This document shows, piece by piece, positions 1 through 64,000 of a DNA stretch of 64,000 bases. Position numbers and translations under genes: made by a program. The stretch's first letter is position 1; the number at the start of each line of letters is the position of its first letter. Under the pieces are notes generated by a model, which was not told where the DNA came from, did no database searches, and saw only the letters and a list, made by a program, of their open reading frames with translations. This stretch comes from Blepharisma stoltei ATCC 30299 (Eukaryota > Protista > Ciliophora), in NCBI GenBank assembly GCA_965603825.1, contig CBFDEM010000009.1, positions 310,001-374,000 on the forward strand. Reading direction: 5' to 3'.

Positions 1-1355
1 AAGATGAGCCAGAAGACAGCTCATCAGAGAGTACTGAAACTTCTGACGAAACTATCTCAGAATCCAGCACTTCATCTACTGAAAACACTGAAACTTCAAA
101 TGAGTCTGAAAATTCAAGCGAAACTGAAACTTCAAGCGAAAATTCTTCATCTGATTCCAGTATATCAACATCTACAGGAACCTTAGCAGAAGGAGTAGGA
201 ACAGTTAACAGCAACCTAGCAGACTTATCATCACAATTTAGTTCTTCAATGCAAACTCTAAATGATCAATTGGACGTCGCAATCAATATAAATTCTCAAG
301 TAGGCGTTGCTCTTTTAGATAACCAAATTTCTGACCTTGAATATGAGCTTGAAAAAGTTAATGACGAAATAGACGACTTAGAAAAAGAATACGCTGACCT
401 TACAGGGGAATGCGATTCTTCAAATACATGCACAGACTGTTTACAAAATTCTAATTGCATATGGTGCAGCTCGTCACAAGAGTGTATGGTAGGGGACGAA
501 GATGGCCCATATAGTGATTCTTGTAGTGAATATGATTATAAAAAATGCTCAGATGGAGAATGTGGAGGATATGGAGACTGCACTGAGTGTTTGACTAATA
601 GTTTATGTGGATGGTGTGAGAATGGAAGTTATTGCTTGGCTGGAAGTACAGATGATTCCGGCAGCTGCAGTTCGTCGTTTTATTACTATGAGCAATGCCC
701 AGATGGTAGCTCTGATAGCGAAAATAGTTCAGAGGAAAATGAGGACAGTCAGGATAGTGAAAGCAGCACTGATAGTGAAGAAGCTGAAGAGCTGCAAGAA
801 GATATAAACGATTTAAAAGAATATGCAGCTAGTCTTGAATTACAAATTGAAGAATTAGAAAATCAAAAAGAAGAACTTCAGAATACCGCATCTGAAGGAA
901 CTAGCATTGAAAGCGATGGCACTGTTGTTGAAGACAATCTGCAAGGACTTGGCGAAGAAGTAGACAGCTTAGCAGAAGAAGAAAACGATGACTCTAGAGC
1001 TTATCAAGAATACCTAGCAAGTGTTTACAGTCAAACAATTATTGATTCTACTGATGAAGCTATTGATCAAAGTACTGATGAAATTGTTACTGAAATTGAT
1101 GAAAGCGAACAGGCAATTCAAGGTGATATTCAGAGCATGGACAATAGTTTAAGTAACCAAATTGATGATATTGATGACCAAGTCGTTGAAATTGACGAAA
1201 CACTTAATGAAGCAATTGACTCAACTGAAGAGTGGCAGCAAGAACAAAATGAAAGCGAGTCAGCTTCGACAAATTCAACGTCTGATGCTACAGAAACAAC
1301 TGAAGCTTCTGAAGATACAACTGAAACCACGACAGAAGATGAAGTGGCTGCTTAG
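1..1355 (+). CDS. 5'-truncated acidic Ser/Glu/Thr-rich coiled-coil protein with two PSI (plexin-repeat)-like Cys modules
   Basis: Frame open from base 3 to TAG at 1353-1355; two CxxC-L-x4-C-x-WC-x5-C modules (CTDCLQNSNCIWCSSSQEC, CTECLTNSLCGWCENGSYC). Confidence 0.75.
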   Translation, partial: DEPEDSSSESTETSDETISESSTSSTENTETSNESENSSETETSSENSSSDSSISTSTGTLAEGVGTVNSNLADLSSQFSSSMQTLNDQLDVAININSQVGVALLDNQISDLEYELEKVNDEIDDLEKEYADLTGECDSSNTCTDCLQNSNCIWCSSSQECMVGDEDGPYSDSCSEYDYKKCSDGECGGYGDCTECLTNSLCGWCENGSYCLAGSTDDSGSCSSSFYYYEQCPDGSSDSENSSEENEDSQDSESSTDSEEAEELQEDINDLKEYAASLELQIEELENQKEELQNTASEGTSIESDGTVVEDNLQGLGEEVDSLAEEENDDSRAYQEYLASVYSQTIIDSTDEAIDQSTDEIVTEIDESEQAIQGDIQSMDNSLSNQIDDIDDQVVEIDETLNEAIDSTEEWQQEQNESESASTNSTSDATETTEASEDTTETTTEDEVAA

Positions 1356-1484
1356 ATGAGCTAATATATAATTATTTTTAATTCACCTAATAAAATGATT
1401 ATTAAATGGACTGAGCAATTATTTAATATAAGAAGCAAACTATGAGCTTTTATCCTTTATGAAATAGCAATGATAATTATAAGT

Positions 1485-1492
1485 AAAAAAAA
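1485..1492 (-). terminator. RNA polymerase III oligo-T terminator of tRNA-Tyr
   Basis: Run of 8 T on the minus strand directly after the discriminator base. Confidence 0.85.
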
Positions 1493-1575
1493 TCCGATCA
1501 CCCGGATTCGAACCGGGGACCCTGGGATGACTATTTTTCTACAGTCCCATGCTCTACCAACTGAGCTATAATCGG
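1493..1575 (-). tRNA. tRNA-Tyr: tRNA-Tyr(GTA) with 10-nt intron (1529-1538)
   Basis: Reverse complement folds as a cloverleaf: acceptor CCGATTA/TGATCGG+A, D arm GCTC-AGTTGGTA-GAGC, anticodon stem TGGGA/TCCCA, loop CT-GTA-G^A with intron AAAAATAGTC after position 37, T arm CCCGG-TTCGAAT-CCGGG. Confidence 0.97.
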
Positions 1576-1658
1576 AGACATGCTTTTCTCCTATTTTTCA
1601 AATAAATACAATCCAACATTATCATATCTTCACACCCAATTAATAAATATCAATTACC

Positions 1659-2432
1659 TTAATTATCATCAGCCACTTTTGGTGCAAGAAAATACTTCAA
1701 TTCTCCCAAATCAAACACAAACTGTATCACAATTGGTACTTCTGGCGACAAAAATAGCACAACTTCCTCTGAAAGCATGGCTGCCTTATTAAATAAATTC
1801 AAATACCTGAGCGAAAAAGCCATATTTACATTTCCATTGACCCTTATAAATAAATTTTCTTCAACTTTATCTGAAACATTCCCCCTCATTGTTATGCATC
1901 CAGCGCCCACATTTCCGCTCACAGCAAATTTTATAGCTTCTTTATCAATAGAAATATTTAAGGTGTCAGTCACCTGTGTTAATTCTCTACAAATCTTCGT
2001 GAACTCTAAGCTCGACATTTTTACCTCAGCGCTGTATTCTTGCTCTGGAATACCTAAATGTTCTGCGTCCAAGGTCAATAAATTTAAATTAAATTCGCAG
2101 ATTTTCTCGTTATTAGGCCCTTGAAAGGTGAGGGTGAGGATACCTGAGTCGCTTTCTGATTTTAATTTAATTGAGTCATCGTTGCCAGCTATTTTTAAGA
2201 GTTTGTTGAGGTATGTAATAGATATGCCGAGGTTTTGAGGCCGATCGCATTGAAATTCTTCGAATTCACTGGCTTTGAGGATGAGGACAATAAGAGCGAT
2301 GTGAGAACTGTCCATAGCTTGGATACTGAGGCCATCAGATGTGATTTCGAGGTTGACTTCGGTTACGAGCTCTTTGATGGATTCAACTATTTTTTTCAAA
2401 ACGACGCCATTAGATAGCACTGCTTCAAACAT
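1659..2432 (-). CDS. PCNA: Proliferating cell nuclear antigen
   Basis: MFEA..., QAMDSSHIAL, EHLGIPEQEY, FSLRYLNLFNKA, LKYFLAPK; 257 aa. Confidence 0.98.
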   Translation of the reverse strand: MFEAVLSNGVVLKKIVESIKELVTEVNLEITSDGLSIQAMDSSHIALIVLILKASEFEEFQCDRPQNLGISITYLNKLLKIAGNDDSIKLKSESDSGILTLTFQGPNNEKICEFNLNLLTLDAEHLGIPEQEYSAEVKMSSLEFTKICRELTQVTDTLNISIDKEAIKFAVSGNVGAGCITMRGNVSDKVEENLFIRVNGNVNMAFSLRYLNLFNKAAMLSEEVVLFLSPEVPIVIQFVFDLGELKYFLAPKVADDN

Positions 2433-3095
2433 TGTTTATTAAGCCCCCCTAAATATTTATGATATTTAATTTCTTAGTAAAAGCTCTTTGAGATTTGCCT
2501 TATGATGTTTACAATTCAAAACAAATCTCCTTATTTTTCGATAAAGATTATTTTCCTGTATTAAAATAAAAGAATAGGAAATTCTGCATTGTTTTCACTT
2601 ATTTTCGAATTTTAAAATCATTTTTCAGGATTTAATTCCTGTGCAAAGCATAATCTTTATTGAAATAATTATCTGCAAACATAGCTTCTTATTAAAATTA
2701 CTCAAATAGCTATTTATAGGGATAATTTACTGATTCACAAATTTATTTAATAGCATTAGTTTTTAGAAATCTATCTTAAAGAGTCGTTTCTTAATAGCCT
2801 TAAGGTTTTAATAAGAAAATAAGATCAACTTTATATGAAAATTTTTCTCAATAATAGAATTCGAGGTGGCTATAAGCTTGAATGCTTTAATTAATTTTTA
2901 GCTTTTAGGAATTTACAATTTAGATTCGAAGAAATTCTTATAGCCAAACTTTATTTCTAATAAATTATGCCATTATTATCTTCGAGAATAGATAGAAGTT
3001 ATTTCACATAGATTAACTAAAGTCTTTTACTAAAATGAATCGGATGCCTAAAGCAATAAATTATGATATTATATTAAGGTAATAAATTTAACGAT

Positions 3096-3950
3096 ATGGA
3101 TAGTCCACCACCATTATCTAACAGTCAACTGTCAATAGAAGCCAATGAAGCTAAAACTCCACAGCCAAAACGATCAATCTTGAAATCTCTAGGAAGCTCC
3201 GGAAGCGATCTTTCGTTTGTCAAAGATAACGCAAGTCCAAAACGAGAAAAAATTACCAAAGGCCGAGAAATGTGATTAGCTACCAAATCAAGAAAAGATT
3301 TTGAAAACAAGCTGCAAACTATGCAAAACCGAATAAATCACTTAAAACAACAAAAAGAAAAATCAATTCAACACATTGAAATTTGCAAAAAGAAACACGA
3401 AATCGAGCAAAAATTCAAAAATGAGAGAGAAGAAGAACTACAAAAATTAATGGACTATAAGCTTGAAAAATATCGAGAACTCGAAGAAAGAAAAAAGCAT
3501 GTCCAAGATTTCGCTGAAAAACGAAAATTGGGTGTACAAACAGCTAGAGAAAGATTAATTAAGAAAAACAGAACAAATAATCTAATAACAAAAGAAGAGC
3601 GCAAAGAGCATGAAGAGTTTAAAAAGAAAATGATTGAGGAAGAACAAGAAAAAGCTCAAGAAAGAGCAAAATCAGCAATTAAGCAAAAAAGAGTAAACAG
3701 CCATAGAAAAAATACAAATTCAATGCTGATGCTGAAGGCGAAAGAAGATGAATTTCATCAAAGGATTGAGTCAGAAGCAAAAGTGACAAGTGATGTAAAG
3801 AAAAAGTTAGAAGAACTCGAAATGCTGGAGAAAACACTAATTGAGGAACTCCAAGAGACCAAGGTCATTGAAGAGTTAGAGCTGAGCCGAACTTTAGGTC
3901 TTTCGTTCTTTTCTGTAAATTCGACTTCAAGAACAAGTCGTGATAATTAA
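3096..3950 (+). CDS. Lys/Glu-rich coiled-coil hypothetical protein
   Basis: ATG at 3096 is in frame with ORF 3321 through one TGA(Trp); ends TAA. Confidence 0.75.
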
Positions 3951-4060
3951 ATAATTTTGCAACTTTTAGTCTTTTTTATTATCCTAAAATGAACTTAACA
4001 GGAATTTCCATTTTTACCAGAAAATGCAGATGGCATCACACGTTTTAGACAAATATTGTT

Positions 4061-4636
4061 TTATTGTTTTTGATAAATAACTTCTCCCTTTCCTTGCCTA
4101 TATGCCATGGTCCTGGCCATAACAAATAATAAATCACTAAGCCTATTAATGTAAACAAAAACATTTTCATCGATTTCCTGCCTTTCAAGCAAAGCAGCTA
4201 AGCTTCTTTCTGCTCTTCTGCATATAGACCTTGACATGTGTAATCTTGAGCTTGCTTCCCCTCCTGATGGCAATATGAAATTTGTTAATTTCGGTAGAGC
4301 AGCATCTAAAATATCAATCCAGTTCTCCAAAACAGAGATATGGGAAGGATCAAATCTCGTTTTTAAAAGCTTATCTGTATCTTCAGATGATTGAAAAGTT
4401 GCTATACAAGCGCCGATATCCATTAATCTATTTTGGATTGTAAAAATTATATTCATTATTTGAGAATCTTCCGAGCATGCAGCGGCTGCTAATCCCAAAC
4501 TTGAGTTTAGCTCATCAGTATTTCCTAAAGCGTCAAAAACTGGGTTGGTTTTACTGAGCCGCTCGCCTGTGTAAAGACTAGTAGCGCCACGATCTCCGGT
4601 CTTTGTGTAAATTTTACTTTTGGCGACTCGTTCCAT
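4061..4636 (-). CDS. MMAB: ATP:cob(I)alamin adenosyltransferase, PduO type
   Basis: KIYTKTGDRG.T.L, GNTDELNS, FILPSGG, RSICRRAER, YINRLSDLLF. Confidence 0.96.
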   Translation of the reverse strand: MERVAKSKIYTKTGDRGATSLYTGERLSKTNPVFDALGNTDELNSSLGLAAAACSEDSQIMNIIFTIQNRLMDIGACIATFQSSEDTDKLLKTRFDPSHISVLENWIDILDAALPKLTNFILPSGGEASSRLHMSRSICRRAERSLAALLERQEIDENVFVYINRLSDLLFVMARTMAYRQGKGEVIYQKQ

Positions 4637-4721
4637 TTATGATAATACATTAAATAATTAGATCTGATTTTAGAAAAATGTAATTCACTAATAAAAATCT
4701 TATTTGAGGCTATAATTAATA

Positions 4722-5174
4722 ATGTTTGCTCGCTATGCTTTAAAGCTTTTTAAAGCTCGACCTTTTCAATCTTTTCGAGCTTTTGCAAACATTGATGACG
4801 CCTCTGACCCAGAGCAAAGCAAATTAAAAGCAGCAGAGTCAGCACATGAATTTATTGATAGAATAATCAAGGCAAACAAAGTTGTCCTTTTTATGAAAGG
4901 AACTCCAGATAGCCCACAATGCGGGTTCAGTAACTATGTCGTTCAAGCTTTAAAATACTATCGAGTTGAAGATTTCCAAGCTGTGAACGTTTTAGAAGAT
5001 CCAGAAGTGCGCGAAGAAATCAAAAAATATTCAGATTGGCCAACACTGCCACAGTTGTATATCAATCAAGAGTTTGTAGGAGGATGTGATATTCTTACAG
5101 ATATGCACCAAAAAGGGACTCTAATGGAGTTTTTCGAGAAAAATGGGGTAGTTAAGAAGCAGAAAGAGGAATAA
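4722..5174 (+). CDS. GLRX5: Mitochondrial monothiol glutaredoxin
   Basis: VVLFMKGTP..PQCGFS, WPTLPQLY, GGCDI; basic N-terminal presequence. Confidence 0.96.
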   Translation: MFARYALKLFKARPFQSFRAFANIDDASDPEQSKLKAAESAHEFIDRIIKANKVVLFMKGTPDSPQCGFSNYVVQALKYYRVEDFQAVNVLEDPEVREEIKKYSDWPTLPQLYINQEFVGGCDILTDMHQKGTLMEFFEKNGVVKKQKEE

Positions 5175-6341
5175 TTTAATACATATTAGCTATTCATCAT
5201 TAAAAATTATTTTATTTGGCTGCGCAGAGTTTAAGTTATCATGAATCAAAATGAGTAGGATTAGAGTCTACAAAGAGAAATTTTATTGATTTGAACTGGA
5301 ATTAAATTTCTTATAGATTAAATTTTAAAATGGTTTAGACTTTTATGCAAATGACTTAATATTTTTCATTATCATAAAATAGAAATTTATATATCTGTTC
5401 TCAGTGATGGTTCTGTACGTACAGCCTGTGTAATTTTAACTGTCAGCTGGTATAATAGCTAATGCTAAATTTTTATTATTAAATCAATTTATCAATTGAA
5501 GAATTTGCTTGTCAACTTATTCTGCAATGCGAATTCATCAAGCTACAGCTTTGAAGTATATGGAGAAAGGTCGCGGAAAGTAGGACATAAACCTAGGAAT
5601 ATAAGGATTCTTTTCTTCAAATATATTTTTACACACAGCTCCTTTGGGTTGATATTTATTAAATAAAATATTGAAATACATATATATATATATGACGTAT
5701 AAAGATGAAATTAGGTATAATACAACTAAAATATGGCAGGCTGTTCTGAAATAATCTAATTAATATTCCAAAGTGAAGTATATTTGCATCAGAAATAATC
5801 TAGAGCACTTACGAACCAAAATTTAGGGCTGATAATTATTGGAAAATAATAAAAAGCTGGAGATAGTCGAAAATAATCCTAAAATATTTTTTATTTGTCT
5901 AAAAGCCATCTCCAGGCTTTTTTTGACCAGGGGAGACACCAGAAGGCTGAGATTCTCAATAAAGGCATCAAACTAACATTTTTCAACAAATTTTGCTTTA
6001 TTTGGCTATTTATTCTCCTTATATTTCATCAGCAAATATAAAGTGCTGTAAATTAAGAATAACTCAAAAATAAAGAGCATTATAATTAATTTATAAATTT
6101 CTGACATAAATCTTTGATTTTCAGACTATCAGTTTCACAAAAAATATGAAAGGCTAAATTTAAATTGGAGAATAATTATGAATTAAAATAATCACAAATA
6201 ATGCTTAGGAAAAATATTTTTGAAAATCCTCAAAAAAATACTGTATATTTTTCGTATAATCTAAATAGCTTTTATTCAATTCCATAATGTAATATTGGAG
6301 ATAAAACTGAACATTTATAATTTTAATAGAGAAGGATAAAT

Positions 6342-7104
6342 ATGGACCGAGGTTCTGGCTATGACAGCGACTTTCCATCTGCCAAAGATATAAAAGACAG
6401 TATGTCTACAATCTTTAAAATAGATCTAAAGAATACATTTGCTAAGGGTATGAGACTCTCACAACAAGCACAGTAATGGTTTATATAGAAAAACAAAAAG
6501 GCTCATCGAAAATGAAGCTTTGGCTGGCATTGATTCTAAGGAAAAAGCATTCCAATTCAGAAAAATCATAAGAGAATTTTTAGTATGAATCCACAAGTCA
6601 AAGGCCGTCACAATTTCTGACATCCAATTCTGGGAATGGATCAAATCAATCAACGCTGAAAATTCACATAAAGACAGAGATTTTAAAGCTACTTGTGCCG
6701 ATTTTATCGAGAAGCTTTTGAGCAACCATCAGTTTAGAGTAATAATGCAGGTATGGATGACTGAATACGAAAAAACGTTGGATGATGGAGAAGAAAATAT
6801 GAAGACAAAAGTCATTTTGGAATATATAAAACAAAGAATCAGAAAAGATACCCAAAGTACAGTAAATAATAAAAAAAGGTGCATTGAATTGCAAGCAGCT
6901 CCAGAAAGAAGAGACTGCGAAATTCAAACAGAAGTTTCGGATGAAGCCGAACAATCTATAGATGAGCTTAATAAAGAGCTCGAAAGCAAAACAACAATTC
7001 TTACCTTGATGAAGAAAAATTTTAGGGACCAAGAAAAAATGATTGAGACTTTAAAGAAAAAAATTGAAAGCATCGCAGGAAAGACTTACGAAAGTGATTC
7101 TTAA
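6342..7104 (+). CDS. Hypothetical coiled-coil protein; 16-nt intron 6473-6488
   Basis: Removing GTAATGGTTTATATAG joins the ATG 6342 exon in frame to ORF 6718; one TGA(Trp). Confidence 0.7.
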
Positions 7105-7327
7105 TTTAAAATCAATTTGTAAAAATAAGTTAACCATTTTTACTATAACTTTGTGGAAAAATAGCCACCACTAAGCTACTTATGCATTGAGTTATTTTAA
7201 AAAATTTCTTTTACATAAGCTAATGAAAATCTTAATTGTGGCCAATAATTATAAAGCTAAAAAGAGTTTAATTTATTTTTTGAAAATTTAAACCAAGAGT
7301 AAAATCTTTAATCATTAACTACCCTAC

Positions 7328-7978
7328 CTAGCAGCAAGGCTTGTTTATAGGCTTATTATCCATTCTTAAATTCAATTGCTGCCCTTCTGTTTTTTGATAT
7401 TGATCTGCTGCTGAGCCTTTTCTTTTCTTAACTGAGTTATTATAAATTTCTTCTAAAAGTGTTTCAAAAGCTTCTTTTATCATTGTAGAGGTGACTGCAG
7501 ATGTTTCGATGAACATTAATCCTTCAGCTTGTGCGAATTTTCTAGCTTGCTCTGTATTAACTTGCCTTACTGCAGGATTTTCAAGCGCTAAGTCGATTTT
7601 ATTTCCTACAAGCATAATCACGATGTCTGGCTCTGCTTTGGATTTCAATTCTTCAATCCAACGTTGTGCATTTCCAAAAGATCTGGCATTTGTGATATCA
7701 TAGACTAATAGTGCTCCAATAGCTCTTCTATAGTGAGCTGATACAATGGCATGATATCTTTCCTGTCCTGCAGTATCCCATATCTGTGCTTTTACTGTCC
7801 TTCCTGAGCGAAGAGTTACAACCCTTGTTGCAAATTCAACTCCAATGGTGGGATTTTGGTTTTTAGGTAAAGAATTTTTGATATATCTTGAAACAATGTT
7901 AGTTTTGCCAACGCTGGTGTCTCCTACTAAAACTATTTTATATAAGAAATCGTAGTCTTCTTCTGGAGCACTATTCAT
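7328..7978 (-). CDS. Rab11-like small GTPase
   Basis: GDTSVGKT, TIGVEFAT, KAQIWDTAGQERY, GALLVYDI, GNKID, ETSA, terminal CC. Confidence 0.92.
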   Translation of the reverse strand: MNSAPEEDYDFLYKIVLVGDTSVGKTNIVSRYIKNSLPKNQNPTIGVEFATRVVTLRSGRTVKAQIWDTAGQERYHAIVSAHYRRAIGALLVYDITNARSFGNAQRWIEELKSKAEPDIVIMLVGNKIDLALENPAVRQVNTEQARKFAQAEGLMFIETSAVTSTMIKEAFETLLEEIYNNSVKKRKGSAADQYQKTEGQQLNLRMDNKPINKPCC

Positions 7979-8974
7979 TTTATAAGTTTAATTATGAATA
8001 ACGAATTATTTTCCATTGTTTAAAGTTTAAAATTTATTCTAAAATTATATGTTAAAAAGTGGAGCTTTTTTATTTGATCATTGCATAAGTTAAAGAAGCC
8101 TTAAAGCTTATCAAGGGTTCCCAAGCCTATTTGCTTTATGTTTGTTTTTAAAATAATTAAAATCTTCAATTTGATAATTAAAAGAATGATGATAAATTGA
8201 TTTATCATAAGACTTTTGATTTTGCATGATAGATAAACTATTATTTAAAAATTTAAAGAATGGGATATATAGATTAAAAAATAAACTAAATAAAGGAAAA
8301 TGGCTTTTCTTGAGATTAGGGATAAATTATCCGGTATATCTCGATTGAAAAAGGCTTCATTTTACCAATGATTCATACTTTGATGTCTAAGAATTTGTGA
8401 TATATCTTTCCCTTTCTATTTGAAAACTTCCTAACAATCATCTGCCATTTTACTTATAAATATATATTAATTTACTTCATAGCAATCATTAATTATTACA
8501 AAGCACTTGCAATTTCTCATCATTATATAAGCGACACTCTATTCAGTTTTTTGCTTTAAATATGCATAATTTGTTAGCTGGATGAAAGCAAGATGGGTCT
8601 CAACTTGAGCATCTTAAACTGGAAAGAGGCCGAGAGTCTTAGTAATTATATACATACATTTCGGTGACAAAAAATTACTGAGCCCACTGATTTTTGTATC
8701 TAAAAAACCAGGTATTGTAATTGTAAAGTCGAAAGAGTGATACAAGATTAAAAATAAAATGAAGAAACAAAATAAATAATTGCCGAAGGCGAAAGATAAA
8801 ATGGTTGGTATTGAGAATTTTTAAAGTATACTTACCAGAGTTTAAATTCTCAACCATAAACGATTTCATAATAATTCTACTTTAAATACTATTTAATCTC
8901 AATTATTTTGTATACTTTTCAAGAATTAAAAATTATTAAATAATACTATCAAATTGATGATTTATGTTTTATTT

Positions 8975-9535
8975 ATCTTAACTCTTAAAGTTTTGGATAT
9001 TATTTTCTTTTTTCTTCAAGCTACTATAAATTCTTTTAAAAACTTATCGAAACTCCATTCAGCATAGTAGAAGTAGCAGCAGATACTTTAGCAAACAATA
9101 AATATTCAGCTCTTGTACATTCTCTAGCTTGCTCAGCACTTACTTTTGTTAATTCATGATTTTCAATAGTTAAACCCGTTTTATTCCCTAAAAGTATAAT
9201 AACGACATCTGGCTCTACCTGAAACTTTGATTTTAATATTGCAATACCTAAAAGATCACGCAATCGTAAAATCATAAACTAAAGCGCTTCAAGGCTCTTC
9301 ATAAATATGCAGGTAAATAACAAAATATTTTTATTGTCCTGCAGTATCATAAAATTGTGCATTTACCCTTTTGCCAAACTGTTTTGTTAAACACTCAATT
9401 CCAATGGTTGAATGAGTAGAGTTAGGCAAAGAGTTCCGCATATATCTTGATAATGTATTTGTTTTTCCTACCAAATAATTTCCTACTAAAACTATTTTCT
9501 ATAAAATTATAGGTTTCCTCAGAATCGGTTTCCAT
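8975..9535 (-). pseudogene. Degenerate Rab11-like paralog (pseudogene)
   Basis: Colinear with 7328-7978 (KIVLVG..VGKTN, STIGIE, DTAGQ, EPDVVIILLGNK) but has an early frameshift, TAA right after DTAGQ and a further frameshift; 3' boundary approximate. Confidence 0.85.
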
Positions 9536-9558
9536 TTTATATAAAAATATTAATTAAT

Positions 9559-10977
9559 TTACATTCCTGCAATCCTAAATTTATTGTAAAACACTTGCAA
9601 CTTTCCTTCACACGCAACTACCATTATATGAGTAACTATGCTATCACTTCTTGCTCTCTTATTTCGATTCTGAACATCTTTAACAATTTTATCAGGCGCA
9701 AAAGCTGCAGAGCAAAATGACTTGTTTTTGGATACTGGAAAATATTCATAACTGTAGTTTTTAAAGTTCTTTTTTCTTGAGAAAATAGGATTAATTTTCG
9801 GGGCTCATGTGCAATAAGTGTTCCAAAGATAAATATTTCCATTTTCTGAGCCTGATATAACATGAATTAAATTATGCGAAAAATTCGGTTTTAAAGGAAA
9901 TTTCTCATTGACAAAACCTTTGTATTTTTGCTTAAGTGTGAAATCTTTTAAGTTATAAAGCCTCATCCTTGAGTCATTAGTTGCTATCAACACTTGCTCA
10001 TCATCCAGAAAATCAAAGCCGGTTACTTTTCGCCCAGCTTTTTTTCTGCCTCAGCTATTTTTGCAGTTAATCTGTGTAAGTAAATTCATTTCAATGCAAG
10101 GCTCATACATAAGGACTTGGCCATGTAAGCATCCAATAAGGATTAAATCTCCATTTGGAGTAAAAGCTCCTGCAGTAATTAACTCAGGAGTTTTAGTTGA
10201 GCTTATAAGTGCATAGCTAGGGATATTTCAGACCCTGATAGTCTTGTCGTTACAACCCGTCAGGAAATAATTTGCATTAACTGGATGAAAACAAGCACAC
10301 GTTACAGCTTCAGGGTGCTTAAATTGTAAAAGTGGTCGGGAGTCTCCAATACCCCAAATAAAGACATTCCAATCTTCTCCTGCTGACAGAAAAAATCCCG
10401 AGCCTCTTGCCCATGAAATATCTAAAACCATCCGATTATGCCCTTTCATTACATTATAAGGGATTTCACAAAATAAATTTTGTGGTCCATACGGTCTTTG
10501 TTTTGAAACTTCATAAAGCTTGATATCTGGATTTTCTCCTCCAACTGCTAAAAATCTGCCATCTGGGCTAAATTTTAATATCCATATTTTATTGTGAATG
10601 TTCTCATCAATATCAATTACTTGGATTTTTTCAGATTCTGCGAACTCGAAGAAGTCCTTATGCTGCTTTTTTATAATATTTCTAATTGATGGGTTCGGTA
10701 ATAAATCTGGCTCTTTATGAGACGTTGAGTTGTATGTTGAATATTCTGATAGAGATATACGAGGTGATGAAAAATCGGAAAGAGAAATACGGGGAGTGGA
10801 ATCGTAAAAAGGATTATGAGAATTTTCAGATTGATTGCCTTCTGAGCCTGTATGACTCAGTACATCTGAAAATTTGAATCATTGAGATTCAGCACTTGAT
10901 GAGCTTGATCTCATCTGTTCAGTTGTTTCGAATGCGTCAAAAAATTCTTCTTCATCGCTTACACCTGGACTTTCCAT
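9559..10977 (-). CDS. WDR44: WD40 repeat protein, WDR44/rabphilin-11-like
   Basis: Single 472-aa frame with UGA=Trp; N-terminal FFAT motif EEFFDAFE; FHPVNANYFLTG, GRKVTG, LIATNDSRMRLY, ISGSENG. Confidence 0.85.
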
Positions 10978-11231
10978 TTAATAATTTATTATCAAGATTA
11001 AAATATGCCAAATTTCTCCTATTATAGCGATATTAATCTATGTTCAAAGGCCACAAATATTAGCTTGGAGAAAATTCCATTTTATATTGCAATTGTGTAT
11101 TTAGGAATTAAATATGAAAAATTCCTGGTTTTTAAAAAATTTATACAAAATACGAATTTTTCAGAATTTTGAGCTTTAATTAGTCTTTTATGACTGACAA
11201 TATTAATTTTTATTTATAACTGATTTTTAAA

Positions 11232-12314
11232 ATGAGCTTTGGCAAACCGTTCAGCTCTAGATATGAGTTTTCCAGCCGTTATGACAATTTAAACCAGCCA
11301 AGATCTCCCCAGGATTATAACCCAAGGACATCAAATAGCCAGCTATCTCACAGCTCTCCAAAAGAAACTTTAAGATCTTCTTTAGAATATCGATTTTACC
11401 CAGCATCTCCTGAAGCTTCTCGGCAAGAAATTAAAAACAGTTACGACAGAGCAATAAGAACTTCTAATGATAATCTCTCAATTCAAGAAATTCAAAAACA
11501 ACGTAGCCTTGATATCCTTAGATCTAATATAAAAGATCTCGAGCTGCAGGACCAGCAAAATGAAGAAAACCATGAACTTGAAAAAGCTCGGCTCAAGCAC
11601 GAATATGAGCTAAAAATCGAAAACCTAAACAGAGATCTAGAGAACCAAATTCGGACCAAAAACTCCAAATTAAGAGATATTGAGTATACAATTGAAAGAG
11701 AGCAAAAAGCTTGGGAGCAGCAAAAAAGAGAAATGAGCCTACAGTTGCAAAGACTAAACGAAGAAACTGACGAATTAAATGTAAAAGCCTTAAGAGATAA
11801 TGATGAAATCAGGTATATACGAAGCCAAATTGAAGGAAGTCAACTAGAAGCACAAAAATTAGTAAGAGAAAAAAGCTTGATTATAGAAAAGCACGAAAAT
11901 GAGAAAAGAAGCGCGATGGAAAGGCATGGTTTTTCTATGAAAGAAATGCATATAAGAATCCAGGAATATGATGAAAAAATTATGAACCTTGAAATTGAAA
12001 TTGCAGAAACCAGAAAACAAATAGCAAAAAATGCAGAGGAGTCTGAATTTATAATAAATGAGCTAGAAAATAAAATTGAGAGTGCTGAAAATACAATAAA
12101 AATACAAATGCAAGATATTTCGAGGCTTAAAAATTCAAGAGATGAAGCAAAGACGGAATGCCAAATACTAAGCAATGAAGTATCTATGATGGAGTCTCAG
12201 ATAGCAAAAACTCATAATACAAACTCTGTAATGAAAGATGATATTGCTCGTCTTAATAGGTTGATTTATGGAAAAGGGGTTTCGCCAAGAAAATCCAAAC
12301 AAAAACATATTTAA
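11232..12314 (+). CDS. Coiled-coil hypothetical protein
   Basis: 360-aa ORF, heptad-rich C-terminal two thirds. Confidence 0.8.
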   Translation: MSFGKPFSSRYEFSSRYDNLNQPRSPQDYNPRTSNSQLSHSSPKETLRSSLEYRFYPASPEASRQEIKNSYDRAIRTSNDNLSIQEIQKQRSLDILRSNIKDLELQDQQNEENHELEKARLKHEYELKIENLNRDLENQIRTKNSKLRDIEYTIEREQKAWEQQKREMSLQLQRLNEETDELNVKALRDNDEIRYIRSQIEGSQLEAQKLVREKSLIIEKHENEKRSAMERHGFSMKEMHIRIQEYDEKIMNLEIEIAETRKQIAKNAEESEFIINELENKIESAENTIKIQMQDISRLKNSRDEAKTECQILSNEVSMMESQIAKTHNTNSVMKDDIARLNRLIYGKGVSPRKSKQKHI

Positions 12315-12407
12315 ACATTACAAAAACTTAATTACTCTATTAAAAATATTTAAATTTTATTTCTACTATGAGAAATAGTAATAATTATATTGAAAAATCT
12401 GTTAAAA

Positions 12408-13220
12408 ATGAATATGAATATCCACTTAAAATCATTTGATTTCGAGAATTCATTGACCTCAAACTCTAATCAAAGATTTCTTGCACCTTTAGGTGCTTAT
12501 AATCCTAGATCCAGTACTTCTCAAGAAAAAGCTGCGAAGCCTAGACTACGCAATTTGAGCAGTTCAAAAGAAAACGAAGATCATATAGAATCAGCCAAAA
12601 GACGCCCTTCAACTGCATCAGAAAAGCAAAAGCTGCGAGAGATAATAAAACGCTGCAAAAGACATGAAAAATCTCAAGAAATCTTATCATTTCACAAGTG
12701 CCCTGATTTAATCGAATTTCCTAAATTTCCTGAAAGAAATTTAAATCACCGTAAACATAGCTCATTTCTCCATAAAGCTCAAGCATCCTTAAAGCTTAGA
12801 AATTTCAAGCTTGACCAGCCCCAAAATCCAGAAATCGCTTATATTCATTATCAGCCTATTTCTTTAGAAAGTACATCTTTTAGATTCACCGAAAAATACA
12901 AAAAAATTAAAGAAGAAACTGATTTTCCGCGTCGGATTTTTAAAACTTCTACAAGAAGAACGCTTTCTAACCATTTATCATTAAAAGAGCAAACAGATTC
13001 TTCTGATATTTTGAGAATTCATAAATGTCCTTCACTGAATTCTACTAGAAGTAAATCAGTGCCGAGGAAAACGAGGAGCATTTCGAGGGCTGCTTCGGAC
13101 GTGCAGACTGAAACAAATGATGAAGAAATTGAGATTCAATACTCAAACTTCGCAATTTATGAAAAAGAAAGCCAAGAAGAAGAAAGCCCAATAAGAAGAG
13201 AGCCTAGGTATTTAATGTAA
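12408..13220 (+). CDS. Basic low-complexity hypothetical protein
   Basis: Long ORF ending TAA; first ATG at 12408. Confidence 0.65.
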   Translation: MNMNIHLKSFDFENSLTSNSNQRFLAPLGAYNPRSSTSQEKAAKPRLRNLSSSKENEDHIESAKRRPSTASEKQKLREIIKRCKRHEKSQEILSFHKCPDLIEFPKFPERNLNHRKHSSFLHKAQASLKLRNFKLDQPQNPEIAYIHYQPISLESTSFRFTEKYKKIKEETDFPRRIFKTSTRRTLSNHLSLKEQTDSSDILRIHKCPSLNSTRSKSVPRKTRSISRAASDVQTETNDEEIEIQYSNFAIYEKESQEEESPIRREPRYLM

Positions 13221-13226
13221 AATAGA

Positions 13227-14045
13227 TTAGTGACAGTAATACTCTGTTGTATCAGCGATATCTTTTACACGTTGAAGTTTTTCTGCAAAAGTTTTTGAGT
13301 GATGCTCAATAACAATTAATTGGTCCTTGGGTTCGAATCTTCTGCTTTTGTCGATGCTCATATGATTTTCTAATTGGGGAAGTTTTTGATTTCTAGAAAG
13401 AGTGCTTTGATTTCTCTTGTGGTTTTTATTTTTAGAATTCAGGCTTATGCTTTCTTTTATAGGAATTGTGGAATACAAAGTCATTTTTGACTTTGGGGAA
13501 ATTTCAATGATATAAGGTTTGTATAATAAATGATCATCCATATTTAAACTTCTGTTAAGGTTTCTTCTGCCTAATGAGCTTTTAATGTCCCTAAAGTGTA
13601 TTGAAGGGATTCCTTTGCCTTCAATAGTTACTGATCTATCTGTAAAGCTAGGCTGAGAATTGTTTATATTCTCTTTTGTTTTGGTGGAGGATTGAGGCTT
13701 ATCGAAAAATTTTTTATACGTTGTTTGGTTTGGGAAAAATGTAGTTTGAGGGCTTTCTCCTAAAATATCTGTTAAGAAGGAAGGAAGTATTGCTTGCTTT
13801 TTTTCGATGCTAGATTTCCTATTTGTTTTTATTTGAGACTTATCGACTTGTTGAAAAGTGAAAATTGGCTTATTCGATTTAGGCGTGCCAGTTAAATATG
13901 ATTGAATTGGGGCAGGATCTATTTTAGTCTTAGTTACGAAAGTAGTCATTGGATTTTCGAGCTGGGCAAGTTTTCCAGGAGTCACTGCAGAGGGATAGCT
14001 GATTACAGAAAAATCCCCATTTAAATGCTTTGAGTTGATCATCAT
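13227..14045 (-). CDS. Hypothetical protein
   Basis: 272-aa ORF, convergent with the previous gene (6-nt gap). Confidence 0.65.
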   Translation of the reverse strand: MMINSKHLNGDFSVISYPSAVTPGKLAQLENPMTTFVTKTKIDPAPIQSYLTGTPKSNKPIFTFQQVDKSQIKTNRKSSIEKKQAILPSFLTDILGESPQTTFFPNQTTYKKFFDKPQSSTKTKENINNSQPSFTDRSVTIEGKGIPSIHFRDIKSSLGRRNLNRSLNMDDHLLYKPYIIEISPKSKMTLYSTIPIKESISLNSKNKNHKRNQSTLSRNQKLPQLENHMSIDKSRRFEPKDQLIVIEHHSKTFAEKLQRVKDIADTTEYYCH

Positions 14046-14241
14046 TTTGCACTCGCAATATTTATTAATAAGCCATAAGATTAATAAGGTGCTTATATTT
14101 CTAGTGTCTCTTTAAATTGAGGGATGTGGCCAGGAACTAGTAACATTACTGGCTGTTCTATGATTTAACATTCTCTAGGGCAAATCAGCAGATATGCTGA
14201 CACTAGTACACAACTTAACTTTTATGTAATAAATAAATTTA

Positions 14242-15874
14242 ATGATGAATATTGATATTGAAGATCAACTTTCGGCTCTCCATTGAATTAAAGAAGAAGG
14301 AATTACTATGAATAGCAACCAACTGTACTCAAGTTCTGGAAGAAATTCACGTGAGTTTGATTCTTCATGAAGGCCGATAGACTTTTTCAAGATCTATTTT
14401 GATAATGAAGTCTTGGGAGAAATACTGACTAATTCATGAAGATATTACACTAAGAAGCTATCAGAAAAGCAGAAACAAAAAAAATTGAATAACCCTGAAA
14501 TTGATATATTGAATGAAAAGCTCTCACAGCTGATCATTGAAGAAGCAAAAGAAGATGAGAAAGAACCAAAAGCTCCTGAAATAATAAGTTCAAAGAAAAT
14601 CAAAGAAATAGATATGATTGAATTAGAAGCATACATTGGGGTGATAATTACGATGGGAATTGATAGGAAACCAAATTATCATATGCATTGGAATACTCAT
14701 GGATTATGAGAGAGTAGTCTTATATCAAAGGCCTTAGGACTTAAAAGATTTATAAATATTGGAAGCATTTTTCATCTTTCTGATCCTTTCTACTCATCAA
14801 ACTCACAAGATAAACTAGAAAAATTGAATCCACTAATGAGTCAAATCGAAGCAAAATCTCAACAATATTATCTTCTAGGGCAAAGCATAGCAATTGACGA
14901 ATCTATGATTGCGTTCAAAGGAAGAAATTCCATGAAGCAGTATCTACCAATGAAACCAACTAAATGAGGATTCAAAAATTTTGTCTTAGCAGATTCAAGC
15001 AACGGCTATGTTTATAGATTCATTATTTACCCTGGAAAAAACGAATCTTCTGAATTCTCTCCTGAAAACGTTTGCTTGAGGCTTTTGCAAGGACTAGAAA
15101 ATCAAAATTTTCATCTTTATATTGATAATTGATATAATTCAATACCATTGTTATTGAAATTGAAAGAATTTGGAATTGAATGCACTGGCACAATAAAACA
15201 AAATCGAAAATATCTTCCGAAGGACTTCAAACAGATTATTGCAGGAATAAATCAAAGCAATATTTGTTTATAAGAGCAGATCAGATACTTTTATCTTGTT
15301 GGCATGGCAAAAAGATGGTTGTTTGTGCAACTAATGCAGGAACATCAGCTGTAATCACAAAGAAAAGAGGCAAAGGTGATATCATTACAATTCCAGAAAT
15401 TATTGAACGCTATAGGAAATTTATGAGAGGTATTGATATGTTCGACCAAAATATGACTTATTATTCATACCCTCATAGAACAATCAAATGATGGAAAAAC
15501 TGTTTTTTTTATTTTCTTGAGATAGCACTGAATAATTCATATATTCTATATAAAAATCGCATGATTTCATTGAATCAAAAATTTTTATCATATGATAAAT
15601 ACCGCATTCAAATCGCAGTTTCTTTGTGCGAAAAAAGCAAAGCTAGAAGAGAAAATAAAACTGTAATAAATCAAGCAATTTCAGGAATTCATTGGATAAT
15701 AAAAATTGAAAATACAAAAGAATGCATTGGATAATAAAAATTGAAAATACAAAAGAATGCATCTTCTGCTATTATCAAAAAGGAAAGAAATCAAGGACTC
15801 CTTTTATTTGTTCAGAATGTAAGATGCACATTCATCCAAATTGCTTTTATAGTTATCATAATAATATAAAGTAA
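14242..15874 (+). pseudogene. piggyBac (PGBD4-like, DDE_Tnp_1_7) transposase disrupted by a frameshift (~15256) and a 35-bp duplication
   Basis: With UGA=Trp: PIDFFKIYF, IDESMIAFKGR, QYLPMKPTKWGFK, YIDNWYNS, GTIKQNR, YRKFMRGIDMFDQ, KWWK..F, C-terminal CxxC..CxxC..CF..YH. First frame stops at 15271-15273, second at 15732-15734. Confidence 0.93.
15690..15759 (+). repeat. Perfect 35-bp tandem duplication
   Basis: CATTGGATAATAAAAATTGAAAATACAAAAGAATG x2, followed by CAT. Confidence 0.97.
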
Positions 15875-16224
15875 TTATAGCTAAATTATAGAGTGTTAAT
15901 ATGGTGCAACATAAGCCAGACATTCCAAAAAGACTACGCAGCCTCTGCACATCTCACTGACGCGTTGTCGGCGCTTATTACTCAGATCCTGCGCCTTTTC
16001 TACTAGGGATCATTTCCTAAGGTATGCTTAGTGGACAAATCCTAAGCCTTCCAATTAACCAAGGATATATCAGGAGGTGCGCAACTCTCCTCGTTGCTTT
16101 CCTGATAGCTAGAAGATTCTCTGAAAACCGATCTTCATAATAAAAATTTGCAAGATATATAGAATTTCGCTATCCTAATTTCCTCCATTATACAATATTT
16201 ATTAACAATTTATAATTAATTTCT

Positions 16225-17214
16225 TTATTGATGCAACTTAATCCCGAATTGTACAAATCTGCAATCTCCATGAATCATAGAGTATTTTTCAAAGACTTCA
16301 AAGACATCCAACTCAAATGCACAGATACTTCGAATTATATCGGATTGATCAATATGCATAGGAGTTCCTGACGTGAAGAGGATTGTGTTTCCTTCTCGGT
16401 ATTCAACTTGATCACCTTGCAGGCAGCTTGATAATCCAAAAACTGACACTTTTGGAACTAAAAGCTGCAGCTGCACACTTAACTGTTGTTCTGATCTCAG
16501 AATGAAGAGAAACGACCGAGTGCTTGTTCTATACAAGAACTCGAGTAGTAGTTTTGTACCTTGAATATTTAAAATATAAATATAATATAATGATGTAAAG
16601 CACGGTAAACTGTGTATAGATTTCAATGGCTTTTCCAGATCTCTCAAATTAAACTGTATTTGTGCATGAGGCAGCACAATTACGTCACTTGAGCCTGATA
16701 CTTCAGCTACGTGATGGCATTCCATATAATGTGTGAATATCGCGTTAGCATATTCGCTATAGAATCCACATCTATTTTCCCCAGTTTCATATGAACAATA
16801 ATGAATTCTGTTAACTCCGCAGGTCTTTTTGTGTCTAGAAAGATCAGACATCCTGACTTGTTGTCCACATAGCTCACATAAAAGTGAGATCATCCCTAAG
16901 ATTTCTTCAATTTGGTGATTACGCACCATATCTCGTTTACAATAAAAGCAGGTGTTTTTCTTTCTCATACAGTTTCCACAAATTTTTACTTCATGATGAG
17001 TTGTGCAGGAGAACACATAATCACTGAAAGGATCAGCACAATAGTTGCAGACCAAGTAGTTGATACATTCAGGGCGAAGAGAAAAAGATTGAGGGCTTAG
17101 GGATGAGGGGGTGCTTGAATGAGATGCTGAGCTTTGTTTAGATTGAGAAGAGTAAGGCATTGGAGTTCCTATTCGAGGATGGGCATTTGGTATTGGCGTG
17201 CTACAGTTCCACAT
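16225..17214 (-). CDS. RING-variant plus TRAF/SIAH-type zinc finger protein (SINA-like E3 ligase)
   Basis: CNYC...C..HH...CGNC.....CFYC then RNHQIE, CELC...HKKTC, C......C...HYMECH. Confidence 0.7.
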   Translation of the reverse strand: MWNCSTPIPNAHPRIGTPMPYSSQSKQSSASHSSTPSSLSPQSFSLRPECINYLVCNYCADPFSDYVFSCTTHHEVKICGNCMRKKNTCFYCKRDMVRNHQIEEILGMISLLCELCGQQVRMSDLSRHKKTCGVNRIHYCSYETGENRCGFYSEYANAIFTHYMECHHVAEVSGSSDVIVLPHAQIQFNLRDLEKPLKSIHSLPCFTSLYYIYILNIQGTKLLLEFLYRTSTRSFLFILRSEQQLSVQLQLLVPKVSVFGLSSCLQGDQVEYREGNTILFTSGTPMHIDQSDIIRSICAFELDVFEVFEKYSMIHGDCRFVQFGIKLHQ

Positions 17215-17493
17215 TTAAATTTAATTTTCCTAAAGCCCCAGTAAATTTTTGAGTGTATCTACTAAATAATCAAAATAATAATCACAAATTTATGGATTTT
17301 TACAGTTTTCTCTTATCAATCACTTGAAAAATTTAATGAATTCATGACATAAACAATTTGTTGTGAAATATCAAATCCACATATATATTAGCCTTAAACA
17401 AAAATAAATCCCAATTTCAATTCTAAAGAATCAGTTATTTTAAGATTCATTAAGCTGGTGATAAATATGCTGAATAATTAATTTATACATACA

Positions 17494-17955
17494 ATGGATT
17501 CAAGTAATTATATTGATATCCATATCGATACCAAGCTTAACTGAAAACGTCACCAGCTAATTCATCAATCCAGACTCGAAAAAATCAAAAATTCGCCACC
17601 AATTGTTCCCAGCCCTAGTACATCTCTTCTTGACTTACAAAAAACAAAGGACAGAACTAAGGCTCATTATCAAAAAGAATACATCGAAAAAATCAAGCAA
17701 CAAAATAACGCTCTGCTTAATAGGCTTGTTAAAATTACAACAGCAAGCAAAAATAAACGATCATTTACTCCAACGTTGAAATCTTTAAACATAAATAAGA
17801 GAATTAGAGAGTCTCAAAGGATAACTGAAGAAAATATGAGACTTGCAGACAGAATAAGCCATCGAAAAAGCACTTTGTCGTTTGGGAGTTGGGAAGATTC
17901 GTATAGACAAGCGAAAAAATACAAAAGAAGTATATCGAAAATTCTTCTGCAATAA
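17494..17955 (+). CDS. CFAP97/Hemingway (KIAA1430)-family ciliary protein
   Basis: Missed by the ORF track because of an early TGA; IKQQNNALLNRLVKI and SLNINKRIRESQRITEENMRLADRI. Confidence 0.75.
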
Positions 17956-18210
17956 TATATATTTTTATTGATATTGCTTGTATAGTTAATGCTGGATAAA
18001 TAAAAGATATTTAATTTTAAAATATTTAATAAATGCAGTAGCAATTCCTTGCATAGTATTTAAATTAAATTAATCGTCAATATAACGATTATTAAAAAAT
18101 AATTTAACTATAATTTTACCATTCATTAATCACTATTATATCTTATTCTTTTTAATAATAAGCCTACTGGCTGTTAAAATTGTTATTAGCAATACAAAAT
18201 GATATAAATT

Positions 18211-19149
18211 TTAATTATTTTTTTTCGAGAAATCAATTGTTTTTAAATTTTGAGCAGCTAGTTTTTTACTCAACTTATCCTGCAGACTTCCTGGCAAAAC
18301 TTCTGGAATCCTTATGATTTTCCTCCCAGTCTTTGTGTAAACTAATGAGTTTATTATTAATTGGAAGAAGCTCATGATAAACCAATTCAAAACGATAGCA
18401 GATGGCATTGTCATAGATACTGGGATTCCTAGGAATGCAAAATATTTTAAATTTTTAGCCAAGGGGCCATACATTCCAGGAATAGCGGTGCTGTTTTTAA
18501 TACTCAAATAATTGCAGATAGAAATAGAAATTGGAAGAATATAATAAGGATCTGGGATTGCTAAATTTGAAAACCATAAAAATCCATCTGAAAGAAGACT
18601 TGGGAAATTTTCTGGTGAATTTGTCAAATTTTTGAGCGTAAAAAAGAAAGAAAATAAAAACGGGGCTTGTGTCAATGAATAAAATTGGACATCATTTCTA
18701 ATTCCATAAGATCTTTTGAGCTTTAAAAAGTCATTTTTCAGCTCTTGCAGCTGCTTTGTGTTGCCTGACTTTATAAGTGCAGCGGTGTCTCTATTATATA
18801 TACTCATCTCAGGTGCAAGCATTTTTGTTTTTAGAGCTATAACTTGTGCTCATAATATTATTGGGCTGTATAAAAGTCTAAAACCTACAGATAATGCGAT
18901 AATTCCAAATCCTATTCCATAACCCATGCTATTTATGTACATGAACGAGTCCTATGTAATTATTACTATCGAGAAGTCACGAATTGCTTCATAAAATCCT
19001 GAAAATAAACCTGTGCTTGGCAGTTCTGTGTATTCTGCTAATGCTGGCGTTAAGCCAGGGCCAGGGACACTATTCAAATAAAAATCTATAAGCGAGCCTT
19101 CATGTTTTATAATTGAAAAAGATCTTGTTAAAGCTCTAATCCTTATCAT
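18211..19149 (-). CDS. OXA1: Oxa1/Cox18/YidC membrane insertase; 15-nt intron 18952-18966
   Basis: QAPFLFSFF, GFLWFSNLAIPDPYYILP, PSAIVLNW; intron GTAATAATTACATAG plus one TGA(Trp) join the two ORFs. Confidence 0.88.
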
Positions 19150-19398
19150 TTATACTAATTATTTTTTAATGTACTTATTTTAGATTTTATGATTCTTTAG
19201 ATAAATGAAGCTCTCAAATAATCGGTTTCTTATACAAATCTGTATTTTCGCCTACTTAATGCTATTTTGTTCATTGAAGTAATTCATAGTGCGATAATTT
19301 TATGAAATATTTTTGCATAAATAATACTTTTTTCAGCTGCTGATTAAAATATTCAACTTTTATCATTGGCGATACAAATTATTAATACTTTTGATAAA

Positions 19399-20022
19399 AT
19401 GGAAAATTCTCTTATAAGCCCTGAAGACATTCACGAAAGCGCTGTTTCATTTCTCGAAACCTTAAACGAAGTAGGCGGCTGGGAAATATATGACGAAAAG
19501 GACGATATTTTCTCTAAAAGACGTCTAGACGACGATGGATATTACATATATAATAGCCATATAATAATTGAATCCAAGCCTGAAATAGCACTTGATATAA
19601 TTTTAAACGAAGAAAGGCGAAAACTCTGGTTTGAGATCCTATTAAAATCGTCAGTACTCAAAACATGAGGCGAAAGCATGAAGCTTATTTATATGCAGCT
19701 TTCTTATCCTTGGTTTTTGTCAAATAGAGAAGTAATTATTTTACAAGGAGTAAGCAAAACAGAAGATGGATCAATTTATGTTGCATGGAAAAGTGTAGAC
19801 GCACCAGATAAACCTGTGGAGAATGGGCTTATTAGGGCAAATGTTGATATAGGAGGATTTGCAATAAAAAGCGTAGGAGAAAATAAAATTTTGGTTTCGT
19901 ATACAATTAAGATTAATTCTCAAGGATTGGTGCCTATTTCACTGAGCAATTACTTAAGCAGACACAATGCAGAGGTTATTGCGAAAATTAAAGATTTGAT
20001 AAACCAGCATTATCTTGCATAG
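19399..20022 (+). CDS. START lipid-binding domain protein
   Basis: RRKLW, YPWFLSNREVI, KSVDAPDKP..GLIRA, GLVP; two ORFs joined by TGA(Trp). Confidence 0.85.
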
Positions 20023-20069
20023 GAGATGACATGATTTTTAATATGATAATTATGATCTAAAATAATGGT

Positions 20070-20867
20070 TTAATAGTCTAGCCAATTACTTAAATATTCA
20101 CATTCAGCAGGATTAATTACCCCATCTTCGTGGCACTGCCTTTGTAGAGGGCATCCGATACATGGTATCACTAAAGGCTCTGGAACAGCCCATTTAATTG
20201 TTGTGTATTTGCCTAGCCCTGAATCCTCAATTTCATGCAACGCCAATAAAGAATTTACAACTTCTTTAATATCTTGCTCAGTCAGATCTTTGTCTACTCT
20301 TTGTTTTAGATGTGCTGAAATTTCTTTTAAACTCCCAGGTTTATCCTGCAAGAACATTTTTGTGTATGAAATTAATAATCCCAGCTTATTCCTATCAAAT
20401 TCTTGCTCGCTAAACAAAAACCCTCCGGTTACATCTTTATTAGGCTCAACTCCTTTCAAAAGTCAAATTGTTCTGTTTTTGAACTGCACGGACTTAACAG
20501 AATATACCAGCCCTTGCTTTTCTAAGTTTTTTAAAATTTTGTTAATTTGAGCAATTGGAATTTCTGTTTTAGCTTTTATTTCTTGGTTTCAGACTCCTTT
20601 ATTTCCAGCTTCACGGATAATTTGTAATATAAGATTTTCTTCAGGAAGTAAAGATTTGATACTTTTGGCTTGCTCTTCACTTTGGTAGTGATATGCTACT
20701 TCTCCATCTTCATCTGTGATAGAAATTTGTCCAGATCCTATTAAAGTGTTCAGGACTGCTACTTTTTCTGATTCATTAATTGGGCCAAACCGTGAGAGAT
20801 GATAGTCGAGCTCAGAATTTTTTAATTTGGAGTTTTCTTCTAAGATGTTTAGAATTAAGGATTCCAT
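20070..20867 (-). CDS. POLR3F: RNA polymerase III subunit RPC6/RPC34
   Basis: IIREAGNKGVW, KILKNLE, VKSV, VTGG, C-terminal PCIGCP...C......P..CEYLSNWL; two TGA(Trp). Confidence 0.92.
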
Positions 20868-20995
20868 AATTATTATCAAAAAGTGAGAGAATTTAAGTCT
20901 ATGATTACAGCAAATTCTTGAATTATGCAATTAATTGTTCCAGAATATAATAAAACTTTTAAATCGAAGCTTTAGCAATAGCTTGATTTCGTTCA

Positions 20996-21547
20996 TTAGG
21001 ATCCAAAATTAAGCACATGGGAAATTCATTCAATCCCTTCATACAATCCATCTCCTCTTATTGCAGAGCATCCTTGAATGCGCCAAATTCTCCCTCGAAT
21101 TAAAAACAATTCTAATTTTTCTGTAATCTCATTCAAACTAATTGCATTAGGCAGATCTTGCTTATTAGCAAAGAATAAAATAGGTAATTGGCTTAGCATT
21201 TCTTCGAAAAGCATTTCTTGGAGCAGCCACTTTAAATTATCCATTCTTTCTCTATCATTTGAATCAATAACAAAAATAATTCCTTTAATATTAGTATGAA
21301 AATATTTCCACAAGGTTTTAAATCCTAAAGAGCATCCTAAGTCTCAAATCGCAAAAGTTAAGTTTCGAAATCGAACACTTTCTAAGATTAATCCAATTGT
21401 CGGGCAGGTTACTATAACTTCACCAATATTAAGCTTATACAGAATAGTTGTCTTTCCTGCTCAGTTCATCCCAGTAACTAAAATCCTTGCTTCTTCTTTA
21501 GATGCAATTTGTTTTAGAGATATCTCAAAAGATGAAGAATTCCCCAT
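20996..21547 (-). CDS. Divergent Arf-family GTPase
   Basis: MGN, AGKTTILYKL, PTIG, FVIDSNDRER, ANKQDLPNA, CSAIRGDGLYEGIEW; G3 reads WDLGCS. Confidence 0.9.
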
Positions 21548-21816
21548 TTTACTATGACGTACAATTTCTCTATAAGATTAATAAATTTAAAAATAATCTA
21601 TATTTGCTCATGCTTCTTTTACATATCATACTAGAATTAAGACAGAGCTTTGAATTTTAGTATATGCATCAATAAGAGACTCAGCATTCTCAAAATCTAC
21701 CATTTACCAATCCAGTGGTGCATAAGTCTTTTATAATAAATCATTGAATCGATACCAGCACCATAAAGTATAAAACTGTCATAAATTTCAACTTTTTGAT
21801 TTAAATAAATAAAATT

Positions 21817-22974
21817 ATGAGGAGACAAGAAGGGTTCATGCATAACGTCACAAATCAAGCCCCTGCGTCTATATCTCCTTGGCAACTTCCATTTGGCACT
21901 AAGCTGTAAAATTTAGTCAGAGACTCAATGTTGCGAGCAGGCACCGCTCCCCCTCAAGAAGATTACAATTTGAGCCGAAAATCTAAACAAACCACCGATA
22001 CAACGACTAAACTTTTTGCCTTTCCTACAAGACCTCAAAGTATTAGAAACCCCGTAAAACTTTACCCGAACCCATTTAAAACAAGCACAAAATCTAGAAA
22101 AAACGAAAAATCGCCTCACATGTCACCTGAAAGGACTGGAAGATATGAAAAAGACATAAGACAAAGCAAGCTAAGGCTTGGAGAATTAGAAGATGATTCT
22201 GAAGGAAGCCACAGTGATATCGAAATATCAAGACCTCCGAGCAGACAAAATGATAAAGCTTTTGATCTTGAAGATAGGTTTTTTACTGTAAATTTTAAAT
22301 AGAGGCTCAATGGATTTATGCACAATCCAAAAGAACAACCTGAAATTAGGCCGACTAGAAATACAATAAGCAACCCCAGGCCTCCATCCAGGCATAAAAC
22401 CCCTCCTAAAGCAACGGGCCTTGAGCTTCCACCTCATCCTGACGGAGATTTTATAAGTATTCAAAATATGTACGATTTTCACTTGTCTTCAGATTCTGAA
22501 GAAAATGAGCCTTATGCTAACACCCAAACAATTTTTACTGAAAAAAGTAAGGGATCTCTCAAAGAATCTTGAAAAAAATTGGAAAATAAATGTGAGACTA
22601 AGCAAAAAATGAAATCAATTAAAGAAGATAGCGATTTGTCAATTAAAATCCCAAGTAAAGCAGAAACATCATTGAAAAAGAATAATGTTGAAATACCGAT
22701 TATACTTAATAAAAGAATTAAAAAATGAGCCCCAATTTCACCTGGAAGAAGGGCGAAATCGAAGGATTTTGAAACTGAGGATAAATTAGAGGAGAGAAAA
22801 TCGGAAATTAAAATCGAAAAAAAATCAAAAAGAAAAGGAAATAAATTGAAAGAAAAACCAGGAAGGGCTGTAAGCAGCGCTTCAAAACCGAAACCTAGAG
22901 AATCACTGACGTTTTTAAGCTCGCTCGGGTCAGAGTTTTTAGATTTGTTTGCAAGAGATAATGATTTTATGTAA
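21817..22974 (+). CDS. Low-complexity basic hypothetical protein; 15-nt introns 21906-21920 and 22288-22302
   Basis: Introns GTAAAATTTAGTCAG and GTAAATTTTAAATAG plus two TGA(Trp) give one frame to TAA. Confidence 0.7.
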
Positions 22975-23099
22975 ATTATGATGTATTTAAAAGTAAATAA
23001 CTATGCCAGTTCTCTATAATTGATTTAAAAATAAATTAATTATTAATAAATTTCAAAATATCCATAAGATTATCTTTATGATATTAAGACAAATAATAA

Positions 23100-24056
23100 T
23101 TAAATTAATGGATCGTCTTCTTTTGAATTTTCAGTTTCAGCGTGCTGCATTAATATTACTCTATTAAAGCGTTCAGATCCATTTGACTCATCTCCTCCAA
23201 GTCTATATCCTGCACCTTCAAAAGGCACGAAAGGTTGAGATCTTTTAGTTTGAGTATTTGGCTGATTGATATTAGCCTTAGAATACCCTTGACCACCTAA
23301 AGAAAATGAATCATTTCCTGCATTAGAAAGCGATATATAATTTGTATAATTCTTCATCGATACAATTAAACGCAAATTGTCAATGAATTTTGTTTTTTCG
23401 TCTGAAATATAAGTAAAATTCATCCATTTATAAACGTCTACATAATTTTTACGAAAATATCCGATCAAGATTCCTATAAGCAAATCTCACATAACTCCTA
23501 CGATTAACGATAAAACCACTAAATAAACCCATGGAAAATATTTAGCCTTTATCTGGATAGGACATAAGAAAAAGGATGATGGTGCTTCTGGGTTAATATT
23601 GCAATTTATGACAATTTCAGCCATGATAAGTGGGAACAGTCCAGCTGTTGGAACTATAGCTAGCAAGCTTAATGATGGAATAAAAGAAAGCCCATATAGT
23701 GATGCTGCGTATAAAACTTCAAGTATTATAAAATTCATGATAAAGAAAGCTCCATATTTCGCTGTGCCTAATCTTAATTCTGTTCTATATGCTATTGGCA
23801 AATAAGAGCACATCTCAAAAATGAGAGTCAATAAATTCAATGTTATAAAAGGAGATGTAAAGACTCTCCAAATTTGCAAATTTTCTATAGTAAATATTGG
23901 GATATTGATAAATAGCGGTATAAATGCTGAATTTAGTCATGATAATATATAAGTTCCAATAGACACATAAATTACAAGTTTCGTATATGCTGGCATTCCT
24001 CTTCACCAATTTTTCATCTCAGTTGCATAATCTCTATTTGGGTCTGTAAAAAACAT
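23100..24056 (-). CDS. Derlin/inactive rhomboid-like membrane protein with C-terminal SHP box
   Basis: P.YTK, LQIWRVFTS, IKAKYFPW, DLLIGILIGY, FEGAGYRLGG; no rhomboid GxSG or catalytic His. Confidence 0.8.
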
Positions 24057-24084
24057 TTATACTTTAATATTTATTAGCTATTAT

Positions 24085-25338
24085 CTAAAGACATTCCCAA
24101 ATCTTAATTGACTTGTCCACACTTCCAGAAGCCAGTAAAGGATACCTTGGGTTCACAGCTAAACACAACACAAAATGCCCATGCACATCGAGCAGCTTTT
24201 TCGAGCATCCTCCAGTTTTCAAGTCCCAAACTCTAATAGATTTATCATCACTACACGAATATAAATAGCTTCCTCCTAAGTGAAATACCAATTTTCTTAC
24301 CCAATTATCATGTCCTCTAAGAACTATTAAGCAATTCCCAGTCCATGCTTCTCATATGCGGATTGTTTTATCTCTAGACCCAGACACAATAAACTCAGGC
24401 GCCCTTGAGGAATTCATTTTTTCTTCTTCTGTTTTATGTCTAAAATCAGCATCCAATAGGCTAGCTGTTGCGTTTTGGTTAGCAAAGCATACGCTTTCTA
24501 CCACATGGCTATGTCCTGCAAGCGTTTGTATAGGATTCAGAGCATCTATGGCCCATACCAAGATAGTTTCATCATTAGAACAAGACGCAAAATAATTTCC
24601 TGAGGTATTAATAGCAACTTGTCTCGCCCAGTCTGTATGTCCTTGATAAGTTTTCACACAAAATCCTGTGCTAACTTCCCACATTTTGACCGAAGTATCC
24701 CTTGAGCATGATAATAAAAAATCGCCAGCAGGGAAAAATTGCACACAGCTTACATTATGGTCATGCCCATGAAGGGTTTTTGTGCATTCAAAAGAGTCGA
24801 AAGACCATAGTTTTATAGTTAAATCAGCTGCACAAGATGCTAATAAATTTCCAGAATTTGGTTCAAATGCTACACAATTTACAGCTGCTGTATGACCTTT
24901 AAGGCTTCTTTCATGTGAGCCTGATTCATAATCCCATATACGAATTGATGCGTCTTCTGAAGAAGAAGCAATGACTGAATAGACTGGGTGGAAAGCGACA
25001 CATGTTACAGGTTCACGATGGCCAGTCAATGTATGTTTTTCTGGGACTCTTGGAAGTCCTACAAGCTTATTTGAGTTTGAGTCTGAAATTTTCTTGCCAG
25101 GCCCATAAAAAACCATTTCTTCTTTAAGCTGATCAAGCTCAGATTGCAATGACATGACTTTTTGTTGAAGGCGAACGACAGATGACCATTTCTTTTCTAA
25201 CAGATCAGACGAGCTAGGGTCTTCTGTGACGCTTGCATCTTGCATAAAAGCTTGGGCAGATGTAGTGAAGTTCTGGGAGAGAAGATATGAGTATATGGCT
25301 TTATGAAGCTTTTCTCTCTCTTTGTTTGTAAGAATCAT
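24085..25338 (-). CDS. LIS1: Lissencephaly-1 homolog (LisH + WD40)
   Basis: LLEKKWSSVVRLQQKVM, GHREPVTCVAFHPVYS, GHDHNVS, SGSRDKTIRI(W), terminal KIWECL. Confidence 0.96.
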
Positions 25339-25683
25339 TTCATATTTAATTCACAGAGCAAAGGATTAGAAGAAGACCCAGTGAATTAATTAAGTCAAGA
25401 GATTGCGAGGAAAGCACTCATTTTCTAAGGGAAATAAGAATTTTAGTATAAATCATGATTATCAGAATCTTATAGCTGAGTTACTATAAAAGATATCAAA
25501 CATTGTAAAATATCATAGAAAAAGACTAGATTTAGAAGTTTTGCATGAAATTAATGGCAATTTTGCAGCGGAATTTAAAACTAACTTGAAAATGGCGGAA
25601 ACAGAAATGAATATATAGGAATTTTTATAAAAGTAGCTAAATTTTAAATTTTTGTGTTAATTATGTGATTTTGCATGATGAAT

Positions 25684-26022
25684 TTAAGTATCTTTCATAA
25701 GATCAGCGTCTATAGAGATGCGAAAGTCTAAATCAGCGATATCCTGAATTTCAAAAATGCTATTCTGCAGTGTAGCTATTGTAGATCTTGTTGATTCAGG
25801 CTCTGAAAGTATCGATTCCCGTAGCTTCGACGAGGAATTAGAATAAAACCCCTCCCACTGATATCTTTGGTCCTTATTAGTGCGAGGAATTTCGTTATCA
25901 AAATCAAACCCATAAAAAGTTGATTTTTCGATTGCATGATCTATAAGTTCTTGTTTTATATCTGCCATCCAAATGAGTAAATGTTGCTCTCTTTCTTCTT
26001 GGGATTCACAAAAGAGACTCAT
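25684..26022 (-). CDS. Small protein with CDK-inhibitor (Cip/Kip/KRP)-like motif
   Basis: FYGFDFDNEIP-x6-RYQWE resembles the CDI consensus YNFDF..D.PL..RYEW. Confidence 0.6.
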   Translation of the reverse strand: MSLFCESQEEREQHLLIWMADIKQELIDHAIEKSTFYGFDFDNEIPRTNKDQRYQWEGFYSNSSSKLRESILSEPESTRSTIATLQNSIFEIQDIADLDFRISIDADLMKDT

Positions 26023-26528
26023 TTTCTCTAATTATAATGGAATTATTTATTTGAAAAAGCCCCATTTAACTAATAAAAAATTTTAAAAGGCACCAAACAT
26101 AAAATAGACTGAATTAATTTTTGATATATAACTTAAATTGAAAACGGTAAACCATTTATGCTGCATATTAAGAAGGATATAAGGCAAATTGGAATTTAAT
26201 ATATTTTTAGTTCAGCTAAAGAGCAATAATTTTTATTCTAATTATAGATATGAGAATTAAGATAATGGCTAGCTAGTGAAAGATAAAACGAAAAAAGACC
26301 TTAATCATATAATCATAGCAAGGACATTTATTGGCATTGCAGAACTATAAGTATTTATATTTCATCTATTGTCAAAAAATAAGAGATTTTTGATTTAAAA
26401 ATGCTTTAGCAATTTAAATGAAATGATAATTGTAATTAAAAACTATTAACATTTTAGCTTACAATTTATAGTTTCTATATCTATTAAAATCTAATTTAAG
26501 CCTATATTTCCCACAAATTGTTAAGAAA

Positions 26529-29500
26529 ATGGGCGACAAAGCTCCCAAAAAAACCTTCACTCAAAAGATAAAAGAAAAATTTGAAGAGAAAAAACCCACC
26601 ATAGTAAAGCCAGAAGAAAGTAAAAAAGAAGCGGAAAAACCTAAGGAAAAAGAAGAAGAGCCTAAGGTTCAAGAAGAAGACAACAAGCAAGTCCCCGAGA
26701 AATCTGAAGACCGAGTTCCAGTAAAAGTCAAAAGAGGTGAATATCAAATCCATATCTTCCTAGAAGAAGGCCGTGGCTTTGTCCCAGCTAAAGAAGGCGA
26801 CACTATAGATGCTGTTATCACAATCACTGCATTTGGTACTAAAAAATATACAACGCCAAAAGATGACATCTCAGCTGGTGCCGCAATTTATTGGGGTGAA
26901 CATTTCTTCTTCAACGCTCCTAAACTTGAGACAAATGAAGTCGAAACATCAAAAATCCTCATAGAAATCCGCGATCACAAGTTTCTTTTATCTGACAGTT
27001 TAATTGGCAATTATGAAATGGACCTCATGTATGTGTATTCAAGAGCAAACCACGCCCTTGTCCACCAATGAATTGCACTGTGCAACCCTGAATCAGAAGA
27101 TTTTCAAACAGTCCGCGGACACTTAAAGCTAGGAATCTGCGTTCAAGCTGAAGATGATGAAGATGTCGATTTAACTGTCGCTGAAAAAGAAGAAGCAAAG
27201 ACCTCAGAAATCCTGCTGCCTCCACAAATTCAGCATAAATGGTGCCAGTTAATAGTAAGAGTCATAAAAGCAGAGGGTTTGCCTAAGCTGGATGACTGGA
27301 ATAATACAATAGATGCATATTGCCAAGCTGACTATGGAGGTGCAAAAATAAATACCTCAGTCTTTACTGCAGATAAAAATAAATTTGCAGCCTACTGGTA
27401 TGAAGATTTATATGTCCCAGTTTCAATCCCTTCAGTATCAAATAGACTAATTATTAGAGTTCTTGATTATGACAACACATCGAAAGATGATATGGTAGGT
27501 ACTATTGCATTTGACTGGGAGGAAATTGAGGCTGGAAAATACTCCGATTATTTTTGGACTTGCATTTATGGAGCTCCAAAAGACCTTGATAATGGTCCAG
27601 CCAACAAAATGAATGATTATCCTGAGCTTGCATCAGCTTATAGAGGAAGGATTCTAATGAAAATGATAATAGAACACCCTAAAAAAGCATCATTAAAAAA
27701 AGAACGCATTATTGATCCAGAGATTAATAATTTTGTCCACAAAACGTATGAGGTAGAAACCAATTATGAGATGAGATCACAGATTTTTTCAGGAATTGCC
27801 CTACCAAAGGCGTATTCGAAGTATTCTATTATTGTAAGCTGGTGTGGAAAGGAGGTGGAAAGTAAAATTGTGCTGGCGGTTAATGGGAAATGTAATTGAT
27901 ATGAAACTTTGAAAAGGAAAATTATGAAAATTCCATTCCAAGCTGAGAGATCACTGCCAGATGTGTTTGTGTATTTGGTGGCTGATAATGAAAAAATATG
28001 CTATGCAAGGGTTAGCCCATATGGTTGGAATAATGTAAATTCAAATGGTACGTGGATTGCACTGCTGCCTGATAAAGCAATAGGAAAAATTAATAAAGAT
28101 TGGGAAGGCGGGTTTATTATGCTTAGGCTGTATATTACGCCTTATGATGAAAATAATGACAATTTGTCTGTAGGGAGATGAAATGTGCCTCCTAGGCTTA
28201 AAAAAATGCAAAAGGTAAAACTAATTGTGAATCTTTACCAATGTAAAAATTTACCTGCTGCAGATTCTGATGGAAATTCAGACCCTTATATCGAAATCTA
28301 TTGCTGTGGCGTCACAAAGCGATCCAAAACAAAGCCAAACACTCTTAATCCTATGTGATATGAAACAATTCCAATCGATTTCGAAATTTCATCACTTGAA
28401 GATAACCCTCCAATCCTAATTTATGTCTTTGATGAAGACGAATTTTCAGCTGACGATCTTATCGGAATTTGTATCATTCCTCTTAGTGAAGCTTCAAAAA
28501 GCCATTCAATGCCAAAGGTTCCTAAATGGATTCCACTTTCACTTGGAAAATCTGATAGTGGAAAAATTTTGATTTCGTTTAATTTATATACTGAGCAAGA
28601 TAAAGTCCCTGAATATTCTATTGTCCCAAAATGTATTGATGCAGTAGTAGAAATTAATTGTTTAGGGTTGAGAGATTTACAGCCAGCATTAGGATGACTT
28701 CCAGTCAATAAAGCTTTTATTAAGTTCGATATGAACTCTTTACAAGTACCAGGAGAAAACTTAGTTATTAGAAATGCTCAGACGCCACCAGGAGATAGCG
28801 GTCCTAACCCTAATATAAGCACAATTATTAAGTTTACTTGCAAAATGCCTATAGAAAAATTATACGCCCCATCACTTACCTGCACAGTCTATGATTTCTT
28901 ATTTAAAGGTTTATCTCAGCCACAGTTGGGCACTTTTTCTATTAATCTTGGCGAAATTTTCCATAAACGCAAAAGAAGGCTGAAAAAGCCGAGCCCAGTC
29001 GATATTGCTCCAAAAATCCTTAGAGGGGACTCATCCCTAGACATGGAGATCCCTATTGATACTGCATCAGATGCTGAATCTGCATTTAGGCCTTCTACAA
29101 TTACAACTAAAACAAGTCGTCCTAGTATAGAAGAAGCAAAAGCTGGCGCATTTGTGATTGATCCTGTATACTCAAAAGACAAAAAAGGTAAAGTAACTGA
29201 AGTTTCAAGACCAGACAGCAAATATATGCAGCTAGGCTATGATAAAGTTCCAGGCGATAAGACAATGCATTATCGATATATCTTGGAATCTGATTTGGAG
29301 AAATCGGAATATATTGATGCTTCTCCTTTTGAAAAATTTGATATAAAAAGAGGCCAAGATAAAGGGATTGAAGATAATTGGCTGTCAATTCTTCACTCAA
29401 ATAAAAATATAGATGATAGAAATTTACCGAGAAAACCGGTTGGGCAGTTTAAAGGTCTTATAAGAGTAATGAAAAAAGACAAAAATGAGCTAAGGGAAGC

Positions 29501-30863
29501 AAGAATGGACTTACAAAATTCTAGAAAAAAATATTTAAAGGAACAAGTAGAAAAAACTGGGAAAATTGAGATGGGAGATGCGTTTGGGATTTTTGGTGGA
29601 GCATTTCCAACTAAAGAAGATGAAGAAAAAGAGGAAGAAAATGAGGGAGAAGAAGATATTATTGATACTGAGTTTGAAAATATTCAAAGAAGTCTGCTGA
29701 CGAAGACAGATATATTAGTAAGAGTTTATGTAATTGATGCATTCAATCTAGCTCAAAAAGATTTGAAGAGCAATTCTGATCCTTACCTAAGAATAAAACT
29801 AGGAAAGCACGTCATTGATGACTCTGACCACTATCAAAAAGACGAGCCCAACCCTAAATTTTTCTCATGTTTCGACTTAAAAACAGTTCTCCCCGGTCCT
29901 TCCAAATTGAAAATCCAAGTCTGGGATAAAGACCTCATAATAAAAGACGACAAAATCGGAACAACTGAAATTGACCTCGAAGACCGTTACTTTTCAAGTA
30001 AATGGCAAAGCCTCAAAGAAAAGCCTATAGAGACCCGCAATTTATATCACCCGTCCACAAAAATAATCCAAGGCACAATTAGGCTTTGGGTCGAGCTTTA
30101 TTCTTCAACAGAAGCCCCTCCCAAAAGAGAACTGTTGCCACGACCTCCAGCTGAATTTGAGGTTCGTTTAATTATATGGGAAACCCGAGGTGTCAAAAGT
30201 TACGACACTGAAGGAACCAGTGACCTCTTTGTAAGGGCATGAATCAATAATTGTGACCCAAAAGAAACCGACACTCATTATCGTTGTCAAAATGGAAAAG
30301 GCCAATTTAACTGAAGACTTAAATTTCCTTTATTTTTGCCTAATGACCATTGTATAGCTAATCTTCAAATTTGGGATAGAGACGTTATATCATTTAGTGA
30401 TTTTATTGGAGATGTAAGTTTTAGCTTCACTGAGCTTGCGAAATCTGCTTTTGAAACGGAAGGGAGGGTAAAGAAAATGGGAGTTGACGATAAAGGATTT
30501 CATATTTTCTCTCGAAAAGAATCAGATCAAGTATGGATTCCATGCAAAAGAAGGACTGAATCAGGAGAATATGAAAATGCAGGAGATATTAAAGTTACTT
30601 TTGAAATTGTGCCGAAATATAATGCAGATTCGTGCCCTGTAGGAGAAGGAAGAGGTAAGCCAAATATTGATCCATACTTGCCACCGCCGACTGGAAGGTT
30701 TCAGTGGAGCTTAAACCCATTTTCACTCATAAGCCAAACTTGTGGGCCTGAATTTAGATGCAAAATTTGCTGTGCAGTTTGTTGCTTGATTATATGTCTG
30801 TTGATAATTCTTATTGGACCATCAGTTATCGGCTCAGTTATTGGGAAAAGTATTAATGGATAA
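26529..30863 (+). CDS. Ferlin-family multi-C2-domain tail-anchored protein (~1444 aa)
   Basis: ORF fragments join in one frame via TGA(Trp); C2 motifs DSDGNSDPY, SDPYLRIKLG, IGTTEIDLEDR, ETDTHYR, QFNWRLKF, VGEGRGKPN.DPYLPPP.GR, C-terminal TM. Confidence 0.93.
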
Positions 30864-30929
30864 TTTAAGTCGATTAAAAAATTCAGAGAAAATTTTATAA
30901 TGGTAAATGTTTTTATATTATAATAAATA

Positions 30930-31175
30930 ATGGGTTGTGGAAAAGCATCAAAAAATATAACAGCACCAGTTTCGAATACAGTAACACCTGCTGCTTCAAC
31001 AAACCAAGAAAACCAAGAAGTAAGGGTCGACACAAATCCTGATAAGCTTACTGTAAAACATGATGAAAATATAGAAGGCATCAGCGCGATTCTTGAACAA
31101 GCTGAAGCTTTGAAGATCCACGATGAAATATATGATCCAGTCGTCGACCAGCTAATCCAGGATTTAAATCTTTAA
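30930..31175 (+). CDS. Small putatively N-acylated protein (MGCG)
   Basis: 81-aa ORF, MGCGKAS start, typical ATG context. Confidence 0.6.
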   Translation: MGCGKASKNITAPVSNTVTPAASTNQENQEVRVDTNPDKLTVKHDENIEGISAILEQAEALKIHDEIYDPVVDQLIQDLNL

Positions 31176-31285
31176 CAAGGCTATTTATAACTCTCAAAAG
31201 AGTTATTGGACAAGTCACTGTTTATTCTAATTAATTTACTCAAAATAAATAAGCTATAAATAACTCTTATCTCTACACCTTCAAA

Positions 31286-33601
31286 ATGCCACTAAAATTA
31301 AAAATCAATAAAATATATATGGAAAGAAAACAAGAGAAAACATGAAAAGCGATCAATGATACTGTCTCACAAGGACCAATCGATAACCCTTCATCGAGAG
31401 TCAGCAAAGCACTGTCCCAACTAAAAACTATTAAAAAAGAAGCCTTTATTCCAAAAACTCCAATCGTCGAAGAAGAAGACGAAAAAAAATACTTAACAAA
31501 AGGCGTTTTCCACCCAGAATCACTTTTCCGGGTCACTTGGGATATTTTTTCTATGATTTTAATTATTTATATCGCAATTTCAGTCCCGTTTAGAATTGGG
31601 TTTAGTGTCCCAATTCTTGGATGGTGAGGATATTTTGAATTTATGATTTCCATAAGTTTTATGGTGGATATTTTAATCAGTTTTAATACGGGGTTTTATT
31701 CAAGAGGGTCACTTATTATGAATAGAAAAGAAATTGCGATTTTTTACTTGAAGGGATGGCTTATTGCAGACGTTGCATCAAGTATCCCGTATACCTGATT
31801 TACAAATGGAGTGTTTGAAGAAGATGACTCAAACGGATCTAGCTATAGCCAGGCATCCAGGCTATTGAGATTTGTGAAAATTTTCAAATTTTTAAGGATT
31901 CTTAGGCTTGTAAGGATTGCTAAATTGAAAAGAATTTTGATTAAATTAGAAGATTATATAGCAAGCAATACAATAGCAACAATATTTGTATTTTTAAGAC
32001 TTTTAGCAGTGGTTTTCTTTATTGCACATTGAACTGCATGCTGGTGATTTTTCTTAGGATCTTATGATATGTCAAATCACCCTCAAACATGAATTACGGC
32101 TGCAAAAATTGATAATAAATCAAATTTCGAAAAATACGTCACATCACTGTATTGAGCGTTCACTACAATGACGACTGTAGGATATGGAGATATTGTCCCA
32201 TTAACAGTAAGTGAAAAAATTTATGCTATGTTTTCTATGATTGTAGCATGTGGTGTGTTTGCATATACTGTTGGGAGTATTGGATCATTAGTAAGCAAAC
32301 AGAATGCTGTAGAAAATGCATATAGAGAGCAAGTCGTGGCTGTAAATCGATATATGAGAAAAAAAGACTTGCCTCATGATTTACAGTTCAGAGTTAGAAG
32401 ATATCTTGAATATATATGAGAAAATAAAAAGAAAAGTAATTTAGACGAAAAACAAATTTTATCATTACTATCAGAGCCTTTAAGAGATGAAATTTACGCA
32501 CACATTCATGGAGTCATCATTAAGCTTTGCCCAATCTTCGAAAAATATGAAGCACATTTTATATCACAGCTAACACGAGCATTGGAAAGTGAGACATATG
32601 CTCCTGGCGATACTGTTATTGAAGAAGGAGAAATGAGCTCTAAAATGTATTTTATACAAAATGGAAGAATTGATATATATCATCATCAAACAAAATCCAC
32701 ATTTAAAGAGCTCGGCCCTGGCGAATATTTCGGTGAAATTGCGTTTTTTACCGAAAAACCTCGCTGTGCATCAGCAAAATGTCTTGACTTTGTAGACTTA
32801 TTAAGCTTATCCAGGAATAATATGAATATATTGCTAGAAAAGTTCCCAGAAGCCAAAGAGGCTACCGAATTAATTTCAAAAAAATGCGAAGATGGAGACT
32901 ATACAGCGCTGCTTGTAAAATGCTATTTATGCAGAGAACTTGGGCATGTCTCTGTAAGATGCAAAAAAGTATTATTAAATCTAGATCATGAAGAAACACG
33001 GAAAAATTGGCTTGAAAAGCGAGGTGCCCGAGAAACCAAGTACGTTTATGCCAATATGGACAGAGAGCCTAACTATCAAAGAGTTCCTCGAGGGCAAATG
33101 CCTTTATACTACAATTCCCGAAATATCGTTGGCGTCCCCAGGCCTACCATTAAAATGTTTCCAAACGATCCCCAAATGTATCCTAAAATCAAAATTTATA
33201 ATGATAAATATATACAGACCCAAAACGCGACAAATTCCAGCACAAACGCAAACTCCAGCTACGAAAACCAGCAGCCAAGCACAGACTCTTTTGTTAGAAA
33301 ATCCAAGCCAAAGTACACTATGTTTTATTTAGATAGTGAAGGAAATGAAAATGAGGTTGAATTAGAGGAGGAAGCGGAAGAGGAAGAAAATTCAAGGAGC
33401 AAAAAATTTAGAATGTCACTTGTTGAGCAAGGGCAATTCCCTGACCAACAACAAGAAAAGACTTCTAAAGAAGCAGACCCGGTTCCTCCGAAGAGAGCGT
33501 CAAATAAGGTTTTACCTTTAATTGAGCTGCCAATTGAAGAAACTCCTATGAATCGGCAGCCTGTAAACACTCCAGAAAGCAGCTTTTCTGAAGATGAGTA
33601 A
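31286..33601 (+). CDS. Cyclic-nucleotide-binding-domain K+ channel (KCNH/HCN-like) with CCHC knuckle
   Basis: S4 RILRLVRIAKLKR, pore LYWAFTTMTTVGYGD, CNBD YFGEIAF...PRCASA; many TGA(Trp); start could be 31319. Confidence 0.93.
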
Positions 33602-33713
33602 AAGGATTTGTGATAATTCACTTATTAAAACGTATTTTAATTTAAGCATTTCTATCAAATCAATTTTGGCATTTATTTTTTAACAAGTTTCTTACTTATT
33701 CATCAATTTTTCA

Positions 33714-34034
33714 TTAGTTTTCATCCGCATTTTGATAAAGAATCTTAAGGACTCTTTGCAAAAGTGGGTCGTTCCAGTTCGTTCTTTGTCCTAAATTTTC
33801 AATTTTCCTACTTTTTTCTAGATATAAGTTCCTTTCTCTCATAAGTGCAAGTAATCTTATATTTGAATCTTTTTCCATCTCATTATATTTTTTATGCAAA
33901 ACCAAAAGCCGCTCTAGTTTATCCGCAAGCTCTCCAAGCTCTTGTGCAGATTCTCCATCTTGCTGCTGCAGCTCATAAATTTGGCTTGTAATTTGTTCTA
34001 TTAAGCTTCAGAGTTGACTTCTACTTCCTTCCAT
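33714..34034 (-). CDS. Small coiled-coil protein with EB1 C-terminal (EBH)-like motif
   Basis: ERNLYLEKSRKIE...LLQRVLKILY; ATG at 34034, one TGA(Trp). Confidence 0.65.
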
Positions 34035-34172
34035 TATTTATGAAGAAAAACATTTTAATTTTTAAGTAAATTTATTCTATTTCTTATATTAGACTTTCAA
34101 ATGATTTTACATTTATTTTACGATGTAATAGCTATATATTTTCCACAACTTCAATAAATCCATTCTTTTTAA

Positions 34173-34838
34173 ATGGATCAAGAACTATTCTTTCAAGTAA
34201 TTATTGTAGGTGATACCGGTGTGGGAAAAACCTGTCTTCAGCTAAGATTTAGTGAAAATTCATTTAAAGAACAGCACAGTGTAACTATCGGTGTTGAGTT
34301 TGGAGCCAAAAATATCCAAGTTGGCTCACAAACGATAAAATTGCAGATTTGGGATACAGCTGGGCAAGAAACTTATAGAAGTATCACAAAAAGCTTTTAT
34401 CAACGAGCGGATGGGGTTATATTAGTATATGATGCTACAGCCAGACACACTTTTGAAAATTGCGAAAACTGACTTGAAGAAATCAGGCAAAACTCAGCTG
34501 CTGATGTCGTTATTTTTCTTATCGGGAACCAGGTTGATCTCATTGAAAAAGGTCAAGAAGACCGACAAGTAGCTTACGAAGAGGGGAAACTTTTTGCGGA
34601 AAAACAACGCTTAAGCGGGTTTATTGAGACTTCAGCCAAAAGTGGCATCAACGTGAATGAAGCTTTTTATGAGTTCAGCAAGGTTTTGTTTGAGAGATGG
34701 AAAGAAAGGAGGGAATTTAAGCCTGCCACACAGCCTAGAATAGAATTGAGACCAACAGTAATTAATAAGAAGAAAAAATGCTGTTATATGAAAAGTAATA
34801 ATTTATTAATAAAAAATGATGCTTGCACAGAAGCTTAG
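34173..34838 (+). CDS. Rab2-like GTPase; ORF runs 17 codons past the KKKCC prenylation motif
   Basis: GDTGVGKT, TIGVEFGAK, LQIWDTAGQE, EN(W)LEE with TGA, ETSAK; expected end near 34787. Confidence 0.88.
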
Positions 34839-36693
34839 GTATAGAGCAATGGTTGAAGGAGTTTATATAAGGAATAAAATTAACAAAAATTCAATAAATC
34901 ACCAAATACAGATCCCTGAATTCGTAGAAAGGGAAATCCCAGACAATATCTACACAAAGAGACATATCCTGAAATTCCTTTATCCTTATATTTTTCCTAA
35001 AGATTTTAAGCTCAGGATGGCTGTTTTTTCTACTGCAGGGCTACTTGTAGCGTCAAAATCACTGAACGCTGGAGTACCATTTATTTTGAAAGAAGCTGTA
35101 AATACGTTAGGGACATCAATGGGCTATGCAACAATATTATTTGGGACTTATGCTTTAGCAAGAATTGCAGTAATTTTGACCCAGGAATATAAAAATGCAA
35201 TTTTCTCACGGGTTGTCCTGAATGCTGTCAAAGATGTAAGCTCAAGGGTGTTTTGGCATCTTCATAGCTTGGATTATACTTATCATCTTGAAAGCACTAA
35301 AACAACACTTTTTGCAGTAGGGAGGTCTATGAAAGGGGTCGAGAATTTTCTGAGGTTTATGATGATGAGTATTATTCCAACTACTTTGGAATTTATGATT
35401 GCTTCAGGGATTTTACTTAAATATTGCGGGTGACCTTATCTGCTGACTTTTGGAGGCACTGTGGCGACTTATTGGGTTTTTACAACCAGATATTCAACTT
35501 ATAGGCAGGATTATATAAAGGAGGTGAAAAGGAAAAGAAAAGCTGTTGATTTTGTGATAAATGAGAGTTTCCTTAATTATGAAGCAGTTAAATGTTTTAC
35601 AAATGAAAAATTGGAGAGTGATAGATACAATCATTTCTTAAAGCAGCAAATGCAAGCTGCCGTAAAAACATCAAATTCTCTATCAACCCTAAATTGTGGC
35701 CAGCACATCATTTTCAACACTGGTCTCGCCATTAATCTACTCCTCGCAGTCGCCCAAGTCAGTGCAGGTACAATGACAATTGGTGACATTTTCCTTATCC
35801 AAACCATGTTCTTGCAGCTTCAATTTCCTTTGAATTTTCTAGGTAGTGTCTACAGAGAGCTCAATGAAGCTCAGCTAGAAATTAAGGATTTATTCCATAT
35901 TTTTAACATCAAGCCTAAAGTAATGGAGCCTCCAAATGCTCAAAGCTACCAATATAAAGGTGGAAAAATATCAATAAAAAACGTCACCTACGGCTTTGAG
36001 GACCGAAAAGTATTCAATGACCTTGACATTGAAATAGAGCCTGGGACTAGCAATGCCATTGTCGGAGAAAGTGGGATTGGCAAAAGTACATTATTTAGAC
36101 TTTTATATAGATTACTAGACCCTGAAAAAGGCAGCATTCTAATAGACGATCAAGATGTAAAAAGCTTAAAACTTGAATCTTTAAGGAAAAATATTGCAAT
36201 GGTTCCACAAAATGGCAACCTATTCAATGATTCTGTGTATTATAATATCATTTATGGAAACCCTGAAGCTTCATTTGAGGACGTTGTCAAGGTTTGCAAA
36301 ATGGTAAACATTTATGACCGTATCATGGATTTTGAAGAAAAATTCGAAACAAATGTAGGAGAACTAGGGTGCAAACTTTCTGGGGGGGAAAGACAAAGGA
36401 TTAGCCTTGCAAGATGCCTATTGAAAAATGCAAATATTTATTTTTTCGATGAGTTTACAAGTGCAGTGGATTCGCATAATGAAAATTTAATCACAAATGC
36501 GCTGAAGGAGAAATTGAAAGGCAAGACAACTATTTTTGCAGCGCATAGATTACCATCGATTACTTATGTAGATAAGATATTTGTTTTGCAAGGTGGAAAA
36601 GTCAGAGAGCAAGGAACACATCAAGAATTGTTGGATAAAAATTCATATTATAGGGAGCTTTGGGATAAATTCAATAAGCAGCATGATATTTAA
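34816..36693 (+). CDS. ABCB7: Mitochondrial ABC half-transporter ATM1/ABCB7
   Basis: VFWHLHSLD..YHL, LNYEAVKCFTNE, PLNFLGSVYRE, GESGIGKST, LSGGERQR, FFDEFTSAVD. Confidence 0.92.
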
Positions 36694-37101
36694 TTTTAAA
36701 ATGGACTTTACTTTCCTAAAATAATTTTGAAAATAAACTTTTATTAAGGTACAAATTATTATATAATATTTAAAATCCTTGCTCAAGAGTATAAAAATTC
36801 TCATCGCTTTTGGTAAATCATCAATATTATTTAAATAAATTTTAATTGTTTAGGATCCAGTAATTCATATTTATTCATTTTTAAATTTATGAACGGCAGC
36901 TATATTTAACCTGTTTAAAAATAATCTGGAAATTTTGCAAATCTCCTAGCTATAAATCCAAAAAACCTTCTAAAATAATTATTATATATCCTATAAATTC
37001 CTCATCAAATTTTCTCCTCACTTTTTTAAAAAAAATATTTGATGCAATGATATGAATTCATTCCATTTTTTGAGCGCTATAATAAATTTAAACAATTATT
37101 C

Positions 37102-37839
37102 ATGGAGAAACACAACAATTCCGAAGCTATCGAATTCGACTGGGAATCAAAGTGGCTAAAAGGTGAAGAATATAGCTATATTCTAACCCATAAAGATACA
37201 TATTGCGAAAAGTATGGGATGAAAAAATATGCTAGCAAAACCCACCCCCAGTCAATTTACATCCAGCCCAAAAATGGGCAAATTTACTTTGTAAAAGGAT
37301 CATCCATTGGCTCAGAGTTTGGATTTCCAAGAGTTGACATCAAAAAGAGATACAGGTGGAAAAAGATGAACTTCACGACTGAGCTTCCTAAAAGACAGCC
37401 TATTGTCACATATATAGTGGCTTCAGCTGTAAAATGTGAAAAATCGTCACCAAATGAACAAAAAATTGGGCCTTCTTATAGAATGCATGCCGTTGTCCTT
37501 AGCCAACCTGAAGAAGATCCTTATATTTTATGCCATGTAAGGAAGCTTAGCCAAGATGAGAATACCCCTATTGAGACAGAATCTCCAATTGTAAAAAAAC
37601 TCAAAAGAGAGCCTTTGGCTCCAATTGAAAATGGCTTACATGATTTATTGAACGCTTCTAATCTTTTAATGTCACCAATTAAATCCACCCCTTTGTATGT
37701 AGGAAACATAAATTCTAAACAATTGAATTTCAGCGATCTTGAGCACGATTATGTGTCTATGTTCAAAAACAACAGCATTAATAAGTTTCCTGCCCTTTCT
37801 ACTCACTTCAAGGCTCCATTTTTCATCACTCAAGCCTAA
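37102..37839 (+). CDS. CG-1 (CAMTA-type) DNA-binding domain protein
   Basis: KWLKGEEY..IL, PKNGQIYF, YRWKK, YILCHVR pattern. Confidence 0.6.
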   Translation: MEKHNNSEAIEFDWESKWLKGEEYSYILTHKDTYCEKYGMKKYASKTHPQSIYIQPKNGQIYFVKGSSIGSEFGFPRVDIKKRYRWKKMNFTTELPKRQPIVTYIVASAVKCEKSSPNEQKIGPSYRMHAVVLSQPEEDPYILCHVRKLSQDENTPIETESPIVKKLKREPLAPIENGLHDLLNASNLLMSPIKSTPLYVGNINSKQLNFSDLEHDYVSMFKNNSINKFPALSTHFKAPFFITQA

Positions 37840-37899
37840 TGAGATAATTATAATGCTTTTTTGCATAAAAATTGAATTTATTTATATCAAAAATTATTT

Positions 37900-39036
37900 T
37901 TAAGTTTTGTCGCCTTTGGCGTTTTTTCTCATTTTATTATACGGCATTTCTTTAAGTTTTTCCAAACCTTCATTAACAAATCTATTTACTGTGGCCGAAG
38001 TTTTTGACTTTTTGAGGAAATTTTTATCAATTGGCTTCTTTTTCGAATGAGGCTTGGATTTTTCTATTTTTCTGTCAGTTGTGTATGAAGTGTCACAGTT
38101 GCTTACCACTGTCTGCTTCTTTTCTTTGCCATCATCTTTTATGACCTCTTCATCTGCTGACTGATTTAAATAAAATTCGGAATTTTCTTCAATGATTTTT
38201 CCTTCAACTTCTAAGCATTTATCATGCTCTAGGTTTTCTACTGTCAACTCAAGTGAATTATAAAAGGAATTATAAGGCCTCTCACCAGTTGACATAGACG
38301 TAGCAGAGAACTCACGATTTTCTGTATCTCCTTTATTAGAGAATACATCATTCTCAGGTATTATGTGTCATGATAAATTCATGACACCGTAATACATGGT
38401 TTCTGCTTTGGATTTTTCTATTGAAAGGCTTTCTCTGGCTCGTTTCAATTGATTATGTACAGTAGTCTTCAGAGTTTGAGGTTCTTTATCACTGGAATTT
38501 ATTAACTCATAAAGTTCACTGAGGCCTTGCATCACAAAAGTACCTTTAGAAGACTTTTGGTATTTTTTTAATAGGACGACTGGAGATGAGTGATTCAACA
38601 GAAACTCTTCCAAAAGTTCGAGCTTAAGAGCATTTGTGTACTCAACTGAATTAATATCATTCATAAGTCGAAAAATAGGTTCTTTCGCTTTGCAGCTTGA
38701 TAGTAACGCCGACAAACTTTTCTCAATCAATTCAAAAGGTACATTTCATCCAGATTCTTCATTTATAAAAAGCTCTTTGAATTGCCCAGACAGCTGGTCA
38801 TATTGTGATTTAATCATAGACTCGAACTGTTGAAGTGTCAGCGGATTTGCAGGCTCCAAAAATTTCTCAACTTTATTTTCGAATTCTCCTTTGATCCTTG
38901 CAGCATATTCTGAAATTATTAATTCCACATTTTCTAATTTACTGGGGTCAACAATACGGGTTTTGAGAATCGAATCGACTGGCAATTGATTTTCTGAAAT
39001 TATTTGTACACTCCTATTACTACAACAACTTCCCAT
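37900..39036 (-). CDS. Hypothetical dual-acylated (MGSCC) protein
   Basis: Three ORFs join in frame via two TGA(Trp). Confidence 0.75.
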
Positions 39037-39367
39037 TTATTAGTCGAAAAATTGTGATACTTATTACTGTACTTTATGTAGGATATTTAATGGAATTAAT
39101 TTAAAGATATATTTTAAAGAAAAATCGAATTTAAAGGTGAGTTTAGGAAATAATAAGGGAATTTTTGTAGTGAAGAAGGGTTTTTTGTCTTTTTAAAGGG
39201 GTGTGGTATGCAGTTTAGAAGATTTGCTGGGGTTTATTTAAATTATTATTAATAATAATTTTTATTTCTAATAATAGAGAAACTTAAACAAATAAAATAA
39301 GTTAAATAGCTGCTGAAATTGAGAGGATGAGATATACATGTTTTGGTGAAAATTCGATAATATTAAT

Positions 39368-41593
39368 ATGAGTTCTCAGTTTCAAATGAGTGGGGCAGCA
39401 GCAAACTCAAAATCTTCACAATCAAAACTTATTCTTAGTCCTTTAGAATCTAACTATTTCTCCCAGTTATTCCAAAATGCAGACCAGTCAGGATCTGGGC
39501 AAATTGATGGCCGATCAGCAGTAAACTTTATGAGAACTTCAAATCTCCCTGTCGACATCCTGAAACAAATCTGGGCGCTTTCAACTCCAAATAAAGAACC
39601 TTTCCTAGACGCAGAACGTTTTAACATCGCTGTCAAGCTCATTGCCTTTGCCCAAAATCAAAAACCTATTTCATTGCAATCTTTGAATGAAAAATGCCCT
39701 CTCCCTAGGTTTGAAGGAATTGAAATACCTAAAGAAACTGCTGCAGATGATTGGGAAATTAACGAAAATGATAGAAAAATCTATAAAGATGCTTTTAAAA
39801 AGCTCAGTGGAGATAAAGGGTTTTTAAATGGAATGGAAGCAAGAGAACTCTTGCAAAGGACACAATTTGCTATGCCAATTTTGAAAAAATTGTGGGGCTT
39901 ATGTGATCCGGTCAAAACGGGGATTATGAAAGAAGGACAGTTTATGGTAGCAATGCAGATTATTGCAAAAGTAAGGTCGAAAGGCATTGAGGTACCAGAG
40001 TCATTGTCAGCGTCTTTGCAAAGAGTTTTAGACTCTTCACAAGATGCATCTCCTTCTAAAAGTCCGCCTTTGTCAAGAGAAAGCTCATTAATAGATAACA
40101 ATCAGCCAACAAATGCATCTCTACCAAAACCTCAGCCAAAGCAATCAATTAAGTCAGTGAAATTTAAAGAGCCTGATATAGATGCTGAGCCTGTCCCAGT
40201 CCATGAAAAAACTCCTAAAGATTATTCAGAAAAACCTGAAAGACCATCTTATCAATCTTCTTCTAGAAGAAAAGAAGCAAGGCCAATGAATAGTAATGAA
40301 CTTGAGTTTGTAATTGATGAAAAAGAAGAAATCCTTAGGAGACAAGAAGATTTGCTTCGTTCTATCTCTGATATGCTAGATTTAGATAGAAATGAGCTTG
40401 ATTTATTTAAGCAAAAAAACAAGCAATTAGAAAATAAAGTAAAGGAGCATGAAGATCAGATTAAAAAAATGCAAAATGAGCTGAATAAATATAAAGCAAA
40501 ATTCGATGAAACATGAAAAAAACAGAAAGATGATTTAAAAGCATTACAGCAAGAAAATACATATTTAAAAGATAAAACTTCACAATTAGCTGAGAAAAAA
40601 CCGTCAGCACCTCCACAAGAGTATCCTGTGAAGAAGCCTGAAGTGAAGGTCGAGTCTCCAGTTCAAGCAAGACCTAATCTTCCTAGCCAACTTTATCCAT
40701 CTTTGCAAACTCCTACAAATCTTCCACAGCAGTCATTTCAGACATCTGCTCCTTCTCAGTCTTTTGCTTTTCAAAATCAAGCAAGTCCTCCTTCTCAGCC
40801 ATATCCTCCATTACAAGCCAACCCAGAACCAGTTGTGCAAAAGCCTATCAGCCAAAGAGGAATGAATCCTTTTGATTTTGACACTTCAGTGCCAGTAAAC
40901 ACAAGTATGCAGCCTAAACAAGATTTTGGAGGATTCTCTGGTAGCAGTCAGCCTTTTAGTAAGCCAAGACAGGAATTTGGTGGAAGCAATGATAGCAGCC
41001 AACTTTATAGCCAGCCGAAGCAAGATTTTCCACAAAATCCTCCTTCTCAGTCAGGTTTTCCACAAAATCCTCCTCCCCAATCAGGTTTTTCATTAGAAAA
41101 CACTCAGCCAGAGCCTCCCAAACCAAATAAAAAATTTGATGCATTTTCTTTTGTGTCCCAACCAAAACCTGAGGCAAAAATCGAGCAAAAAATATATGAT
41201 CCTCCTTCATTTAAACAGCCAGGATCTCAGCCTTCATCTTCTCCATTTGATTTTTCCCCTCCTAACTCAAAAGTTCCAGCACAAGAATTTGCAACTTCTA
41301 TGGTAAAGCCTGTTGAATTCGAAAATAACCAAGGATTCAGCTTTAATTTTAAGGCTGAAAATAATCCTCCAAGCAAAATTGAATTTTCTACATTTAAACA
41401 GCCAACACCCCAGTCTACATCTTTTGAAATTAAACCAGAAAATATCCAATTCGATCCACATTTTGATAAGTTCAATAATCAAGGGTTTGATTTCAAAAAT
41501 GCATCGATTTCTTCTAGCTTCCAAAATGACTTCTTTAAGACTGAAGCAACAAATAAGCCAAAGAGCTCAGCACTTGATTTTGATTTTGACTAG
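39368..41593 (+). CDS. EH-domain endocytic scaffold (Eps15/Ede1-like)
   Basis: Two EH domains (LPVDILKQIWAL, ILKKLWGLCD), coiled coil, Pro/Phe-rich tail with NPF and FDF motifs; TGA(Trp) at 40514. Confidence 0.88.
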
Positions 41594-41922
41594 TAATTAA
41601 GATAGTATGATTATTTGATAATTCTTTAAATATAAAAATTTCTTTATAAATATAAGTAGGAACCAAATCATTCCTATAGAAATATTTTTTATACACCCTC
41701 AACTGTTTAGAATTATTTAAGTCATAATAATAGCAGATTATTTACTTTTCAAAATCTAAAATCTTTGCATAATTTGCATTCTTTTAATTCTAAAGAAATT
41801 TCCAAAACCCAAATAATGTTGCCATAATTTAAATTTAATTGCTAATAAACTTATTTCGCTCTTATAAGATAGAAAGATTTGATTTTTCTTATTATAACAA
41901 TTAATTCAAAACTTTTACTAAT

Positions 41923-42576
41923 CTAATAACTTCTTTTCTTTTCAGTATAGCTATCATCTGATCCTAATCTTTTTCTATGCGTTTCCATAGTACTTTCAAT
42001 CAATTCACTTACAATATCATTGTAATCCACCTTTGATTCTTCTTTCATCTCTATATCTGAGTTGTTTAGTTCATTGTATATTGAGTTCATTTCAAAATAA
42101 TCTACATTGATAATGTTCTGATGGGCACCTATTCATACTTTATAATCCTGAGAAAATGAGTCAGAGCGCTGCTGAAGTCTATCGAAAAACTCCTTTGTAT
42201 TTTCGTTCAGCATGCACTTAGAAGCATAAGCTGCAAATAGCAAAGCATTCTTTGAGCTTTGTAGAAACTCTTGCCAGGCAAAGCGCTCTAAATAAATAGC
42301 CCATAGCACAATTTCTACGTCTGAAAGGATAAGAAATTCACATATCCCACAAAGAACTTCAAAAAGATCACGATGCTCGTATGAAATATTACTATGCCCC
42401 CTTTTAGAAATTTTTAAAACGAAGTGGTATGGCCTATATCCAATTCCAGCATTAGGACAAGATTTCGGATTCATTTCAACTCTTTTTTCTAAATTATAAC
42501 AATCTAATTCTCTAGTTGGAAAAATGTAACTAGAGCAACAAGTTTCAATATCATCAGATTCGTAGTAGATATCCAT
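41923..42576 (-). CDS. Hypothetical protein, possibly cyclin-fold
   Basis: ORF extends through TGA(Trp) to TAG; WAIYLERF...LLFAAYASK weakly cyclin-box-like. Confidence 0.65.
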
Positions 42577-43205
42577 ATTTTATTTAGCTGAGATATTATT
42601 TTAAGCTAAAAATTGAAAATCAAGAAAAGATTAAAGGAAAAAATGAAAATAAAAACAGCGATAATTTATCAAGAGGTAAGGAGAAATAAGCTTATATGAT
42701 AGCGGAGAGCTTATATAATAAAATTTATAATACATTATATAGAGGTTAAAATAATTCTATTATTTCTCTAGAGTGAAATTTAGTGAGCTTGTTTGAAAAA
42801 GCATTCTAAAAGAAAATCAGAATATTCTTTAATATTAATGTCATTTTACATTAATTGCAAAAATATACAAGCATTGAGAAAATTAAAGAGGTTAGGTATT
42901 TAGCAAGTGTTATTTTATTATACTTCACCATTATTACCAATTCAATAAAACTAAAAACTTTTCTATATTAGTAAGCTAGTATTTGATAAGCAATATAATA
43001 TGCTAATTCTAATATTTTTATTATCAAGAAAAAAATTAAAATGCATAAAGATCTCAACATTATTAGAGATCTCGCCCCAGAAGTTTTTGTATATCTGCAC
43101 ATAGGCTTAAAAGCCTCCATTTAATTTTCTAACTATCTTTTCTATCCAAGCTATTTTCAAGATTCTGTGCAAACTATTATGTTGAGATAAATAATTTATC
43201 ATTAA

Positions 43206-44159
43206 ATGGATAGGCGGTTAGAGCTATCAAATCTCGAAGTCCTTCAAACTTTAGGCACAGGCTCATTCGGAAGAGTTCGCTTATGTCGCATAAAATCAAC
43301 AGGCGATTTCGCTGCATTAAAAATTCTCAAAAAGTCTGACATTCTCAAGATGAAGCAAGTTGACCATGTTATTTCAGAGTTTTCCATTCTGAGAACAATT
43401 AGGCACCCTTTTCTGGTGAACTTAATTGGTTTTACACAAGATAACAGGTATTTGTATCTTGCGTTAGAGTTTGTAGCTGGCGGAGAACTTTTCAGTTATT
43501 TAAGGACAATTGGAAAGCTAGAAAGCAACCATGCGAGGCTATATGCTGCGCAAATTACGACGATGTTTGAATATATGCATGCTCAAAATATCATATATAG
43601 AGATTTAAAACCAGAAAACCTGCTAATTGGGCACGACGGGTACTTAAAATTGACTGATTTTGGGTTTGCAAAAGTAGTGGAAGGGAGAACTTATACATTA
43701 TGTGGGACTCCTGAGTACTTAGCACCTGAGATTCTGCTGAATAAAGGGCATGGCAAGCCAGTTGATTGGTGAACTTTAGGGATCATAATATACGAAATGC
43801 TTGCAGGCATAGATCCTTTCACTGATGAAGACCCAATGGCAATTTATCAAAAAATTTTAAAAGGAAAAGTAAAGTTTCCAAGAAATTTTGATAAAAACGC
43901 AAAAAGTTTGGTTAAGCATATTCTAGTTGCCGATCTGTCCAAAAGGTATGGAAATTTGAAAAATGGGGTTAATGATATCAAAAATCATAGATGGTTTTCA
44001 GGGCTAGACTGGGTCAGACTCCTCGCAAAAACTACAGAAATGCCATATAGACCTACTGTGAGATCTCCTGACGATACTTCCAATTTTTCAAGATACCCCG
44101 ACTCTCCAAACTTGTCCCCAATTGTAAGAGCTTCTGATGATCCTTTCCTAGAATGGTAG
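43206..44159 (+). CDS. PRKACA: cAMP-dependent protein kinase catalytic subunit
   Basis: GTGSFGRV, YRDLKPEN, DFGFAK, TLCGTPEYLAPE, DW(W)TLG with TGA, RYGNLKNGVNDIKNHRWF, DTSNF, terminal FLEW. Confidence 0.96.
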
Positions 44160-44244
44160 CTTTAAATTAAATTTATTTAGTTTTCTTTAAAGTCAAATTA
44201 TTTTTCATACAAAAATTGTTTTAAAGTCAGTTTCTAATATTAAA

Positions 44245-44559
44245 ATGTCATTTCAGCCTGATTGGAGTATTCAACAAAGAATAAAGCAGGACAATAAATA
44301 CGCAGACGCTCAAGCCTATTCAAGGAAAATGCAAGACATCGCTAAAACCTCGACGTGGTATGAAAGGCAGCAAAAATTTGAAGTGGCAAGGAATAATATA
44401 AGATCTGAAAATCTGATGGCAGAAGAAGTCCAAATCGCGAATAGAGAATTAAAAGATAGAAGAAAAGCAAGATTAAGGCAGCTTTTGCAAAGGGAAGCAG
44501 AAATGTATGAAGCGGAATTGATGAAAATGGGCTTAGCAATCTACAGGGACAGGTTGTAG
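44245..44559 (+). CDS. CFAP141 (C1orf189)-like ciliary microtubule inner protein
   Basis: RRKARLRQLLQREAEMYEAELMKMGLAIYRDRL C-terminus; 104 aa. Confidence 0.65.
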   Translation: MSFQPDWSIQQRIKQDNKYADAQAYSRKMQDIAKTSTWYERQQKFEVARNNIRSENLMAEEVQIANRELKDRRKARLRQLLQREAEMYEAELMKMGLAIYRDRL

Positions 44560-44612
44560 GATAAGTTATTTATTTTTTAAGCGAGCTTAATACATATTGT
44601 TATTAGAAAAAG

Positions 44613-45671
44613 CTATTTCTGCTTTATTTGACTTCTTTTATCATATATTCCATTTGGAATTTCTGTTTCAAATAATGGAGGTTTTATTGATTTTTTTGAT
44701 GCTTCACTTTGGAATTCAGAGCTCTCCCTCAATTTTCCTATGCTTGCTTGAGCGTCTTTTATTTTAAAGTTTCTTCTTTCAATTTCCAGATATAGCTCGC
44801 TTTCTTCGTTATCAATTTCTTTAATTTCTCCTTCAAGATCTTTTATGCGCCCATTAAGTACTCTGATTTTGCTATTAAATTCTTTGATTTTTATGTCTTG
44901 TTCTCTTTCTAACTGAGCTATTTTTTCTTGTACTTTTGAGGCATTTTCGTCTGATTTTGTGGTTTCTAAATCTCTTAGCTGGTCATATTCTCTTTCTAGT
45001 TTGTTTAGTTTTGGGGTGATTTCATTATAACTGCTCTCTATTTGTGCATCTCTTTCTTCAATTTTCTTTAATTTTTTGATATAAACTGTGCTTTCAGTTA
45101 CAAGTTCATTGTACATTTTATACATATCTTCAGTTTCACCTGTGCTTAAAACGCCTTTCAGTACTTTTCCTCGCTTCCTCTGGCTAACTTCTCCTTTTCT
45201 AACATTATTTTCTAATTCCTGCAAATGAATTTCATCGTTTTCTATTTCATTTTTCAGATTTCTCTCATAGTCTGGGTCTTTTAGCTCTTCAATTCTTTTT
45301 GATAACTTTTTTCATTGTTTTCTATATAATTTTTACTCATAAACCTCAACCTTCTTCATAGCAGTTTCAAGCTCTCCCCTGCTTGTATCAATTTTCTTTA
45401 CTTTTTTCTTTGCTCGGTTTTTTTGAGTAATTTCAATTAAATCATTTAATCGTTGGCTAAGGTTTTTCAACTTATCTCTTAGCTTTACATTTTCACGCTG
45501 TAACTGAATAAGAGTGCTTCCGTCGTCTCTTGAATATGTCATAGACTCTTCATCCCAAGGCAGGGATCCTGGCTTCAAATAATTATTATCTGCCTTTACT
45601 TTTTGTTCTTTTTTCTTAGGTGAAACTCTTGAGCTCGGAATTTCATCGAAATCAGGCTCATAATCACTCAT
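44613..45671 (-). CDS. Coiled-coil protein; 15-nt intron 45322-45336
   Basis: Intron GTAAAAATTATATAG plus TGA(Trp) join two ORFs. Confidence 0.75.
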
Positions 45672-45703
45672 ATTTACAATTAGTAAAACTATTAGGATTT
45701 ATG

Positions 45704-46609
45704 CTAATCATAATATTCATCTTGAGAAAGCCTTTGTTTTTCGTGTCTTTGGTAACGATCTGTCACTGTCATTTCGATAGATGTGGGTAAAGGATCTTCT
45801 GGGTCATATCTGTGAGCCCATATCAAAATTGCTGTAGTTGTTATTCGAATGTTCTCTGATACTAGCATTTCAAGAAGCAAGGATAATCCAAAAGCTTTCA
45901 TCCAATTAGTCACTAAACCACTATAATTATCGTCATGGTTATCATTCATTTGATAGGTAAAAACAAATACAAAAATAGTGGTCACTCCAAAGAGGATTCC
46001 AGCAAAAAAATACCCAAAGCAGCGCCGATATCGATGAGCGCCGCTGCTATTGTTATCGTGAGTTACTAAAAGTCCATATGCTACTAGATAAGCAATAAAT
46101 GCAATAGCTGTTGACACTACTGAATATCCAATATCCAGATCTTTAAACTTATCGTAGTCGCCTGCAGATCGGCTGTCGTTTTTGTAGAGAGCTCCTGTAA
46201 TGAGCATCTCTGTAAAAATAATCGAAAAAATCAAACACCATCTTGCTGTGACTGAAAACCTTGGCTCAAGTTTAGTGAATAATCATCCAGTTACTAAGTA
46301 TTCTTCCTGAATATTTTATACCAAGAAAAATCGAATTATTTGTTTGCTTTCTCCTGAAGAATATCGATCTTCAGTATCACCACGTGGAGGTCTTGGAACT
46401 ATATCTCTAACAATGCTTATTAAAATTCCTATGAAAAACAGTGAGGCTGCCACAATTCATATTCATAGCATATTAAACTCTCCTGGCCTTGCTCTTGTAT
46501 CCTTTCCATCGCTGTCTTCTGAAACGTCTATCTTATAGTCTTCACAATGGCTACTGCTTGCCGCCGCTATTGTTAAAAACAAGTAGCAAAAATTCACAAA
46601 TTTAAACAT
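45704..46609 (-). CDS. Signal-peptide multi-pass membrane protein; 15-nt intron 46307-46321
   Basis: Hydrophobic N-terminus, about 5 TM stretches; intron GTATAAAATATTCAG and three TGA(Trp). Confidence 0.75.
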
Positions 46610-46702
46610 ATTTATAAATATATGCATTTAAGCAGGAATTCTATTGCAAATATCTATAATGATAATTATTTTAAAGCCTCAAAATTAAATTCAAATGCTT
46701 AT

Positions 46703-47164
46703 TTATTCGTAAATCCAAGCACTGCTGTGGTCTGCCCAGCTAACAAGCTCTTCTTCTCTGAACCAAAGGCCGATTTCTCTTTGAGCTGAAGCTTCACTAT
46801 CGCTTCCATGGACAATATTTCTTCCTACTTCAATAGCGAAGTCTCCACGAATAGTCCCAGGAGCGCTTTCAGCTGGCTTGGTTGCTCCAATGATTTTTCT
46901 TGAGATTTCAATAACGTTGGTTCCTTCCCAAACCATAGGAACAACTGGACCAGAGCCAATGTACTCAATAAGGGAAGCGAAAAAGCTTCTTCCTTCGTGT
47001 TCAGCATAGTGTTGTCTAAGGAGTTCTGGAGAAGCATGCATAAATTTCATAGCCACAAGCTTGTAGCCTCTTTCTTCGAATCTTCTGATGATTTCTCCAA
47101 CGAGTTTTCTTTGAACTCCGTCAGGCTTGACCATGATGAAGGTGCGCTGGCTTCTGCGATCCAT
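46703..47164 (-). CDS. NDK1: Nucleoside diphosphate kinase
   Basis: [46 protein letters not shown]. Confidence 0.98.
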
Positions 47165-47384
47165 TTTTTATAAAAGGATATGGCTAAGGAGCGATAATTT
47201 GTTTTGCTAATTAGGCAAATTCTTTCAATGATAGTTTAAGCTATAATCTAAATATTCATTAAGATTTTGGTCAATTAATTTCCAATTATGCAAAAAAGAC
47301 TGGATGTAAGAGTTTGTGATGAAAATTTTGCCTAAGAATTAGCCACTCCACGTGTCTTTAAGAAAAATTAAATTATTATGAATG

Positions 47385-47444
47385 ACAATCAGGCGCATCA
47401 GGTGTCATCAAAAATAAGACACTACTCTTTTGTCATCATTTGAT
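47385..47444 (-). ncRNA. Box C/D snoRNA (guides AGAGTAGTG and ACCTGATGCG, LSU rRNA)
   Basis: Box C ATGATGA (47433-47439), C' TGATGA (47405-47410), box D CTGA (47389-47392), terminal CAA/TTG stem; guides antisense to LSU CACUACUCU and CGCAUCAGGU (rRNA recalled, not aligned). Confidence 0.78.
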
Positions 47445-47453
47445 CAAAATATA

Positions 47454-47516
47454 TATATCAGACAGCCAAGGGTTCATTAGTGTGCAGAAACTCTAGTCTT
47501 GTAGTCATCATAAAAA
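47454..47516 (-). ncRNA. Box C/D snoRNA with SNORD52-like and SNORD53-like guides
   Basis: Box C ATGATGA (47505-47511), guide AGACTAGAGT before D'-like CTGC, C'-like TAATGA, guide CCCTTGGCTGT directly before box D CTGA (47458-47461); antisense to LSU ACUCUAGUCU and ACAGCCAAGGG. Confidence 0.88.
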
Positions 47517-47664
47517 TTTTTATAAATGGCTTTATATTTTCCAAAATTTCACAGCAATAAATGGCTTTCCGATCCCCAATTTTCGATAATATTAAACTGC
47601 TTAAATCCACAAGAAAACACTAAAAAGCCGTTTATTAATAGCGTCAGTTTTATATTTTAATAAA

Positions 47665-48486
47665 ATGGGATGCTGCGCTTCAAGAGATGTAATTTTTATA
47701 TAGAAACCTACTGATTCCAAAGACAACAAGCCACCTCACGCTGAAAAAGATAATATTGTCTCAGAAGCTCAAAAGCTGAATATAAGACCAATAGAAGAAA
47801 ACCTTGACATACAGTCCTATGATCTTTTAAAATATATTGAAGAATTAAACAGCACAGCATCATGAAATACCATTAAAGAAGACTCTTGGTTCAGCGTAAA
47901 ATCCATTCGAGGCACCAAATTCGACCAAGTTTCACCAGTAACTCGAGCATGGCTTCATCTTGATGAAAGAATTCCTTTAACAAAGCTTTTAGATGTGCTT
48001 TTGTTGCCTGAAAAAAGGAAAGAGTGGGATGAAGTCACAACTTTAGAAATTTTTGATGGGAATTTTCCTTCGTTATTTTATTTATATCAGAGTGTTATGC
48101 TTTTAGGGTTTAAAAATGATTACGTAACCAAAAATTTGGTAAAAACGAGTGATGATAGTGTGGTAGCGATTTCGTATAATGTTGAGAATGAGAAGAAGCC
48201 TATTGAGAAAGGATTTAATAGAGGGGTTATTCATTTTAATGTGATCATGGTAACTCTAGTTAATAACAGAACTGAAATAACTGTCTATAATCAGACCGAT
48301 CCGAAGAATAAACTAGGAAAAATGTCAGCAGATAAAAAAATTGAAAGTCTTGACAAGTGGTGCTTAAAACTTAAAACTGCAATTATGAAAGAAGTCGGTA
48401 AACAGACTAAATTGCAGGATAATGCTAATGAAGATACAATGATTGAGGAAGAGCCTAATAAAGCTGAACAAGTAATTAAAACTTAA
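47665..48486 (+). CDS. N-acylated (MGCC) START-like domain protein; 15-nt intron 47689-47703
   Basis: Intron GTAATTTTTATATAG; RKEWDE, DYVT, KGFNRG, QTDPK. Confidence 0.8.
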
Positions 48487-48541
48487 AGAATAAGCTATGA
48501 TTGATTTATTTTATTTTAATAAATAAAAAGGAATTAGACGA

Positions 48542-49216
48542 TTACTTAGAACATATATTAGCTTTAAACGAAAAATTGTGATTTTTCATAATATTTGTTA
48601 TGTAATCTAAATGCACAGGAGTCACTTGCCGCTCTGGAATTTTTATATGAACAGTATAGCTGTTATTACAGCTAATTTTCAAGGGAGTAAAGTTTCTTTT
48701 TCTCAAGACTGTAGTTGATTCTCTTTTAGGCTCAATTGATCTAATCCTCTTATGGCTTGAAGATCGCTGTGCTTTCCAAATCTTAGTGTCCTTAAATTTT
48801 ACACTAGTAAATGAGGTATTATCCAGGGTTGGAGCTTCTAAGGAAATTTCTGATATAGGTTGAGGCCTCATCCTTGATTCTTTTCGGGGAAGAAAAGTTA
48901 TGTAGAAATCGCTGTCTGGATCATGCATAGGAGATGGCGCTATTTTTTTCTTTAATCTTATGCTAGATGGGCTTTGATTTTTCGATTTATTAAAATAGCT
49001 GACTTTATCTGTTGATCTTTTGACTGATTGTGAGAATTTTTTATCTGAGCTTGATGCCTTTGATTTTAAATAAGGAAATTTTCGGGTAAATTCATCACAT
49101 TTCATATATGATGATTTAGGACTGAAATCTGTAGCTGCATCTTTAATAGGTTCTTGCTCTTCTAAAACTACAGGAGTTCTAACATGGAGAACTATTTTGT
49201 TTTCGTCATAAGCCAT
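48542..49216 (-). CDS. Basic low-complexity hypothetical protein
   Basis: 224-aa ORF. Confidence 0.65.
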   Translation of the reverse strand: MAYDENKIVLHVRTPVVLEEQEPIKDAATDFSPKSSYMKCDEFTRKFPYLKSKASSSDKKFSQSVKRSTDKVSYFNKSKNQSPSSIRLKKKIAPSPMHDPDSDFYITFLPRKESRMRPQPISEISLEAPTLDNTSFTSVKFKDTKIWKAQRSSSHKRIRSIEPKRESTTVLRKRNFTPLKISCNNSYTVHIKIPERQVTPVHLDYITNIMKNHNFSFKANICSK

Positions 49217-49399
49217 TTATTATCTTTCACTAAAAATCTCCTATAGTTTTCATGTTTAATTTTTGTTTAAAGAAATTTTTTTGAATAAATAAAATTCAAA
49301 ATATTATCAAAAATACCCTCATTGATTATTTCTTTAAGCAATCTTGATTTATAATTCATCAGTTATAACAGAAACTATTAAAAATGGATTTGAGTAATA

Positions 49400-49876
49400 A
49401 TGATATATTTATTATATTTTTGCATTTTAACTTACACGATTTCAAGCGGTTTGTCAATGAAAGGCTCACAAAATTCAATAAGCTCGGATTCTCAAGTGTT
49501 TTATAACCCAGATACAGGAGAAATTATAACAGAAGAAGAACGCCAAATATTAAAATCACAATATATTGCTGTAGTTGATAATGTAGTGGCTGCAGCAGTA
49601 TCTGACTATAATGCGTATGGGTTTTATTCTGTGACAGGAAAAGAGCTAAATGATGATATTCAAGCATTAATTAAACTTTACAAGATAATGGCTGATGATG
49701 AGAACGTTGTAATTAACAATATTGTTTATGATAAGGATAGCATACTAAAATACATAGAAGTTGATGAAGATTTAGCTACAAATTTTCAAGACAATGAAGT
49801 TTTGGTAATTAAAGGAAGTGATAGTGAATTTATGACAGAAGAAGAGCTTATGCAATTAGAAGAAGAAATTATTTAA
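49400..49876 (+). CDS. Putative secreted acidic protein
   Basis: Hydrophobic N-terminal signal; 158 aa. Confidence 0.65.
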   Translation: MIYLLYFCILTYTISSGLSMKGSQNSISSDSQVFYNPDTGEIITEEERQILKSQYIAVVDNVVAAAVSDYNAYGFYSVTGKELNDDIQALIKLYKIMADDENVVINNIVYDKDSILKYIEVDEDLATNFQDNEVLVIKGSDSEFMTEEELMQLEEEII

Positions 49877-50679
49877 TATATCAATTTTAGAATAATGAAA
49901 AGTAATTATTTTGACTGCAGTTGAAGGTTTATTATAACATTTAAATCTAACGGAACTTTAAATTTAAAAAATTTATTATATTTTATCCACTAATAGCATT
50001 TTTCCATTTTTATCAAGTAAATCATCTTTATATTATTTTAACTAGTCATAAAAGTATTTCAAATTTTTAAGAGCATTATAATTTTAAAATATATTTAGAA
50101 ATTGTTTTATCATTGGCTGATTTTCTATTTATCATCTTTTGGTTCGTTAAAATCTATCCAATTTTCGATTACAACAAACACAAAGTTGCCATTTTTAAGG
50201 ATTCTAGTGGCTCTTTTTTTAAACTAAACCTTTTACTAGAATTTGATTAAAGTCGTTGTGTGTGCACATACAAATTAAAATTAATTTAATGCTTGCCGAG
50301 AGGTAATTTTTATTAATTATTATAATAAAATTTTGTTCAATAAAAATTATTAACATAAAACTAATAAAGGATTCTACTTGAAAATCATAGCATGTGCTGC
50401 CAAAATTATACATAAGCAATAATCCTTTGAAATCTAGGGCTAACTTAGAGAAATTTAAAAATATCCATTGAGAAGTGATGATGTCATCAATATGGTATCA
50501 TGTACTTAAAGAACCTGCTTGCTTAAGATAGCAAATACCATAGAAAACATATCTTTATAAAAGATTTATAGGATCCTATACAATTTTAATTCAAATTCTC
50601 TATGTTTTTGAATGAATCATTCTTAAAACTGAATGCAAATAAATAGGGTTTTCTAAAAAGATTAATATTAATATAAATT

Positions 50680-51132
50680 ATGAACCACAACAAAGATAAT
50701 ATCATTGTCCCTGTTCCTATTCGTGTGAATCAAATTGGAACCAGCGAAAGCATCTTCAGTCAGCTTTCGGTCGAGCTGATGGCTGCAAAAGATGAAAACT
50801 TATGCTTAAGCAGAGAACTTGCCCAAGAAAAGCTAAAGAATCAACAACTTGAAACCTTCTTGAGATCCCTTGTTGGACCAAGCAAGGCAATACCAAGGAC
50901 AGAAAGTTCTATATCACTCGCCAGCACCGTTTCAAGCGTCAATGATACGGCTTATTATGTTGGCGCTTACACCCAAGAGGTGCGGAAGCAGAAAATACTT
51001 AAATACAAGGAAAAAATTAAAGCCCATCGGCAAAAAGTGCACGTATCGAGGGACTTCATTGGTCGTAGCTCGATAGCAAAGCAAAAAATGAGAATTAAAG
51101 GAAAGTTCGTAAAAAGTCCAGTACAAGTTTAG
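50680..51132 (+). CDS. Coiled-coil + CCT-motif protein
   Basis: RKQKILKYKEK...RSSIAKQKMRIKGKFVK matches CCT (R...RY.EK...R...A..R.R.KGRF). Confidence 0.8.
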   Translation: MNHNKDNIIVPVPIRVNQIGTSESIFSQLSVELMAAKDENLCLSRELAQEKLKNQQLETFLRSLVGPSKAIPRTESSISLASTVSSVNDTAYYVGAYTQEVRKQKILKYKEKIKAHRQKVHVSRDFIGRSSIAKQKMRIKGKFVKSPVQV

Positions 51133-51556
51133 TTTACTTTAAGTACCTTAAATTATCTTTATAAGCAATCACCAGATAGGGAATTTAATTCTTACATTAA
51201 AATTTGTGGAATCAAATTATGTCATTTTTATTTTATATGTGTGGAATAAATTCATTTGAAAATTGGTCATTTTTTATTGAATAATTTAATACCTATTAAT
51301 TAATTCAAATAAATATTACTTAAAAAATAACCATTTTATGAACTTTAAATTATTTTTATGAGGATATTTATTAAGATTTTAATTATTTTAGCAATACCAA
51401 TCAATTTTTAATAAAAAAATCCTTTTGTTAAACACCAAGTCTAGTTTCATAGCTAAAATTAAAAATTTTAGCTTTCTAATGTTTATTTAGCAATTCTAAT
51501 GCATTTCATAAACAAAAAACTATTGTAAAATATAGATAAATAAATTAAAAAGATAA

Positions 51557-52192
51557 TTATTTATTTCTTTTGCTTTTTCCATCCAATTTCCCACTCAACT
51601 TTGGATTCGACTTTTTAAGCTCCTCACACTCTGCATCAACAGCTTCAATTTTATTTGTCAACGAAGATATTAAATCTTGCATATCCTCAATTTCTTCCTC
51701 CAAATGGCTTACTAACTCTCTGCTATCCTTCAGCTTTTTTTCCAATTCCAGATTATTGCTTTTTTCTTTTTCAATTTCTTCAATAAGACTCGTCATTTTT
51801 TCTTCACTGATTTCTCCTGTGACATCAGCGCTTGTTTTTTCTAAAAATTTTACTAGCTGATTAAGTGCTGAAGGAGGATTTGCTTCACTTAATTTTTTGA
51901 AGTAATTATCCATTGATAAAGATGACGCTTTTTCATGAGTTTCAAGCAGTTCTTGTCTTATAGTTTCAAATTCTTGATTAACCATTGGATGAAGCAATAC
52001 AGCTTGGGTATTATTTTTAGCGTAGCTTGATCTGTTCAGCTTTATCTGATCTTCTATATCTGCAAGCTGAGCTTTTAATTGAGCAATTTCTTTGTCTTTG
52101 TATAAAATCATAACATTGGTGCGATTTTCCATGGCTTGCAAATCATAAAGCTCATTTAATGCTTCTTCATAAGAAAGATGAGACTCTGCCAT
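51557..52192 (-). CDS. WTAP/FIP37/Mum2-like coiled-coil protein
   Basis: KDKEIAQLKAQL...LLHPMVNQEF..IRQEL resembles WTAP KEQE...DPAIN.F..MK.EL. Confidence 0.6.
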   Translation of the reverse strand: MAESHLSYEEALNELYDLQAMENRTNVMILYKDKEIAQLKAQLADIEDQIKLNRSSYAKNNTQAVLLHPMVNQEFETIRQELLETHEKASSLSMDNYFKKLSEANPPSALNQLVKFLEKTSADVTGEISEEKMTSLIEEIEKEKSNNLELEKKLKDSRELVSHLEEEIEDMQDLISSLTNKIEAVDAECEELKKSNPKLSGKLDGKSKRNK

Positions 52193-52204
52193 GATAAATA
52201 TTAA

Positions 52205-53896
52205 ATGAAAATAGAAAAATTACAAATAAAACCAAAAGAAACTGAAAAGACTATTGTTGTAGGGCAATTTATAGGAAAAGAGAATAGAAAGTATAGCCGA
52301 GAAAGAATTATGACGTTAATTTATTTTTTGATAAATCCAAGTGAAGAATTTGAATCCTCATGGCTAGCTTATAAGGCTGAAATAAGGATTTTACAAAGAG
52401 AGCAGCCAGAAGCGTGAATGAATGAGTTAAATGAGATATCAAATTTATGTGGAATAAGCACAGACAGGCTTTTCAATTTTTTAGAAAATTCACAAAAGCT
52501 AGATTTATTATTGAAAAATGATGTTTTGAATGATTTAGATATTTTATATAATAATGCATCATTATTTATCCCACATGAAATTGAGAACTTCAAACATTAT
52601 CTTCAGCAATATTTCACAGCTCAAAACATTGAAAAAATGATAATAAATTGAATAAAACAATCTGACTATGAAGCGCTTTATAAATATACAAGATTACTAA
52701 ATATTTATAATCCTCCACTTCTTGATCATCATTTGACTCAAATTTCTTCACAATTATTCGAAAATTGGCCGCTTGCTGAAATTATGATGTTTATTGAGTC
52801 AATGCTAAAAATTTTGAAAATAAATCCAAGTGGAAAACTCCTCCATGGGGTTTATATGCAGCTTTCAAGGAGAATTCAGGATAAAGATGGTTTCGAAGGA
52901 ATTTGTAGCTATTTCGATACAGAATTAAGAGAAAACCGCAAGCCAAAAGGGCAATGTGAGCTTTTCATGCTTTGTGAAGACAAAGATAAGCTGGAAAAAC
53001 TTTACCATATACAAACTATATATAGGATTATCAATGGAAATGATTTAGAGCTTGAACGTGATTCTTTAAAAGAGCTTAAAGAATTGTCTGGCTCTGAACG
53101 TATGGACTCAATAGCAACACTTATAGAAAACGCGTTTGAGTCTAAAGAATATAATGTGGTAAAATCAATAAATGTTTTAACTTTATCTCATAAAGCATGA
53201 TGCTCAAGTATAACTCCTTATCCAAAAATAAAAAATATTCTGGAGTATATTCCAAATTCACTGCCTCAACAACTATCAAATCTGGTTATAGAATATCAAA
53301 ATTTTTATTTAAAGAAAAACGAAAAAAAGCAGCTGAAATGGGCATATTTATTAGGAAATCTCGAATTAAAAACAGGATCTTTGACAATTGCATGTAATTT
53401 TCTTCAGAGTTTAATAATTTTAATGTTCAATTCAGTGGACGAGATAGATGAGAACGAAATCATGTATAAATTATTTAGAAATAACATAAAAACATCTATC
53501 TTAACTGAAGAAATAGTACGAATGGAAATTGAAAAATTAAAAATGATTATTGAGAAAAGCGGTACAAAGTTGAGGCTAAATTTAAAGAAAAATGTTGAAA
53601 TTATTAATTTGGTAGAAACTGAGAATAAAGAAAAAGAAAACAGTTTATATAGCAATGTAGAAGAAGATAGGAAGCCAATGTAAAAAATAATTAGATTGGA
53701 TGCAGCATTAATGAAATTATTAAAAAAAAACAAGCAGATGACAATAAGTGCTTTAATTGAAAGAGTAGTACCATTAATGCCATTTAAAGTAGCGGGTGAG
53801 CTAATCAGTATAAGGCTAGAACATTTAGTAAAAAGTGAGCTCCTTTGGGAAGTTGAAGGGTAAAATTTATATAGAACTTATGGCTATATTCCATAA
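52205..53896 (+). CDS. Short divergent cullin-like protein; 15-nt introns 53680-53694 and 53860-53874
   Basis: DKDGFE..Y...L..., VLTLSHKAW, FY......QLKW...LG, EEDRKPILDAALMKLLK, terminal YGYIP after splicing. Confidence 0.78.
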
Positions 53897-54019
53897 AGTA
53901 ATGCTATTTTTCTAAAAAATTTTGCCAAATTAAATAATTTAATATAAAAATTATAAATTTATGACCTAATAAAAACTGTCATAGCAAATAATGATGCGTT
54001 AAATTATAAAGCAAATAAG

Positions 54020-54439
54020 ATGGTTATTTTTAGTATTCCAAAATATATCTTCAGAGTGATTCATATATTTGCAGGATGCTTTATTCTTGGAAATGCATTT
54101 GCAGATCTCATATGAGACGAAAGAGACCAAGACAGCTATACCATTATGAAGCTCCTCTGCGTAATTTTTTTATTAATTTCTGGAGCTGCTAATTTCATGC
54201 CAAACGAAATTTTTGATGTTGATAAAAATATTCTTTGGGTGAAACTTATCCTCGTAAAAATTGTTCTTTGGCTATTTTATTTGCCTTACTTCTGGGCTTG
54301 CTTAATTGGTTTATTCTCTCCTTCAGCGATTATTGAAGTTATTTTAGCTGTTATAATCATTCTAATAAGCAGTTTTGCAAAAACAGTGAGAGAAGGGGAT
54401 GTCAAGATCCCTGAAGAGATAGCAAATTTAAGGGATTAA
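54020..54439 (+). CDS. Small 4-TM protein, copy 1
   Basis: Paralog of 54910-55341; TGA at 54113 aligns to TGG; 3-codon deletion. Confidence 0.75.
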
Positions 54440-54465
54440 TGTATTCAATTAGCCATACTTTAATT

Positions 54466-54852
54466 ATTTACCATTAGCGAGAATTCTTAATAATGGGGGG
54501 ATATTAAAATTTTATCCATAACTTTGGTGCTGGGACCTTTCATCAAATCTGCCATTTATAGTCTTTTATAGGGACTGATTTTTCGTATGGGATTTTCCCT
54601 AAAATATCTTTATTAGATTGTCTAAAATTTGAATGTGACGTTGTGCATCTTGACCTTGTAGTCAAACTTTGGGCTGAAAATACTCTTATGAGATGAGGAT
54701 TAAGAAATCCGCTGATTTCCCATTTCAAATTAGAAGTTTGGGGTCTACGATCTTTAGTATCTCGGATAGTTGAATACAGAAATGCCTCGTTTTTTACAGT
54801 TTCATATACAAACTCTTTTTTATCCTTTGTAGGTGCCAGCTTAAACAATGAG
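54466..54852 (-). pseudogene. 5'-truncated, frameshifted copy of gene 55366-56022
   Basis: Near-identical to the 3' half; 1-nt deletion after WQI and a further deletion near 54500. Confidence 0.85.
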
Positions 54853-54909
54853 ACATCCCATACAAACTGTCATGGCGAAATAATGATGATTTAAATTATA
54901 AAACAAATA

Positions 54910-55341
54910 ATGATGCTGATTTTTAGTATTCCAAAATACATCTTCAGAATGATTCATGTATTTGCAGGATGCTTTATTCTTGGAAATGCATTTGCAGATC
55001 TCATATGGGATGAAAGAGACGAAGACAGCTATGCCCTTATAAAGTTCTTGTGCTTAATCTTTTTATTTATTTCTGGGGTTGTTAATCTTATACTTTTAAA
55101 GCCAAGCAAAATTTTTGATGAAAATACAAATAAGCTTTGGGTGAGACTTATCTATGCAAAACTTGTTCTTTGGCTGTTTTATTTGCCTTACTTCTTCGCA
55201 TGCTTAATTGATTTCTCATATCCTTCAGCGATTATTGAAGTTATTTTAGCTGTTATAATCATTCTAATAAGCAGTTTTGCAAAAACAGTGAGAGATGGGA
55301 ATGCCAAGACCCCTGAAGAGATAGCAAAATTAAGAGATTAA
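54910..55341 (+). CDS. Small 4-TM protein, copy 2
   Basis: 143-aa hydrophobic ORF. Confidence 0.8.
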   Translation: MMLIFSIPKYIFRMIHVFAGCFILGNAFADLIWDERDEDSYALIKFLCLIFLFISGVVNLILLKPSKIFDENTNKLWVRLIYAKLVLWLFYLPYFFACLIDFSYPSAIIEVILAVIIILISSFAKTVRDGNAKTPEEIAKLRD

Positions 55342-55365
55342 TATATTCAATTAGCCATACTTTAA

Positions 55366-56022
55366 TTATTTACCATTAGCGAGAATTCTTAATAACGGAG
55401 ATGAAGGCTCTTCTTCTTGGGATGTTAAAATTTTATCCATAACTTTGGTGCTGGGACCTTTCATCATTATCTGCCATTTATAGTCTTTTATAGGGACTGA
55501 TTTTTCGTATGGGATTTTCCCTAAAATATCTTTATTAGATTGTCTAAAATTTGAATGTGACGTTGTGCATCTTGACCTTGTAGTCAAACTTTGGGCTGAA
55601 AATACTCTTGTGAGATGCGGATTTAGAAATCCGCTGCTTTCCCATTTCGAATTAGAACTTTGGGGTCTACGATCTTTAGTATCTCGGATAGTTGAATACA
55701 GAAATGCCTCGTTTTTTACAGTTTCATATACATACTCATTTTTATCCTTTGTAGGTGCCAGCTTAAACAATGAGCCATTGAAAATTTTATATTTATCTCT
55801 ATACATTGGGTCTTTTGATTCAGGAGCTCTAGGCATCAGCGCTTCTTTTTGCCATGGCCATTTGATGCTTTCAGTTAAATTTGTCTCAGATTTTATATTT
55901 CTCGAATGTTTTCTATTCAGAAAACAATAATTCATAGTAATGCAATTTATCGGCGGATTGTCATCTATTCTTTTTGTAATGAAGCTTGAAATCGGCTTTT
56001 TATTGGATTCATGTCTTCTCAT
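55366..56022 (-). CDS. Hypothetical basic protein
   Basis: ATG at 56022 in TAAAAATG context; the upstream extension in the ORF track overlaps the neighbouring gene. Confidence 0.7.
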   Translation of the reverse strand: MRRHESNKKPISSFITKRIDDNPPINCITMNYCFLNRKHSRNIKSETNLTESIKWPWQKEALMPRAPESKDPMYRDKYKIFNGSLFKLAPTKDKNEYVYETVKNEAFLYSTIRDTKDRRPQSSNSKWESSGFLNPHLTRVFSAQSLTTRSRCTTSHSNFRQSNKDILGKIPYEKSVPIKDYKWQIMMKGPSTKVMDKILTSQEEEPSSPLLRILANGK

Positions 56023-56035
56023 TTTTATATTAAAA

Positions 56036-56743
56036 ATGCTAACCTGGCTAGGACATAGCTCTTTTAAGCTAGAATGTAATGACTCGTCCAATAACGCCAA
56101 AAAAATAATTTATGTTGACCCTTGGCTGAGTGGACCAACTTGTCCAGAAAATGAAAAAAATCCAAATCACGCTGATTTGATTTTGGTTACACATTGCCGT
56201 GAAGAAGCAATAAATGATATAATAATGCTAAACCAAAGAACAGGAGCTATGGTTGTAGGGGCTGGCGATTTTTCAAGATATTTACATTCAAAAGGTGCAT
56301 CATCGATTTACTTTATGAATAAAGGAGGGGAGTTTGAAAATTCGTATATTATTGCACATATGGTTCATGCAGATAATTCAAGCCCTGAGCTGAGCGATAA
56401 AGCTTATATAGGGACTTCTGTTGGATTTGTAATAAATTTCAAAGATGGCTCCCCAGCAGTGTATTTTGCGGGGAATACAAATGTAAATTCAGAGATGAGG
56501 ATAATTAGTGATTTATATTCTCCAGATATTGCGATTTTACCGATTGAAGGAAGATATACAATGGGCCCAGTTGGAGCTGCATATGCAGTCACTCATTTTC
56601 TTGAATCTGTAAAAGCTACAATACCTATGTCTTGGGAAATAGGTTCAGAAGCACCCCAGCAGCTTGCAAAAGCTCTGCAGCCTCAGCATAAAGTTTATGT
56701 CATGAGCCATGGAGAAACTATAGAATTAAGAAGCATAATTTAA
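56036..56743 (+). CDS. UPF0173-like metallo-beta-lactamase-fold protein with degenerate metal ligands
   Basis: MLTWLGHSSF, IYVDPWL, ADLILVTH, MNKGG, PDIAILPI.G.YTMGP..AA, IPM. Confidence 0.85.
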   Translation: MLTWLGHSSFKLECNDSSNNAKKIIYVDPWLSGPTCPENEKNPNHADLILVTHCREEAINDIIMLNQRTGAMVVGAGDFSRYLHSKGASSIYFMNKGGEFENSYIIAHMVHADNSSPELSDKAYIGTSVGFVINFKDGSPAVYFAGNTNVNSEMRIISDLYSPDIAILPIEGRYTMGPVGAAYAVTHFLESVKATIPMSWEIGSEAPQQLAKALQPQHKVYVMSHGETIELRSII

Positions 56744-57132
56744 TTTTAACTCAGAGAATTCTACTTATTCATGCTTATATTTATGAGTTGAATCTATTTT
56801 AGTGTAATTATTTTTGGTATTTAAAACTTTACTCTAAAGCTGAAAATCATTTTTAATACTAATAAAATAATTTTATGAATAAAATTTATTAAATATAATT
56901 CTACTCCACTAAAATCATTCGTGCTTAACAACAGACTATATTTTTCGTACAGCTGCAGCTTTATTTCAGTAAAAAATTATATAAGAATTATTATCAGTAG
57001 TAAAAATAAAACTGCCCAATTTTGATAAAATTAAAAAGCTAAGTTCTTATTTCGCTTATAATTTTATTTGACTTATCATTTTGATTGACTCTTCTTGATT
57101 ATTTATTCTCTTAATTTTTGTCGATATACTTC

Positions 57133-58698
57133 ATGACAGAAATGGCTACTTTATCACCGCTAAAAGTAACAATTATCACATGTACAGCGGTTGTCGTAGT
57201 TTTTAAGCTGCCTAGATGGATTAGAACAATTCGCCGTAAAGGACTCAAGCAAATAGTCGTCCAAAAACTTTCTCGTTTTCTCTTAAAGTTCGAATACTTC
57301 AAGAAACAGTTTGACTCAAAAAATGAAGAAGCAAAAGAATCAGTCCAAAGCGTTTTGCTTGCCCACCGTGAAAATCCAATTTTTACTCTTCCTGAGCATG
57401 GCCTTGACCCTCAAATAATCCTCGAAAGACTCCACAAATGGGCAGAAAGAGATCTTGAGTTCCAAAAAGGAGGCAGAATATCAGGTGCGGTATACCATGG
57501 AGGAAAAAATCTTCAGCTATTAGCTGCAGAAGCCATGAAATCTTTTACAATCAGCAACCCTTTGCATCCTGATATTTTCCCTGCTGTCAGACAAATGGAA
57601 AGCGAAATAGTCCAAATGACTGTTAATTTGTTTAATGGAGGCCCAAATGCTTGTGGGATTTTAACACAAGGAGGCACTGAAAGTTTGCTGCTGGCAATGT
57701 TAGCTTATAGAGAATGGGGAAGAAGAAGGGGTATAACTGAGCCAGAAATTATTGCTCCTGTAACTGTTCATGCTGCTGTAGAAAAAGCGGCGTTTTATTT
57801 TGGGATGGAATTGGTTCATGTGAGAATGGGGCCTGATTATAAGGTAGATATTAGGGAAGTCAGGAGAAATATTACAAGTAATACGGTTGTTATTATAGGA
57901 AGTGCTCCAAATTATGCGAATGGGATTATAGATGATCTTCAAGAATTAGGGAGATTAGCATTAAGATATAAAAAGAATTTCCATATTGATGCATGCTTAG
58001 GAGGATTTCTGCATCCTTTTCTGAAGGAAGCTGGGTATGATATCCCTGCATGCGATTTCTCAGTTCCTGGTGTAACCTCAATTTCTTGCGACCCTCATAA
58101 GTATGGATACACTCCTAAAGGAGTTTCATGCCTTATGTTTGCAAACCCAGAGCTCAGAAAATTCAGTTATTTCACATCTGCAGGGTGAACTGGAGGAGTT
58201 TATGTAACCCCTACTCTTTCAGGAAGCAGAACTGGCTGCATATCTGCAGGTGCCTGGGCCACTATCTTAAGTATGGGCCGCAACACATATATTGAATGTG
58301 CAAAAGCTATAATGGACGCAGCAAGCTACATAAAGAGAGAAATTGTAAAAGTCCCTCACCTAGAACTTATGGGTGACCCAGTTATGAGCATCATTGGGTT
58401 TACCTCAAAAACTATTAATATATGGGCACTTGTCTCAATAATGAGCAAAATTGGAGGCTGGGGACTAAATGCTACACAAAGCCCACCTGGAGCTCACTTT
58501 TGTGTGACTTATGCTAATGCTTCACAAGCTGAGCAGTTCATTCAAGATCTTTATAAAGCTGTTGAAGAAGTCGAAAAGTGTGCAGACATGAGCGCCTATC
58601 AAACTTGCCAATTATATGGACTAATTGCTGAATTTCCGGACAAAACAATTATTGGAGATATTTTAACAAACTACGCAGATTGCTTATTTACCGCTTAA
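57133..58698 (+). CDS. SGPL1: Sphingosine-1-phosphate lyase
   Basis: ISGAVYHGG, NPLHPDIFP..RQMESE, GGTES, HIDACLGGF, SCDPHKYGY.PKG, (W)TGGVY..PT..GSR. Confidence 0.95.
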
Positions 58699-58716
58699 TA
58701 AGAAATAAAGATTTAA

Positions 58717-59277
58717 TTAAAATGTAGCCAATGCATAGTTCTTTTCTTTACCAATCGGCTTAAAACTCCATGAATCACCTTCTATTTCTTCTTTAAAAGC
58801 GCCATTTTGCTGTTTACTTGCCTTAGAAATTTCAATTTTTTCATTATCTGCTTGCTTTAGCCATGAAACTTTGTCATTTCTATAGGCAATGCTCGAAGAC
58901 GCCCCTTTTTTAGGCCGGTCTTTAGAAGTCTCTCTCCCCAGCTGCTGTAAAATATCTTTATTTACAGTTAAAATCATTTGGCAAGTTTTGGTTCCAATAT
59001 CAAAAGGCTCAAGCTTGATTGCTCTTTTTTCTTCTAAATCTTTAAGAATTTCACAAAGGTCAAAGCCTCTCATCATCATTCTTCCTGATGTGCTTCTGAA
59101 AAGCATTCTTAAATTCCTCATCAAGCTTTGGCTGTCGATTGGGGTTGAAAACTTGTCGGTGACCATGTACTGGAGAAGGAGAGCTTTAAGCTCCTTGGGT
59201 GTTGCTGCTGTGTATTTGAAGTCTTTAGAGTCTTCTTTTTCACGGGATCTGCTCCTTTTTCTTTTTGGGCTTGGCAT
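58717..59277 (-). CDS. Hypothetical nuclear protein (N-terminal KRKRSRSR)
   Basis: 186-aa ORF. Confidence 0.7.
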   Translation of the reverse strand: MPSPKRKRSRSREKEDSKDFKYTAATPKELKALLLQYMVTDKFSTPIDSQSLMRNLRMLFRSTSGRMMMRGFDLCEILKDLEEKRAIKLEPFDIGTKTCQMILTVNKDILQQLGRETSKDRPKKGASSSIAYRNDKVSWLKQADNEKIEISKASKQQNGAFKEEIEGDSWSFKPIGKEKNYALATF

Positions 59278-59537
59278 TTTTATTAAAATTTGTGAATTTA
59301 ATCTTAATGATGTAGAGGGATAACTCAGTATTAAACTCTTTTTGATTTATAATACAATGTTTATTATCAAATTTAAAATTGCATATCTATATAATATGCG
59401 AGTAGAAATTCAAAAGAATTCATGCAAATCGACACTAATTTTAATTACGCTTATTATAAGACATGCCTTCCGCTTTCTTTGAGACAATCGGCTTGCGATT
59501 TTTTCATCTATTTAAATTTAGGTTAGAATTACAGACC

Positions 59538-61433
59538 TTATTCTTCATAGTCATTGATAAAAGCTTTGAATTCAAATGCATCAATAATTGAAGGGCAGCC
59601 TAGAAGGCCTTCCAAATAAAGCTCAAGGCCTTGTTTTCGATTATCAATTTCCTTAGGTGAGCTTAAAGGTGCTATTGATTTTCCAGGTAACGTTGGAAAC
59701 AAGGCTTCCTCTAATTTCACATTTTTTAAACTGTTTCTAGAATTTATGTAGTTTCCTAAAATAGGACTAGCTGATCTTTTTATCAAAAAAGTATTTAATC
59801 GATCAAAATCTTTATATCTCCTTTTCACATTCCACTCCTTAATTTTTTTTGTTTTTTCAAATTTCGCAAACTTAAGTGTGTATACAATAAAATGGTCATC
59901 TCTATCTACTTCATTGTCCCATATAATCGGTGTATATAATAAATATGAATAATCTGTATTCTTAGATTTCCAGAGTGCTTCAATAGATACTTTGCATTCG
60001 ATAAAATCCAATCCTTCTTGACAAATATAAGCAGGATCATTTAGCACATGCCCTAAATAATTTTCCAGGTCTATTCTCCTAATTTCAATAGTCTCAGTGT
60101 CTCTTTTTCTAAGTGTTTGCATATAATTCTTTTTCGGAAAATTCGGCAACCCTGCAGGCGCGACTATTTTTCTCAATCTCCTATGAAAATCTCATATTTC
60201 ACTATACCTTTTCATAACAGTTCCTTCCCCCACAAGTTTTGCTGCTTTTCATTGTATTACATACTCAATATGTTCTTTTTCCACCCACTTTACAATTTTC
60301 AGCTTAATATATTCCTGCAGCTGGTAATTATCACAGTTTTCTTCCCCTTTCGGCAAGTCTTGTGAATTTGCATAATAAGCAGAAAATGACCCATGGTTAC
60401 TTTTCATTGTGTCACTTGCATTGCTATGCCTCCTTTCTTCACCCCTTGCTCTTTTATGAGCTTCCATACAAGCTGTTCTGCTATGTCCTTCTATCTTCAA
60501 ATAATTCAGCAATTCGTCATTCATAAACTCAGGAAAGCATAAATTTGATAAATATTCGTCAAGGGCTTGTTTTCGTTCATCAATATTGGCTGACCCACTC
60601 ATTGTGATAGGGAATTTTGGGAACTCTAAATTTGGAAATTCATACCTTGGGAATTTTTCTCTGAGATTATTATGTAAAGTTTCGAAATCTTGGTAGGTTT
60701 TTCTGACCGTATGGGTGTCAGCTCCTATAGTAACTATGATGTGATAATAGACAACTTGCCGGTTGTTTTCAGTTTTTACTTTGCATTCTTTTATTGCAGT
60801 GTGGATTAGTTGGGGTTCGAAATCTTCTTGAGGCAAAACTGAATTTTTTTTGGAATTTTTTCGTGTGGGTAGATTATTGGAATTTTGCCGAAGCAGAGGT
60901 TCAACGGAATATACAGAAAATTCATTGGGTTTGCAGAAGGAATAGATTGATAATATTGTTGAGGAGCAGCAGCATATTACAAAAGTCGCGATTTTTCACT
61001 CTTTCAGCTGTATGCTATCATTCCAAGGGTCTAACAGGATAATAACAGTAAAGGATATCTGTAGAATCATGTTTAAAATTCAAAAACTCCTGAGGCCATA
61101 CCAAGTTGTCCGTAATCTCCTTCGGTGTTCGAAATTTACTAAAAATAAACAAATAGCTCATGCAGATCCTAAAAGCGTAAATAAAACCATCCTGACAATT
61201 TTTTCATCTGTTTCATGAATATCAGCTGGGATAATATAGAACACATGGACAAAATTAAAAAGTGAGGATGATATTATGCAGATATTCTTGACAACTAAAT
61301 TCTTTGTAAATGTTTGGGTTCGGTCTATTCCATCGTGCCAGTGTATTAAGCAGCGTCGGAGAGAGTAGCATATAAACCAAACAGGAATTATGATCAAAAT
61401 CCCGCATAGAACTATTATGTATATCCTTTCCAT
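59538..61433 (-). CDS. Membrane protein with N-terminal TM bundle and three PX domains
   Basis: Single 631-aa frame with UGA=Trp; VRKTYQDFETLH..FPKFP..ERKQALDEYL; KRYSEI.DFH..LPNFPKK..RRIDLENYL; VKRRYKDF..FPTLPGK..RKQGLELYL. Confidence 0.82.
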
Positions 61434-61927
61434 TTATAGGGAAATGATAGAGGAAGAATTTGTAATTTAATTTATTATTGAGGAGAATAAATTAAATTGC
61501 TATTATTTATTATTTTTAAACAATAAATATCTTTTATGGCTTCATGCTGTAATAATAAGGAAAGCTAACAATAATTATTTTGGTAATTAGGAAAATTTAT
61601 TTTAGGGATTTTTATGATATTTTGGCTTTGCATTATTTTCAAACTCACTCAATTTTCCATATATTTTTAGAATTATGCTACAGATAATGCATATTTAAGA
61701 ACCAAATGAATCAATCATCTTTGATGATTAATCTTTTTTTAATTCCATTATTTGTTTTATAGATATTTCATCTTTAATCAAATTTGCAACTGATTGCCAG
61801 CCTACTCATATTTATCTAAACAGATATTTGCTTCGATTTAATTTACATTAATCTATCTTTTTTCAAAATTTAAACTTAAATCTTCCTTATTCTTAGGAAA
61901 ATTCGTATAAGTTAAATGATTTAGAAA

Positions 61928-62758
61928 ATGCATAAGCGAAGCTATACTAAAGTCCCTGCTCTCAGCAACAAGAGACCTACTCGTACAAATAGCTCGGAAG
62001 GAATTCTTACCTCAAAAACAAACACAAGTCAGAGGCAAAGAAGCTCTTCCAAAGAAATATCTCAGCCTCGGGTAAAAATTAGCAGAAAAGGAAAGATTCC
62101 TTCTCTTCCTATTAAAAAAATCACAAAGAATAGGAACTTAGAAGAGCTTTTCAATTTATTTCGAAAGCCAACTCAACGTTATGATTTTATTGACCAAGAA
62201 ATGGATAACTTGATGGGCGAAGTAGATGAAATTATCAAGTTTTGTATAGACTTATCAAGAAAATATAATACCGACATAAGGGAAACTGAGTATAGCGACT
62301 ATTTGAAAACTCATAAGAGTTCTTCAGAAATACTAGATAATTCCAGTATTTCCTCTGGAAAAATGTATCATTTTGCTAAAAGCAATGAATCGACTAATAG
62401 AAAAAGAAACAGAATGAAAACAAGAACTATGAGCTCAAAACAACTCCCAGCTATTGAAGCTAACAATTATTCGGTTATTGTGCAGAATGGCTACCACGAA
62501 GAACTTAATAAAATCGAGCAAATTTCGATCCCACCTTTAATTTCAAAATCTTATTTATCAAACAGGAATATGTACATTGTATATGAAATGGTGAAATTTA
62601 TTTAGAAAAAAGGAAGGTGCTATGAGTGTGCTGGGACGTGTAAAGAAAAGCATGATGATTCTATGCTGAGCAGGACTTCGAGTAAGAAAAATGTGAAATT
62701 AGAAAGGTCGTTTAAAATGAGAAAAAAGCCTGAAATATCTCATAATGTATACTTATAA
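61928..62758 (+). CDS. Basic hypothetical protein; 15-nt intron 62591-62605
   Basis: Intron GTGAAATTTATTTAG extends the ORF by 50 codons to TAA. Confidence 0.65.
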
Positions 62759-63084
62759 TTTAATAATCAAGCTAAATTTTTACACTATCTGGAAAAATTT
62801 AATTAAAATTTAAATTTACATCGTTTTATATCATAATTAGATAAATTTATAAATTTTATGGCTTTTAATAACCCATGGCTATTTATCCTCATATTTATCC
62901 TTTGCCAGGATTATTAATTATTAATCTATCCATTTTCCACAGTCAATTTCTACTCGTAACCAGTTTTTATTACCCACCTAATTCGTTCTATTCAATTTCT
63001 TCCACAAATTTAAACTATTCTTAAATATTTTAAGCTGAAATTACTTACCAATTATAATAAATTAATCCCAGAAACCAATCCAGA

Positions 63085-63963
63085 ATGGCAGGCAAGACCA
63101 ATACGAAATCCTTTAAAAAGCAGCCTCTTAAGCCTCTGAGCCTCAAAAAGCCATCAAAAGTGTCTAATATTGACGTAGAGAGCAACCATGGGAGAGACAA
63201 CGATTCTCTCCCAATACCTAAAGGTGACTCTCCCTATGCCTTAGCCAAACTTGCTGAGTACAAAGAGAGAGATCTTGATAAAGCGGAGTATTACTACAAC
63301 CTCACTATCAAAGCCGGCGATCGCTGCGAAAGTGCTATCAAAGATCTCGCAAGTCTTTTACATCAGCGAGGCAAGACTAAAGAAGCCTGCAACTTACTGG
63401 ACAAGCATAGGAATCTGTTTAAAAACGATGCAGAAAGGTTTGAAAACCTTTACAATACACTAAAAAAGCAAATTGTTACGACAGGTAACTGCTTAAATAA
63501 ACGCTTAAAGCTATCAGGGCTTAAAAAGGATGATGACAGTGATTTTGTTTACTCACTGTTTTCCAATACAATGCGTATTATAAGTGTCGAGCTGAAATAC
63601 GAAGAAATTGGCACCAAAGAAGTGTATTATGCAATACTTGACTTCAGCAGCCACTCTTCAGCTAGAAAAACCTTAGAAGGTTTCCACCACTGGGAAGAGT
63701 ATAAAATCGAATGGATTGACTATAACGGAGAAGTAGCTGGAGACGCTCATTATGCAAGACATAAGATGGAGGAATACAGAAAACACCATCCCACGTTCGA
63801 GTATAAAGTCTTCGACAGAGACCCGAAAGGCTACGTACTCAGTATGCCTATCGATGGAACAGCAATTCAAAATGGAGAAAAACTAAAAGTTGATGGGCTG
63901 GACGTCAAGAATATTTTAGGAGTTTCTCTGTTCTCCACGATTTTTGAGGAGTCAGAGATATAA
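63085..63963 (+). CDS. TPR protein similar to plant MS5/TDM1/SDI1, plus RRM-like region
   Basis: PKGDSPYALAK...KAGDRCESAIKDLA.LL.Q.G...EA; later YAILDFSSHSSARKTL (RNP1-like). Confidence 0.75.
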   Translation: MAGKTNTKSFKKQPLKPLSLKKPSKVSNIDVESNHGRDNDSLPIPKGDSPYALAKLAEYKERDLDKAEYYYNLTIKAGDRCESAIKDLASLLHQRGKTKEACNLLDKHRNLFKNDAERFENLYNTLKKQIVTTGNCLNKRLKLSGLKKDDDSDFVYSLFSNTMRIISVELKYEEIGTKEVYYAILDFSSHSSARKTLEGFHHWEEYKIEWIDYNGEVAGDAHYARHKMEEYRKHHPTFEYKVFDRDPKGYVLSMPIDGTAIQNGEKLKVDGLDVKNILGVSLFSTIFEESEI

Positions 63964-64000
63964 CTCTAACATCTTTATTATTACTTAGCTTCGCTGAGCC

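Follow-up and report, generated by a model that had tools for sequence, protein, structure and literature searches.

The piggyBac-like elements (PBLEs) carry terminal repeats of 5-19 bp, under a definition that takes in inactive copies. In the T. ni piggyBac, bp 17-33 at the left end are the binding site of a Cys-rich-domain dimer (PMC7351741). For the Tetrahymena germline, piggyBac elements have been described as full-length consensus sequences (PMC5182062), and Paramecium has no recognisable IESs derived from piggyBac (PMC8354472). In Blepharisma, eight MAC piggyBac homologues have been reported that are 'no longer harbored by transposons', lack flanking terminal repeats and are all under purifying selection (PMC9942806). 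The published tree places BPgmL1-7 in the ciliate clade, and the study itself mentions possible pseudogenisation of the short BPgmLs.

Here we describe a locus in the somatic genome of Blepharisma stoltei which is very probably a dead member of a small family of cut-and-paste piggyBac transposons in this genus, with elements of about 1.7 kb that carry one gene of ~531 aa. The family is real and apparently undescribed. Its targeting of TTAA, its dispersal, its decay and its retention in the somatic DNA of strain ATCC 30299 are set out below.

Sequences and samples

The stretch of DNA analysed, termed the window, comprises 64,000 nucleotides (C9:310001-374000) of the somatic (MAC) assembly of B. 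stoltei ATCC 30299, and all 64 contigs of this assembly (41,464,486 bases) were searched. In the assembly TGA encodes Trp and TAA and TAG are stops; translation was with code 4. Pfam and database searches were run on stop-free frame pieces, and the read-through protein carries an X at the 1-nt break. Four other samples (X6, X8, X12 and X14) were compared as contigs, which show presence rather than absence, hide rare variants and collapse paralogues. X6 has zero differences from the window flanks. X12 bears the same species label, with flanks that differ by 2-3%, and is probably strain HT-IV, a second strain, whilst X14 is another species. X8 is guessed to be RNA from its coverage pattern.

The ends of the element

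The features of the locus are listed in Table 1. The two TTAA sites lie 1727 nt apart. The initial annotation had placed TTAA-bounded ends 73 nt upstream and 21 nt downstream of the gene, and both spacings stand: the left TTAA is 73 nt from the ATG at 14242 (the ATG common to all copies is at 14245), and the stop codon at 15872-15874 is 21 nt from the right TTAA. The 7/9 inverted match of the ends and the palindrome that it had noted are likewise present in the sequence. Each end also matches 5/6 positions of the 6-nt terminal motif of PMC5381638. A 7/9 match is weak when taken alone, as 0.5% of the TTAA pairs in the window reach it and about 0.2 such pairs are expected within 400 nt of the gene. 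Since the terminal match is too weak to serve as proof, the ends were demonstrated by means of other copies instead. Of all window positions, about 0.2% begin a palindrome of this kind; to judge from T. ni piggyBac, the one in the left end is the probable binding site of a Cys-rich-domain dimer.

Table 1. Features of the piggyBac locus, in window coordinates
Feature	Position	Strand	Remarks
13-nt direct repeat, left	14056..14068		bounds the 2137-nt segment that varies between strains; probably a target-site duplication left by an older insertion
Host segment, left part	14069..14164		no second copy in the somatic assembly
Left TTAA target-site duplication	14165..14168	+	homology to C57, C58 and C1 copies begins here; flanks unrelated
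Left terminal repeat	14169..14177	+	short, imperfect; first base C
Palindrome, 16-bp	14185..14200		bp 17-32 of left end; perfect in C58 and C1 copies
Transposase frame 1	14245..15273	+	342 aa, code 4; D218 (14896), D294 (15124); early TAA 15271-15273
1-nt frameshift	15258..15259	+	one base fewer than every other copy
Transposase frame 2	15261..15722	+	contains catalytic D398 (15435)
35-nt tandem duplication, second frameshift	15685..15754	+	private to the window copy
C-terminal Cys-rich domain and stop codon	15728..15874	+	CxxC-CxxCxxxxH-CxxxYH type; motif per PMC9942806 supplement
Right terminal repeat	15887..15895	-	same as C57 copy up to TTAA; flank differs
Right TTAA target-site duplication	15896..15899	+	shared with C57 copy
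Host segment, right part	15900..16192		unique
13-nt direct repeat, right	16193..16205		pairs with 14056..14068

Dispersed copies in the somatic genome

A DNA search of the assembly gave four other copies, on contigs C57, C58, C23 and C1, at 89-98% identity. In three of them (C57, C58 and C1, the last reading TTAG for TTAA) the similarity begins precisely at the left TTAA, that of the C57 copy halts exactly at the right TTAA, and the flanks are unrelated among all copies. Copies with shared termini and different flanks, which the initial annotation had put forward for a search, thus exist, and its proposal that this was a once-mobile piggyBac is borne out. The condition under which it was to be refuted, a lack of other copies with these ends, does not hold. 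A pattern search of the assembly returned four left ends and two right ends, with zero control hits; MITE derivatives sought in the somatic assembly were not found, these four left and two right ends being the only ones.

The C58 copy interrupts a reverse-transcriptase (LINE) frame in its 3' part, and where the LINE is uninterrupted, in its paralogues on C54, C23 and C25, the insertion point is a single TTAA (3/3). The frame seems to continue across the C58 site, a reading that was rejected because the right flank comes from a different local gene family; the C58 copy thus lost its right end, together with the remainder of the LINE, by deletion. The C57 and C58 copies share deletions of 1, 14 and 204 nt yet occupy different sites; a defective copy thus itself moved, from which we infer a transposase acting in trans.

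The C1 and C23 copies are unlikely to be two halves of one copy, since they diverge from the majority state to different degrees (6.8% versus 1.1%). The C1 copy (L072/L006) ends and the C23 copy (L004) begins at the same TA-rich point, equivalent to window positions 14505-14507, possibly by IES-like trimming. Inside the C23 copy, at L004:2411-2863, lies a SINE-like retroposon of 453 nt whose tail is (ATT)n and whose target duplications measure 15-20 nt; it has five other somatic matches (also L041-L045), four of them at 91-94% identity. In X6, four contigs have loose left ends, as against three other somatic left ends. Three tandem stretches of 145-170 nt on C46 (L071; 160.2k, 162.4k and 164.6k) resemble the 5' part of the transposase at 69-70% identity and sit inside a tandem gene array. 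Older, decayed piggyBac relics occur at C23:644k (L024), C62:765k (L025) and C62:4.6k (L026); L024 is nearer to BPgm (46% over 130 aa) than to the window family and may be a BPgm-type pseudogene.

A transposase gene in three frames

The element had been described as carrying a complete transposase, which proves not to be so: a 1-nt loss and a 35-nt duplication split the gene into three frames. Because of the loss at 15258/9, frame 1 ends after 342 aa, and the duplication, whose two units differ at one base and which shows 8-nt microhomology, moved the Cys-rich domain into the third frame. Read through both breaks, the gene has 531 codons and no further stop. The three catalytic Asp motifs and the Cys-rich tail of the earlier description are all found, spread over the three frames, with Asp codons at 14896 (IDESM), 15124 (IDNWY) and 15435 (GIDMFDQ). 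PF13843 is matched above its cut-off by two separate pieces, whilst the match to zf-Tnp_2 (E 6e-4) falls below the cut-off. A tiny intron bridging the frameshifts was ruled out, as both shifts need a length of 2 mod 3 and introns of 15/16 nt are therefore out of phase with either. The term 'full-length' thus applies to the element in that both ends are present, but not to its broken frame: the window copy is a pseudogene. An intact open reading frame, as expected of an autonomous piggyBac, is found in none of the somatic copies.

The number of TGA-Trp codons in the window copy, previously given as at least seven, is exactly seven. Such codons are present in all copies and relatives roughly 85-90% identical occur in the second species, X14, in agreement with the proposal that the element evolved under the host code.

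Were both breaks errors of assembly, the element would be intact and potentially active, and the in-frame state does prevail at both places in all other copies and in all sample contigs. However, the 1-nt loss is accompanied by a substitution and lies outside any homopolymer, and the one-base difference between the duplicated units, together with the 8-nt microhomology at their flanks, points to genuine change. Moreover, the sample contigs collapse paralogues, and the published annotation likewise has two adjacent genes here. An intact element hidden by misassembly is very improbable.

Decay and selection

Every somatic copy is broken by frameshifts, stops or truncations (5/5). Pairwise dN/dS among the copies ranges from 0.38 to 1.07. 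Changes private to the C23, C57, C58 and C1 copies amount to 15 synonymous and 55 non-synonymous (dN/dS 0.9-1.2), and these four copies evolve neutrally, the pattern that an absence of selection would give. In the window lineage there are 10 synonymous and 10 non-synonymous changes and a dN/dS of 0.24-0.33, an excess of synonymous change (P 0.002-0.017, the range being set by the transition correction). Our reading is that this lineage descends from a master copy that was active for longer, and the excess also fits a brief period of use by the host. In X8, some of the pieces at low depth are specific to the window copy and others to the C57 type. Low-depth contigs that resemble RNA, a status which is itself a guess, match the window copy at 14346-15072 with 0-2 differences, and this copy appears to be weakly transcribed.

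The published BPgm-like genes

The six main contigs with PF13843 matches map 6/6 onto contigs of Table S7 in PMC9942806, with gene names assigned by contig order (names sorted as text) and not by coordinates. C44 corresponds to Contig_49 (BPgm, Contig_49.g1063), C5 to Contig_13 (two BPgmL genes), C9 to Contig_17, where the adjacent g391 and g392 are the window element, C23 to Contig_3 (Contig_3.g998), C57 to Contig_60 (Contig_60.g827) and C58 to Contig_61 (Contig_61.g932). From the lengths of the contigs, the positions of gene IDs are recovered within 2% (about 3127 for the window versus MAC3091/3092). The top protein match is from B. stoltei, and the B. stoltei database protein CAG9334207.1 is the C58 copy. 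On this mapping, the window transposon most likely accounts for five of the seven published BPgm-like genes, which would be pieces of four of its dead copies and not domesticated genes.

The published view would make the window element a domesticated, catalytically incomplete BPgm-like helper gene or gene pair, without ends and under purifying selection. In line with PMC9942806, the window lineage has a dN/dS of about 0.3 and RNA-like contigs cover part of the gene. However, a domesticated gene should be single-copy, at an orthologous position and without ends, whereas here five copies are dispersed, transposon ends are present and a second strain lacks the window locus. Nor is this the picture of purifying selection on an intact gene, given two frameshifts, neutral sister copies and a low dN/dS in the window lineage only. 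The published dN/dS was measured against BPgm at a saturated dS of 6-108, and pseudogenisation of the short BPgmLs is raised by that study itself. The published view of this element is largely refuted and we regard it as very improbable.

At BPgm and the two C5 genes, a search for a TTAA-C end pair gave none. The second Contig_13 BPgm-like gene (L019/L022, C5:509k) is split over two frames in the raw translation, through a tiny intron or a frameshift, and is without the region of the first catalytic motif. The published inventory is revised accordingly: of the eight 'domesticated' somatic piggyBac genes, probably only three are truly so, which makes for a weaker parallel with the Pgm-plus-helpers system of Paramecium. 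The claim that all somatic transposases lack ends is also weakened.

The locus and its variation between strains

The window piggyBac is nested in a unique host segment of ~393 nt, between the 3' end of one neighbouring gene and the 5' region of the other (13230-14111 and 16228-17214, both on the minus strand). The host segment gave no homologue when searched at the DNA, protein and Pfam levels; it is probably an older retroposed insertion.

In X6, both element junctions are at flank depth (71 and 83) and free of differences, which upholds the earlier description of the element as retained in somatic-type DNA. Depth reaches 270-470 over the left two-thirds of the element. A joint that skips the element is absent from the X6 contigs, and removal from somatic DNA, as would mark an IES, was not seen in contigs, which hide rare variants. 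The 14168-15900 joint that precise excision at TTAA would leave is absent from the contigs of four runs, and a species-B joint of 14241-16209, resting on 24 nt, was disregarded.

In X12, a single 14-kb contig (depth 105) connects 14054 to 16192. It lacks 2137 nt, which comprise the transposon with 110 and 292 nt of flank and are bounded by the 13-nt direct repeat. The locus thus varies between strains, though not as a clean TTAA empty site. Of the empty sites suggested as a check, the LINE paralogues show a single TTAA for the C58 site; at the window locus, the second strain has this larger gap.

The 2137-nt segment might instead be an IES, excised in the second strain and retained in ATCC 30299, with the piggyBac as its cargo. 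The second-strain joint is exact and lies between TA-containing direct repeats, and Blepharisma IESs do carry terminal direct repeats (PMC9942856). However, the second strain shows zero depth for the host segment as against about 20% for piggyBac pieces, in contigs that show presence and not absence, and the 13-nt repeat, together with a TTA-like tail, is in keeping with retroposition of the kind seen in the (ATT)n-tailed family and its 15-20-nt duplications. We consider excision as an IES unlikely. A deletion allele in the lineage of the second strain is a third possibility for the gap.

X12 contains pieces of the family only at depths of 6-24, with loose ends at both termini and other flanks, which suggests copies that are germline-limited or partly eliminated and possibly intact. 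The pieces examined carry neither lesion of the window copy and may be a mosaic of copies. One X12 contig departs from the element at the centre of the palindrome (window 14194), and an X12 right end at window 15897 runs TT-GC, not TTAA. In X6, C-rich sequence follows the TAA at window 15874. Elsewhere in the window, long direct repeats ~0.9 kb and ~1.6 kb apart, at 53985-54970 and 7764-9490, are likely local tandem duplications, and an ARAGORN tRNA call at 1492-1576 on the minus strand has an odd four-base anticodon (gaaa) and is possibly spurious.

Relationship to the excisase

Amino-acid identity of the read-through protein is 34% with BPgm, 25% with the C5 genes and 36-39% with the environmental proteins P0155, P0152 and P0002. 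In a tree of 24 rows, BPgm and the two C5 genes form a clade of their own (100/100) with the window element outside it, as sister to the environmental, TTAA-bounded P0155 (96/95). Together, the element, P0155, the domesticated trio and P0129 are split from 18 other piggyBac proteins (94/89), and a quick tree of 48 rows recovers the same split (98 SH-aLRT). The named ones among these 18 proteins are all animal. The tree has long branches and is without Paramecium, Tetrahymena or Condylostoma sequences, and without Pgm or Tpb. This placement suggests that the window element is closely related to the excisase group but lies outside it. The kinship with the excisase that had been proposed is therefore supported by the identity to BPgm and the grouping with the Blepharisma domesticated genes. 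The further proposal of an intermediate between transposon, IES and domesticated gene is not, as the element branches outside the BPgm/BPgmL clade and represents a related mobile family, of which it is a dead copy and no half-domesticated gene.

The AT-rich environmental piggyBacs L062, L063 and L064 have uninterrupted frames and branch beside the Blepharisma group. L062 and L063 (P0152/P0155) are one environmental element at two sites, with right flanks that differ in the two contigs.

A possible history of the family

If the family behaved as T. ni piggyBac does, its transposase would have bound the outer 16 bp of each end, and the Cys-rich domains the left-end palindrome at bp 17-32; excision and re-insertion at TTAA would have followed hairpin chemistry. 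The C57/C58 lineage, a non-autonomous derivative, would have been mobilised in trans. The window copy presumably inserted into the older ~393-nt insertion between two genes. This would have taken place in the germline, because a divergence of 1-7% is too old for laboratory culture. The copy would then have escaped developmental genome editing and lost its frame twice, its retention perhaps being due to the lack of coding harm from a copy between genes. Against this history stand the absence of a clean single-TTAA empty allele at the window locus and the short, imperfect terminal repeats.

It is possible, if doubtful, that an intact member of the family survives in the germline, and that some somatic copies have been trimmed as TA-bounded IESs, with the conversion of piggyBac to IES in progress. 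An intact germline copy is suggested by the low-depth X12 pieces that have both ends and are free of the window frameshifts, and IES-type trimming by the TA-rich site at which the C1 copy ends and the C23 copy begins. If so, the family would include a living TTAA transposase, specific for its ends, that belongs to the lineage from which the ciliate excisases arose. The family supplies BPgm with natural ends and a close mobile relative, so that an end-specific TTAA transposase can be compared with a sequence-relaxed excisase. It also presents piggyBac insertions that escape piggyBac-based editing in one strain and are sub-stoichiometric in another. Its value lies in the corrected BPgmL inventory and in the hint that a relative of the excisase may persist intact in the germline.

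Comparison with known systems

The window element and its copies have the features by which PBLEs are recognised, namely TTAA duplication, terminal repeats that start with C, a PF13843 DDD transposase with a Cys-rich domain, and dispersed copies. With T. ni piggyBac and other PBLEs (PMC5381638, PMC7351741) the element shares the TTAA duplication, ends beginning with C, a single DDD transposase with a C-terminal Cys-rich domain, and asymmetric ends with a left-end palindrome at bp 17-32/33. It differs in being very compact (1727 nt, with a 21-nt 3' UTR), in a terminal match of only 7/9, in its TGA-Trp code and broken frame, and in being without a clear internal repeat at the right end.

BPgm and the two Contig_13 BPgmLs belong to the same superfamily, have the same type of Cys-rich domain and occupy neighbouring branches. 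Unlike the window element, BPgm is a single-copy, intact gene of 518 aa, and all three genes are without transposon ends.

The closest relative found is the environmental P0152/P0155 (L062, L063), at 36-38% identity and likewise with TTAA ends. L062 also has a perfect palindrome, of another sequence, at bp 17-32 and an equally short 3' UTR. In contrast to the window element, L062 and L063 have an uninterrupted frame, the standard code and an unrelated end sequence.

The Tetrahymena germline piggyBacs (PMC5182062) and the TPB1/TPB6-dependent IESs (PMC5766162) are likewise cases of TTAA-bounded, piggyBac-type ends in a ciliate, and the right end of the window element matches 8/9 positions of the Tetrahymena consensus TTAACHCTW. 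The Tetrahymena elements, however, are germline-limited and excised, whereas the window copy stays in the soma.
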